Shown here in pieces: positions 1 to 64,000 of a DNA stretch of 64,000 bases. A model generated the notes under the pieces. It worked only from the letters and a program-made list of their open reading frames with translations, was not told the DNA's origin and did not search any database. Made by a program: the position numbers and the translations under genes. Position 1 is the first letter of the stretch. The number at the start of each line of letters is the position of its first letter. The DNA lies in contig CM052816.1 in NCBI GenBank assembly GCA_028534125.1, positions 62,374,001-62,438,000 on the forward strand. The letters are read 5' to 3'. This stretch comes from Lama glama (lineage: Eukaryota).

Positions 1-3000
1 GGTGAAAGAGAAGAACACACAAGTAATCTGCAAGGCAGGATAATAGAATTCACTCAATCAGAATAGCAAAAAGAAAAACATATTTAGAAAATGAGAACAG
101 TTTAAGGTACCTCCACAGCATTATCAAGCACACCAAAGTTTGCAATATGTGGGAACCTGAAGGAGAAGAGAGAGAAGCAGGTAAAAAAAAAAAAAAAGTA
201 TTTAATGAATTATGGCTGAAAACTTCACAAACTTGAAGAAGGAAAAATATATTAAGATATAAGAAGCACAGAGGCTCCCAAACAAGATGAATCCAAAAAG
301 AATAACAGCAAAACATATCATAATTAAAATGACAAAATTTTAAATTAAGGAGAGAATTGTAAAGACAAAACAGAAAAACAAAGCCATATAAATTGAATCC
401 ACATAAAGCTACTAGCTGATTTTTCAGAAGAAATTTTACAGACCAGAAGTGAGAAGCATGATGTATTCAAAGTGCTGAAAAGGAAAAAACTGAAACCTAG
501 AATACACTACCCAGCAAGATTATCATTTAGAATTGAAAGAGATAAAAGATTTTCCAGACAAGCAAAAATTAAGAGCTCATCAACAGTAAACCTACCCTAA
601 AAGAAATGTTAAAGGGTCTTACATAAGTAGAAAAGGACTAAAATAAGAAGAAGCTATAGAAAAAGAAAGATCTGACAAGTAAAGGCAAATGTATAGTAAA
701 GACTATAGGGCAACCACTTAAATAAACTAGTATAAAAGTTAAAACAAAAAATTGTAAAAGTGACTATAAATATGATAAACAGTGAAGGGATAAACATGAA
801 GATGTAAAACATGACATCAAAAACACAAAATGTAGGGGAGGGGAGTAAAATAAATGTAGATATTTTAAAATGTGTTTTACCTTAAATGACAACCAGTTTA
901 AAACAAGTAGATACAGTTATTACTCAACATATATGAACCCTCTGGTAACCACAAATCAAAAACCTACAATAAAAACACAAAAGCCAGACAGAAAGGAACA
1001 TATGCATACCACTAAAAAAATAATTAAACCACAAAGGAAGAGACTAAAAGAATAACACAGAACTACAAAAACAACCAAAAAACAAGTAACAAAATGGCAG
1101 TAAGTACATACTTAACAAAAACCACTTTAAATGTCAACAGACTAAATGCTCCAATCAAGGGGATGACTGGATAAAAATAACAAGAGCCACCTATATTTTG
1201 ACTACAAGAGACTTCAGAGCTACAGATACATACAAACTGAAAGTAAGAGGATGGAGAAAGATATTTCATTCAAATGGAAACAAGAAAGCAGAGGTAGCAA
1301 TACTCTTGTCAGACAAACTAGACCTTAAAACAAATTCTATAACAAAAAACAAAGAAAGGCTTTATATAATGATAAAGATATTAAAACAAGAAGAGGATAT
1401 AAAACTCATTAACATATATACACCTAATACAGAAGCATCTAAATATATAAAACAAATATTAACAGACATAGAGAAAGTGACAATAATACAATATTAGTAG
1501 GGGACTTTAACATTCCACTTACATAACTGGAAATATCATTCAAGCAGAAAATCAGTAAGGATAAAGCAGTCCTAAAGACATATTAGACTATTTGGACTTA
1601 ACAGGTATCTACAGGACTTTCCAACCAAAAACAGCAGAATACACATTCTTTTAATTTAAGTGCACATGGAACATTCTCCTGGATATATCATGTGCTAGAC
1701 TACAAAATAGTCTCAACAAATTCATGAGGACAGAAATTATATCAAGCAATTTTTTTTTCTGATCACACAATATGAAACCATAAATTAACTGCATGAAGGA
1801 AAAATGATAAAAAACCCCCACAAACTCATGGAGACTAAGCAATATGCTATTAAAAATCAATGAGTCAATAATGAAATCAAAGAGGAAATCAGAAAATATC
1901 TCAAGACAACTGAAAAAAAAAAAGAACATAACTTTACAAAATCCATAGCATTCAGCAAAATAAGCTGTAAGAGGGAAGCTTACAGCAATACAGGCCTACT
2001 TCAAGAAATAAGAAAACTCTCATATAAACAACTTACTCTATCATCTAAAATAATTAGAAAAAGAAGTATAAGCAAAGTACAGAGTCAGCAGAAAGAAGGA
2101 AATAATAAAGATCAATAAGAAAATAAACGAAACAAAGGCAAAAAATGGAAAAAAATCAATGAAACCAAGAGCTATTTTTTAAACATAAACAAAACTGATA
2201 AGCCGTTAGTCAGTCTCATCAAGAAAAAAAAAAAAGAGTACCCAAATAAAATAAAAAATGAAAGAGGATCAATAATATCCAATATCACAGAAACAGAAAA
2301 AAATCATAAGAGAATACTACAAACAATAATATGCTAACAAATTGGACAACTTGAAGAAATGGACAAAATTCTAGAAACACAACCCTCAAAGACTGAATCA
2401 GGAAGAAACAGACAATATGAACAGACAAATCACTAGCAGTAAACTTGAATTTGTAGCAAAAAAACAAAACAAAACAAAACTCCCAGAAAACAAAATTCCA
2501 GAACCGAATAGCTTCACAGGAAAATTCTAACAAACACATTAGTAAGAGCTAATACTTATCTTTCTCAAACTATTACAAAAATTTTGAAGAGGAGGGAACA
2601 CTCTCAAATTCATTCTACAAGGCCACAATTACCCTGATACCAAAACCAGACAAAAACATAACTAAAAATCAAATTCATCAAAGGCCAGTACCTCTGATGA
2701 ATACAGATGTAAAATCCTCAAAAAATATTAATAAATCAAATTCAGCAATACACAAAAAGGATCATACACCATGACCAAGCGGAATTTATTCCAGGAATGC
2801 AAGGGTGGTTCAATATCCACAGATAAATTAATGTGATACATCACATTACCAAAATGAAGGATGAAAATCACATGATCACCTCAATAAATGCAGAAAAAGC
2901 ATTTGACAAAATTCAATATCCATTCATGATAAAAATTCTCATCAAAACAGCTACAGAAGTAACATACCTCAACCTAATAAAGGTCATTTATTACAAACCC

Positions 3001-3145
3001 ACAGTTAAAATTATACTCAATGGTAAAAATCTTAAAGCTTTTCTTCCAAAATCAGGAACAAGACAAGGATGCTCACTTTCACCACTTCTATTTAACACAG
3101 TATTGGAAGTTCTACCCATAGCCATCAGACAAGAAAAAGGAACAT
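1..3145 (+). mobile_element. Degenerate LINE-1: ORF1 3' part, inter-ORF spacer, ORF2 endonuclease and start of RT; 3'-truncated
   Basis: ORF2-like peptides ([52 protein letters not shown]) with many frameshifts. Confidence 0.93.
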
Positions 3146-4439
3146 TTAGATCTGTGTAATTACTTAAGGTAAAGGCATTATCAATTTTGTATAATTTTAC
3201 TTCACACTTATTCATTTTTCTATTTTATTCTATTTGGAAATCACCTGAAATGACAGGAACACAAAGTTCCAATACTTAGTTATGTTTATATAAGTTGACT
3301 GAATATTTATATCCTTTTATCCTACTGAATGCTGACATTCTAGAAGGTAGAAGCAAATTAGAAGTATCAACCTTTTGAGCTACCTAAAATATATCTGCAT
3401 TAATAAAATGAAGAGAGCAGCAAACTGAAACTGAAACAGTAATTTGACACATAGTAGAGTGAGAAATAAAACACTGATCTATTTTGATATATGATTGAAG
3501 GTCATGTGCTTCTTTCATTCTAGTCTTTTTTCCTAAGACTATTTTATGACTATGTTTCTGTGAGTAATACAACCAGCAAAATCTGTGTCATCTAATTAAA
3601 ACTGTGATATTTTCATTACTGAAACTTTTCATTTCAATAAACCACTAATTTTCTCCTTGAGAAAGGGAACAAATAGGGAATAACTGTTCAATATGTGGGT
3701 TACTATTATAATTCAGAAGCATAAAAATTTTTCTTGTAAAAAGATAACCAAATATATATTTAGAATATGATCTGTGTATTATTTGAACATGATGAATCAA
3801 GTGATAAAATATTAAGTGGACACCTTCAAAATCTGTGAAAAATTCAAAATGATCCCTACGTGCAAATCCATGAACATGAAAGTTAGTGCCTTTGTGGAAA
3901 ATGTGTAATTTTTGTAGGTAAGCTTGAGTAAGTAGATCTTTAAAGAAGATCTATTCTCCCCAGCGCCTAAATCACACACTTGTAATAATACAAGTAGTCT
4001 TAACTCATTTAGTTTACTCAGAACAATGTAATGTAATCATTGTAGATGGTTCAGTGATTTATTACAAACCATAATACTTGGTCAATTATTTTATACTTTC
4101 ATGCATAACATCCCACAGAAACATATGGCAAACTTTTCATAATAGGTTCCTGTAGACTTTAAAGAGACATTTTCTTTTATTCATATTAAATAAGCCCAAG
4201 GTTAAGAAATGCAAACACAGTAGAATAAAATATTTGAACAGTATTGTTTAAAAATTTCATACAGCTACCGTGGCAGCTTTACTTTCTCAATTCAGAGGAA
4301 TAAACATTTTTCCCAGGATAAAATTTTTAAATTTCCTTAAAATGCTGTTATTTCAGCCTTTTCATGATTATACTAGCCTCTTAGACAAACTCGGTGGGCC
4401 AAAGGAATTCTAAAAGGAAAGTAGAAAATAGTTTGAAGT

Positions 4440-7400
4440 GAATTAAAAATATAATGTAAAAGTCATAGGGTGTAGCTAATGCCGTAACTAAAGGGAAATG
4501 TATAGAAGTAAATGCTTATTAGATGACAGAAAAAAAGGATTTCCAATCCATAACTTAAGTTTCTCCTATGAAAAATATTTTATAAGAGAAAGGAAAATGA
4601 AGTTAAAACAAGCAGAAGGAAGTAAATAATAAAAGAGCAGAAAACAATGACTTTGAAAACAGAAAATAATAGAGAAAGATAATTGAAACCAAAAGGTGTT
4701 TCTTTGAAAAGATCAATAAAATTAATAAACCTCTAGCAAAACCAAAAGAAAGAGAGAAGAAATTGTTACTATCAGGACTGAAAATGGGATATAATTACAG
4801 ACCCAACAGATATTAAAAGGATAATAAAGGAATACTGTGAACATGCTACATATTTTCACAATTTAGAAAACTTATTGAAAACAACTACCAAAATTACCCA
4901 ACATTAAACAGATAACCTGAATTGTCCTACACCTCTTAAAGAAACTGAATTCATAGTTAAATTCACCTCCAGTCCCAGATAGTTTCATTATCAAATATTT
5001 AAGAAAAAACAATATTAATATTTCAATATTTTCCACAAAACAGAAGAGGAAAGACCAATTCTTAACTAATTTTAAAAGGCCAGCACTACTGCGATATTAA
5101 AAACAGATGGTACAAAAACAGAGTCAACTTTAGGATAACAGCCTTCAAGTACAGAGGAAAACAAACAAATTAAAAAACTTCTCAAAAATATTGGTAAATA
5201 GTATCCAGTAATATATAGAAAGAAAAATACAACATAACAAAGTGTTTACTGCGGGTATGAAAGACTGGCTCAATATTTGATAATCACTCAATATTCACAT
5301 TAAAAATACATAATCATATTAACCAATAAAGTATTTGACAAAATTTACATCCATTCAAGGTAAAACTTTCAGCAAGCTAGGAATAGAAAAAAACTTCCTC
5401 AACCTGATAAAAGACATCTACAAAAAACCCACATCTAACATCATACTTATTGGTAAAAGACTCAATGCTTTCCTCCTAAAATCGGGAAGAAGACAATTTG
5501 TCTGCTCTTACACTCCTACTCAACGTTGTACTGGATGTTCTAGCTCATTCAATAACACAAATAAGAAAAAAATCATATTGGAAAGGAAAAAGTAAGGCTG
5601 TCTTTATTTGCAGACAACATAATCATCTAAAGAGAAAATACAGTAGAATCTCCGAAAATCTGCTATACTTGATAGGTGAGATCAGAAAGGTAGTAAGACA
5701 TAAGATTAACGTACAAAACTCAATTGTATTTCTATATATTATTAGAAATTATAATTTAATTGGAAATTAAAATTAAATAAAAATTAATACCATTCACCAA
5801 TAGTATAAAAATATGAATCCTAGGGATAAATCTGACAAAAGATGTCAAAGATCTGTAGTTATAAACATCACATGATACAAAGTCAAAACAAAGGTCAACT
5901 GTGTTTCTGTAAACTAGCAATATACAATTGTAAATCAAAATAATTTTTGCATTAACAATAACACAAAAAGTAAATACTTAGGTATAAATCTAACAAAACA
6001 TTCACAAGTTATGAATGTTGAAAATTGCAAAGTATTGCTAAAGGAAATCAAGGACCTAAATAAAAGGAGAGATATATCATGTTCATGGACTGGAAAAAAC
6101 CAACGCAGTAAATATTTCAGTCCTCCCCAAGTTGATTTATTTTTAGTAAAGATAAACAGGTTGATTCTAGATTTTATATGGAAAGGCAAAGGAACTAGAA
6201 TAAAACAATTTTGAAAAAGAAAAATAAAGTTGGAGAAATCACAATATCCTATTTTAATGACTTCCTATAAAGCTATAATAAAGAAGAAAAAGGGCTACTG
6301 GCAAAGGGAGATACACACAAAAATAAACTGAAAAGAAAGAACAGAGAGTCCAGAAATAGACCCACACGTATACAGCCAGTTGATTTTTGACAAAGCTGCA
6401 AAAGCTTCAATGGAGAAAGGGCAGTGTTTTCAATAAATGGTGTTAGAACAATCAAGCATCTCTATTCAAAACAAGGGACCTCGAACTAAATCTCATACTT
6501 AAAAAAAAAAAAACTCAAAATGAATCACAATTCTCAATACAAAACGTAAAACTATATAGCATTTAGAAGAAAACATAAGAAAAAATCTTCATAACCTAGG
6601 GTTAGGCAAAGAGTTCTTAGGACACCAAAAGCATAATCCATTAAAAAAAAAAAACTAAGAAATTGGATTTCATCAAAATTAAATGTTTCCTCTACAGGGA
6701 AAAAATATTGTGAAGAGAAGAAAAGGACAAACCTTCATAAACCACATACTCAATGGATGACTTATATCCAAAGTATATAGAGAACTTTCACAATTCAACA
6801 TGAAGAGCACAACGCAATTAAGAAAATGACTAAGATTTGAAAAGATACTTCACTAAACAACGTATACAAATGGCGAAATAAGCACATGATAAATGCTCAA
6901 CATCATTAGGAAAATACCATTAGAGAAATGTAAATTAAAACCACAATGTGATACCACTACACATCTATTAATGACAGTATTTTTAAAATGGAGACTACCA
7001 GGTGTTTGTGAGAATGCACAGCAAAAGAAATTCTCAAACATTGCTGTTTGGAATGAAAAATGGTAGAGTCATTCAGAAAAACAATTTGACAGTTACTTAT
7101 ACAGTTAAATATACACTTAACCATATGATCCAGCAATCCCACTTCTGGGTATTTACCCTAGAGAAATGAAAGTTACGTTCACACAAAAACCTATACACGA
7201 ATATTTATAACAGCTCTATTCATAATTGCCATAACCTGGAATAACCTAACTGTCCTCAAGAGGTAAATGGATAAACTGGTTCATTCATACAATGGAATAC
7301 TATTGAGCAATAAAAAAGAACAAACTATAGATATGTGCAACAACTTGGATGAATTTCACAGGTAATTATGCAGAGTAAAAGAAGCCAGTCTAAAAAAGTT

Positions 7401-7720
7401 ATATACTATATGATTCTAATTTTATAATATTATATTAATATTTTATTAAATTATCAAAAAGACAAACTAAAGTAATGGAGAAAAGGGCAGTGGTTTTTAG
7501 GGATTAGGGATTAGACAAGGGTGTGATTATAAAGATATAATCATGGCACAATTATAAAGGCACAAGGGAGATTTTTGGAGTGTTAGAACTGTTCTAATCC
7601 CCACTGTGGTGATTGTTACACATTCTCTACACACGTTTAAATCATAGAACTGTATGCCAAGAATAAATCAATTTTATTGCATGGTAATTAAAAAATTCAA
7701 AACCAAAATCAAAAAGACTA
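4440..7720 (+). mobile_element. Old L1 (L1M-type) ORF2 remnant plus 3' UTR; hosts the exon 5 candidate
   Basis: ORF2-like fragments (KLGIEKNFLNLIKDIYKKPT, LILDFIWKGKG), the catatgatccagcaatcccacttctgggtatttaccc motif, and an L1MB/MC-like 3' UTR. Confidence 0.9.
7122..7157 (-). CDS. RNF180: Candidate RNF180 exon 5 (36 nt, GKYPEVGLLDHM), derived from antisense L1; donor is atypical in this sequence
   Basis: Sequence reads ttcatttctctag|GGTAAATACCCAGAAGTGGGATTGCTGGATCATATG|gttaagt. It matches the recalled human ...[17 protein letters not shown]. Whether it is spliced in this species is uncertain. Confidence 0.6.
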
Positions 7721-9992
7721 TGTTGAATAAAAATGAGGTTTACTCAGCACTGTCTTTCCCCAAAGTAGGTGCTCAATTCACATTTGCTGAACAAGAACAT
7801 ATGAAAAACTGGCTGCATTTTCTGCTTCAACAGCAATCTCATTTATATCACTAAGTTTCAAAATTTTTGTAGCATGATTAACATTTTCTATCATGGTATC
7901 TGACACAGAAAGACATCTAGTTTACACACACACACAAAATCATTAAAAATGCCAATGAAAGTCAGAAATCTAGATACCTCAACCAATTATTTTAAACTTT
8001 AAAAAGATTATCATTAATAATGGGTAACTATATTTATACGCTTATCTGTCTCATTAAAAAAAGGTGCAGGATCTATTTTGAAGTCATTACCCAAAGGCAT
8101 GGTATACAAAACAGATATTTGATAAATGTTTATATAATCAGCTAATCTCTATTAAGCATGAAATGAGCTGAATAGCTATTAATTTACCTTAAATATCAAC
8201 TCTTTCTAGGATTTATCCTTTTCCTTGAATTAGCAAGACTGAATATTAAGAATTCTTCTTCCATCAGACTCAAATCATGGTGTGTACTCATATCGCTAAA
8301 TCATGTTATTTCTGTGCTGCTACATAGTTTTAGGTTTTCTTCTCTAGGGAGACACTGAGCATTTGCCTCTAACTCCCACGCAACCAGCCAAATCTATTAG
8401 GATCCCAACATGTCATTTCGTACGGACCTGTCACAGGTGTGACTAAGATTCATTTACTCTAGTCAATTAGTTAAGCAGATTGGTTAAATCACTTATGTGT
8501 GACCAAACAAAAGCAACTTCATTTAAAAAAACTAATTTTGGTCTTACTTTGTTCTAAACTGTGTAAAAAAGAGTGTTTCTATGCTAGAAAATGATTAAAA
8601 ATAGAGCTAAGGTTTTCAGAATTACCCAGCCTAAGAACTAAACACGTTTTGAAAATTGTAAAGATGTTATTTGCATATGTTTAAAGTACAGAGCAAGTAT
8701 AATTTTCAAACTTCTTTTAAATGTCTATTTGTTAGAGAATTATTTTAGAGCCTTCCACATTGTTTTTCAAGTATTCTGAATATTCACTTAACATATGAGA
8801 TCATCTCCAGTTTATCTACATTTAAGTCAAATTTTAAATAAAAATTTTGAACTTTATAGCTTCAATAAATTAAACTATAAGGTGTATTATAATGGTGATA
8901 AAATATCTTTATTTTTTACATCCTACATTTATGCTTTGATGTCACATTACACCATCACTTGCAAATAAACCAAACTGAAATGCTCCTGTCAGCAACCAGT
9001 CAAAAATATAATAAACATTTACTTATAATAATACTAACCAAAAGATTAAAAAAAAAAACCTAACCTGACTGAAGCCCTTAACGTAGGTTTTTTTTTTTTT
9101 AATTTTAGCCAGTCCATGATTAGGATCATAAACAATAATGAGTTTGCTTAACTAAGAATGAATTATGTCAAGTTGTGGTTTTCTATATTTTAGCTCTGAG
9201 GACATTGTTAATATTGAACATACTAATTAATAAGGACTGCTATCTATTATGAACAAGTAAATAATAAAGGCAATTTGGAAAAAAAAGTTTACATACAAAT
9301 ATGCCAGTCATCAAACTTCCAAACTGTCATGAGCACCTTCACTGGCTTTATGGGTTTCCTCAGTGCCTAATATTTACTCTCACTTCCTTCACTCACCCAC
9401 TCTTAACATATCATTATGGGTACAGGAGTTTAAACCACAGAGAAGCAACCTCTCCTACAAAATTACAGTTAAGGGTCAATTATCTTTTAGATAATTTTCA
9501 CAATTTAGCACAGTTAATCATATCTGCATCATGGTGGGCACATAATTAAACAAGGCTCCTTGAAAGTATCAATTTAAACTTAAGGTAATGGAAATGAAAG
9601 AATCTGTCACGAGATTGTATTTACTTAGAGAAATTTTGTTTTGATTTAACCTGAAAAAAAAAACCACTGAAAAACAATCCTAACATGAATAAATTTGAAA
9701 TGTGTATGACAATCAAGTCTCAATATCATACGATTAATGTTCCTATAAAATATTAGCAAAATTGGGAAAAACTTCACAAAAGGGCAGTTTCTAAACACGT
9801 GGAAGCACAGAGACATGGTGATAAATGTCAATTATAATAGAGCTACATGATTATTAGGTTCACCTCGGGAGCAGTGTCATTTCAAAATCATTCAAACTAT
9901 GATTTCATGATACAGGTATTCAAAGTTTGCTGCTCTCCCCAAAGCCCAACATTTATAATACTGAATTATTAGTAAACTCTTAAAAAAATTAC

Positions 9993-10952
9993 CTGCTTCT
10001 GCAGCCATCTCTCATGCCTTCGTTGTTTCCGCCTCAGATTCTTCAGCTTGCTCCTTTCTTTCTTACTGAGCCTCTGATTAATGGCACCCAAAGAAAAATT
10101 GCCCGAGTGCAGGAAGTCCAGAGGAGAGAGGTGCTCCTCCTGCTCTGGGGCCTCCAGCATGCTCCTGCCAGCTGAGGGCAGGTCCATCAGGAAAGTCAGG
10201 CTGTTAGAACTAGCATGGTCAGAGTACACTGCAGAAGCTTCTAGACCACAATGAAATTCTCCTCCTCTTTGTGTCTGGGTCTCACGGGGAGCCACTGAAA
10301 ATCTTTGCAGCAGAATATTAGGATCAAAACTGGATGAAATTTGAAAGGAACAGTTATTTTTGCTAGATTCTAAAGGCAAGCCTGAAAGGTCAGTAGGCTG
10401 TGTTTCATTTAGCCTGGAATAGGCAGTAGTCTTACTATGTATTCCATATAAGGAGGGTAATAAAGTCAGTTTCTCACTGATGTTCAGATCCAAACTATGT
10501 GATTTTCTATGAAAAGCTCTCGTAGTGCATCTGCCAGTCACAAGCTGTGGAACAAAAAGCTGGTATTTTGGATCTGACGCTTTGAACAGCAGTTTTTCGT
10601 TCTTCATCTCAAAATACGTTGATGGTGCCTCTAGGCAGAGTGCTTCTGTTAATCTTCCAGGACCATTATTACTTTGGGCCATGTTTAAAAGCCCGTGATT
10701 TCTGTTTTTGGAGGCGCCACCTGTCAGCAGAGTTTCCTTGTCACAACCTGACTGAACTCTAGGATGTGACAAGTATTTCAGCGATGGTCTCATTAGTCGG
10801 CCTGCCCGCGTGGGCTGATAATCGGTCCGGCTCTTGGAGAGATGTACAGCTGCAAGCTGGCCACAGGAACATTTTGGAGTGCTGACAAAATTAAAGCCCC
10901 CTAAACGGGCCCCACAGAAAGGGCAATTCAGTTTTCCAACTGTCCACTGGGC
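9993..10952 (-). CDS. RNF180: RNF180 coding exon 4 (960 nt): [32 protein letters not shown] ... [20 protein letters not shown]
   Basis: 320 open codons that contain most of track ORF 9969..10793. Acceptor is tttcctttattacctgtag|GCC and donor is CAG|GTAATT. The CPFC/CSC motifs continue the N-terminal Cys-rich domain, and the exon ends in a basic coiled-coil stretch. Confidence 0.95.
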
Positions 10953-11929
10953 CTACAGGTAATAAAGGAAAATAAAAACAATGCTTTCATTGTAAAGTAA
11001 CCAAAGAGAGTGTGAGCTTTTTTTTTTTTTTTAAAGCCGAGCACATGAAAGTTTTCTATGCCACAGAAAAGGCCAGCTTTCTGTTTTCTGATTAGTAGAC
11101 AGAGCAGTAAATGGAAACAATCCCACCAATAAATAGAGATAAGAATCCCCGAAGGTCTAGGATGGTAACGTATTGCACATCATGCCCATCTAAACAATAC
11201 TCCTGAGAATTCTGAAAGAGTCTCTTAGACAATTGACTGAATATGGATACAGTGTGAACTAATGAAAAGAAAAATACACTATGGAACCAGGAAGCAAATC
11301 AGTGTACAGAGCTTAATTTGCAAGTAAAATCTCACAGAAAAGTGTCTGTTTTGATACACTTCTTGCATACCAAGCACTGTGGGAAGGAACTTTACCCAAC
11401 CAACAGAATAAAGCTCTTCCTGCCTTTTTACATACAACCAAAAGATACTGGTTGCATACATCAGCTAGTTCATTTTCTAGACTCAGATTACAAATTAATA
11501 GTGAACTAGCTTAAAATCATATTTTCAACAGAGATAGTGGAACATCTGCAGTGTCCTAATACATTCTGTAAAGTTCAGGACATTTATAAGCAGCACACTG
11601 GCATTTTCCCAGGAAATCATTATAATGTGAGAACGGGTACAAGGGATATCTAGCTAATGTTATTTTTTAACAAAAGAAGTAAGCTAGTCAGTGGGGAAAT
11701 GCAACTATATTTTTCCCAAAATCACAGTAGTTATACTTTTCTAATACTTTGGTGTTTTGAACTGTGAGAAATAATGATGCCATAGTGAACAGGTGAGTTC
11801 TTGCTCTTATAATATTTCATTAAGGATCTTTAAAGTGTTATAATTTCATTCTGATTGTGCCAATGAGAGTCTTTAATTGTCCAGTTTATTTCACATGTGT
11901 GTGCAAATATGAATGATACACACAGGATA

Positions 11930-12430
11930 TTCCATTCACTCAGTAGGTACTGTTCCAGGTGCTGGGGATACAGTACATAATGAACAAAATATAAAAAACC
12001 TCTGACTTCCTGGAGTTTATATTCTAGTAGAGGACTTAGGTAATTAACAAGATCAGTAAGCCATTAGTGAGTGTATAGGTGTATATGTGGATGTGTGTAT
12101 GGATGTGTACAACAATTAATATATGTCACATATACTTAAGTATATTTATAAGTCCTATAAATCACTTACAGCATATGTGTAAAACACAGACAGGTATATA
12201 AAGTAGAGAAGGGAGAAAGAAGTGTTAGGAGTGGTAATAGTAGGGAGAGGCACTTGATAGCCTGGCAAGGCTATGCCTCATTAAGAAACGAGGGAAATGA
12301 GGAAACAGGTGAGTAGCTGTGGGAATAGAATTCATGGAAGGGGGAATATCAAGTGCAAAGTCTGAGTTATGAAAATACTCAAGAGTATTTTAGTAACAAT
12401 GAAGAAGCCAGTAAGCATAATCAAGAGTTA
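11930..12430 (-). mobile_element. L2 fragment
   Basis: gttccaggtgctggggatacag...ctggagtttatattctagt is typical of the L2 3' end. Confidence 0.7.
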
Positions 12431-12546
12431 CACACCCTTTCATGTCTCTTGAAACAATTTGTCCAAGAAAAACAGCTCTAAAATGAAAACAAAAATATTT
12501 CAAAGATAGTATATTTCTAATTTTACTCAGCAACTAAGGAACTTAC

Positions 12547-12642
12547 TTTTTGTATTAGGCAGTTTATCCATTCTGGAAGAGCTTCTACATTTATGTGCCA
12601 CACATGACAAATATTTTGATCATCAGCTGAATCATGTCTATC
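12547..12642 (-). CDS. RNF180: RNF180 coding exon 3 (96 nt): [32 protein letters not shown]
   Basis: Translated by hand; it is not in the ORF track. Acceptor is catgtaacag|GAT and donor is AAA|GTAAGT, phase 0/0. It resembles the recalled human [32 protein letters not shown]. Confidence 0.93.
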
Positions 12643-12657
12643 CTGTTACATGAAACA

Positions 12658-14340
12658 GAAGAATTAATACTGTTAAAATGGCCATACTACCCAAATCAAT
12701 CTACAGATTTAACACAATCCCTATCAAATTATTCAGGAAATTTTTCACAGAACTAGAACAAACAGTCTTAAAATTTACATGGAATCATAAGAGACTCAGA
12801 ATTGCAAAAGCAATACTGAAGAAAAAGAACAAAGCTGAAGGCATAACCCTCCCAGACTTCAGACAATACTGCAAAGCTATAGTAATCAAAACAGTGTGGA
12901 ATTAACACAGCCATATAGACCAATGGAACAGAATACAGAGCCTCAAAATAAACCCACACACCTACAGTCAACTAATCTTTGGCAAAGGAGGCAAGAATAT
13001 ACAAAGGAGAAAAGATAGTCTCTTTGGCAAGTGGTGTTGGGAAAACTGGACAGCCACATGTAAATCAATGAAATTAGAACACTCCCTCACACCACACAGA
13101 AAAATAAACTCAAAATGGCTTAAAGACTTAAATGTAAGACAGGACACCATAAAACTCCTAGAAGAGAACACAGGCAAAACATTCTCTGACATAAAGTGTA
13201 GCAATGTTTCCCTAGGTCAGTCTCCCAACACAACAGAAATAAAAGCAAAAATAAACAAATGGGACCTAACCAAACTTAAAGTTTTTGCACAGTGAAGGAA
13301 GCCATCAGAAAAATGGAAAGGAAACCTAATGAATGAAAGTGATCTATCTGATAAGGGGTTTATATCTAAAATAGATGAAGAACTCATACAACTAAATATC
13401 AAAAAACCCAAACAACCCAATTAAAAATGAGCAGAGGACCTGAATAGGCATTTTCCAAAAAGACATACAGATGGACCACACACATGAAAAAATGCTCAAC
13501 ATCTCTAGTCATCAGGGAAATGCACATAAAAACCATGAGATATCACCTCACACCTGTCAGAATGATTATTTTCACAAAGACAAGAAATAATAAATGTTGA
13601 CAATATTGAGGCGAAAAGGAATCCCTCACACACTGTTAGTGGGAATGTAAACTGATACAGCCACTATTAAAAGTAGTATGCCAGTTTCTCAAAAAAATAA
13701 AAACTAGTGCTACCGTATGATCCAGCAATTCCTCTCCTGGGCATTTATCTGAAGAAAACAAAAATACTACTTTAAAAGCTATATGCATCCTAATGTTTAT
13801 GGTAGCATCACTTACAATAGTCAAAATATGGAAACAATGTGTTGCCCATCAACAGATAAAGATGTGACATACATGTGTGTATACATACACACACACATAC
13901 ATACATACATACACAATAGAATGTCACTCAGTCACAAAAAAGAATGAAATCTTGTAATTTTTGACAGCATGGATGGACCTGGATGGCATCATGTTTAGTG
14001 AAATAAGTTAGACAGAGGAAGACAAATACTGTGTTTTCACTTACATGTGGAATCTAAAAAATAAAACAAACAATAAAACAGTAACAGACTCACAGATAGA
14101 AAAGATTGATGGCTCCCAGACGGGAGAGGGATAAAATCGGTGAAAAGGATTAAGAGGTACAAACAACCAGGTATATGATACATAAGTTACAAGGATATAA
14201 TATACAGAACATGGAAAACAGCAAATACTTTATAATAACTTTACATAAAGTATACTCTACAAAAATATCAAATTACTATGTTGGACATCAGAAATTAATG
14301 TAATATTGTAAGTCAACTATATGTCAAATAAAAAAGAAAA
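12658..14340 (+). mobile_element. 5'-truncated L1 (ORF2 C-terminal part, 3' UTR, A-rich tail) abutting the exon 3 acceptor
   Basis: Encodes [23 protein letters not shown] and [24 protein letters not shown]; ends tattgtaagtcaactata...aaataaaaaag. Confidence 0.92.
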
Positions 14341-14349
14341 GGAAAAAAG

Positions 14350-16075
14350 ACATCCACACATCTCTCTTAAACAAAGAATCAAAAATCCTTGATAAAGTAT
14401 TAATAAGTAAAATTTAACAATATATTACCATATATAGGTAGAAAATACAAAGGAATCCAAGAAAAACAACTAAAAAGTGACGTCTGCAGGATATAAAGTC
14501 AATACACAGATTCAACTCTATTTCTTTAGACTAGCCACAATAAATTGTAATGGGCTACTTGTAAAATATCAATTATAACAGCAGCAAAAAAACATGAAAA
14601 ATTTAGGAATAAATTTAATACAATATGTACAAGATCTGTCCATTATAAACTAGAAAACATTCTTGAAACAATTAAGGAATACACAGTAGTGTGTATCTCA
14701 GGAATAAAAGATCAGTAGAGCATTCAAAAATCATTCAATATAATTCAACATATTAATATAATAGAGAACAGATATAAAAATGTTTTGATATACATGGAAA
14801 AATCAATAGATAAAAGTCAACATTCATTCATGATAAAAACTTAGAAACTAAAAATGGAAGACAACTTTTTCAATCTGATAAAGGCTACCTATGAAAAACT
14901 TACAGCTAAACTCACACTCAATGGTGAAAGACAATTCTTTTGCCCTAAGATTGAGAATAGAATGTCTTCTTTCTCACCCTTTCCACTCCACATTGCATTG
15001 ATGGTCAAGGTCAGTACAGTATGACAAGAAAAAGAAATAAAAGATGTACAGATGAAAAATAAACAAAACATCAATGAGATACATTTTCACACCCACTAGG
15101 ATGGCTATAATAAAAAATAAAAATAATAAACAGAAAATAAGTATCAGTGAAGATATACAGAAACTGGAACCACTGTACATTTATGATGCAGCCACTGTGG
15201 AAAATAACTTTGTGTTTCCTCAATAAGTTGAATGTTGAATTACCAAGTGGCCTAAAATTCCATTCCTGGGTACATATCCAAAATAGTAAGAAATGGGTGT
15301 TCAAACCAAAACTTGTATACAAATGTTCATAGCAGCACTACTGACAATAGTCAAAAGGTGGAAACAACCCAAATGTCCACAACTTCTGAATATACAAATA
15401 TGCTATATCCCTGCAATGATATATTGTTCATTCATAAAAAAGGATAAAATACTGATACGTATTATAACATGGATAAACATTGAAAACATGCTAGGTGAAA
15501 GAAGCCAGACTAAAAGGCTACACATTGTATGATTCCATTTGTATGAAATACCCAGAGTCAGTAAATCCACAAACAAAAACCGTATTAGCACCTGCCAGGG
15601 GTTTGGAAGAGGTATAAATGGGGAGTGACTGCTTGATGAGTATGGGCTTTCCTCTTGGGAAATGAATGATGAATATGTTCTGGAACTAGACAGTGATGAT
15701 GACTGCACCACACTATAAATATATTAAATATCAGTAGTGGTAGATTTTGTTATGTATATTTCAGCCTAATTTTAAAAAAATAACAAAATAACTTTTTTAT
15801 TTACAGACAACATAATATAAAGAAAATACTAAGGAATTCATCATAAAAGCTGTTAAATTAATAAATCAGCACAATTTCAGTATACAATGTCAACATACAA
15901 ATTTCTGTGTACCACCTTTCTGTACATTAACAACAAACAATGAGAAATAAACACTTTCAAAATACCACTTACAGTAGCGCTAAAAAAAACCATTAACTAC
16001 TTAGGTATAAATTTGACACAGTATATACAAGACCTGTTTACTAAAAACTACAAAACACTATATAGAAAAATTTAT
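14350..16075 (+). mobile_element. Patchwork of old L1 ORF2 fragments with a nested L1MB-like 3' end (~15070-15780)
   Basis: The ORF2 remnant is interrupted at aataaacaaaa and resumes after aataacaaaa. The insert has typical L1 3' motifs (ggaaacaacccaaatgtcca, gattccatttgtatgaaata). Confidence 0.8.
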
Positions 16076-16964
16076 CATTTACCTTTTCTAGCCCGTTATT
16101 TTTAAGCAGTATCTTCAAATGACTGAAGACTGCCAAAAATGTGCTTTGATAACAGTGTGCTCATTTTTACTTTCTGTATTCTTAGAGGAAATTCATTTAA
16201 AAATCTGAATTCTTAACAAATGGTGACGTATTAGCCAAAGTCCATTATAATAAATTTAAATGGACCATATAAAACTATTTTTGAAGGAACCTTGGGAAAG
16301 TGACAGAAGTGACTCAGTAAAAATAAGCAGTGTACCTTTACCTAAATACTTTACCTAATTTAATTTTTGAAGGAGAGAATTAATCTTACAAACATCCATA
16401 CTCATATACATTAGCCCCTTCTACTAGGAGCTGATAGTTAGGCAGATTTGTAGTAACTAATGAATTTTTTTAAAGGCTCTCAAAGAGAATGTAAACTGGG
16501 ACTGACATATACAGTCATCTCTACTTCATTATTAGATCCAATTTTTTTTCTGAGTTTTCAAGGTTCTGTTCAACTAAGAGCTAAATAAATATTTCTTCAC
16601 TGAAACAAAGAATAGAATATTATATTAAAGTGAGTTAGTGACAATCAACCTATCAATATTTATTGGTCATTACTAAACACAGTGTTGACCATATAAAGGG
16701 AATAAAGAAACTTCTTTATATGCCAAGGACGGTGTTTTATCTTACATTTACTATCCCACTTTACTATTTCATTGTGCATATTCTATTATTTCATTTAATC
16801 ATATAAAGTGATCATAACATTTAATCACGTAAGATTGATCATGATACTAAGAAACCACTGTCTATTATAAATTCTAGAGATGTTTTATGAACATTCCTGA
16901 GAACAGAGTCATAGTTCTAGGTAGGTAAAGGAAGTTATACAATGTACTTACTCTTATTTCTACC

Positions 16965-17155
16965 AGGTAACAAGCATTCGTATTGCGCTCACTATGCCCA
17001 AGCACTGTTTTAAGGGTTTGATTATTTTACAGATAAGAAAATTGAGATAAGAGAAATTAAGTAACTTTTACATAACTTGCAAGGTCACAAAGCAAGCAGC
17101 ACTGCAAGGACTTCCATTCAGGCAACCTGCCTTCAAAACTGAGTCACTAAGCTTC
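16965..17155 (-). mobile_element. MIR
   Basis: MIR core: attttacagataagaaaattgag...aagtaact...aaggtcaca. Confidence 0.7.
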
Positions 17156-18529
17156 CATTGTTACTTCCTAGACCAAATAAACAGTTGTCTTTTACAGGGC
17201 AATCGTCTTTCTTACATCTTTACCTGGAGTAAGTTTTAAGGCATGATACTGCTATTCTTCCTGAGGCTTACAACAAAAAGCAAAACAAATCAAAAACTGG
17301 AAGCATAACTTACTTTTAAATTAACCAAAAAAATACACTAACTTATACAGAAGAAAAGTCAGTTTAGAAAAAATTCCACAGCCGATTCTGATCTGTGACC
17401 TCCAAACCAATCTCCTTGAGTACTATTAACATAAGGCAAGCATATTTTCTATGTATATTTAAAAGTTAAAACATACTCACATACCAACAAAAAAGACGAA
17501 AATCAGTTACAGAAATTGATACCAGTGGGAGCAGCATAAAAGGCTGGGTTAAGAGTATACAGTATTTCCTTTTCTGAAAATTAGATACGGCAAATGGAGA
17601 CCACCAGGATAAACAGAAGCTTCAATTATAAATGAGACTGCCACCTACTTGAACTGTAATTATACACACTGTCATATATATATATATATTCATGATACTT
17701 ACTTCCAATATAACTTTAAAGTAAAATAAAACATCAAACTATTAAGTTTATAAAGTCTACTGTCAATTAATTTTAAAAACTTTAAAATACATGTGATAAA
17801 ACAAGTTTTAATGTATGTATTTTAAGATGAATGATTAAACTGGAAGAAACCCCATTTGAGGAATTTAAAGCCTGTAAAGTAGAGGCATGTCAGGTTATCT
17901 CCTTGAGGTAAAAATACACTGAAAATTAGAAAAACTGTATTAATTAGGATTTTTCAAACCTTACTAGACAGATTTTTCATGTCTCAAATTTATCATGTGA
18001 GCGAAGGAGGACGGGAAGGAAGAGAAAGTAAGCCAATTTTACTTAATGCTGTCAGAAAAATGTTGACAAAATATTTTATAAATGAAATCATTTGTTCAAG
18101 CAGCAGGGGGAGCTAATGCATTGTTATTTTGTTTTTTCTTTATGAGTAGGGAATGTTTTCAGAGAACTTTAATTTTAAAATTATATGTATTATCTTTTTA
18201 TTATTTAATAACTAAGTTTTTATTATTTAATGATTGTTAAGGTTAAATGTAAAAAGTTGACATAAATACAATATTATTTATAATATTTTAAAAGATGTTT
18301 AACACTAACATATTTCCAATGTTAGTAATTACATTCCCTTAGCTAACTCACTAAAAATGAGCTAACTGTATTATTTAACTATGGACACAACAGGGAAAAG
18401 ATCAAAATTCTATTGGACTGTCTGTTTCTTCTATTTGTAGTTTGAGAAGGTACTTCAAGGGTGAAAACTTCTTTTACTCAAAAGGTCAGAATGATAAAGG
18501 ATTGAAAGCCTCACTTAAGAGCAGGCTGT

Positions 18530-19095
18530 CCCCTGCATCCATTCTTGCTACCTTTCTAATTTCACTCTTTCACAATCGCCAGAATGATTTCTTAAAAAAT
18601 TCAATAGTCATGTTGCTCCTTTTCACTGACTTCCTAGCTCTCAGGATAAAGATGAAAGTCCTTAATTTATCTTACAAGACCGTAAGTGATCTAACCAACA
18701 ACCATCTTTCTAGCCTCAAATCTTGCCACACTCCCTCTTGATCTCTGCACCCCAATCATAGAAATCTTCTAGTTCCACAAATATATCACATCCTCTCCAC
18801 ACAGGGCCTTTGAATATGCTAGTTCCAAAGCTTGGAACTCCTCCCTCCTATACTGCCCTCACTACTCATCCACCGTATCTCTGCACAAGTGACCTCCTCA
18901 GAAAAGCTTTCTCCTTAGAACAACAGTCCTCTGTCTACATTCTACCCTTATGGCTTCCTGCATGTTTCCTTTTTCCCACTTACACAGCTAGCAATTTAAT
19001 ATTTACGTTTGAGCGCTATCCTGAAAGCTTCACGAGGACAGAACATTTCTCTTCTGCTCTTCATTGAATCTCCAGTGCCTATTACAGGACCTGCC
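18530..19095 (+). mobile_element. L2 fragment
   Basis: ctcaggataaagatgaaagtccttaat...cagggcctttgaatatgct...tctccagtgccta. Confidence 0.7.
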
Positions 19096-19096
19096 A

Positions 19097-19460
19097 TGTC
19101 TTAGCTGGTTTGAGCTGCCATAACAAAATACTACAGGCTGGGTGGCTTAGAACACAGACATTTATTCCTCACAACCCTGGAGGCTAGAAGCCTAAGATCA
19201 AAGTGCCAGCATGTTCAGGTGCTGATGAGAACTCTCTTCTTAGTTTGCAGATAGCTGCCTTTTTCCTGTGTCCTTACATGGTGGAAGGAGAATGAGATCT
19301 CTGTATCTTCTTATAAGCCACAGTCTTACTGGATTGAGCCTCATCCTTATGACCTTAAATTAACCTTAATAACCCCCTACAGACCTATCTCCAAATACTT
19401 TGGGGGTTTGGGGTAACTTTGGGGGTTAGGACTTTAACACATGAATCTGGGGTATACACA
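19097..19460 (-). mobile_element. MaLR LTR (MLT1A/MST-like)
   Basis: tgtcttag...gctgccataacaaaatactacaggctgggtggctta...ctggaggctagaag...caagatcaa-like motif...ttaggactttaacacatgaat. Confidence 0.85.
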
Positions 19461-19555
19461 GATACACATGTGGTAAGACTAAGTATGTATTAAATATGTA
19501 TTAAATATGTACACAGATACACATGTGGTAAGACTAAGTATGTATTAAATATGTA
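19455..19555. repeat. Perfect 46-bp direct duplication (period 55)
   Basis: tacacagatacacatgtggtaagactaagtatgtattaaatatgta occurs at 19455-19500 and 19510-19555. Confidence 0.9.
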
Positions 19556-19849
19556 CTAAGAAAACCAAAATACTTAAAATGTATTAAGCAATAAAATGTG
19601 ATTTATTTCAGTATTATTTCAGTATTATAGCCATTGAAAGGATACCATCAGGATACTAAAGCCAGAGATAAAATGAGCAAAATATCTAACCAAAAAAGGT
19701 GAATGAGGAGGTCTATAATCCAATAAATCACCAATTCAGCATTCATTAATCACACTTATGGCCACCACTGTATTGGCAATAGTGTTATAAAGAGGAAACG
19801 CTTCACAGCCTCATGATTAAAAGAATCATAACCCAATAATTATGATGCT

Positions 19850-20520
19850 TTGTAGTAAGGGTTGGACCATTCCTCAGTTCTCATTCTCCTCAACTCAATG
19901 GGATCTGGTATCTGCCCCTACAACTCTCACAGCTACAATGAACACTACCAATGATCTCCTGTTTGTGAAAACCAACACACACTTTTAATTCTCAGAGTCT
20001 CTCCATATGGCCATACAGCCTGTATGACATTTCTGTACAAATATCGGGACCCCTTTCACAGGCTAGCACCCTCTAGAATTGTGCAGCACACAACCTGCAC
20101 ATTAATGGCAGTATCTGGCTTTCTACATCTCCCTACAACATTCACTATCACTAACCAATCCCTCCTTCTGGAAGATGTTTGTCCCTTGACTTCCATAACA
20201 CTATATCCTGATTTTCAATCCTTTCACACTACTCTTTTTTTCCTACTTTGTGATTTTTTTTTTTTCAGTCCATCCCTTAAATGTTCCTGGGCTGTATTCT
20301 TTCTCAGTCCATCCACACTCTGCATGGTGACCTCATCTACTTTCACAGCTTCACTCACCACTTAAATGCTGATGACTACCAAATCCATACTCTTAGTTCA
20401 TATCTCTATTCTGAATCCCATATCCATAGAACCAGCAGCCTCCGAGAAATGTCTATTTAATGTCTTGTAAGTCATATAAACTTGACTTGTCCAAAATCGT
20501 ACCAAAATTGACTTAAAAAC
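19850..20520 (+). mobile_element. L2 remnant with a small MER91-like insert (~20010-20115)
   Basis: L2 motif atgctgatgactaccaaatc; insert motif tgtgcagcacacaacctgcac. Confidence 0.6.
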
Positions 20521-20715
20521 TAAAGCTGAGGACACTATCACTGCCCACAACCTCCACCACACCAGACTTCACAAGTGGAGACCAATCCTGTTATTTATGT
20601 TTTTAGGGTCTCTATTGTTGTTATTATTTGCTTTTGATTTTGGTACTTGCCCACATCTCATGTTTCTCGGGTCTGAAAAGTAGAGCAGGAGTCACCTTTT
20701 GACCCTGTGGACATT

Positions 20716-21100
20716 GTAGACTGTCTCAAAATTCCATTCTAAATTCCCAGTCATACACCTTTCTACATGCCAGTGGCTGGCAAACTGAAGCTCAGATGTC
20801 CCAGATTCCTTTACAGCTCATGTTCTGCACATAATCTAGCTTCCACCAAGCTGATACATTGTTCAATATTATGAAAGAAGTGATGAGTGTATCTGCGTGT
20901 TTCCTCTAGCAAGCTTGGTTTTGAAGGTACTTGGTTATTCTGTAGCAAAAGTCAGTGATTCCAGTGTCCACTTCTTAGTTTTGTGGGGGTTGAGGCAGAG
21001 AGTGAGACTCCCACTTCCTGGCAGTGGGCAGGGCTGAATAAATATGGCTCTGGAGCCAACAGCTGTGTACACCATTTCCGCAGGTTCCTGACCCTCCATG
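20716..21100 (+). mobile_element. LTR33-like ERVL LTR
   Basis: gtcccagattcctttacagct...ttctgcacataatctagcttccaccaa motif. Confidence 0.55.
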
Positions 21101-21339
21101 TTCTCTGAGGGCCACTTTATACCTGCATAGAATGTGGAAGACAGGAGGCAAAGTCCAGAGTTTGCTCAGGGTAGGAAGACTCTAAGGGGAATCCCTGACA
21201 TAGAGCTGGGGTGTAATATCAGTCTAAGGGTAAATGAGAAACAAACTTGTTGCTCAGAGGGACAAATAAGAAAAGTTGCCTGTCTCAACTTTGGTATTCA
21301 ACAGAAGGAAAGGAAAAAAATCCTCCCCTCAGGGTACTG

Positions 21340-22030
21340 AAGAATTTTTTAAACAAAAGGTATAAAACATAAAGGAGATGATTAATAAATTCATCTATGC
21401 TATATTATAAACTCTCTTGATCAAAAGATACCACAAAGACTGAAATACAAGTTATATAAACTGGCAAAAGTTATCAGAAATACAATAGTCAATAGATTAT
21501 TGGTATGTAGAATATGTAAAGAGCTTTCAAAAATCAAAACAAAACTATGTAATAAAAAAACAAGCAAGAAAAAAAAAAAAAGACATTTCACGGAAAACAC
21601 AAACAGCCCCAAACAATGAGAAGATGTAAATTACTGGTGAATATGTGGAATTCACAGAAATATTTAACCACTGCTCATGGGAACCTGTCATTTGAAAACA
21701 ACTCAGCATTGCCCAGTGAAGTTGAAGAGGCACATATTCTATGACATGTAACTCCACTTCTAGTAATAATTCTTGCCCATGTTTGCCGAGAAATGGACAA
21801 GAAAACTTATGCTTTGTATGAGCGAAACAACTGCATATAACTCAATGGTAGAATAAATAATCTATGTAATATATTAATACACTAGAATACTATACAAAAG
21901 TGAAAAACTGGAGCTACACTATAAGGCAGCAATTCCCAGAATACCTATCTACACTGTGATTTCATTTACAGAAAGTAGACAAATAAAATACTTCCAGAAA
22001 CAATCAAAACACTTACTTTATACACATACA
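21340..22030 (+). mobile_element. Ancient L1ME-like 3' region
   Basis: Degenerate L1 3' motifs (agaatatgtaaagagctttcaaaaatcaa, ctagaatactatacaaaagtgaaaa). Confidence 0.6.
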
Positions 22031-22163
22031 CATTTTAATTATATTATTAAAGAGGTAATAAATTAGCATAATCTGATAGGTGATAAATTTAGCATTCTTT
22101 CAGTAAAGCATCTGATAAATTACTTTTAGATTCCAGTTTTATTGTTTCCTTTAATTACAACAG

Positions 22164-22313
22164 ATCCTTTTACATTTGTCTTCAGTATTTATACCAAGTG
22201 TATGTATTTATAAAATATGTTTGTATGGCTTAAAGAAATCCTTTTACATTCACCTTCAGTATTTATATAAAATGTATGTATTTGTAAAATATGTTTGTAT
22301 AGTTTAAAGAAAT
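22164..22313. repeat. Two diverged copies of a 74-bp unit
   Basis: atccttttacatt...ttcagtatttata...gtatgtattt.taaaatatgtttgtat...ttaaagaaat starts at both 22164 and 22238. Confidence 0.85.
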
Positions 22314-23129
22314 ACTTAAAGAGAAGCAAATGCCAATATACCCACTACCCAGTTTAATAAATACACTGTTACTATTTTAGAAGACCCTCAGGATCTCTAA
22401 TTACACACTCCTCCTTCCCCCTAGACTTACAATGATATTGAATTATTCCTCAACTAGATGTCAATAGATTTTATATATGTATGTTTTACTTTATATGTAC
22501 ATAAGATATATTTTAATATGTATTAGTTTATATACATATAAATATTTAATATGTATATTTATATAAATATATTTGATATATTATTTTAATAAATATATTT
22601 TTATTCTACAAGTTAGTTTCATTAGTTTATATATTTTGTACTATGTGTATACATACACATTGTATTTTATATATAAAGTTACAGTGACAGAAAGCAGATC
22701 AGTGGTTGCCTGAGGCTAGGCTTAGGAGCAGGACAAATTGGCGTAAGGAAATTTTCTGGGATAATGGAAAGGTTTTAAAACTATATCATTGTATTGTATT
22801 CTTACAATGGATAAATTTTATGGTTTAAAAATTATACTTAAAACTCTATAAACAATATTTCTTATAATCTCTTCTGGGAAACCTTCAGCCATGACTAGCC
22901 CAGGCAACAGTTTGTTTGCATTCCTCTGCTATAGTACTTATCAAATCAGGCTACACAGCTTGGCCTATTTTCAACTAGAATTTAAAGCTCCTAGAGGACC
23001 AGGATGTTTCTTCAATTCCATGTCAGTCTCTTCCACAACCCATCCTATTACACGCCAGAGCAGTGTTTGAAACTCTCCTGATCACTGAGAAGATGTGAAA
23101 CTGCATGATACACTGGGGGAGGAGCAAAG

Positions 23130-23330
23130 GCAGTGTGGAGGTTAAGAGCACAGGCTCAGGACCTTCACTGTCAGGTTCAATTGTAGCTAAACTGCTCAGT
23201 AAAAGTGTACCCTGAGGCAATTAATTTAACCTCCTGTGCCTCAGTTCCATTATCTATAAAATGGAGACGATAATGTATCTTTCTTTTCTTATACTATAAG
23301 GAATGAATAATATACAACATTTAAAGCAGT
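23130..23330 (+). mobile_element. MIR
   Basis: gttaagagcacaggctc...ggcaattaatttaacctcctgtgcctcagttccattatctataaaatggagacgataat. Confidence 0.8.
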
Positions 23331-23384
23331 AACTAACCAACAAGCATAAAAAAAGGTCCTCCACAGCATTACCACTAGGGAAAT

Positions 23385-23920
23385 AAGTATCTACTGATAA
23401 ATGGATAAAGAAGTTGTGGTGTGTGTGTGTGTACACAAACACATGCACACACATAATGGAATACCACTCAGCCATAAAAAAGAATAAAATAATGCCATTT
23501 GCAGCAATTACGGATGGACATGGAGATTGTTATACTAAGTGAAGCACAACAGAAAGAGAAAGAAAAGTACAATATGATATCACTTACATGTGATATCTAA
23601 CAAAATGACATAAATGAACTTATTTACAAAACAGAAACAGACTCACAGACATAGAAAACAAACTTACGGTTACCAGTGGGGGAAGGGGAGGGTGGAGGGA
23701 TAAACTGGGAGTCTGGGATTTGCAGATAATAACTACTATACATAAAATAGATAAACAATAAGGTCCTACTGTATAGTACAGTGAACTATATTCAATATCT
23801 TAAAACAGCTTATAATGAAAAAGAATATGAAAAGGAATATATATGTATAACCGAATCACTATGCTGTACACCAGAAATTAATACAACATTGTAAATCGAC
23901 TATACTTCAATTAAAAAAAA
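23385..23920 (+). mobile_element. Lineage-specific L1 3' end nested inside an older L1
   Basis: gggatttgcagata...tgctgtacaccagaaattaatacaacattgtaaatcgactatacttcaattaaaaaaaaa. Confidence 0.9.
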
Positions 23921-24590
23921 ACTATAACGATATACCACTATACATCTACCAGAATGGCTAAAATATCAAGTCCGAAAATACCAAGTGTTGCCAAAGATGT
24001 AGAGCAACTGGAATTCTCATCATTGCTATTGCAAGTGAACATTCACTTTGGAAAACTATTAGTAGTCTCTGCAAAAATACACCTACTCTATGAACTCCCC
24101 AATTCATTCCTATGTATACAGAAAAAAAGGAATAACACACAAACACATAAAGTCTTTTACAAGAATATTGATAGTAGTTTTATTCATAACCCAAAACTAG
24201 AAATTCAAATGCCCATCAGCAGAAAAAACAGAGAAATTGTGGTATATTCAAATGGTATACTACTCAGGAAAAAAGGAGCAAACTACATATAAATACAAAA
24301 CATAAATGAAAACATTATACTAAGCAAAATAAGTCAGGTCAAAAAAGTATATGTTATGTGATTGATTCCATCTGAATGAAGATCAAGAACCGGCAAAACT
24401 AGTCTACAGTGACAGACATCAATACAGTGGTTATACTGTGAGAGTGGGAGTATTGCCTGGAAAGGGGCAAGATAACTTTCTGGGATGATGAAAATCTTGT
24501 ATATCTCGATCTGATTCGTAGAAGAGCTGAAAAATTTTATCATCTGTATACTTAATTTTTTCTTATTCTATGTAAATTGTACCCAATAAA
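23921..24590 (+). mobile_element. Older L1M 3' region (host of the preceding insertion)
   Basis: gatataccactatacatctaccagaatggctaaaat...gatgtagagcaactggaattctca...tgtaaattgtacccaataaa. Confidence 0.8.
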
Positions 24591-25374
24591 CTATTCAGCA
24601 TGAAAAGTTTTTTCCCCGCAATTAAAATGTTTTGTCAGTTTTTTAAAAGTATCTGACATATAGTAAGTATGCAACCAAGGTTAGCTACTATTATCAGTTC
24701 AAGTTGGCCAAACTGTTAGAGTTGGATAGGAGATAATCATGATCAAATGTGGCTGAGGCAAAAGACAAAATAAAATAAATAAAAGAAGGGGAAGAAAACA
24801 ATGACAGGTAATTATATCCACTCTCTCCCCTGAATTGAAAATTCCCTGTAAAGTCCATGAATTACTATCTAGTTTGGACCTCTTGCATATTGCTCTTGTA
24901 GAAGCGTAGGGATTTCATTTTTTTTTAAGCATTTATTTTTACCAGAGCAATCAATTAAGTGCTTTTAAATATTATTCAGATTTTCCTATTGATTTTCAAA
25001 TTATACTAACTCTCTCTCCTATGCCCATATTGAATACTAAACAAATAAATAGGTTTTCTATTTTTAACAGGCTCCAGAATTGTGTTCATTCATGGGGGGA
25101 TAAAAAGACGGATTATTATTTTCAACTTATGCCTATGATGCTGCACTTAAAATTTTAAGGTCATGTTAATGTTAGCAGCTAAAGGTAAAATTAATTACAA
25201 CTGTGGAAGGTAGGATGCCTTTTGAATACCACTTTGAAATGTTTTCAGTGGATCAGGTAAAATAAGGAAAAAGCTAAGTCAGGTGCAGAGGGATACGTGT
25301 GCATGGGTTAGGTGTGCTCTCAGCATTCCTATACTAGGAAATTGTGTTTGAAGATCAGAGTTAGCAGTACTCAC

Positions 25375-25509
25375 CTTAATCACTTGATTCTCAAGATATT
25401 TCATGAAACAACCAGAACTTCCTATACATTTTCTACATTTCCAACAACGAAGAATACTTATTCCTTCTTGATTATGATTTTTAGTTATCAATTCTTTACT
25501 TCTCTTCAT
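25375..25509 (-). CDS. RNF180: RNF180 coding exon 2 (first coding exon, 135 nt): [45 protein letters not shown]
   Basis: The translation matches the recalled RNF180 N-terminus. The acceptor ttttcccacag sits directly before the ATG, and the donor AAG|GTGAGT (25374-25369) is phase 0. Confidence 0.95.
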
Positions 25510-26439
25510 CTGTGGGAAAATTAATGCATTTTTAGAAGGTTAAACTGTATCAGATTAAACTTGATTTTCTAAATCTTTTGAACAGCATTATCTACATGTG
25601 GACCAGAAGGAAGAGAATTATTTATTGAGGTACCTACTAGTTATCAGGTCTTAGGCTAGGGACCTATAAACTAGATACAGGATTGAAACGTCCATTTAAT
25701 TATGATAATGATGCATTATATTAGTGATTAGCAGCTTATTCTATTTTTGCAGAACATTTTATGTCTATTTCCATTTGTTCTCACTAAAAGTGGTAAAAGG
25801 CAACTGCTCTGAAGAGTTCATTAAATAAATTACTTCAGAGTCATAACAAGGAACTATATTCTTGTAAATACGATGTTTCAAATAGCCACAGCATTAAATC
25901 TTAAATATAATAGGATTTACTGAGTTATAGCTAATTCCGTGAAAATTGGAAGTAATTATTTCAAACTGATGGCAAAAATCCTGTATTCTAAATGCAATAA
26001 TTTCTCTTGTATACTGTACTCAGTGGAAGAGTTAACTATGTTACATCTTGGGGTTTCTGCTGTCAAACAAAAAGACTTAGATAGTAAACCTATCAATTTT
26101 TTAGTCTATTTTTATACCTGAGAATTTACATCAATACTGTGATTTAGACCAATTTGGGAAAATAGTTTCACACTAATCAGGATTCCAAAATGGTGCAGTG
26201 TATTTAATAACCTGCCTAGTAACTACCCATTTTAAAGAAAGGAAATGTTAATTTATTAAGCTATCCATAAGGGCCAGCCTAGCTCACACATTTCCTCATT
26301 TGTTAGCTCTTTTATCTTTCATTTATTCAACAGACATTTACTGAGAGCTGACCACATGCCACACAATGAGTCAAACTTTTGGGGCACAAAGATGTGTAAA
26401 ATTTATTTTCTGTGACAGAGGTGCTCACTACACATACTA

Positions 26440-26620
26440 TAGATCAACAGTTTTCCACTCTGGCTCATTAGATTCACTTTGAAGCTTTAAAAAATAGTCA
26501 CGCCTTGGCCCTACTCCTAGAAATTTTGACTTATTCTGAGATGGGGAAAGTTAGGAAGGGAAACTTTTTGTTGAAAAGTTCTCAAGGTGATTCTCTAGTG
26601 TGATCAGGATAAGGACAGGC
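26440..26620. mobile_element. MER5-like hAT MITE
   Basis: cattagattcac...gaagctttaaaaaata...gccctactcctagaaatt...ctcaaggtgattct. Confidence 0.6.
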
Positions 26621-27408
26621 TGTGTTAATACTCAGACAATTAATGAAAATGTAATAGCTGAATCCCCTAAGAGAGGGAACACAGATGGACCTTAGGCAAA
26701 TTTAAAGAAAGGACTTGAGGAACTGTGCCTGGAAGGACACAGCACGCCCCTCTTGCATCAAATCTAGCTTTGACCTTCAGGTCCTAGGCAGCAGTTCTGT
26801 CTTCACTGACATCTTCAGAACCCATCTTAGCTCAGTTGACCACTCCATTTAAACTTTACCCTCAATCATCATCAGTAATATTTTAATTTGCAAATGCCCC
26901 GCCCTTCCCACGCTTTTGTCTTTGTTGATGCCCCTCTCCTTTACTTAGCTTCACTTCCACTCCTTTCACCTCTCAGTGGTCTTCTTAGCATCTTCTATCC
27001 TCACCTCCCTTTTAACCACCAGTGGTTCCCAACCCGGAGTGGGGACTGTAGGGAAAGGGTCATATCAGAATCAGCAATGAGAAAATTCGTATCTGCCTAT
27101 GCTCTCTTCCTCCCTGAGATACATACACAGCTCCCCTTTTCTCCTCTCAAGACTGTCCCATGCGCTCTTCTAAGCATGTAGTTAGAAAAAGCTCTATGGG
27201 TGATTGGATTAAGTTTTCACTGAGAAAATCACTGAGAATTATGCTCTTTGTGACAACTCTTTCATGTCAATGATTTTAAAATCTATATATCCAGTTTTGA
27301 TCTTATCCCAAAGATCTAGGCCAATATTTTCAACTTCCAAATGTCAAATGCTATCTTTACACGACTCTCCTTCAGGACCTTTGCACTGGCTGTTTGCTCT
27401 GTCTAGAT

Positions 27409-27706
27409 CTGTGCTACCTACATGGTAGCCACTCGTTAAGACATGTTATTAAGCACTGGAAGTGTGGCTAATCTGAACTGAGATGCAAAGTAAGTGTAAA
27501 ATACACACTGAATTTTGAATACTTTGTGGGGAAAAAATACTAAACATTTCAATAGTTTTCATATTTATTTCATATTGAAATGAAATTGTTAATATACCAA
27601 GTAAAATATCTTGTAAAATTAATTTTCGTGTTTCTTTTCACTTTTCCGTGTGGCTACTAGAATTCTTTTAACTATGTATCTGACTTGTACTCCCGGGAAA
27701 GCACTT
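27409..27706. mobile_element. MER33/MER3-like hAT-Charlie element with an 8-bp TSD
   Basis: ggtagccact...aagcactggaagtgtggcta...aagtgtaaaatacacactg; flanked by gtctagat (27401-27408) and gtctagac (27707-27714). Confidence 0.8.
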
Positions 27707-27957
27707 GTCTAGACCTCCTCACCCCAGGTCTTTGCATGGCTGGCTCTTTTCTCATCATTCAGATCTCAGCTTAGTCGTGACCTCATAGGTATGCTGTAAG
27801 AAACACTTCGGGAGTTGATATTAAATGTGGGTCACAGGGCCAAAGTCCCAGGGATTCAATGTTTATAGGGTAGGGCTCTGCATATTTAACAAGCACACTA
27901 GGTGATTCTGTTACAGGTGATTGGAGATCAGACTTTCAGAGACAGAATACAGTCTAA

Positions 27958-28347
27958 GCTCTATTTGCACCAACATGGATAGACCTTGAGAGTATTAAGC
28001 TTACTGGAATAGGTCAGACAGAGAAAGACAAATATTTAATGCTATCACCTACACGCGGAATCTAAAAAATAAAACAAGTAAATGTACACAACAAAATAAA
28101 AACAGACTCAGATATAGAGAACAGACTAGTGGTCATCAATGGGGAGAGGGAAAGGGGGAGGGATAAAATAGGGTATGTGATTAAGAGATTAAAAAATACT
28201 ATGTATAAAATAGATAAGCACAGGGAAATAAAGCTATTATTCTATAGTAACTTTAAATGGAATACAATCTGTAAAAATATTGAATCACTATGTTGTACAC
28301 CTGAAATTAATATAATATTGTAAATCGATTATACTTCAATTAAAAAA
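27958..28347 (+). mobile_element. 5'-truncated L1 3' end with a 12-bp TSD
   Basis: TSD aatacagtctaa at 27946-27957 and 28348-28359; L1 3' UTR motifs and an A tail. Confidence 0.9.
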
Positions 28348-28384
28348 AATACAGTCTAAACTCCTTAAGATACAAAAATAGGTC

Positions 28385-28630
28385 CTTTAGGTAGCACAAG
28401 GGATTCTTGTGATGGAACGGTTTTGTATCTGATTTTGCTGTTGCTCACATGAATCTACATATATAATAAAACTGCACAGAACTACATATACATAAACACA
28501 TACAAGTGCACGTAGCTCGTAAAATCTGAATAAAGTAGATTGTTTGAAGGTTATACAGCATCTCTCTGTGAATCTGTAATTCACAATTGGCAACTGAATC
28601 TACAATTATTTCAAAGTCAAAAGTTTAAAA
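28385..28630 (+). mobile_element. L1MC/MD-like 3' end
   Basis: ttgtgatggaacggttttgtatctga...cacatgaatctacat...ataaaactgcacagaact. Confidence 0.65.
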
Positions 28631-30329
28631 ATTTTACCATATACATTAAAAACTCAAAATTTTTAAAAAGTCACACATGTTTACCAATTAACTGTCCTGA
28701 TACACTTGTATAATCACCTATATCTTTTCCCTATATTTGTGACTGCATCATTTTTGATTGTCTCTTCATATGACAACAATTTTGCAGTATTTTCTACAAA
28801 GAGAATAAAAAGATCATTTTGTCTTTATTCTCAAAAAAAAAAAAGCCCTTCACACCCTTGAAAATCTGACTCCAATCTAACTCTCAAGTCTTGTTCCTTC
28901 CTTGAACACTCTACACCAATACTATACAGACCTTTGTGCAGTTCTCTAAAAATGTCTTTTTCTGCTTTCCCATTTTCAAATTTGCTGTTTTCTCTTCCTG
29001 TAATATAATTTCCTTTTCCTTTGACTTTATTTAAGAAATATTTTTCAGCCTTTGAGACTAAGCTCAAATTTTTCTTTTACAAATGCTCCCCAGAAAACTA
29101 CAATTCCTCCCTCTTTTGTGTTCCCATGGAACTTTGCATATACGTCTACAGTAGCACTAGTCATCTTGTATTACATTTTTTATGCATATTAATTTAATGG
29201 TGAGGTCTTAAAAAACACCATATTCTATTCAAACGTGTATTTTTACAATCAAATATTGTACCTGGCACCAAAAAAGATGGTCAACAATTGTTCACTGAAA
29301 TCAAATCAACAAGATCTGGCAGAGAGCTCAGCTTACAAAAAGTCTTTTTCCAGTATCAAGTATTAAGTATATTGGGCCAACCAGATACACAACTACGGAC
29401 GAACCAACTAGAAGTCCTTTAGCAAGGGATGTACGGAGCCCAAGGGAGTAACTAAAGCTGTGTTTACACACACCTAACTTGAAAGGAGAACTGGAGGCTA
29501 TCCAAGGGATGTATTTCTAAGACAGCAGAGGTGGTTTCTTCCAAAGAATTTATGCTAAGAGGTCAAACATGGTAAATGAATCTATTAACAAAATGATACT
29601 CTTTGAACTGATTCAAATACAGCCTGGTTGTTAGCTGCTAACTCAAATCCATCCCTAATTCCAGCTCCCTAGACACTAGTATGAGTTCTGATAAAAGAAG
29701 AAGCTATATAAGTTATCAACTGAAAATTCTGTTTTCTGTTGGGGTCTAAATAATTTGGAGCAGCACACACCACATAGCTTTAACACTCTGAGGATTTGGG
29801 GGCAGCAGTCAGAGAACTATCGAAGCAAACAGAGAAGGAGCAGAGACAAGGTGATCTGGGGAAACAGTGAAACGTAACATGAAAACGAACTAACTTACTG
29901 CTGAATACATATGGATGTCTCACGATGCTCAGAAATACTTGGAGGGACTCTACAGAGCGCTGGGTTCTGAGTTAACAGTTAACAATAAAATTCTGGTATT
30001 ATTGTTCACGTGACGGTGGTAGAACTTAATGGCTCATAAGATCTAGGGAATTCAGGTAATTTGATTTTCTTCCAAATCCTGTTCCTCACATCTTACTCCA
30101 GTTCTATCAGATAAGATACATGTGTTTTTTTCTAAAATGGAGTGCTCCCCTTGGACCATAGTTCTTCCTACCTATGTCATAGTTTTTGTCAAGGTAACTT
30201 TCTTGTCACCTGCCCAAGCTTGATCTCTTGGACAAAGGCAGCTGCTGATACCCACTTGATTTTCTCCACATTGCCTGCTCATGGATTCCCTCTTGCTGTA
30301 CTTCACTACCTACCCTGACATTCCTGTCA

Positions 30330-31090
30330 CTTTCTGGTATTTCCTCAATGCATGGGCATTTGCAAAGTAATGTTCCACTGAGTTATGCATATCTCCCAAA
30401 TACTGACATATTACAGGATATTTAAAAAGTCACATTTGTTAGTATTACCACCAACCTCAGTAAAAACTTCAATTATTGGGCAGTAGTCAAACTCACAGCA
30501 GTGGATACAAGTTTTCTAAAGTGCTAACTTTTGCTTAAAAGTTAAATTTTGTCATTTGCAACAAGTACTGCCAAATAGCCATTTCTGAATAACCATAGTT
30601 TGTCATTCAAGTAAAAATGGTGTGCCATGGAAAGGTGAATAGTTTAGCTCTCAACTAATACAACAGAACAAAGGCTTTTCTTCAAGGCTTCAATAAGCCT
30701 TCAATCAGCCTTCAGTATACTACAGAAGTGCTTTATGTATTCTTCCCATTTTTTTTCACATGGAATATTAAAAGTATATCTATTGGAGAGTAAAGATTTA
30801 ATAAAAATCAAGTCTATTTAGTGCTTCAATCAACAGCATCTTAATATTGCATGTGTATAGCAGTGAAGAATAAAATGGCTACTAGTACTGTTTGTCACAA
30901 CTGCCTTGATTCTGCTAAGGAACCAGTTTTTCTCACTATTGCTTTTCCATGATTAATGGAAATGTTAACAAAGTTAAAAAAAAAAAAAGCCAAATAACAT
31001 CTTAGTATTACCAAGAAAATAGTATGACTTGACCCTCTGAAAGGTCTTAGAGACACCAAAGGTTATGGACCACATTTTCAGAACTGCTAC
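30330..31090 (-). mobile_element. Charlie1-like hAT DNA transposon fragment
   Basis: gtggatacaagttttctaaa, cagaagtgctttatgtattcttcccattt, and a terminal ggaccacattttcagaactgct. Confidence 0.8.
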
Positions 31091-32944
31091 TTCATGCAAA
31101 ACAGCTGTCCCAAAAATGTTGCCTATGAAAATCTTATTTTCCACCAATATCGTTTAAAATATTTAAGAAGTATAGATGAGTCCCTATGGAGAAATATATT
31201 TATAACAAATTTGCTTAAAATTTTCTATAAACCAACTACTGGAATTAGAACCTCCATAAAAAAAGTTTTACTTCTTCATCTACCTTTTGCTATTTACCAC
31301 TTTTTATGGTAAATATCAGCATTTGGCCAAATTCTACACTCTTGGGTCACCAAGGTTTGCTCACCCTCTTCATTTTATTCATGGATTTAAACTTGAGATG
31401 AAGTGGACAGAGTTATAAATTATTAAAATTAATCTAAAATTAGAAAATAAGAATAAACCAAAAACAACCTTAAAAGTTGAAACACCTCAAATATCTCCTC
31501 CAAAACTCATTAAAAAAAAAAAACAATGGGGGGGGCCCAGGCAAAAATGAGCTAATTGGCAAATTTTACCAATTCTTTAAGAAATGGATAATCTTTGTAA
31601 CTTATCTAATTGTGTGAGTCAGCAAACATTAGATGAATTCTGAAAATATAATATAACCTTGACATATTAACTAGACAAGGAGATATAAAACTAGACAAAG
31701 AGAGTATAAGAAAATAAAATTACATACCAAACTAATTATGAACACATATGCTAAAATTCTAAATAAAATCCTAGTCAACAGAATCCATCAGTGACTTAAA
31801 AGAATAATACACTTTGGCCAAACAAGATTATTTTCAGGAATTCAAGGATAATTCAAAATGGAAAAAAAACAAAAAACAAAAAAACCAAATCATTCTGTTG
31901 ATTTCACCTCAAGTACATTACTTTCATTTACTTGGCAGATAAAACTTTTGTATAATGGTAAAGTTTTTGGTTTTAAGTGACATGCATTTGGTTTTATACT
32001 TTTAAATTCAACTTTTGGACTTACAGTCAATACTTCCAGTATTACTAATGAGCAAAAATATACCCCCAATATTTACATTTCTCACTAGTTTACATGGTAA
32101 GAATAAAACTATGAAAAATATTTTCCCACAATGTTATCCTTATTTAAAGGAGATATGGTGCTGCTCAAAGTAACTTGTGGGGACCCAACGTTAAATTTAA
32201 AAAATGGGCCAATGTAGTCTTAGTAAGCTTCTGTGGTACTACTAATATACTGATTTCTAATGTACAGTTTCTCATTCTGGGTATTCGTTAGATAGGGCGC
32301 TCACTTGGTGAAAATTCAACAAGCTGTACACCTGCAATCTGTTTAGTTTTCTACATGTATCTTCTTTCATCAATATAACCCCATGCTTTCCTCTGTTTGA
32401 GAAGAGTGGATAAAGGATTCTCAGTATGGAGCAAAGTCTACAATAACAACTTCCATCATATGGTCCTGGTTACACTGCCAGTGTTTTATGATGGGTGGGA
32501 GTCAAGAAATTCCAATGGAAGGAATCAAAGATGTATGTTCCTACCTGTGCCTATAGGAGGATTACTTATCCATCATCAAGAAAAAACTGGAGAATGGGGA
32601 AGATGCAGGAAAGCTTTCCTGCTGCTCTCTCATTATAAAAGTGACATATGTCAAAGATCAGTTTATATGTGTATGAACAGTCCCAGCTCCTTTCATGACC
32701 AAAGAGTTGGTTAAATGCTAAAGAGGGCTTTGGGAATCCAAATCCTACACAGTTGAAATGCATCAAGATACAAAAATCCAATGTAAAGATCTCTCACAAT
32801 AGTTTTGTACTTTTGTATTTCACGCATAGAACTTTGAATGTGAAGTATTCCAACTTTCCTATAATAGTAAAGGAAGGCAATTTTAAGTCAATGTTTTCCA
32901 GCAGTTTCATCATCGTTACATATTAACATGTCATTACTTGGATA

Positions 32945-33262
32945 GAAGAATGAATAGGTAGAACACAGGAGAATTTTAGGGCAGTGAAACAATAGTTTAT
33001 AATATTATAATGGTGGGTACATGACATTATACATTTGTTAAAACCTATAGAACTATACATAGAGTGAACTCAAATGTAAACTATGGACTTGAGTTAAAAG
33101 CAATACACCAATACTCATTCTATTAATTGTAACAAGTGTATCACACGAACACAGGAGGTTAATAATAGGAGAAACTGTAGGAGAGGGAGTATATGAGTGC
33201 TTACTATACTTTCTGCTCAATATTTCTGTAAGCTAAAACTGCTCTAAAATAGTGTTAGTTTA
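32945..33262 (+). mobile_element. L1MC/MB 3' end
   Basis: ttttagggcagtgaaac...cattatacatttgttaaaacc...tgtaaactatggact...ctaaaactgctctaaaa. Confidence 0.8.
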
Positions 33263-33449
33263 AAATATAGTTATTTTGATATATAACAGCATTATCTACT
33301 CAAAATTATTAATATTCATTAACAAAAAATGGAAAGTATACTTTGTCTTGGTTATTCAAATAATCCAAAAATAGTTTCTCCTTTGAAATCTGACATCAAC
33401 ATTGGTTTTCTAAATGTAAGAAAATTTCTACCTTGTCAATGTGATACCT

Positions 33450-33960
33450 GAATTAGTTTGCTTTGGAATGTCACGACAGGATACCACAGACTGGATGGCT
33501 TAAACAACAGAAACTTATTTTCTCACAGTTCTCAAAGCTGCAAATCTGAGATCAGGGTGCCAGAAATGTGGGGTTCTAGTGAGGGCTCTCTTTCTAGCTT
33601 GCAGAAAGCCACCTTCTTGCTGTGTCCTCACATGACCTTTCCTCTGTGCATGTGCACTTCTGGTGTCTCTTCTTCTTCTAAGGGTAACAATCCTATTGGA
33701 TTAGGGCCTCCTTTAATAAGCTCACTTAACCTTACTTACCTCCTTAAAGGCACTACATCCAAATATTATCATATTGGGGGTAAGGCCTTCAATATATGGA
33801 TTTTGGGGAGGACACAATTCAGTCTATAACATTCCTCCCTCTGGCCCCAAAACACATGTCCTTCTCACATACAAAATACATTCATCCTATCCTAACAGTC
33901 TCAAAGGTCTTAACCCATTCCAGAATCTACTCCACGTCCAAAGTATCACCTAAATCTTCT
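33450..33960 (-). mobile_element. MLT1A-like LTR plus adjacent internal sequence
   Basis: ataccacagactggatggcttaaacaacagaaacttattttctcacagttct...ggacacaattcagtctataaca, followed by catgtccttctcacatacaaaatacattcat. Confidence 0.85.
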
Positions 33961-36839
33961 TGATGTTAAGTGTGTTGTGAACACAAAAGAAGTGGAATAA
34001 AATGTGCTCAACTCCAAGCAGGTCACAGAAAAGGAGCATGAATAACACTGCAGTCAATGGTCTGTGTAAAATTACAAAAATATTAATGACTGAGTTTTCA
34101 AAGCAGCAATCACTACACTTGTTTGTAAATTCTATAAGAACACAGCAGGACCCCCAAATTAATCTTAACAATAGGCAGAAATAAAAACAGGGTTTTACAG
34201 ATGTAACTAGATTCCTGTGGAATTTATATGCCTTATGTGGCTCAATAGATATTTTTAAATGTATTATTTAGTGAAACCTGGCATGTAATTCAGGATCCCT
34301 CTCACATTAGCTTTCAATCTTTGTAAAGCATATCAGATATTTAACATGCACAAATACGAGACTGGATCAGGTGATTCCTAAACTGTCAGTTCTATAATTC
34401 TAGACTTGGTCATTGCAGTGACTAAAATGGTAATTAAAGCCTCTGATTTATTAACTCTACAACTGCCTACATCAGGAATTACAGAGAGACGCCTCAATTT
34501 TCTTCAATAATTGTTAACGCTACATACTTTGGGGTTTAAACATGATGAAGTCAACTTCAACAACTTAAACTGTTTAAATGATTCTGCATACACTTTGGCA
34601 TTTACAGACAGAAACCTTTTTCTTGGGAAGCACCCAACTTTTGTTGATAAAGAATTATGCAATAGTTCAAGCTACCTTATCAGCAACTAGTCACCTCTCA
34701 CTCGCCTTCCCTTTATTTCTCTCCTGTCTCCCCTGGGCCTGCTGAACTCTTAGACATGACACAATGCATATTCCACCTTAAGGAGAAAAGGTAATATACA
34801 TTTGACACTGTAGTAGCTACCAGGTTCTTCTATAGTCTCACACAGCTTCTTAAAACACACGCTACAATTGTAGTTGAATACCACCCCTTTATTCTTTTAA
34901 ATTTCTCCTTTTCCCTTTTCTTTCTCTTACAAACACAGCCTCACTCAGTCCTGAACACTCACTGCAGTCTCTGAATCCAGGTGAAAACTTTAAGAATTGT
35001 AAAAATATCATTGAAGAAATGCAGATATTTTGTAACTTCTGTATTTTGACTAATTTTGCCCATTTTAACTGCTACCACTGCCAAAATAAGGAATGAACTG
35101 AAAGATGGATGAAGGTAGTAGTATATGCAGGACCCATACATTCACTTATTTCTCTCAGGCTACTTTCTTAGGGAGAAAATATAAGAAAAGGTAGAAATTA
35201 CACACAGAATATTAATAGAGTTGTGAGGAAAAGTGAAATATATTTTCAAAATGGTGTCTGTCTTTGTTCTTATATGTAAATCTTAGAAATCACCATATGG
35301 TAAGTCCATAAATTTTTGTTCCAAGGAATAGGTCTAGTAATTTAGGGAGATTTCTGAGCAAACTAAGGTACATCTAAACATATTTTAAATAAAAGTGCCA
35401 ATAATGTTTCTGATTGGACCAAGAAGAGAAAGTGGCAAGAAGAAAATAAAACCAGGAGATTTTTAAAAATTAATTTTAAGTCGTGTTTGGAGGCTACAAG
35501 TATTCACCCATTCAATGAATATTTGCTGAGCACCTTCCACTTCGTCAGGGAAGGCAAATAATAATAACAATAATAATGAAAACATGTACTGCAAAAGCAT
35601 ATGTGAGGGTAAGAGGGATTCTAAGCCAGATGCGTGAGAGAGAGCAGGCGAAACTGTCAGGGTTCTCAGAGGGAATCATCTAATTAAAGAATGGATCCTG
35701 AGGTCAAATGGAGCCTTGCTTCCCCAAGTGCTTCTCACGCTGATATCTTAAGGGCTAAAACGTACTATTCACTTTATGTGAAATATATGAATATGATATG
35801 AAGCATGGTCTTAAGCCAAAGTTGACAATAAGTAGTTGTCTAACTTGCCATGCTTTTATTGGATGGCTATATTCTTTCTGGTGGGTCAAATATCAATTAT
35901 CAAGAAAGGATTCAGATGAGAAAGTGGTAACAAAAATAAGCACACTGATCTGGCTTCAAAATTCTATTTTCTTTTGGGCAAAAGGAGTAGTTACACAGAG
36001 ATGCTTTTTGTCCAATACAGAGGCAGCTATACTAGGTTACTGCAAAAGGCTGCTAGGTAATGGAGACAAAAAAGAAGCAGGTATTATTTCCTAGCAGATA
36101 AAGCACTGACCTGGAAGCTCAGAGACTGTTTTATTTATCCCACCATCTTCCCCACCAAAGGGTCTATAGCTCTTGGCACTTGCACTGTTTGCTTCTGTCT
36201 TTCCTGAATAGCCTTTACCTCTGAAGAGTTCATCTGTTCCCTAAGCCTCTGCTTAGTACTCACGTCACTGCACCACCAGGTATTACACCAATGTGTACAT
36301 CTGTTTCTGCCTGAGTTGTAAGCTCCCACAGAGAGGGCATAAGCAGTACCTCAAATCTTCATAGTCCTTTATAATACCTCATGATGCTTTTACATGACTA
36401 CGTATGTTGCTGATTTGAATTAAGAGGCAACTGTTTCTCACTTTGGGTACTAAAAGGAAACTCTAATAGATAAGGTATAAATCACATTCTTCATTTCACT
36501 TAAATTCACCTAAAGAACCAAAGCCATGACTAACTACCTTATACTGCATTACAAGGAGAAAAAGCCCGATTCAGAGACCAAAATATAATTAACATTCTCA
36601 TATGATTCTGAATTAAAATCTTGTCCTAGTATACAAGGTGCTTGCACAAGATTCTGCCCCTACGCTACTAAACTCTTATACATAATTACTTAAAGTTAGA
36701 AAAGAAAAATTGGACTAAGGAGACTTTTTAAACAGCTTACTAGATTTAATTTTAAATAAGATTCTTTTGAGTATAAAGCAGAAATATGGTTATGAAGCTA
36801 TCAATTTAACTCTTCTACAGATAAACTCTATTATGATGG

Positions 36840-37118
36840 AAAAACACTGCTACAGTAATCCAGCCAAAAGATAAGGCTCAGATTGGGGTGACAGCTGTGG
36901 TAATGGTAAATAATAGTCAAATTTTGGATATATATATTGAAGATAGAACAAACAGAATTTCCAGACAGATTGAATATGAGGGTCTGTGAGAAGCAGGAAT
37001 CAAGGATAGCTCCAATTTTTTTGGCACAAGCAACTGTAAGGATGAACTGCCATTGACTGACGGGGACAAATGTAGGTGAATTAGAAGGGCAGATCAGAGG
37101 TTCAGTTTGGGACATATT
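36840..37118 (-). mobile_element. L2 fragment
   Basis: ggatatatattgaagatagaac...gaatcaaggatagctcc...gttcagtttgggacat. Confidence 0.75.
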
Positions 37119-37119
37119 A

Positions 37120-38370
37120 ATATGATCCCTATGAAATTACCCAGGACATTTTTCACAGAACTAGAACAAATAATCCTAAAATTTATATGGACCCACAAAA
37201 GACCCAGAACTGCCAAAGCAATATTGAAGAAAAAGAATGAAGCTGTCCCAGACTTCAGACAATACCACAGAGCTACAGTAATCAAAACAGCCTGGTATTA
37301 GTACAAAAACAGCCATATGGGTCAATGAAACAGGATAGATAGCCCAGAAATAAACCCACAAACTTTTGGTCAATTAATCTTTGACAAAGGAGGCAAGATC
37401 ATACAATGGAGTAAAAGCCTCTTCAGCAAACGGTGTTGGGATAACTGGACAGCCACATGTAAATTAATGAAGTTAGAACACTCCCTCACACCATACACAA
37501 AAATAAACTCAAAATAGCTTAAAGACTTAAACATAAGACAGGACACTGTAAGCCTCTTAGAAGAAAACATAGGCAAAACATTATCTGACATAAATCTCAG
37601 CAATGTTCTCCTAGGGCAGTCTACCCAAGTAATAGAAATAAAAGCAAAAATAAATAAACAGGACCTAATTAAACTTCTAAGGTTTTGCAAAGCAAAGGAA
37701 ACTGTAAGCAAAACAAAATGACAACCTACAAAATGGGAGAAAATATCTGCAGAAGTTGAGACTGACATGGGCTTAATTTCCAAAATATACAAACAGCTCA
37801 TACAACTTTATATTAAAAGAAAAACAAACAACCCTATCCAAAAATGGGCAGGGGACCTAAACAAGCAATTCTCCAATGAAGACATACAAATGGCCAAAAG
37901 GTACACGAAAAAATGCTCAATATCACTAATTATCAGAGAAATGCAAATCAAAACTATCATGAGGTACCACCTCACACCAGTCAGAATGACCATCATTAAA
38001 AAGTCCACAAAGGATAAATGCTGGAGGTGTGGAGAAAAGACAACCCTCCTACGCTGTTGGTGGGAATGCAGTTTGGTGCAGTCATCATGGAAAACAATAC
38101 GGAGATTCCTTAAAAAACTAAAGATAGACTTACTGTATGATCCAGCAATACCACTCCTGGGCATATATCTAAAGGGAACTCTAATTCAAAAAGATACATG
38201 CACCCCAATGTTCACAGCAGCACTGTATACAATAGCCAAGATATGGAAACAACCTAAATGTCCACTGACAGATGAATGGATAAAGAAGATATGATGTGTG
38301 TGTGTGTGTATATACTTATACATACATACACACACACATACATACACACGCACACACATACATACACTTG

Positions 38371-38410
<40 letters not shown>

Positions 38411-38855
38411 GGACTACTACTCAGCCATAAAAAATAAAATAAAATAATGCCATTTGCTGCAACATGGATGGACCTGGAGACTGTCATTCTAAGAGAAGTA
38501 AGACAGAAGGAGAAAGAAAAATACCATATGATATCACTTACATGTGAAATTTTAAAAAATGAGACAAATGAACTTATCTAGAAAACAGAAACAGACTCAC
38601 AGATAAGAAACAAACTTATGCTTACGGGAAAGTTGGGGAGGGAAGAGGATGGAATGGGATAAATCAGGAGTTCGAGATTTGCAGATACTAATTACTATAT
38701 ATAAAATAGATAAACAAGTTTATACTGTATAGCACAAGAAACTATATTCAATACCTTGTAGTAATCTATAATGAAAAAGAATATGACAATGAATATATGT
38801 ATAAGTACACCAGAAATTGGTACACTGCAAACTGACTATATTTCAATAAAAAAGT
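37120..38855 (+). mobile_element. Relatively young 5'-truncated L1 (ORF2 C-terminus plus 3' UTR)
   Basis: Track ORFs 37107-37301 and 37767-38294 ([36 protein letters not shown]); ends gactatatttcaataaaaaa. Confidence 0.95.
38295..38408. repeat. Compound (TG)n/(CA)n/(CATA)n microsatellite within the L1
   Basis: Directly visible in the sequence. Confidence 0.9.
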
Positions 38856-41800
38856 TTTTTAAAAACATGTTTTTTAAAGGTCCTTAGGCCAGAGATATTG
38901 TAATTTTGAGTATTTACAAGCAAAATTATATAATGTAGAAACATTATATATAATGCAGAAAAAAGAAACAAGAGTGAAAGAATAATAACTATTGAAATTG
39001 ACTGAAGGATACATGAGAATACATTATACCATTCCTCTATTTTGTGTATATTTAAAATTTTTCAAAAGTTTAAAAAAAAACTGAATAATTTTCAGATGAG
39101 ACTCTTCTCCACCTTCTAGTCAGAGACTAAGCCAATACAGACTTCCTTATAATCTCTGTCAGTGGACCATGTTTTTTCTTATCCACTGTTCTACTGGAAA
39201 CGCTGCCCTTCCCAAGTCCTACATTTACTTGGGGGTCTCAGTTTCCAACTCCCTGCCTCATGTGTACCCAAGGCCTTGGTCTTCTGTATAATTACGAGTA
39301 TTAAAACCCAAACTCCTGTATTAATGAGCCTAGCAACCTCACCCTAACAACAAGGGTAGTTTTTAATGTCATGTGTCTACCTGCCAAGTTCTCCCCACCC
39401 TACTTCTTTGTAGCTCCTAAGCTTTCTTTTAATTTATTACAAGTTCACCTATGCATTTACGTGGTTAGGTAATGAAATACTTCTAGAGAAGTTCTAGTAT
39501 TTGTAGCATAGTTTTATCATAACAAGAAGCCTCCCCTTCTGTTAACTACTGCAAGAAAAACTTCTAATTGCAATTATTTAGCCATGTCACCAAGAGTCAT
39601 AGTCAGGATCCTTAGGATTCATTCTGAAAACTTCAGAATCCTGAAGGGAAAGGGCCAAGGGAGGAGGATGTATTAAAGTCAATCGAGGACAAAAGATTCC
39701 TTGCAAGCTCTTTTAAAAAGGTAGAATGAGACAGAATCTCTCTGATAGACCATGGAAAACATATGGGAAGAGGAAGATATTTCATCCCATATACTCTATA
39801 AACAAAAAGCAAATGTTTGACCTCAAAAATTCTAGGCCAGAAATTATGGTTCTAGTCACAAAAGTTTTACTTTTTGAAAATCTGAAGCATTTATCTTCCA
39901 CATCAAAAGAAGAGTCCTTGTAAAAACGCAAAATAAATCATTACTCTCCTGCTCCCTTTAGGTGCTGACCAGGCTGCTGCCCGGGCCCAGCCCCAGCCTA
40001 CTCCACAGCCCAGAAGCCCAGGCTTCTTTCGTCTCCTCCACTCCACTGGCTCACTCCTCCTACTCCCGGCCCTGGGTCCCTGGGAAGCGCACCTCTAGCC
40101 TCCAGGGAATATAGCCATATCCTTCAAGTCTCAGCTTAAATGTCCCTTCCTAGATATGGAGGAGGGGAGGGGTGGCTTCCTTAACCTGTTATTTCCCCCA
40201 ATGACATTTCCAGTTTTCCTTCAGAACATTCATCATGCTTTTAATTATGTGTTCCATGTCGGTGCTCCTTGCTAGTTGCAAACTCCCTGACAGTTTAATC
40301 TACCATAGTCTTAGCACAGTGTTAGGCACTTAGCAGTTGAATGAGTGAATAAGTAAGCAGCACAGGCAAGACAAAAAAATAAGTCGTTCTTCCCTTACTC
40401 TGCTCAAGTCAGGGTACAACTTCCTGGCACCACCAGGGTAAATTTAGCAACCACCACCAAAGGAAGCCGGTCTTTGTAAGATGTTACAGAGACTGACTTT
40501 TCATCCACTTTAGAATATGACTGAATTTCATGATATTGTACGTGGTTTGATGAGTGTATGTCACTGGGTGTATCCACATTAACTATAATCCTCTTTATGA
40601 AGCTATCCATCAGAAAACAGTGCTTTTTTAAAATTAGCAATGTGACAGAAAGTGGTATACTCTCCATATTTTTTAAACTAAAACCTCTACATATAAAACG
40701 TGAATTCAAGGGGTTGTAATTACTTTAAACACTAACTACTATTTTTGAATATAATACTTATTAAATGGCCTTCAATCATCAGGACATTCCTGTGAAGCAG
40801 GGATTATTAACTCCATTTTATAAATGAGGACACTGTGACCTAGAGAAACAAAGTAACTTCTCAAACTATTCCCATCATTTTATGAAGAGGAAGTTCCTAT
40901 TTTCTAGAGTCTTGAGATTTCTAAGGACAAGAGGAGTGAAGTGGACTGAAGTCCTTACAGAGAGTTCAAAGTTGGGATGGGGGAAAGTCATTTACTGGAA
41001 CAGAGGAGGCAACAAGCATCGTAGGCTGCCCTCCTCTACCTGTTGGCAGCTCAGCTGACTAAGAAAAGCAGAAGGTAAGGCATGGAAGCAGTAACTAGCT
41101 CTAAGCATCAAGACCTACACTATCTTGACCAGCTTTTGGGTGACATCAATAATATTCTTCTTTAGCCATCCTAGAAAATAAATCAGAACCCAGTAAGTTA
41201 ACAGAGTCCACAAAAACTGCACACACTCCTCTCTTACCATATGGGTTTTAATGTGTTTTCCTTTTAACATCTGCTTTGCCTTTGCTTACTCCCTCTTTTT
41301 TGGAATTATGGAATCCACATCATGATGTACCCAACTTGCTGTCATTTATTCTCCTGTTCCTATAAGTTTACCACTGTCTGGCAGCAGATGTTTCTGCAGG
41401 CAGCTGTTCTAAACAGCCCTTCAGCATGGATCTCCCTGGAATTCAGTGATGCTTAGATGGTGAACTAAGATGAAGATTTGGTTTATGATCCTAAAAGAGC
41501 CATGCTGTACTAGTTGTTTCTTCTGTCTTCCCATTGAGTGAGGCTCTTAGAGGCACCTGAAATATGCACGGGTTAGCTTGCCTTCTTTAAATTTTTCCAG
41601 ATATCTGACAGTTACCTTCCTACATTCTGAACAGCTACTCATGACTCTCAGTAAATCCAATATCCATACTTTCACAACAAAACTCTTAATGGTGATTAGT
41701 AAGATCCCCTAATAAAATTGATTCAATTAGTGAAATTTCTTTAAAGTTCAATTTTTTTTAGAATAACATTATTTAAGAAAGCAGCCATTGCATTTTGCCC

Positions 41801-42939
41801 TTCATACATCTTACAAGAAAAAGCAAAATATCAACCTGATAAAAGCAATGAAGGAATTAAATATTTCACTATTTGCAGAACCCTGGAAGCACAAATTGAG
41901 CACAAGGGATGTAAAACACCATATTCATGTGACTAATACATATCAAGTCTTTGAAATTTACGTTACATTATAATTCCTTTCAGTAGTCTTCCTTTGTTCC
42001 AGTATTTCAGAGGTTTCAGTATAGATTCCTTTATTTCTTTTTCTTTCTATACATTCCATCATGGGGGAATCTGCCTTGACTTGGTGTTAAAAAGATGAGG
42101 TAAAGAAACTACTCATGGTCACTTTTCTGCCCACCTGCTCAGATCTATGGTAGCAGAGCTTGCTGATACACAAAGCACTCAGTCCGGTTTCCCTACCTCT
42201 AACAAGGCTTCACCACCTGGCTCTGTTCTATACTCTGTTCTTCAGAGGGGACATGTGGCACTACCCTTTATTGTTCTGTTTCCCTGGGAGAGGAACTGAC
42301 ATGACCCATGAAAACAACTGTGCCTGCAATTGTGGCTATGTATTATCACCAGGGTTCTCTGTGTCTCCGTCTCCAGGTGCTCTATAGCATCCACCACAAA
42401 CCCCCTACATTCTGCCTAGTGGCTTCTTGGAATTTGCTGGGAAGACAGAAAGTTGAATTCCCTAAATTTATCGGGCAGTCTGTATCAAAAGGCAAGGGTT
42501 GGGGAGGGATATGCAGGGGCTGATGTAGAGAAATTTCAACCAAGGACAATGTGTTTCTTAATTAAAGTCACTTCCTCCCAGTTTTGGCATTTTAAGAGTT
42601 TTCTGGTTTTTGGTTTTGCGATGAGTTTTCAGTTTATTCTACACTTTCATAGGAACTTAAAGAAAAATGAGAAAAAGTTACACAAGAAGCTGCTATTTAG
42701 ATGCTTTTTTGAACTGGGAAACCTTTTTACCCAAATTATTAAAGATTAATAATTTTATGTATATTCCAGTCATAAACTGTGTGGCATGTTTATTTCTTCA
42801 TTTATTTGTACCCTACCTTATCTAGAATGAATTTATGAAAGTTAAGACAGAAAGCTGCAAATCTTAGGAAGACCAAGGTTGTGAGGACATGTTGAATCAT
42901 AAAATTATGTCAATATACAGAGAAAAATACTGATAGATT

Positions 42940-44020
42940 AAAATACTGATATCTTTTAAAACTTTGGTACTAAAAATACAAACAAAATTATGGGACAGCC
43001 TACAGACAAGAAAAATAAATTTATAAATATAAGCAAATGGTTAATATCTATAATTAATTCTAAAATACAAATTTTTAAAAGATAAATCTCCAACAGAAAA
43101 CTTAATAATGAATATAAGAAGCACAATTCCCAGACGAGAAAACCTGAATGTCCAATAATCATATGAAAGTACTTTACTTCACCAGAAATCAGGAAAATAA
43201 AAATTAAAATAAGATACCATTTTGCACCCATCATATTGGGAAAAAGTTTAAAGTCTGACAATACCAAGTATAAAACATGAAGCAACAACAAGAATCTCAT
43301 AAACCACTATTGGGAAGTATAACTAGGCACAACTATCTTGGAAAGCAATTTGGCAAGATCTAGTGAGATAGAACATGTCTCTGCAGATCTGCAATTCTAC
43401 TTCTAGGTTTGTACGTGCATAAGGAAATATTGTATCATACAGGAATGTTCATTTTAGCAACATTTTGCAGCAGCAGCATAAAGCTGGAAACAACCCAAGT
43501 TTCATCAGTAGATTTTTGACAAATAAAATTTTGCTAATTGATACAATGGAATACTATATAGCTATAGAAGTTCATAAACTAAAGCTACATGTGTATAGAA
43601 AAAATTCCAAAGTATGTTAAACAAGGAAAAAAAGCTGCAGAAATATACATGTTAAGGAAATGAAACACACAGCATAGTAATAGTTACAAAAAAATTTACA
43701 GCTGTGCAACGATGTTATAGTTTGTTTTCTGATACATGCATATGTAGCAAAAGTACAAAAACATGAATGGGAATGACAGACACCAAATTTAGGATAATGG
43801 TAACCTCTAGCAAGGAGTCTAAGGGGACTTAAATTTTATCTGTAATGTGTTTTTTTCTTTAAAAATCAGAAAAAAAGTAAAATAAGGTTTATTATACATT
43901 ATTTTTATATATATTTATTATATATTATATATTTATAAGGTTACATGGTGGGAACATGGGTATTCATTATATTATTTTCTATACTGTATACTTGAAATGT
44001 TTCATATATACTTTAAAATT
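42940..44020 (+). mobile_element. L1ME-like 3' region
   Basis: aagataccattttgcacccatca...ttggaaagcaatttggcaagatctagt...tggaatactatatagct. Confidence 0.75.
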
Positions 44021-44219
44021 TTAAATGTTTTCACCTTAATAATATGGAAACCACACACTTTGGATCCTGTATCATAAGCACTTCTCAAAGTGAACAATCT
44101 AAAATATTTAAGAGAGTAAAAGAGTAATTAAAGCAGCATTAGATTCCCATTTGAGCTTAATTACTAAAAGAGTGCTATATATATATGGAGAAGGACTACA
44201 ACCAAAATGATTACCTGTG

Positions 44220-44355
44220 GTGGTGGTTCTCACATTTGCGCATCTGAAATACCTGAAAGCTTTTTAAAAGAACAGATGCTCAAGCTTTATCTTAAACCTG
44301 CTTGAATCAAAATACCTGCAATGAGAACCACATACACCAAGACTGAAAACCACTG
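44220..44355. mobile_element. MER5-like MITE
   Basis: gtggttctcaca...gcatctgaaatacctg...tgaatcaaaatacctg...tgaaaaccactg. Confidence 0.6.
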
Positions 44356-44714
44356 ATCTATGAAAAAGGCACAAAGAGAAAAATGAGCAAGCCTCAATGA
44401 TTCAGATAAATCATGTTGGAATGGTGAAAGGACAGTTTTCTGAACAGCCACGCAAACAGTTCTACATACACACATAAAATACAAAAAAAAAAAAAGAAAT
44501 CATTGAGAAGATATGCTTAACAATACCACAACAGCTAACACCACAAAAGAGGGATAGTGGTTCTTATGAAATGTGTCAATCATAAAATAAAGCGTCCTTG
44601 GATGTTACTAACTGAATTAAACTAGAAATAGGTCTGCCTTTTATGAAAATAAAAACATTATAAAAGACTTATATAACTGTAACTGAAACACTCTCTAGCT
44701 GATATGATTACAGC

Positions 44715-45150
44715 ATTGGGTATTCTTTGTCCTCCCCCGCCCCCTCTCCAGATGTACTTTTCACCTTCTCTATTTTGCCCTAATTCCCAGGATGCTGACT
44801 TTTGACCTGAGACAAGAGGGCCCCCTAACCTTCTGGATTTCAGTGGGTTTGCCAATGGGAAACACCAGGAGGAAATCAGAGGGCTAGAGGTGGGTAAAAC
44901 TGCCATCCCCGCCAGTCACAGAAAGGCCAGAGCTCTAGCCAGGCAGCCTTCCCCACAGCCACCCTCTCTGGGTTTGTCATGATCGCATTCTCTCACCCTT
45001 CAGGCCTACGGATGATAATGGTTCCCACTATTGTCAGTTCTGAGATGTTTCACCACTGGTGGTTTATTTTAACCCAGGCACTTTTAAAAATACACTCAAT
45101 TACCCCATTTGAGCCTGCTACTTATTTTCTACTAAAATGCTGACATATAA
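44715..45150 (+). mobile_element. LTR41-like ERVL LTR
   Basis: gggtttgccaatgggaaacaccaggaggaaatcagagggc...cttcaggcctacggatgataatggttcccactattg. Confidence 0.7.
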
Positions 45151-47554
45151 TTATGAAGCATGAAGACATTTTACTCTAGTCTCTAAGTAGAATTTCTTTT
45201 ACAGATCTAACCTTACAAGCTGAATATGTCCAAGTAGTATCCAGAGTTACAAGTGCCGTATATAATTCAGAAAAATATATATTTAAAGTCTGACCTGAAC
45301 CTTTGAGGGAAAAAAAATCTAGATGGAAAACAAGTTCAAGGCCAAAATAAAAGAAATAATCAAAAACAGAGGGTAATTAATAGAACAATACAGTAAACTA
45401 AAAACAAGAACTAAGGAGTCAGGGAAGGCTTTCCAGAAAAAAAAAAAAAAGTGGTATTTCAGCTGGTTCTTAAAGGACAGAGAGAATTCTGATAGCATTA
45501 GCAAGCAGAAAGGAATGAGCATCTTGGGCAAGGAAAATGATATAAACCAACATACTAAGTTGTGAAAGGGTATGGTTGTTGGCTGAGCAAAAAGTGTAAC
45601 TCCGGACTAGAGCAGAGCAAGTTTTATTAAGAACTCTACAGCCTTAGCTACTAAGTCAGACAGCTGAAGCTATACAAATGTTAATTACACAGTTTATGTA
45701 TCTTCCAGGAGACTCATGGTCTGAGAAGGAATGTGAGCAGAATATGGCTAGAAAAATACACCTTAGTTTTAACTTTTATCTCTATTAAATAAACTTTAAG
45801 AAGACAGTCCCCAGTTTACTCATTATATCATGGATCCACATGTCTATACTACTTATTCCATGCTGCCTAAATTGATGCTTATACTTCAATTCTGGACCCT
45901 TGGATAAATTTTTTCGATAGGTTTCTGAATAGGTCAGGTGATTCTCAATCAGAATAAGCCACATGTTTATCTCAGCAATTTCATGAAGGATGTTTTTAAG
46001 TTGGTTTTAAAATCTGTGCAAATGATCTACTGGCTTATTTCTAAGGTTTTCCACCTGTCAAACCATCAGTGAACTAATCAGGTAAAGATACTACAGAAGG
46101 TGAAGGCAGTTCTATTAGTAATAAAATAACCTCTAATATTTCTGCTTACTACAGAGAAATGTATCAGAAAAAAAACAGCGCCAATGTCCTCAGATAGATT
46201 TTTGTAAAAGACTCACCATTCACATTATTTCCTCAAACATTTTCTTAACTCAAGGAAAGCAATAAAACATCTTGCTAATTATGTGTTTAATGTTTACTGT
46301 ATCAAAGATACTTAGTTCTGGTTAATATATTATTTTTGTAACATTCTTGCATACCAGGGCCAAAAGAAGATATTTTAATGTGAGCATTTTTATATCCCCA
46401 TTTTATTGGGGACTGACTACTTACTGGGGCTGTTATGATGCAAGGAATTTTGACAAGACCTTAAAAATGAACTATTAACCTTCCAAATGGAAAAAAAATG
46501 ATGTTACACATGAAACAGTTATACCCATCCCTTCCCTGTCCCTTCTTCCAATCTGAACCAACTACTCTCTGCCCAAAGATGGCAATCAAGAATGAAGTAA
46601 GGTCAGAGATTTAGAGTGAGGATCAAAGGCAAGGTACAATTCATGAATGGGGTGATATGGGCATGGACCATTACCTGGGAGACAAATCCTGTATATAACT
46701 AGAAGATAATGTTTACTATCACACTTGCACATCTTAGAAAGGGCCATGCTAGGGGAAAACTTCTGCTTGTCAGCTGATAATTTACTTGTCACTTCAATAA
46801 TCTGCATCTGAAAATGTGTGATTTCTCTCAAAGGTACCATTTACTCCCAGTTAAAAAGTGAGACCCGGTTGCTAAATAATGGAACTTTTTTCCATTTAAA
46901 TATCAAAAGGATATTATCCCTTCTTTTTATATGCTCCTTACTATGTATTTATTATGCAGTGGAATGGAGTATAGTTGCAACCACAATATTATTCCTGTTC
47001 TGAAGCTACTGACTCTGCACATAAAATTTCCTACTTCTGTTTCCTCAGAAAATGATTTCATATGTTTATCATAAAACTCATAAAACAGTTATAACAGACT
47101 TCTGACACTTATATGATATATAATAGTTATAACATTTTCAAACAACCCAGAAATGAAGAAAATGAATGTATCTGGTTAATTGGTGTGATCAAGAAAATCT
47201 ATCGCACACACAACTTGCCAATGTTTTTTTTTTAAACAGCAGTTTCACTTTGTGATGAAGCCATTCCTGATCCAGCTGTATTACATTCAAACCACACAAT
47301 GTGGAGCCGAATTTTATGACTCTAAATTATTATAAAGATTTATACTCGCATTTATGTGAAGTTCAAATTTTTATATGAAATATAGCCCCAACTTAATACT
47401 GTTCCAGGATAATTATGTGATTTATTTAATGTATTCTACTCGAAATAAACACCTGATAGGTTACAACACGAATTATTAGTTTCAAAATTTTAACAGGATA
47501 CAAATGTACACATAGATATAAATATGTGTATAAATATCTACAAACCTACAAGTA

Positions 47555-47960
47555 TGCAGTGCCCATTTCAGAGTAGTCACTCTGAGAAGGGTGCAAGCTT
47601 ATTCTAATGTCATCATTACTTAAAACTGTATTTAAAGCACCCTTTTGAAATAGCCTTCATGATAATCATCTAAATAGCCTTAATAGTAATAAGATCTTGA
47701 AGGTAGAGCTGAGTTTTGCAACCATGCAGAAATCATTCTGCCAAGTTTAGCAAATTAGTGTTCAAACTGAATTACAGTTTTTGATTACAAAAATACAAAC
47801 TAAAAACCAAATGCTTATTAAAGTGATTCTAAAATCATGTTTTTAAGTTGCTTGTAAATTGACTAAATTTTTTTTAAAGATTCAAAATAATTATGAATAG
47901 CAGGAGCACTTCCGGAATAAGCATTTAGCCTCCTAAAGTGACTACCTGGAATGACCACTC
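47555..47960. mobile_element. MARNA-like Mariner relic
   Basis: ttcagagtagtcactctgagaagg...cttattctaatg...ttttgaaatagccttca. Confidence 0.5.
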
Positions 47961-49129
47961 TAAAAACAAAATGACAGTAATATGTTTGGGGGAAGAGGCA
48001 GTGTTTCATGCTCCCATACACTTTGAAGTCACTAAGTAGCTTTCTTCCAAAAATATTTTCCAGACATGACTTCATTAATTCTCCAAATATCCCTTAAGAA
48101 AGAAAGGACAGATTAACCTTTTTTTTCCACCCCCTAGTGGGCTGAGTGGAGATGGTGTAAGGGAAAGAGAATTACAAGTGTTTATTCCATAAGTCAGTAA
48201 TTAAGTCTAGGTATACTGTGCCCTAAAATGTGTGCTATATAGTCAGCAAAATTTAACCTAATTTTTTAGCTTTATTCTGCTTGATAAAAAGGCATTATAT
48301 GAGGCAACTGTGTCATAAAACACTACAGAGGTCTATTAAAATGATTATTAATTCACTGCATACTTGCCTGGAAGAATTCTTGCTTGATGTACGGGACTTA
48401 ATTTATTAAAGAAGCTGGTGTCTATTCTCAGATACACTCATAAAAGTTCTAGTTAAAAATCTATTTTACCAAAGGAAAAAAAAGCCTATTTTTTAAAGAC
48501 TCTTTTCCTTGAACTTCAGAAGGAAAAAAAAATCTTCACTTTGAAAAACCAAATACATAAATAAAACAGAGGAAGAAAAATCAGGCAATAAAAGAGCTAT
48601 TGGCAAAATCATTTAAGAGCACATCCTAGGGAAACTGGTAAATTGTTGATGGCTCTGGAGAGAAAGCACAACATAATATGCACATGATTACAAGTTAATT
48701 TTCACTTGAAATTATTAAAATGATTATTCTTCTAAATTTTTAATTCTTTTGTATGAAAAAAATGGAACTTGTTGCTCAGGCATACCACCACCATTCCACT
48801 TACTCATTAAATAAACATTTAGGGTCTCTGGTATCATAATCACTAGGTATATCTGGGCTCCCAGTGGCACCATATTTATATAGGAGATTAAAGATTTGAC
48901 AGATGAAAGGCGAAATAAAAACTAGCCCTTAATGTGATTCCAGTGATCCTATTCAACAAATGGAATGATTCTGGTCCTTTAAGTATCATTTTTAGGGGTT
49001 CTATTCCAGGAGTACGAAAGGACTCGACTCTTTTCAAAGAAACGTTTCAGTAACTGAGTAAATAAAAACACGCGTATTACATGGGCACTCTGGGTTCTAG
49101 ATTTTGTTAGAGGTGAGTGACTGCACTGA

Positions 49130-49395
49130 GGACAACTCTTAGACAAGTTCTAATCATAGCTGCTACAAGGGCTGACTACTTGTGACAAAATCACTCTTCC
49201 CCGTGTGTACCTTGGCTGTCTGGTCTATAAAATGGGTAGTTCAATAGTAACCTGCCTACACAATACTCCTTTGAAGTTCACTAATGAATGCTTTCCCAGG
49301 TGCACTTAAAACTATTAAATGCTACAAATATACTGAGTACGATCTCGAAAAGCACACGGTAATATATGTCAGTGCTCATTACGGCAGTAATAATA
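49130..49395 (+). mobile_element. MIR
   Basis: ctataaaatgggtagttcaatagtaacctgcct...aatatatgtcagtgctcatta. Confidence 0.55.
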
Positions 49396-49995
49396 ACCCC
49401 CCTCCTCCGACCCTAAGGACCCTCTCCCCACCCCCACCCGGCTTTTCAGACCTTACCCGTGACTTCTGCCTAACAACCAGCAAGTCCAAACACTCCGGAC
49501 CCAGAGCTGCAACAAAAGCAGCTGAAACGCCGATACCAAAATGGACCAGACAAAAGAAAGTGTGGGAACCGGCGGCGGACCGGGGTGTGTGCGGCCCTCC
49601 CCACAAGCTCTGAGAGAGACCGGACGCACCTCCTCAACTCCCAGACGGAGGGCCGCCAGCCCCGGCCACGCGGCGCCCCCGCCGGCGCCGCCCGCCGCAC
49701 GCCCCCAGGCCGCCGGCGCCGCCCAGTGTAATTCCACCCTCGCCCGGGTCGCGCCCCGAGGCCGGCGGCCGCCGCCGCCGCCGCCGGCCTCAGGTGCGAA
49801 AGTTAAACCGGCGCTGCAGCACCTGAGGCCGGGGCGGGGAGCGGCTGGGCAGCCCGGGCAACCCGGGCAGCCCGCGGCGCGCCCACCGTCGCGCGAGCCT
49901 GGGGCCGAGCCGCCGCGGCCGGGCAGGGCCGGCCCCACGGCAGAGCCCTCGGACGGCCGCGCCCCGCCGGGCCCCGAGCCGCCGCCGGCACTCAC

Positions 49996-50250
49996 CTGCG
50001 ACCGCGTCCGGGAGCCTCCCGCTCCGTGCCCCGTCCCGGGGCGCCCGGCCGCCCGCAGCCCGCGGCTCTGAGGACTCGCGGCGGCGGCGGTGCCGGTTCG
50101 GCGAGACGGGAAGCGACAGGAGCCAAACCCCGCGGAAAGCGCTCGAGCCGCGCCGGCAGCCCGGAGCCGGCGGCCTGGGTCTCCGCGCCCGGGCGCTCCC
50201 CACCGCCTCCCGCTCTGCGCACCCACCGCTGCGGTTCCGGCCCGAGCCGC
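49996..50250 (-). other. RNF180: RNF180 non-coding exon 1 (5' end approximate)
   Basis: Lies inside the CpG island just downstream of GC boxes. It has a strong donor CAG|GTGAGT at 49995-49990 and no ATG on the minus strand. Confidence 0.75.
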
Positions 50251-50261
50251 GCGTGGGCGGC

Positions 50262-50310
50262 GCCCCGCCCCGCCCCCGAGCAGCCCCGCCCCGCCCCCGA
50301 GCAGCCCCGC
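50262..50310. repeat. 21-bp tandem repeat (gccccgccccgcccccgagca x2.3) made of GC boxes
   Basis: Exact copies at 50262-50282 and 50283-50303, plus a partial third copy. Confidence 0.9.
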
Positions 50311-51039
50311 ACGCGGCACCCGCCGCGCAGGCCCGGCCGGACCGTGGGAAAGTTGTTCGCTGGTCGTCCCTTTACTGGAGAAGCAGAACTTGTCAGTCCC
50401 TTCGTCTTCCTCCCGTGGCCTCACCCAGCCCCTCCGGTAGTTCTGAGCTCCGAACCCACCTGCTGGGCTCATTACCTGCTCAAATCAATTGGCGTCCCAT
50501 GACCCACCTCCAAGCCTAGAATCTTCTAAGGCAGCACCAGTGCCTGAGTTTACTTTTCCCTTTTGATGTCACTGTCCTTGTTGCTTATCTTCTTGTGCCT
50601 AAGGTTCCATCTAAGTGCAACTGAGTTAACCACTAAGGGGTTCTGGAGCGCACTGTTGACAAATTATAGTTGGTAGGTGAGTTGAAAACCAGAGGTAAAT
50701 CAAAAGTGCTTATTCAGGGAGCTGGGAGGCACCTCCAAGTAAATGTGGACTTGTCAGTACGTTGCTGGGCTCACAGCAATGAAAACAGGTGATCAAAATG
50801 CTGGAAATAAGGTCAGGAGTATTTAAAAAGCACGTTTTATTAATTGGCTTGAGAAAGGGAAAGGAAGCTGGGTGGGAGATCTCAAAAGACTGTACAGCTT
50901 TCTCTGTTAGATATAGAAATTTCTACTTGCCTGAAGTGGCTTATTTGAAGTTTTGTCCCAAGCTTAAAGCTGTATGCAATGATTTCCCACCCGAAAATTC
51001 TATGAAATCAGTAACAATAACACGAAAACTACAGACCTT

Positions 51040-51332
51040 GTGACAGTTAATACAAAAATCCACAACAAAATACTAGCAGACCAAATCCAGCAACATAAAA
51101 AAGCATTTTACAACATGACCAAGAGGGATTTAGCTAAGAAATGCAATGTTGGTTTAACATTTTAAAAATTAATGTAATATACTCTCTTAATAAAATAAAG
51201 GATAAAACCCACAGGATTGTCTCAATAGATGAAGAAAAACCACTTGACAAATCTAGCAATTTTCATGATTAAAAACACTCAACAAACAAGGAGTGAAAGA
51301 GAATCCTCTCAACCTGCTAAAGGACATCTACA
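51040..51332 (+). mobile_element. L1 ORF2 (RT) fragment
   Basis: caacaaaatactagcagaccaaatccagcaacat...tctcaatagatgaagaaaaa...ctcaacctgctaaaggacatctac. Confidence 0.85.
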
Positions 51333-53177
51333 GCCCGGGCTGTGCCTGTTCTCTGGGCTACTAGCATATATTTTATATCTCTGACTGCCCCTGTTGTGCC
51401 TTCCTGTTTTCTTTCTTCTTGGCATATATGTCTTTCCTATTTCTGCTGTGTACTTTTAGTGTGATAGACCTAGAAGATGGAATTGGGTAGCTGAAAAAAG
51501 TAGGTAAAAATAAATAACAAAACTTCAAGGCATCAAATGCTTTCAATGTTAACTTGCAAAATGACTAAGGGAAGAATGCTGTGCACCAATGGTGTTTACT
51601 GCTCTTTGTCAAATCTAGGCAACTCGCATTATTGATTTATAGTGTCCACTCTGGTACCTGTTAGAAAGGTAGCAAGAATAGCCAGCTGCAGTATTCCTGG
51701 TATATGCAGAACATGGCTCCATCTCCTCCATTATCTTACACAAGGTTCCAGATCTCAGTCTCTCATACTCAGAGCCAGATTCTAAGGCATCTTATGCATC
51801 TTTACAGAACCTGCAGTTCAGCTGTCCCTCTTCTTCTCAGTCAGCTCTTCTCTCTTTCCACAAGAAATTCAACCACACCAACCTCATTGTGATCTCCGCA
51901 GTTTTGTGGATCCCAGAAGGATTACATTGTACCTCACACAGTGTACCACTTTTAAAATCTCACTTGGCTGTCGCTTCCTGAGTCTTTGCTCCTGGCTGCA
52001 CAATTACTGGATTCCTCTTTCTGCTCTCTCCAATTCACAGGTCTCAGCTCAACCCCCCTGATTTCTGTCCTCCTAGATTTTTTTCCCCTCAGGTGTTTCA
52101 ATCTCTCCGTCTCTCTCTGTCTCTGTCTTTCTTTCTCTCTTTTCCTTAGGCAGAGTGATTTAGTGTTTTTCTGGTTTCTCCTTCTAAACTTCCATACATC
52201 ACAGAGCTCACCAACAAAGCACCCTCCAGGTGCTAGGGTCCATTCTCCTCGGGCAGTGGGAGATTGTAAATATGTAATGAATTTATAATGAAATTTATAA
52301 TGAAATATTTTACTGTGGGATATTTACAACATTTCCTCATTCTTTCCACATAAAAGGAAAATCAGCCTATTTTCTCAGTGTCTCAGTGACACCTCAGGGA
52401 ATAACACAGTAATAGGATGGACGTAAAATTAGATTTAGCATAGAGGTTATTACCTGAAACACTCAAAGATCAGGCTGGAGGGGAAAACAAGAAAGCTGGG
52501 AAAATAAGAGGGGTAGAGGGGGTGATTTAGTTGGAGAGATTGTAAAGAAGATACACATTTTCTGCCCTGAAAGTGCTTACATAATAATCTATATGTTATT
52601 TGAAAAGAGTTAATGAAGGGCAATCCAGTTACTAATAAAGGCTATTAATCTGCAGATAGAGAAATAGTGTGATAAATATGTATATTTGTTCTAATCTATA
52701 ATCTAGGATAATTTGTTAATGATTGAAATCATTAATACAGACAGAAGTGTTTAGCTAGTATTTGAAAGCCTAACCAGAATGGCTAGCTTTATCAGTGATC
52801 CACACGAAAAGATTTGGTAATTAGTATATGGATGTTAGAAGTGATTCATGTTGTCAGTTGTGTACAATGTATATACATTGTCAAAAAGAACTTCACAATT
52901 ACCTCCACACTTGCATGAATAGGAAATAAGAATCTAGCAATTCTAAGAAGCCATGCTGTTGAGAATAGCTTGACCCTATGCCTAAAGACTCCACTGGGTC
53001 ACAGTGTCTAGATATTTTTGGAGGCATCTGTCATCTGATCTTTCTACGATATTGGCAAACCTTACAATTAGAACATTGTTGCATTGGCCTTGAGTGACTC
53101 TTGCAAAGTGCTTGAAGGAACAAAGGTCAGGATGTCACTGAACTGACAGAAAAAGTTAATCATATTTTTCCCCACTT

Positions 53178-53562
53178 TTTTTTTGTATTATGGTAAAATA
53201 CACACAAAATTAAATTTACCACTTAAATCATTTTAAAATGTACAATTCAGTGGTATTAAATACATTCATTATGTGCTACCACCATCAACATACATTCCCA
53301 GAACTCTTTCCATCTTTATAAAATTGAAACTCTGTATCCATTAAATAGTAACTCTCTACTATCTCCTCCCCTTAGCCTCTAGCAATCACCATTCTACTTT
53401 CTGTCTCTATGACCTTGACTACTCCAAGTATCTCATTTAAATGGAATCATACAATATTTGTCTTTTTGTGGCTGGCTTATTTCACTTAGCATAATGTTCT
53501 CAAGGTTCATCCATGTTCAATTATGTGTTAGAATTTCCTTCCTTTTTAAGGCTGATACTCCA
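53178..53562 (-). mobile_element. L1MA/MB 3' end
   Basis: tgtacaattcagtggtattaaatacattca...ggcttatttcacttagcataatgttctcaaggttcatccatgtt. Confidence 0.85.
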
Positions 53563-55054
53563 TTGTCACTTTTCTTTTCTCTTTTCCTTGCCTACTTGTT
53601 TTCTAGTATTTGGAGCTGTGGCAGAGTTTGGTCTGTGATTTACTTTCATTGTAATCCATCTGGTAGCAAGACTTTGGGGGAAAAGACCTTTACTCCTTAC
53701 ATATCTTTGAATCAGGCTATCATTACTTACCAAAAGTACCTAATAATTAGGAATGATAAAATTGGCATAGGGTGCTTCTCAACGTTTAGTTTATAATCAT
53801 TTTATCAACATCTTTTAGTGCTTACTTATTAAATATCAGGATTATACACCAATTCTCAGAAAAAATATAGCCATATTTAGTGAACAGGAGTTTTATGTTA
53901 AAGTAGGAAAAATTTTAGCAATAAAAATTATTAAATTATTTGATTATTGGTTTTAGTCATTCATTTGAAGGTTTTTTAACAAATGAGGTAATTCTAAGTA
54001 ATTCTCTAGACCTTGAACTTTGATTTCTAAATGGAGTCAAAGTTCAGGTTCAGTCTTGCAGAAATCTGACTGGCAAAGATTTTTTGGTTTCACATTAATT
54101 TTTTTGCAGGTGTTCTCATAGCTTAAAGCAGGGAATACAAAGGAGAAATCCACTTACAAATGCTGTGTGTGTTCCTAGGACAGTAAACTTTCATTCCTGA
54201 ATTTTTATTACAATTGAGAAAGAGCCCAAGGAGGAGTTAAGAACAAAGAAACTGAATTAAGAGAAAGCAAACAGAAAATTTTGCTCAGAGGAATCAAACA
54301 TGATGGAGACAAAATAAATGATCTAGATCAGACTGATGAAATAAATTAGTGCCTACAAAAAAGTCTTTATCTTGGGTCTGTGTGTAATAAAATCATAATT
54401 CTGAAGCTGTAAATTAAATAATTTTAATTGTTTTCTGGTATCAAAAAATTAATGCTTTTCCCTGATAGAAGATAAAATAACATATTTATTAAGTGTTACC
54501 ATGCTCTAGGTCCTCTCAACAAATAGTACCTTATTTTTCAACTCTTCACTGTTCAGCTTGATATTAGGAAGGTATAACTTGGTTATTATTCTTGCAAGTT
54601 CATTGTGGGATGGTGGTATGAATGGTGGAAATATGAAATGGGCACATTTAGAGGCTGTAGATTTTCCTAAGTGGAAAAGGATATATATACAGAGAGAGAC
54701 AACACAGAGCCCTTCTGGGTGGGGCTACAGCTTCCCACAATACCAGAGTTTCCCACAGGGATTTTACCTGTGGATGCTGCCACTGGTGCAGAGTAAGGAT
54801 TCCTCCAGCATGAACACTTGTCCTTATTTCTTAGTGTTCTGTGCCTGTCTGCCCACCAGGTAGAGGTAACTGGTGGAAAACCACTCAAATACATTGCTAC
54901 GTACTTGTTGTAAAACTAGGTAGTATGAAGGTTAGTCTCCAAGGGGCTCCCTCCAGCAGGACAGGCCTGTGGTTTAGGTTACTTCCACAATGCACTAACA
55001 AAAATAGAGCCTCTACCATATTACACACGTGGGCATCTGCAATGGCAAAATTAA

Positions 55055-55628
55055 AGGAGCTAAGGGTTGAACGTTGACCCAATCTCTAGTGGCCAATGAT
55101 TTAATCTATTGGGTCTATGTAATAAAACATTCATAAAATCCAAAAAGGAGGAGGTTTGGAGAGCTTCCATGTTGTTGAAAGAACTGATTCTATGTACCAC
55201 TATGTCAGGCTCTAAGCTCCTTGAGGGCAGAAGCCCCTTTGTTTGGGGGATTGCACTATATATCCCTTCATCTGGCTGTTGAATTGTGCTCTTTAATAAT
55301 GTTTATAATTAACCAGTAATTTAGCAAGTAAACTGATTTCCTGAGTTCTGTGAGCAGCTCTAGCAAATTAATTATAGCCAAGGAAGGGTGCATGGGACCT
55401 TCAATTTGTAGCCTATTTATAAGAAGTACAGGTAACAATTTTGACTTGCTGTTGGCATCTGAAGTAGAGGGCAGTGAGATTGAGCCCTTAACCTATGAAA
55501 TCTGATACTACTTCAGGGTAGATAGTGCCAATATTGAGTTGAATTGTTAAGACAGCCAGCCTGTGTCTGATAATTGCTTGGTAGTGTGGAAGACCCCCCC
55601 TCTTCTCACACAGGAATTGGATATAAGA
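55055..55628 (+). mobile_element. MER21-like LTR
   Basis: ggccaatgatttaatc...ctgagttctgtgagcagctctagcaaatt...tggcatctgaagt...gtagatagtgccaatattgagttgaatt. Confidence 0.8.
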
Positions 55629-55630
55629 AT

Positions 55631-56590
55631 CTTTTTTATTTAAGTGTAGTCGAATTATATTGTTGTGTTAATTTCTTATGTACAGCATAGTGTTTCAGTT
55701 ATACGTATTTGTATATTTCTTTTCATATTCTTTTTCACTATATGCTATTATAAGTTATTGACTGTAGTTCCCTGTGCTATACAGTAGGACTTTGTTGTTT
55801 ATCTATTTTAAAGATAGTAGCTAGTATCTGCAAATCCCAAACTTCCAGTGTCTCCCTCCCCATCCTATCTCCCCTCTAGTAACTGAGAGTTCATTTTCTA
55901 TGTCTGAGTCTGTCTCTGTTTTGTAAATAAGTTCATTTGTGTCATTTTTTTAATATTCCACATACAAGTGATATCATATAGTATTTGTCTCTCTCTTTCT
56001 GGCTTACTTCACTTAGTATGATAATCTCCAGGTCCATCCATGTTGCAGCAAATGGCATTATTCTATTATGGCTGAGTAGTACTCCACTGTATACACCACA
56101 TCTTCTTTATTCAGTCATCTGTTGATGCACATTTAGGTTGATTCCATGTCTTGGCCATTGTAAACAGTGCTGCTATGAACCCTGGAGTACATGTTTCTTT
56201 TTGAATTAGAGTTTCCTCCAGATATATGCCTGGGAGTGGGATTGCTGGATCATATGGTAAGTCTATTTTTAGTCTTTTGAGGAATCTCCATACAGTTTTC
56301 CATAATAGCAGCATCGAACTACATGCTCACCAACAGTGTAGGAGAGTTCCCCTTTCTCTACACCCTCTCCAACATTTATCATTTGTAGACTTTTTAATCA
56401 TGGCCATTCTGACCGGTGTGAAGTGATACGTCACCATGGTTTTGATTTGCATTTCTCTGACAATTAGCAATATTGAGCTTTTTTCCCATGTGCCTATTGG
56501 CCATTTTTATGTCTTCCTTGGCTAAATATTTGTTTAGTCTTCAGCCAATTTTTTTGATTGGGTTGTTAGTTTTTTGTAATTGAGTTGTAT
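55631..56590 (-). mobile_element. Lineage-specific L1 3' portion
   Basis: Track ORF 56111-56314 ([26 protein letters not shown]); same 3' UTR family as the copies at 23.4, 38.5 and 59.6 kb. Confidence 0.92.
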
Positions 56591-57624
56591 GGGGTACCAG
56601 GTAAACTCACAGTGTGAAAACTCAGCCAGCCACAAGCTTGAAACACAAGTACTTTTCACTGAGTGCTGAGGTATGAAAAACAACAGAAAATAGAGTAGAG
56701 AATGTACGTATAATATGCGTGTAACTATACTATGTAAGTATGTGTGCACAGCATTTTTTGATAGGTAAAGTTTATTATTTCAAATTCCAGAACTAGAGCC
56801 ATTGTTCCTGTGTCTCAAATCACCATTTTGAAACCACAACCATGCCCCAAATCGATGCTATCTATTAAAAATAGACAGCCATTTTACTTCTTACTTTGAT
56901 GTCTAATAACAAACTAGAAATGTTAAGATCCTAAAGGGCTCAAATTGTCAAGTGAAATTAGCCATTCTATAAAAATAAACTGTTTTTTTTCTCTGTCTTC
57001 CTCTAGTATCTTCCAAAATAGCAAGTTGACACCCAAAGGCCATTTTAAAAGGACAATTTAATAGTCTTTTTTATTTTTATAAAAGGTATTAGTCTTTTAG
57101 TAAAAAATACTATGACACAGAATAAGAACTATTTAAAGAATTTTAAAATTTAAAAAACCAAAGCCTCCTTGTCTTATAACAGTAAATGTATTATAGAGAA
57201 CATCACTAGTGAGAAGGCGGGGAATTTAAAACTTACAGGCTTTCTTAAAAATATTCTGAACTTGTAGACTTTAATTTAGATACTTTTAAGAAGAAGAAAG
57301 CAAAAAACATTAAGGTTTGTGCTTTTCGTAAGAACAAAAATGGTTGTACTTGAATGTTATCCTTTCCCCAAATCCCTGTAGCACAACACCCCCTTCTAAG
57401 TAGACCTTTATGATTGTTTTAAAGTTGCAAGCAGCAATATTTAAATGCAAAAAAAAAATTATGTCGAGGATCATGTGTATGACTTTAACGTGTCTGTGAA
57501 TTTATATGAGGGGAAACTTTTCAGTTATTTTGCTGCTCCAATACCTCAAATATGTATATAATTCATTATAAAATTGTTTTCATCAAAAAGTTTTGGTGTT
57601 TAAAACTTTGGCTGTCTCATTCTG

Positions 57625-58058
57625 CTCTAACTTACAACATAACATTAATGAGCTAATTTTATAATATAGTTCAATTGACCCAATATATTCAAAATACAAT
57701 TCTTTCAACATACAATCTATAAAAAATTATTAATCTTCTATTTTATATACTTTTTATACTGTCTTCAAAACCCAGTGTATATTTTATACTGTAAGTATCT
57801 TAATTTAGATGATCAATTTTCATCAGAAATATATATATTTGTATTTTATAACATTTACAGTTGAAAGCAGATTCATGAACTCAAATTATTCTAGAAATAC
57901 TTAAAATTTCCCAATGACTGAATCAACTTTGAGCTTTTAAATGTAAATTAATTAAAATTGAATGAATATGTAAAAATCAGTTTCTCAGTTGCACTAGTCA
58001 CATTTTAAATGCTTAAGAACCACGTGTGGGCAATCAGTACCACATTAAACACAGTAGC
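57625..58058. mobile_element. Charlie5/MER33-like hAT element
   Basis: tcttcaaaacccagtgtatattttatact...tcagtttctcagttgcactagtcacattttaaatgct. Confidence 0.7.
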
Positions 58059-58820
58059 TGCACGTGATGTAATAAAGACGCGAGCTATGCTGACTGGGGT
58101 GAGAGGAGAGAGGAACTTGGGAAGTGACTTGAAGAGATTAAAAACTGAAATTTGAAGGGAGTATACTTAAAATATATATATATATAAAGAATGACGATTT
58201 CTTAGGGAATACATGACAGAGTCTGAGTGAATAATGGAAAAAGCCCCTGTCCTTGACCATTTGCGGCTAGAATTAAACCAGTTTTGATAATTCGAAGGCA
58301 CCAATATGTGGTTTTTTTGCAGCAGCAACCTGGATCTAAGCACTTGCCATCCTTGTTTTTACTTAACCAAGTATTAGATGTAGAATATTTCAGTGATTTA
58401 AAATACACGTGATCCTCAGGGAAGAGGTACCACAACTGGAACCTGCCCAATCCCCCACCAGTCTCAGAGGTAGGTACATTTTGACTCCCAGCTCTGGCTA
58501 CAAAGATAAAAAGGGGTACCCCTCTGTGTCCACTACCGACAGGTTTGCCTGACGTGGCTGGAATGATTTGCCTAATTCTGTGATTAGGTTTGCTAACAAC
58601 CCATCTGTTCATTCCCTGAGACACCTGTGTGGGTCTCACTCTCCTGGACAAGCCTTGTCTCCTCTCTTCCTGCCTCTCTCCCTGCTTCTGGGTGAGGTCC
58701 TAACCAGCTCTCCAGCTCTCAACCTCTTCGGCCCATTCTCCTGATTCCAGCTTAATCTTCCATTAGCTGTCTGGTCTGAATTGCTGACCCAGTGTGCTAT
58801 TTGCTGAGCTAGTGAAGCTT

Positions 58821-58839
58821 TGCTGCCCCCTTCTGGTTG
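58821..58839 (-). promoter_or_regulatory. Putative CTCF site
   Basis: Minus strand reads CAACCAGAAGGGGGCAGCA, one mismatch from the core consensus CCASYAGRKGGCRS. Confidence 0.5.
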
Positions 58840-58924
58840 AAATGCTCACTAAATATTTGTTTAATAAATTCTGGAAATGTGTTCTAATTGCACATCTTGC
58901 CAAATGCAGCATGTAATAAAAAAC

Positions 58925-59200
58925 TGCATAATTTTTAAACTTAAATACTATTTATTGATTGGCTTCTGTGTGCTAGAGATACTGGACACTGAAGATACAG
59001 CAGTGAATGAAGCAGACATAAATCTGTGCCCTCATGGAACAGTCGTAGGGAGACTGACTAGAAATATATAAACAAGCAAAACGTGTGATACATCAGGAAT
59101 TACTCACACAAAAAATGAAGCTCAGAAGGGAGATGGAGAGAGGGAGGGCATTTAAATTTCAGATAAGGCCAGGGATGGTCTCCTTGAAACCTAAAGGAAA
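58925..59200 (-). mobile_element. L2 3' fragment
   Basis: tatttattgattggcttctgtgtgctagagatactggacactgaagatacagcagtgaa...gccctcatggaac. Confidence 0.75.
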
Positions 59201-59646
59201 TAAGGAATGGTCCAGTGTGCTATCCACTGCTCCAATATTGTTCCTTCTTAATGAAATAGCACCCAATGACAGTAAGGGTAAAAATCAAGCATTGTTTGAG
59301 ACTTTATTAAGGTATGCAGTACACTAAATGCATACTAAGAATGAAGATGAGCCATTCAAAATTAACCTGGTAACTTCGTAACAGTGAACTATTTTAACTA
59401 TGATAGAGCATCAATGACATTATCTGATTGCTATCAATAAAATACTGATGAAATGAGAGCAAGTCTTTGGGAGGCTAACATGTAGTTCTTCATATTGGAT
59501 CATTAAAAGGTAGATTGGAATGATTTGTATTTTTGTACAATGATCTAACTTAAAATCAATTATGCAAACTAGAAAGAAAATTATGTTCATTGAGGAACTT
59601 GGATAAAATTTCCTCCATTCTGTTAATCAAGAAATACTTCTTTAGA

Positions 59647-59895
59647 GGGGAGGTAGGAGAACGAATGAACTGAGAGTTTTGAGATTTGCAGATACTGAGT
59701 GGTATATATAAAACAGATAAACAAGTTTATACTGTATAGCACAGGGAAATACATTCAATGTCTTGTAGTAGCTTACGGTGAAGAAGAATATGAGGATGAA
59801 TATATGTATGTTCATGTATGACTGAAGTATTGTGCTGTACACCAGAAGTTGACACAATATTGCAAACTGACTATACCTCAATAAAAAAAAGAAAA
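59647..59895 (+). mobile_element. Short young L1 3'-end insertion with a 15-bp TSD
   Basis: TSD aaatacttctttaga at 59632-59646 and 59896-59910; A tail. Confidence 0.92.
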
Positions 59896-62147
59896 AAATA
59901 CTTCTTTAGAAATGTGTGGATATTTAGCATACCCAGAATAGTAATAGGGAATAATCATAAACTATTAATACAAAAGTGATCTGAGATAACAGAACATCAA
60001 ATAAAGCTATGTATAACCATAAAGATGTTTTACAGACTTTGGTCTCAACACTACCATTAATAACTGACCATCTGAACTCATTGCTGAATATGTCAAAGAA
60101 ATGAATGCATAGTTGGTCTTCATTGTCCTTGGGGTCAGCAAAGTCTGTCAACACCTCCTTAGGTAGTCATCGTTCCCTTGGTGTTCCCCTCTCTGTCTTT
60201 CTTTGTTATTATTTTTTATTAACAGCAGCCAGATATCTTTTGCAGTTTTGATTTAAAGACGAAACTTTGGCTATAAACTAAAGCATCAAATCTGCACATA
60301 CACTGCTACCCATAGTCTTTATTAAAGCTGTTTGCACATTAAGGAATATACAATGTTTAAAAATATCCAAGAGTTTCCAAGATGACATTAATTTCTAACG
60401 TACTCTTCTGGAAATACATCATGTCTCCTAATCTGGGGTTAGGAAAATATGATCTGCTTGTAAGTAGCAAGTGGCCTGTGGCCATGTTCCCATGGTATGG
60501 AGAAAGCTTCCCTGCGGTAGGGGAGAATTACGCTGCACACAAAAGAGCCCAGAGAGGAGGGGGGAGGAGAGAGAACTGATACCACTTGGGCGTCTAGGTC
60601 CCGTCACCAGGTTAATCTGAGTCTGCCTGGTCCTGCAGCTCTTCCTTCATTTTGGAGAGCTCTCCTGATATCCTTTCAATAAATTATTTTGCATAACCTA
60701 GTTTGAGCTAGGTTTCTGTCACTTGTAATCTGTAAGAGCCTTCACAAAGAGTCTGAATTTTACCCTCAGCATCAGAGACCCTTCAGAGGGTGTGATTTTT
60801 TTTTTTTTAAGGCAGCCATTTTGGGCCAAAGGGAAAATAACAAGAGGACATGAAGGGGAAGCATTTAAAATACTGAAGAATTAATTCTTGTTAGATAAAG
60901 GCATCAAAGACAGGTGCTCATGACAGATAGAAGACATTACCTAATTAACAAATCTATCTCACTGATGGAAAAGTAAATTCCTCCTAAAGTTGGGTTTAGT
61001 CTCAAATATAATGCTGTATTTCCTGAGTCACGGCTACCCATCCTTTGCCACCCCCCAAAAGATGCCCCCAGCCCCGTATTAATTATGTATAATTTTAGGG
61101 CTGTGACATAGTTAATATCATGTGTTTAGTATCTAGCTGAAATATTTAATGTGAAAAACAGATGATTATGTAGAAGGCATTAATAGGACCGAAAATCAAT
61201 ACCCACAGTGAAAGCATTGACTACTTAATTGGCAATACCTAATCAGTTAAGAAATGAATATATAACAAAGAAATAACCTGGTGGTCTTAAAGAACCAACT
61301 TAAAAAGAGTAAAACTTAAACAAAAGAAGATAAGAAAATTGGAATTATGTGAAATCTTATTAAAATATTTTTTGATGTTGCTTTTGGAAAGAAAATGACC
61401 TATTCATAAATATTACATAGGCTCTGGACACTGCACACTATTTGTATGGTGCTTTAAAATTTGTCTCACCATGGGAATCTCAGCTAATAGGATAGCATTT
61501 CTGGTAAAGAAGGATGGTTTGGGATGTTTGGTAAGAGACAATAGCATTTGGATAATATTTCAAATAGACAACCACTTAGAAGTAATGCCTCAAAAACTGA
61601 GCTGTTAAACGTTTCAAAGTTCAGAAATGTCAGCAAATGACACCCTTTTGTCTTGATGATATTTTATTGATGACTCTCTTTTATAGGTAAGTATGTTCAA
61701 CATGATGGTCTAGCCTCTTTTTTTAAGCTCTGAAGAGGATTCCTGTCTTAACTTTTACCCACTTCCCAGGAATCTTTTAGACTGTTCTCTCCTTATTGGT
61801 ACCCAAATATATATTTATGGTATAAAAAGGTAATTTAATAAAAATCTTAGCAAAATATAATTAAGAACCTATATCGTGGGTTTGTAAAAGCTTAGAACTG
61901 GAGGAGATATTAGAGCTCATCTGGTTCAGTGACCTTATTTTACAGGTAAGACACAAGGGAATTTATTAATTTGTGGCTCAAGGTTATGTTGCTGCTAAGG
62001 GGAAAAAAATGCTTCCAAACTAAATGTATAGATTCTTAGTTTATCTATCTTTTTGGTGCTTCTGTGCCTCAGGTTTTCTTTCTTATTCTTTTTAGAACTA
62101 AATCTCTTTGAATGGCTTTTTAATTTATTGAGTGATATGATCTAGTT

Positions 62148-62320
62148 CAGTGATGCTCAAAGTGCAGTCCCTGGGCCAGCAGCATCCCTAGCACCTGGCA
62201 ACTTAACAGAAATGCACATTCACAGGCCCACACAAGACCTGGAGAGTCTGACTCTGGTGGTAGGGTCTAGCCACCTGTGTTTTAACAAGCCCTCAGGTTA
62301 TTCTGATGTGCTAGGGTTGT
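62148..62320. mobile_element. MER5A
   Basis: cagtgatgctcaaagtgcagtccctgggccagcagcat...tgtgttttaacaagccctcaggttattctgatg. Confidence 0.85.
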
Positions 62321-62799
62321 GGAGTGACATTTAGTGTGAGTGTTAGGAAACTGAGGTCTTAGTCAAGATTCTGTAACTAACTGGTCACTACTGGTAACTC
62401 ACTTCACTTAAAGCAAATCTATTACTATTTTTCCCTTTCCTAAAACCCTCTAATGCTCCCCTACAAGCTACAGAACACAGCTGAAACTTTTCATCTCTGT
62501 GTAAATGGATCCCTTCTACTTCTACAACTTTCCACTGCTCCTTTCCACTGCTCCCTCAACCTTCGGCTCCAGCACTATCAAAATCTCTGCTCCATTGCAC
62601 CTGTTGTTTCTCTGCCAAGAATATTCTTTCTTCCTCCTTCACCTGACTTGACATAAAGAAGTGAAATCAGGTGAAGGAGGTCCTGGGGTCTAAAGGTCCA
62701 CGACTTCCACGAAGTCTTCCCTGGCTTCCTCCCTAGATAGGTTCAATGTATCCTCTATTGTTTTCATCATAATATTCTTACTTCTCTGAGAGATGAAAA

Positions 62800-63960
62800 T
62801 ACATAGGTTTTTAACTGGTTGAAGAGGGACAAGAGAGCTTCCCAGGATAAGAGAACAGCTTGTGCAAAGGTCCTGTGCCAGTTGTGAGCATGGTACAAAC
62901 AAGGAACTGAAAGAGGGCCTGTGTGGTTTCAGTGGAGACAATGAGAGGGAGCAGAGTGGTACAAAGTGAGGTTGCAGATATGGGTAGGGGTCAAATCATA
63001 CAGCACTGTAGGAAACGATAGGGAGATTTGTTTTTATCCTAAGACCTAGGAAAATTTGGTTACATTTTGAGAAAAGAGTAAATGTAATAAGATTTGCATT
63101 TTAAGAGGATCAATTTGGCCACTGTTTGAAGCTAGCAAGAGCAGATATTGTGCCACCACTTAGGTAACCACTGCAGCTGTGTCAGTGTTTCTCACATTTT
63201 TGGTAGTGGAAACAGAGACAGGAGAATGGATTCGTGAGAGTTTTAGGACCTGGAGATGGCTAGATAAAAGGGGTGAGTAAACAAGGTGGTCAAGGATGAC
63301 ACCAAGGCTTTTAGTTTACCTAGGGAGTGTGTACAATCGTTTATTTAGGGAATACTGATAGAAGACTGGGTTTGGGGAGAGAGCTTATGGATATCAGGAA
63401 TTTGAGGCAATGTCAAGGTCAGTAGTCAAACTCAGAGGGAGGTCAGGGATGAATATAAAACTTGAGATCATCTGCTCAAAGGGGACCTTTATGAGACAGG
63501 TTTTATTGGATTAGTGAAGATGGAAGCTGGTTGGTAATGAACTGAGTAATGAGCAGAAAGTCAGGAAGTAGAATTGGGAAATTTTGTTATGTGTTTTGAG
63601 AAGTGAGAATGTGAAAGAAGGAGAATGCTAGGGGGCTGCTGAAATGGGGAGTGTAGACAAATTAGGGTTTATATGTATTACAGACTGATCGTATCTAAAA
63701 AACTAGAAAATGAAAAAGACCCTGCTGAGGGGGAAAGGATGAATATATAAAGAGGAGAAGAGATAATTGATTGTAAGCTTCTCCAGAGAACAGGAAATGA
63801 TGGAGCCCAAAGCTTCAGTGAAGGAATTAACTTTAAGAAAAGGTTGAGAGAGCTCCTCTATTGCTACATGGCCCAAGGTAGGTGTGCAAGTTTGGTAAGC
63901 AAAAAGTTGGGAGAGTTCCCATCCCAAAAGCTTATAATCTCTCAGTAAAGTTAAAGGCTC
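62800..63960 (-). mobile_element. Long degenerate L2
   Basis: agagaacagcttgtgcaaaggtcctgtg...agatttgcattttaagaggatca...gtcaaggatgacaccaaggctttta. Confidence 0.75.
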
Positions 63961-64000
63961 AATCAATACGCTGACTCTGAAGGTCCTGCAAACACTTGTT

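Follow-up and report, generated by a model that had tools for sequence, protein, structure and literature searches.

The origin of RNF180 exon 5 from an L1 element lying antisense to the gene is well supported by sequence comparison. In Lama glama the donor of this exon contains an extra T, whose derived state is likewise well supported and which probably lowers the use of exon 5 without breaking the gene. The window analyzed here is the whole stretch of 64,000 nucleotides of contig CM052816.1 (assembly GCA_028534125.1, positions 62,374,001 to 62,438,000 of the forward strand). Coordinates refer to this window unless stated otherwise, and a slash marks an exon-intron boundary.

Exon 5 and its position in the RNF180 gene

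RNF180 is encoded on the minus strand of the window. The first coding exon (25381..25509, 3' end approximate) and exon 3 (12547..12645, ends approximate) were located by tblastn, and the large exon 4 occupied 9987..10952 within an open reading frame of 9969-10952, with its gtaatt donor starting at the 9987/9986 boundary. Over its full length exon 4 was 93% identical to RNF180 of baleen whales, followed by sea lion (92%) and dog (91%); the top identity among the 308 fetched proteins, 95%, was restricted to a 103-residue fragment. A search of sequencing runs with exon 4 listed 24 runs, of which 23 contained part of this exon; eight runs from three studies shared one organism label, and six are recorded as RNA. 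Exons 6, 7 and 8 were found outside the window at C1:62307653-62307916, C1:62296802-62296960 and C1:62261744-62261953, respectively. All three were open, displayed 83-94% identity to dog and had no internal stops. Nothing in the analysis points to a loss of RNF180, and the gene is otherwise intact.

Exon 5 was located at 7122..7157 of the minus strand, 2.8 kb from exon 4, with exon 6 about 73 kb further, across intron 5. It comprises 36 nt in phase 0, and the translation of 7157-7122 gave the 12 residues GKYPEVGLLDHM. The minus strand across the exon reads ttcatttctctag/GGTAAATACCCAGAAGTGGGATTGCTGGATCATATG/gttaagtgtatatttaactgtataag, with ...tttctctag before the exon and gttaagt after it. The acceptor (7158..7180) has its AG at 7159-7158 and a pyrimidine-rich run upstream, in which 13 of 20 positions are pyrimidines, and cgtaac is a possible branch site. 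The donor heptamer GTTAAGT (7115..7121) contains a doubled T at 7120/7119. The minus-strand splice sites proposed in an earlier note on this DNA were thus reproduced, with the exon at 7157-7122, the acceptor AG at 7159-7158 and the donor at 7121-7115. That note had also placed exon 5 in phase with exon 4, and this holds because exon 4 ends in CAG AAG CAG/gtaatt, encoding WLQKQ, in phase 0. Exon 5 lies between the exon ending in WLQKQ and the exon starting with TLNNEM, on the identical strand and in phase 0.

The peptide pattern of exon 5 had no other minus-strand match between exons 4 and 6 (approximately 77 kb, including 600 N). A second cassette-like stretch in this interval showed 77% identity over 43 nt and was without the AG; no others were detected. 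Eleven of the 12 residues were identical to the inserts of horseshoe bat and golden mole, the sole difference being a change from Gly to Glu.

RNF180, also named Rines, is a tail-anchored ligase of the endoplasmic reticulum, and its basic coiled-coil domain binds Zic2 (PMC4021871). The 12 residues of exon 5 are placed between the basic stretch ending exon 4 and the RING finger; by our inference, the basic stretch corresponds to the coiled-coil domain described for Rines.

Origin of exon 5 from an antisense L1

Remnants of an L1 were detected by tblastn on the plus strand from 5362 to 7245, antisense to RNF180 and interrupted by stops and frame switches. A reverse transcriptase domain remnant at 5362-5517 matched the corresponding fragment of a neighbouring L1 (E 5e-12), and the C-terminal part of ORF2 at 6761-7245 was collinear with a younger ORF2 fragment (E 6.6e-13). 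The neighbouring L1 (2827-3156) was assigned to RVT_1 in Pfam, and the decayed fragments 5323-5592 and 5918-6211 gave no Pfam match. Two regions of 240-300 nt around exon 5 returned 3653 and 2548 candidate relatives in the genome in a first look (40 scored each), and the best relatives of the old L1 showed 72-82% identity. Judged from these sequences, the L1 around exon 5 is an old, decayed copy. By eye, an A-rich end of the old L1 was also seen near 7690-7735.

The plus strand of exon 5 reads an L1 ORF2 motif, which is also present in the younger L1 ORF2 of the window (37722-38294). The exon is therefore the reverse complement of a standard ORF2 segment, as the earlier note had described it. 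Exon 5 and both of its splice sites were located inside the L1 copy, in antisense orientation, and the acceptor region consisted entirely of L1 antisense sequence. The proposal of an exonised antisense L1 is thus borne out by the plus-strand motif, the collinearity in tblastn and the L1 relatives.

The splice signals were then compared in 29 L1 copies (L020-L048), which were the best matches to the query rather than a random sample and were aligned to the cassette. In these best-matching relatives, AG was found at the acceptor position in 10 and GT at the donor position in 26. Both signals occurred together in nine, and six of the 29 had in addition an open in-frame stretch between them, with a length divisible by 3. 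Several copies read TTTCTCTAG/GGTAAATACC...CATATG/GTAAGT. Since several L1 copies already carry the AG, the open stretch and GTAAGT, exonisation would have needed little or no change.

Distribution of the 12-residue insert

The insert was surveyed in the fetched RNF180 proteins, counting for each cluster the members listed, at most 15; many of these are automatic predictions and may lean on homology. The insert followed WLQKQ in Afrotheria (elephant shrews, dugong, golden mole, tenrec, aardvark and elephant), in Euarchontoglires (loris, galago, gelada, tarsier, hare and many rodents) and in Laurasiatheria (dog, seals, panda, pangolins, bats, deer, cattle, sheep and whales). The claim of a conserved coding exon is therefore sustained in three placental superorders. 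At the protein level, opossum, turtles, crocodile and birds continued directly as WLQKQ-TLN... without the insert, and Xenarthra were represented exclusively by insert-less forms among the RNF180 proteins fetched. A Tasmanian devil protein reading WLQKQ-LLDHL-TLNDD (P0163) was considered as a possible marsupial exon and rejected; it is an automatic model with five residues at this position, and the other devil and opossum forms had no insert. A degenerate 38-nt pattern for orthologous exon DNA gave 0 matches in metagenome contigs and prokaryote genome contigs.

The presence of the insert in three placental superorders and its absence from opossum, turtles, crocodile and birds suggest a placental-specific cassette exon derived from the antisense L1. 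On these sequences, and leaving Xenarthra aside, window positions 7157-7122 would be the orthologue of this placental-specific RNF180 exon 5.

A total of 32 distinct insert variants were obtained, the commonest two seen 12 times and 6 times, and the same protein set included 47 insert-less RNF180 proteins. Gly was found in 30 of the 31 other variants at the position where the window encodes Glu (GKYPGV vs GKYPEV), and this Glu could reflect relaxed constraint after a loss of splicing. The Asp of GLLDHM was common to most orthologues, and the L1 relatives had Gly or Asp at this position in roughly equal numbers. The human protein continuation and the short human isoform given in the earlier note are fitted by a gelada protein (P0125) and by the galago short isoform X2 (P0296), which ends in GLLDHV-VSTYLTI.

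The extra T in the donor

In 21 of the 29 best-matching L1 relatives the donor was one base shorter than in the window, typically GTAAGT, and eight of the 29 had exactly GGTAAGT. These relatives were picked for their likeness to the window, so that any bias opposes the conclusion that the extra T is derived. The reading frame of the L1 itself is also broken at this point. In the L1 sense direction, the ...QLNIHLT stretch (to about 7120) is read in a different frame from the YDPAIPLL stretch, with the switch between about 7100 and 7124, and one base fewer would join them as in the younger L1.

A third comparison came from annotated proteins that run past the exon 5 donor. The tarsier protein reads GLLNHV-VSICLIILETVKLFSRMTVPL..., its tail being VSICLIILETVKLF. 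The window gives the corresponding SVYLTV-stop-VTVKLFF-stop-MTLPFF only in the frame from 7117, in which one donor base is left out, and the tails of both galago and tarsier match the window only in this frame. The reading SVYLTV followed by a stop, which had been predicted for the sequence with one T deleted, was obtained exactly as written. For isoform 2 of human RNF180 an end beyond exon 5 of this kind is presumed as well, an assumption supported by the proteins of galago and tarsier. In pygmy sperm whale, the isoform X7 tail VYVLSF (P0251) is ambiguous between a read-through of a changed donor and another exon, and hints at a change in whales.

Because 21 of 29 relatives are shorter, the ORF2 frame is broken there and the galago and tarsier tails fit the shorter form, the extra T appears to be derived. 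The ancestral donor was almost certainly ATG/GTAAGT, on the sequences compared, with the T inserted after the split from primates. As far as the base excess is concerned, the proposed extra T therefore stands, with one base more than in 21 of the 29 best-matching relatives and in the tail frame of galago and tarsier.

Predicted strength of the donor

Pairing with the 5' end of U1 was calculated as a ViennaRNA duplex, with pseudouridines treated as U, and covers the U1 step only. The donor of the window gave a duplex of -7.9 kcal/mol with 9 bp, in which the second U is bulged, GGU(U)AAGUGU. The shorter form with GTAAGT gave -11.7 kcal/mol, and the donor of exon 4, CAG/GUAAUU, gave -8.3 kcal/mol. 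Thus the computed minimum-energy duplex of the window donor is in the bulged-U register and not in the canonical one. By predicted U1 pairing this donor was the strongest of the 10 GT sites in 7175-7030, and the next-best site within or after exon 5 was TAA/GTGTAT at -5.2 kcal/mol. Pairing with U6 at +4 to +6 is likely worse, with AAG instead of AGU.

Registers with a single bulged nucleotide, among them one bulged at +3 (or +2), have been validated experimentally in 5' splice sites (Tan et al., 2016, PMC4856993, which cites Roca et al., 2012, on bulged-nucleotide 5' splice sites). The +2/+3 class comprised 68 predicted human donors, 54 of which remained after curation (PMC4856993, Table 3). 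For the window donor /GUUAAGU, pairing in the form GU-(U)-AAGU is possible, and the computed duplex has the shape of this class. However, the class is defined by the position of the bulge and not by sequence, GUUAAG is absent from the text of that paper (PMC4856993), and the register in the window is a computed one.

The earlier note regarded the donor as apparently damaged. Its predicted U1 pairing is indeed below that of the shorter form, but it is about equal to that of the exon 4 donor and the best of the nearby GT sites; in this model, "damaged" is probably an overstatement. A stronger form of the claim would be that the insertion killed the donor, with exon 5 always skipped in this lineage, the pre-placental architecture back in place and the 36 nt decaying as intron. 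In the canonical register, read by eye, only -1G, +1G, +2U and +4A pair with U1, and the fall in duplex energy given above points in the same direction, as does the unusual Gly-to-Glu change in exon 5. Cheetah, lion, elephant seal and ferret had exon-less forms only among the members listed, so that the exon may often be lost and its loss tolerated. Against this, neither the frame nor the acceptor AG nor the GT has been disrupted, the bulged-register duplex equals that of the RNF180 exon 4 donor, and donors of such a shape are used in human (PMC4856993). Complete loss of the donor is therefore a serious but rather unlikely alternative to a donor that still works less efficiently.

Consequences of skipping and read-through

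Skipping of exon 5 is in frame and yields a protein of 580 instead of 592 aa. Forms shorter by 12 residues are annotated in cats, ferret, elephant seal, shrew, whales, bats and rodents, and open reading frames derived from spliced transcripts were found both with exon 5 (P0160) and without it (P0007 and P0026). Exon 5 is therefore an alternative cassette in nature. The skipped form has the ancestral-type architecture, with both RING finger and membrane anchor retained.

If transcripts continued past the donor instead, the frame would remain open over 6957..7121 of the minus strand, for 54 codons before the stop at 6959-6957, and the product would have neither RING finger nor membrane anchor. 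Translation confirmed this frame, and with it the predicted tail of about 54 residues ending at 6957. Isoform 2 of human RNF180/RINES is a natural product lacking the RING finger and the transmembrane segment, is inactive in assays and is of the same kind as the predicted read-through isoform (PMC13366374).

The donor change would thus have the consequences for the frame that the earlier note described, both for skipping and for read-through. The stakes are lower than it implied, because the skipped form is ancestral and annotated in many mammals and because an isoform without RING finger and membrane anchor is natural in human.

In principle, failure of the donor could mainly produce read-through transcripts that end within the intron; the protein would then be truncated and the amount of active ligase lower. 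The 54 open codons, the inactive human isoform (PMC13366374) and the galago and tarsier forms annotated past the exon 5 donor are in line with such an outcome. However, the nearest AATAAA or ATTAAA lies at least 863 nt downstream of the donor, exons 6-8 are still open and conserved, and exon skipping preserves the frame and requires no additional signal. A search with the read-through open reading frame (66 residues; candidates of 36-116 aa) found no counterpart in the protein collection, which is weak evidence at most. Read-through as the main outcome is therefore improbable. Slightly less probable still is an assembly or sequencing error behind the second T, with GTAAGT as the true donor; the host assembly is fragmented (2.35 Gb in 1,072,352 contigs), but a run of two T is not a typical site of indel errors, and GTTAAGT arises naturally, since among the 29 best-matching L1 relatives one copy (L021) carries the 36 nt followed by GTTAAGT as in the window and three more have GTTAAGT after a shorter part of the exon.

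A model for the origin and change of exon 5

We favour the following account, which we hold to be somewhat probable as a whole. Before placental mammals radiated, an L1 would have been inserted in antisense orientation into an intron of RNF180. On the reverse strand, its ORF2 region would already have contained a pyrimidine tract plus AG, 36 nt of open sequence and ATG/GTAAGT, and could thus have been spliced in directly. A later insertion of a T would have changed GTAAGT to GTTAAGT. U1 may still bind with the extra U bulged, with cleavage staying at ATG/GT, and the weaker recognition would shift the balance towards skipping and towards the ancestral-type protein that is shorter by 12 residues. 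The result would be a quantitative splicing variant of a placental L1-born exon rather than a loss of the gene.

RNF180 exon 5 is a tidy case of the known exonisation of repeats. It resembles the exons derived from Alu, MIR and L1 described by Sela et al. (2007, PMC2394776), in which an intronic repeat provides both splice sites of a short cassette with a length divisible by 3. Most of those exons are young, rarely included and restricted to single species, whereas exon 5 belongs to the reference protein of 592 aa and occurs in three superorders; neither the main text nor one supplement of that study mentions RNF180. The antisense strand of L1 has functional splice sites, and 43 of 52 exonisation events in mouse were antisense (Zemojtel et al., 2007, PMC2176070). 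The most-used sites in that study belonged to young L1s of mouse and fell within the 5' UTR and ORF1, although a figure legend also lists sites deep in the element, near +4100 to +5600. The RNF180 cassette differs in coming from the C-terminal region of ORF2 of an old L1 family and in being fixed as coding sequence. In the library searched, no paper linked RNF180 with exonisation; two reviews name RNF180, and by title neither of them deals with exonisation. The L1 origin of exon 5 is probably unremarked rather than unknown, and human repeat annotation would show the overlap.

Taken together, and more tentatively, it is possible that an old L1 family carries a complete, open 36-nt exon on its reverse strand, that a single copy entered an E3 ligase as a lasting coding insert before placental mammals radiated, and that this genome now displays either the first step in the death of an exon about 100 million years old or a natural bulged-register donor made by a single insertion. 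The same cassette may have been exonised repeatedly in other genes.

The practical weight of the change would be small, since it concerns 12 linker residues and skipping restores an ancestral form that many mammals also make. The insertion in the donor offers a natural test of whether an alternative exon can tolerate a one-base bulge in its pairing with U1. Exon 5 is a clear illustration of how a finished exon can come from a repeat, with acceptor, open frame and perfect donor pre-existing in the L1 family, and it has been kept in a conserved ubiquitin ligase across placental mammals.

Other L1 elements, the GC-rich island and intron 5

A second L1 was identified upstream of the old L1 that gave rise to exon 5 of RNF180, at window positions 1090-3159 (+). 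The two copies displayed the same orientation, and the second one contained a match to RVT_1 (E 4e-12, 2827-3156). A much younger L1 3' part was located at 37722-38294 (+), in which the ORF2 C-terminus was open over 190 residues and gave a weak Pfam match to DUF7101 (E 5e-4). Its reverse strand carried an open frame of 125 residues (37808-38185 (-)), and a (TG)n-type microsatellite followed the element near 38254-38577.

The island at 49400-50520 was rich in GC (0.47-0.49 vs about 0.33 in its surroundings), and each of its six reading frames contained long open stretches. These stretches are a by-product of composition, and the island most likely represents the CpG-island promoter of RNF180 together with a non-coding first exon.

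The 67 kb of intron 5 that were examined (G000:C1:62307001-62374000 of the llama assembly) included 600 N, which represent either gaps in the assembly or sequence that was withheld, and within them a small exon-like element would escape detection.

Exon 5 in other mammals

In the Tasmanian devil protein (P0163, an automatic UniRef model), just LLDHL was inserted between WLQKQ and TLNDD. This insert resembles the end of placental exon 5. It may be an artefact that homology introduced into the model, or it may hint that marsupials retain an L1 remnant.

As judged from protein sequence, the donor region of exon 5 may be different again in toothed whales, since the pygmy sperm whale X7 form (P0251) continues after GLLDHM with the terminal tail VYVLSF, which matches the read-through of neither GTAAGT nor GTTAAGT.

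Among the carnivore members listed (P0257, P0260, P0269, P0005 and P0278), cheetah, lion, elephant seal and ferret were represented only by forms without exon 5, while the fishing cat version comprised 11 residues (GKYSVRLLDRM). These sequences suggest that exon 5 was weakened or lost independently in carnivores.
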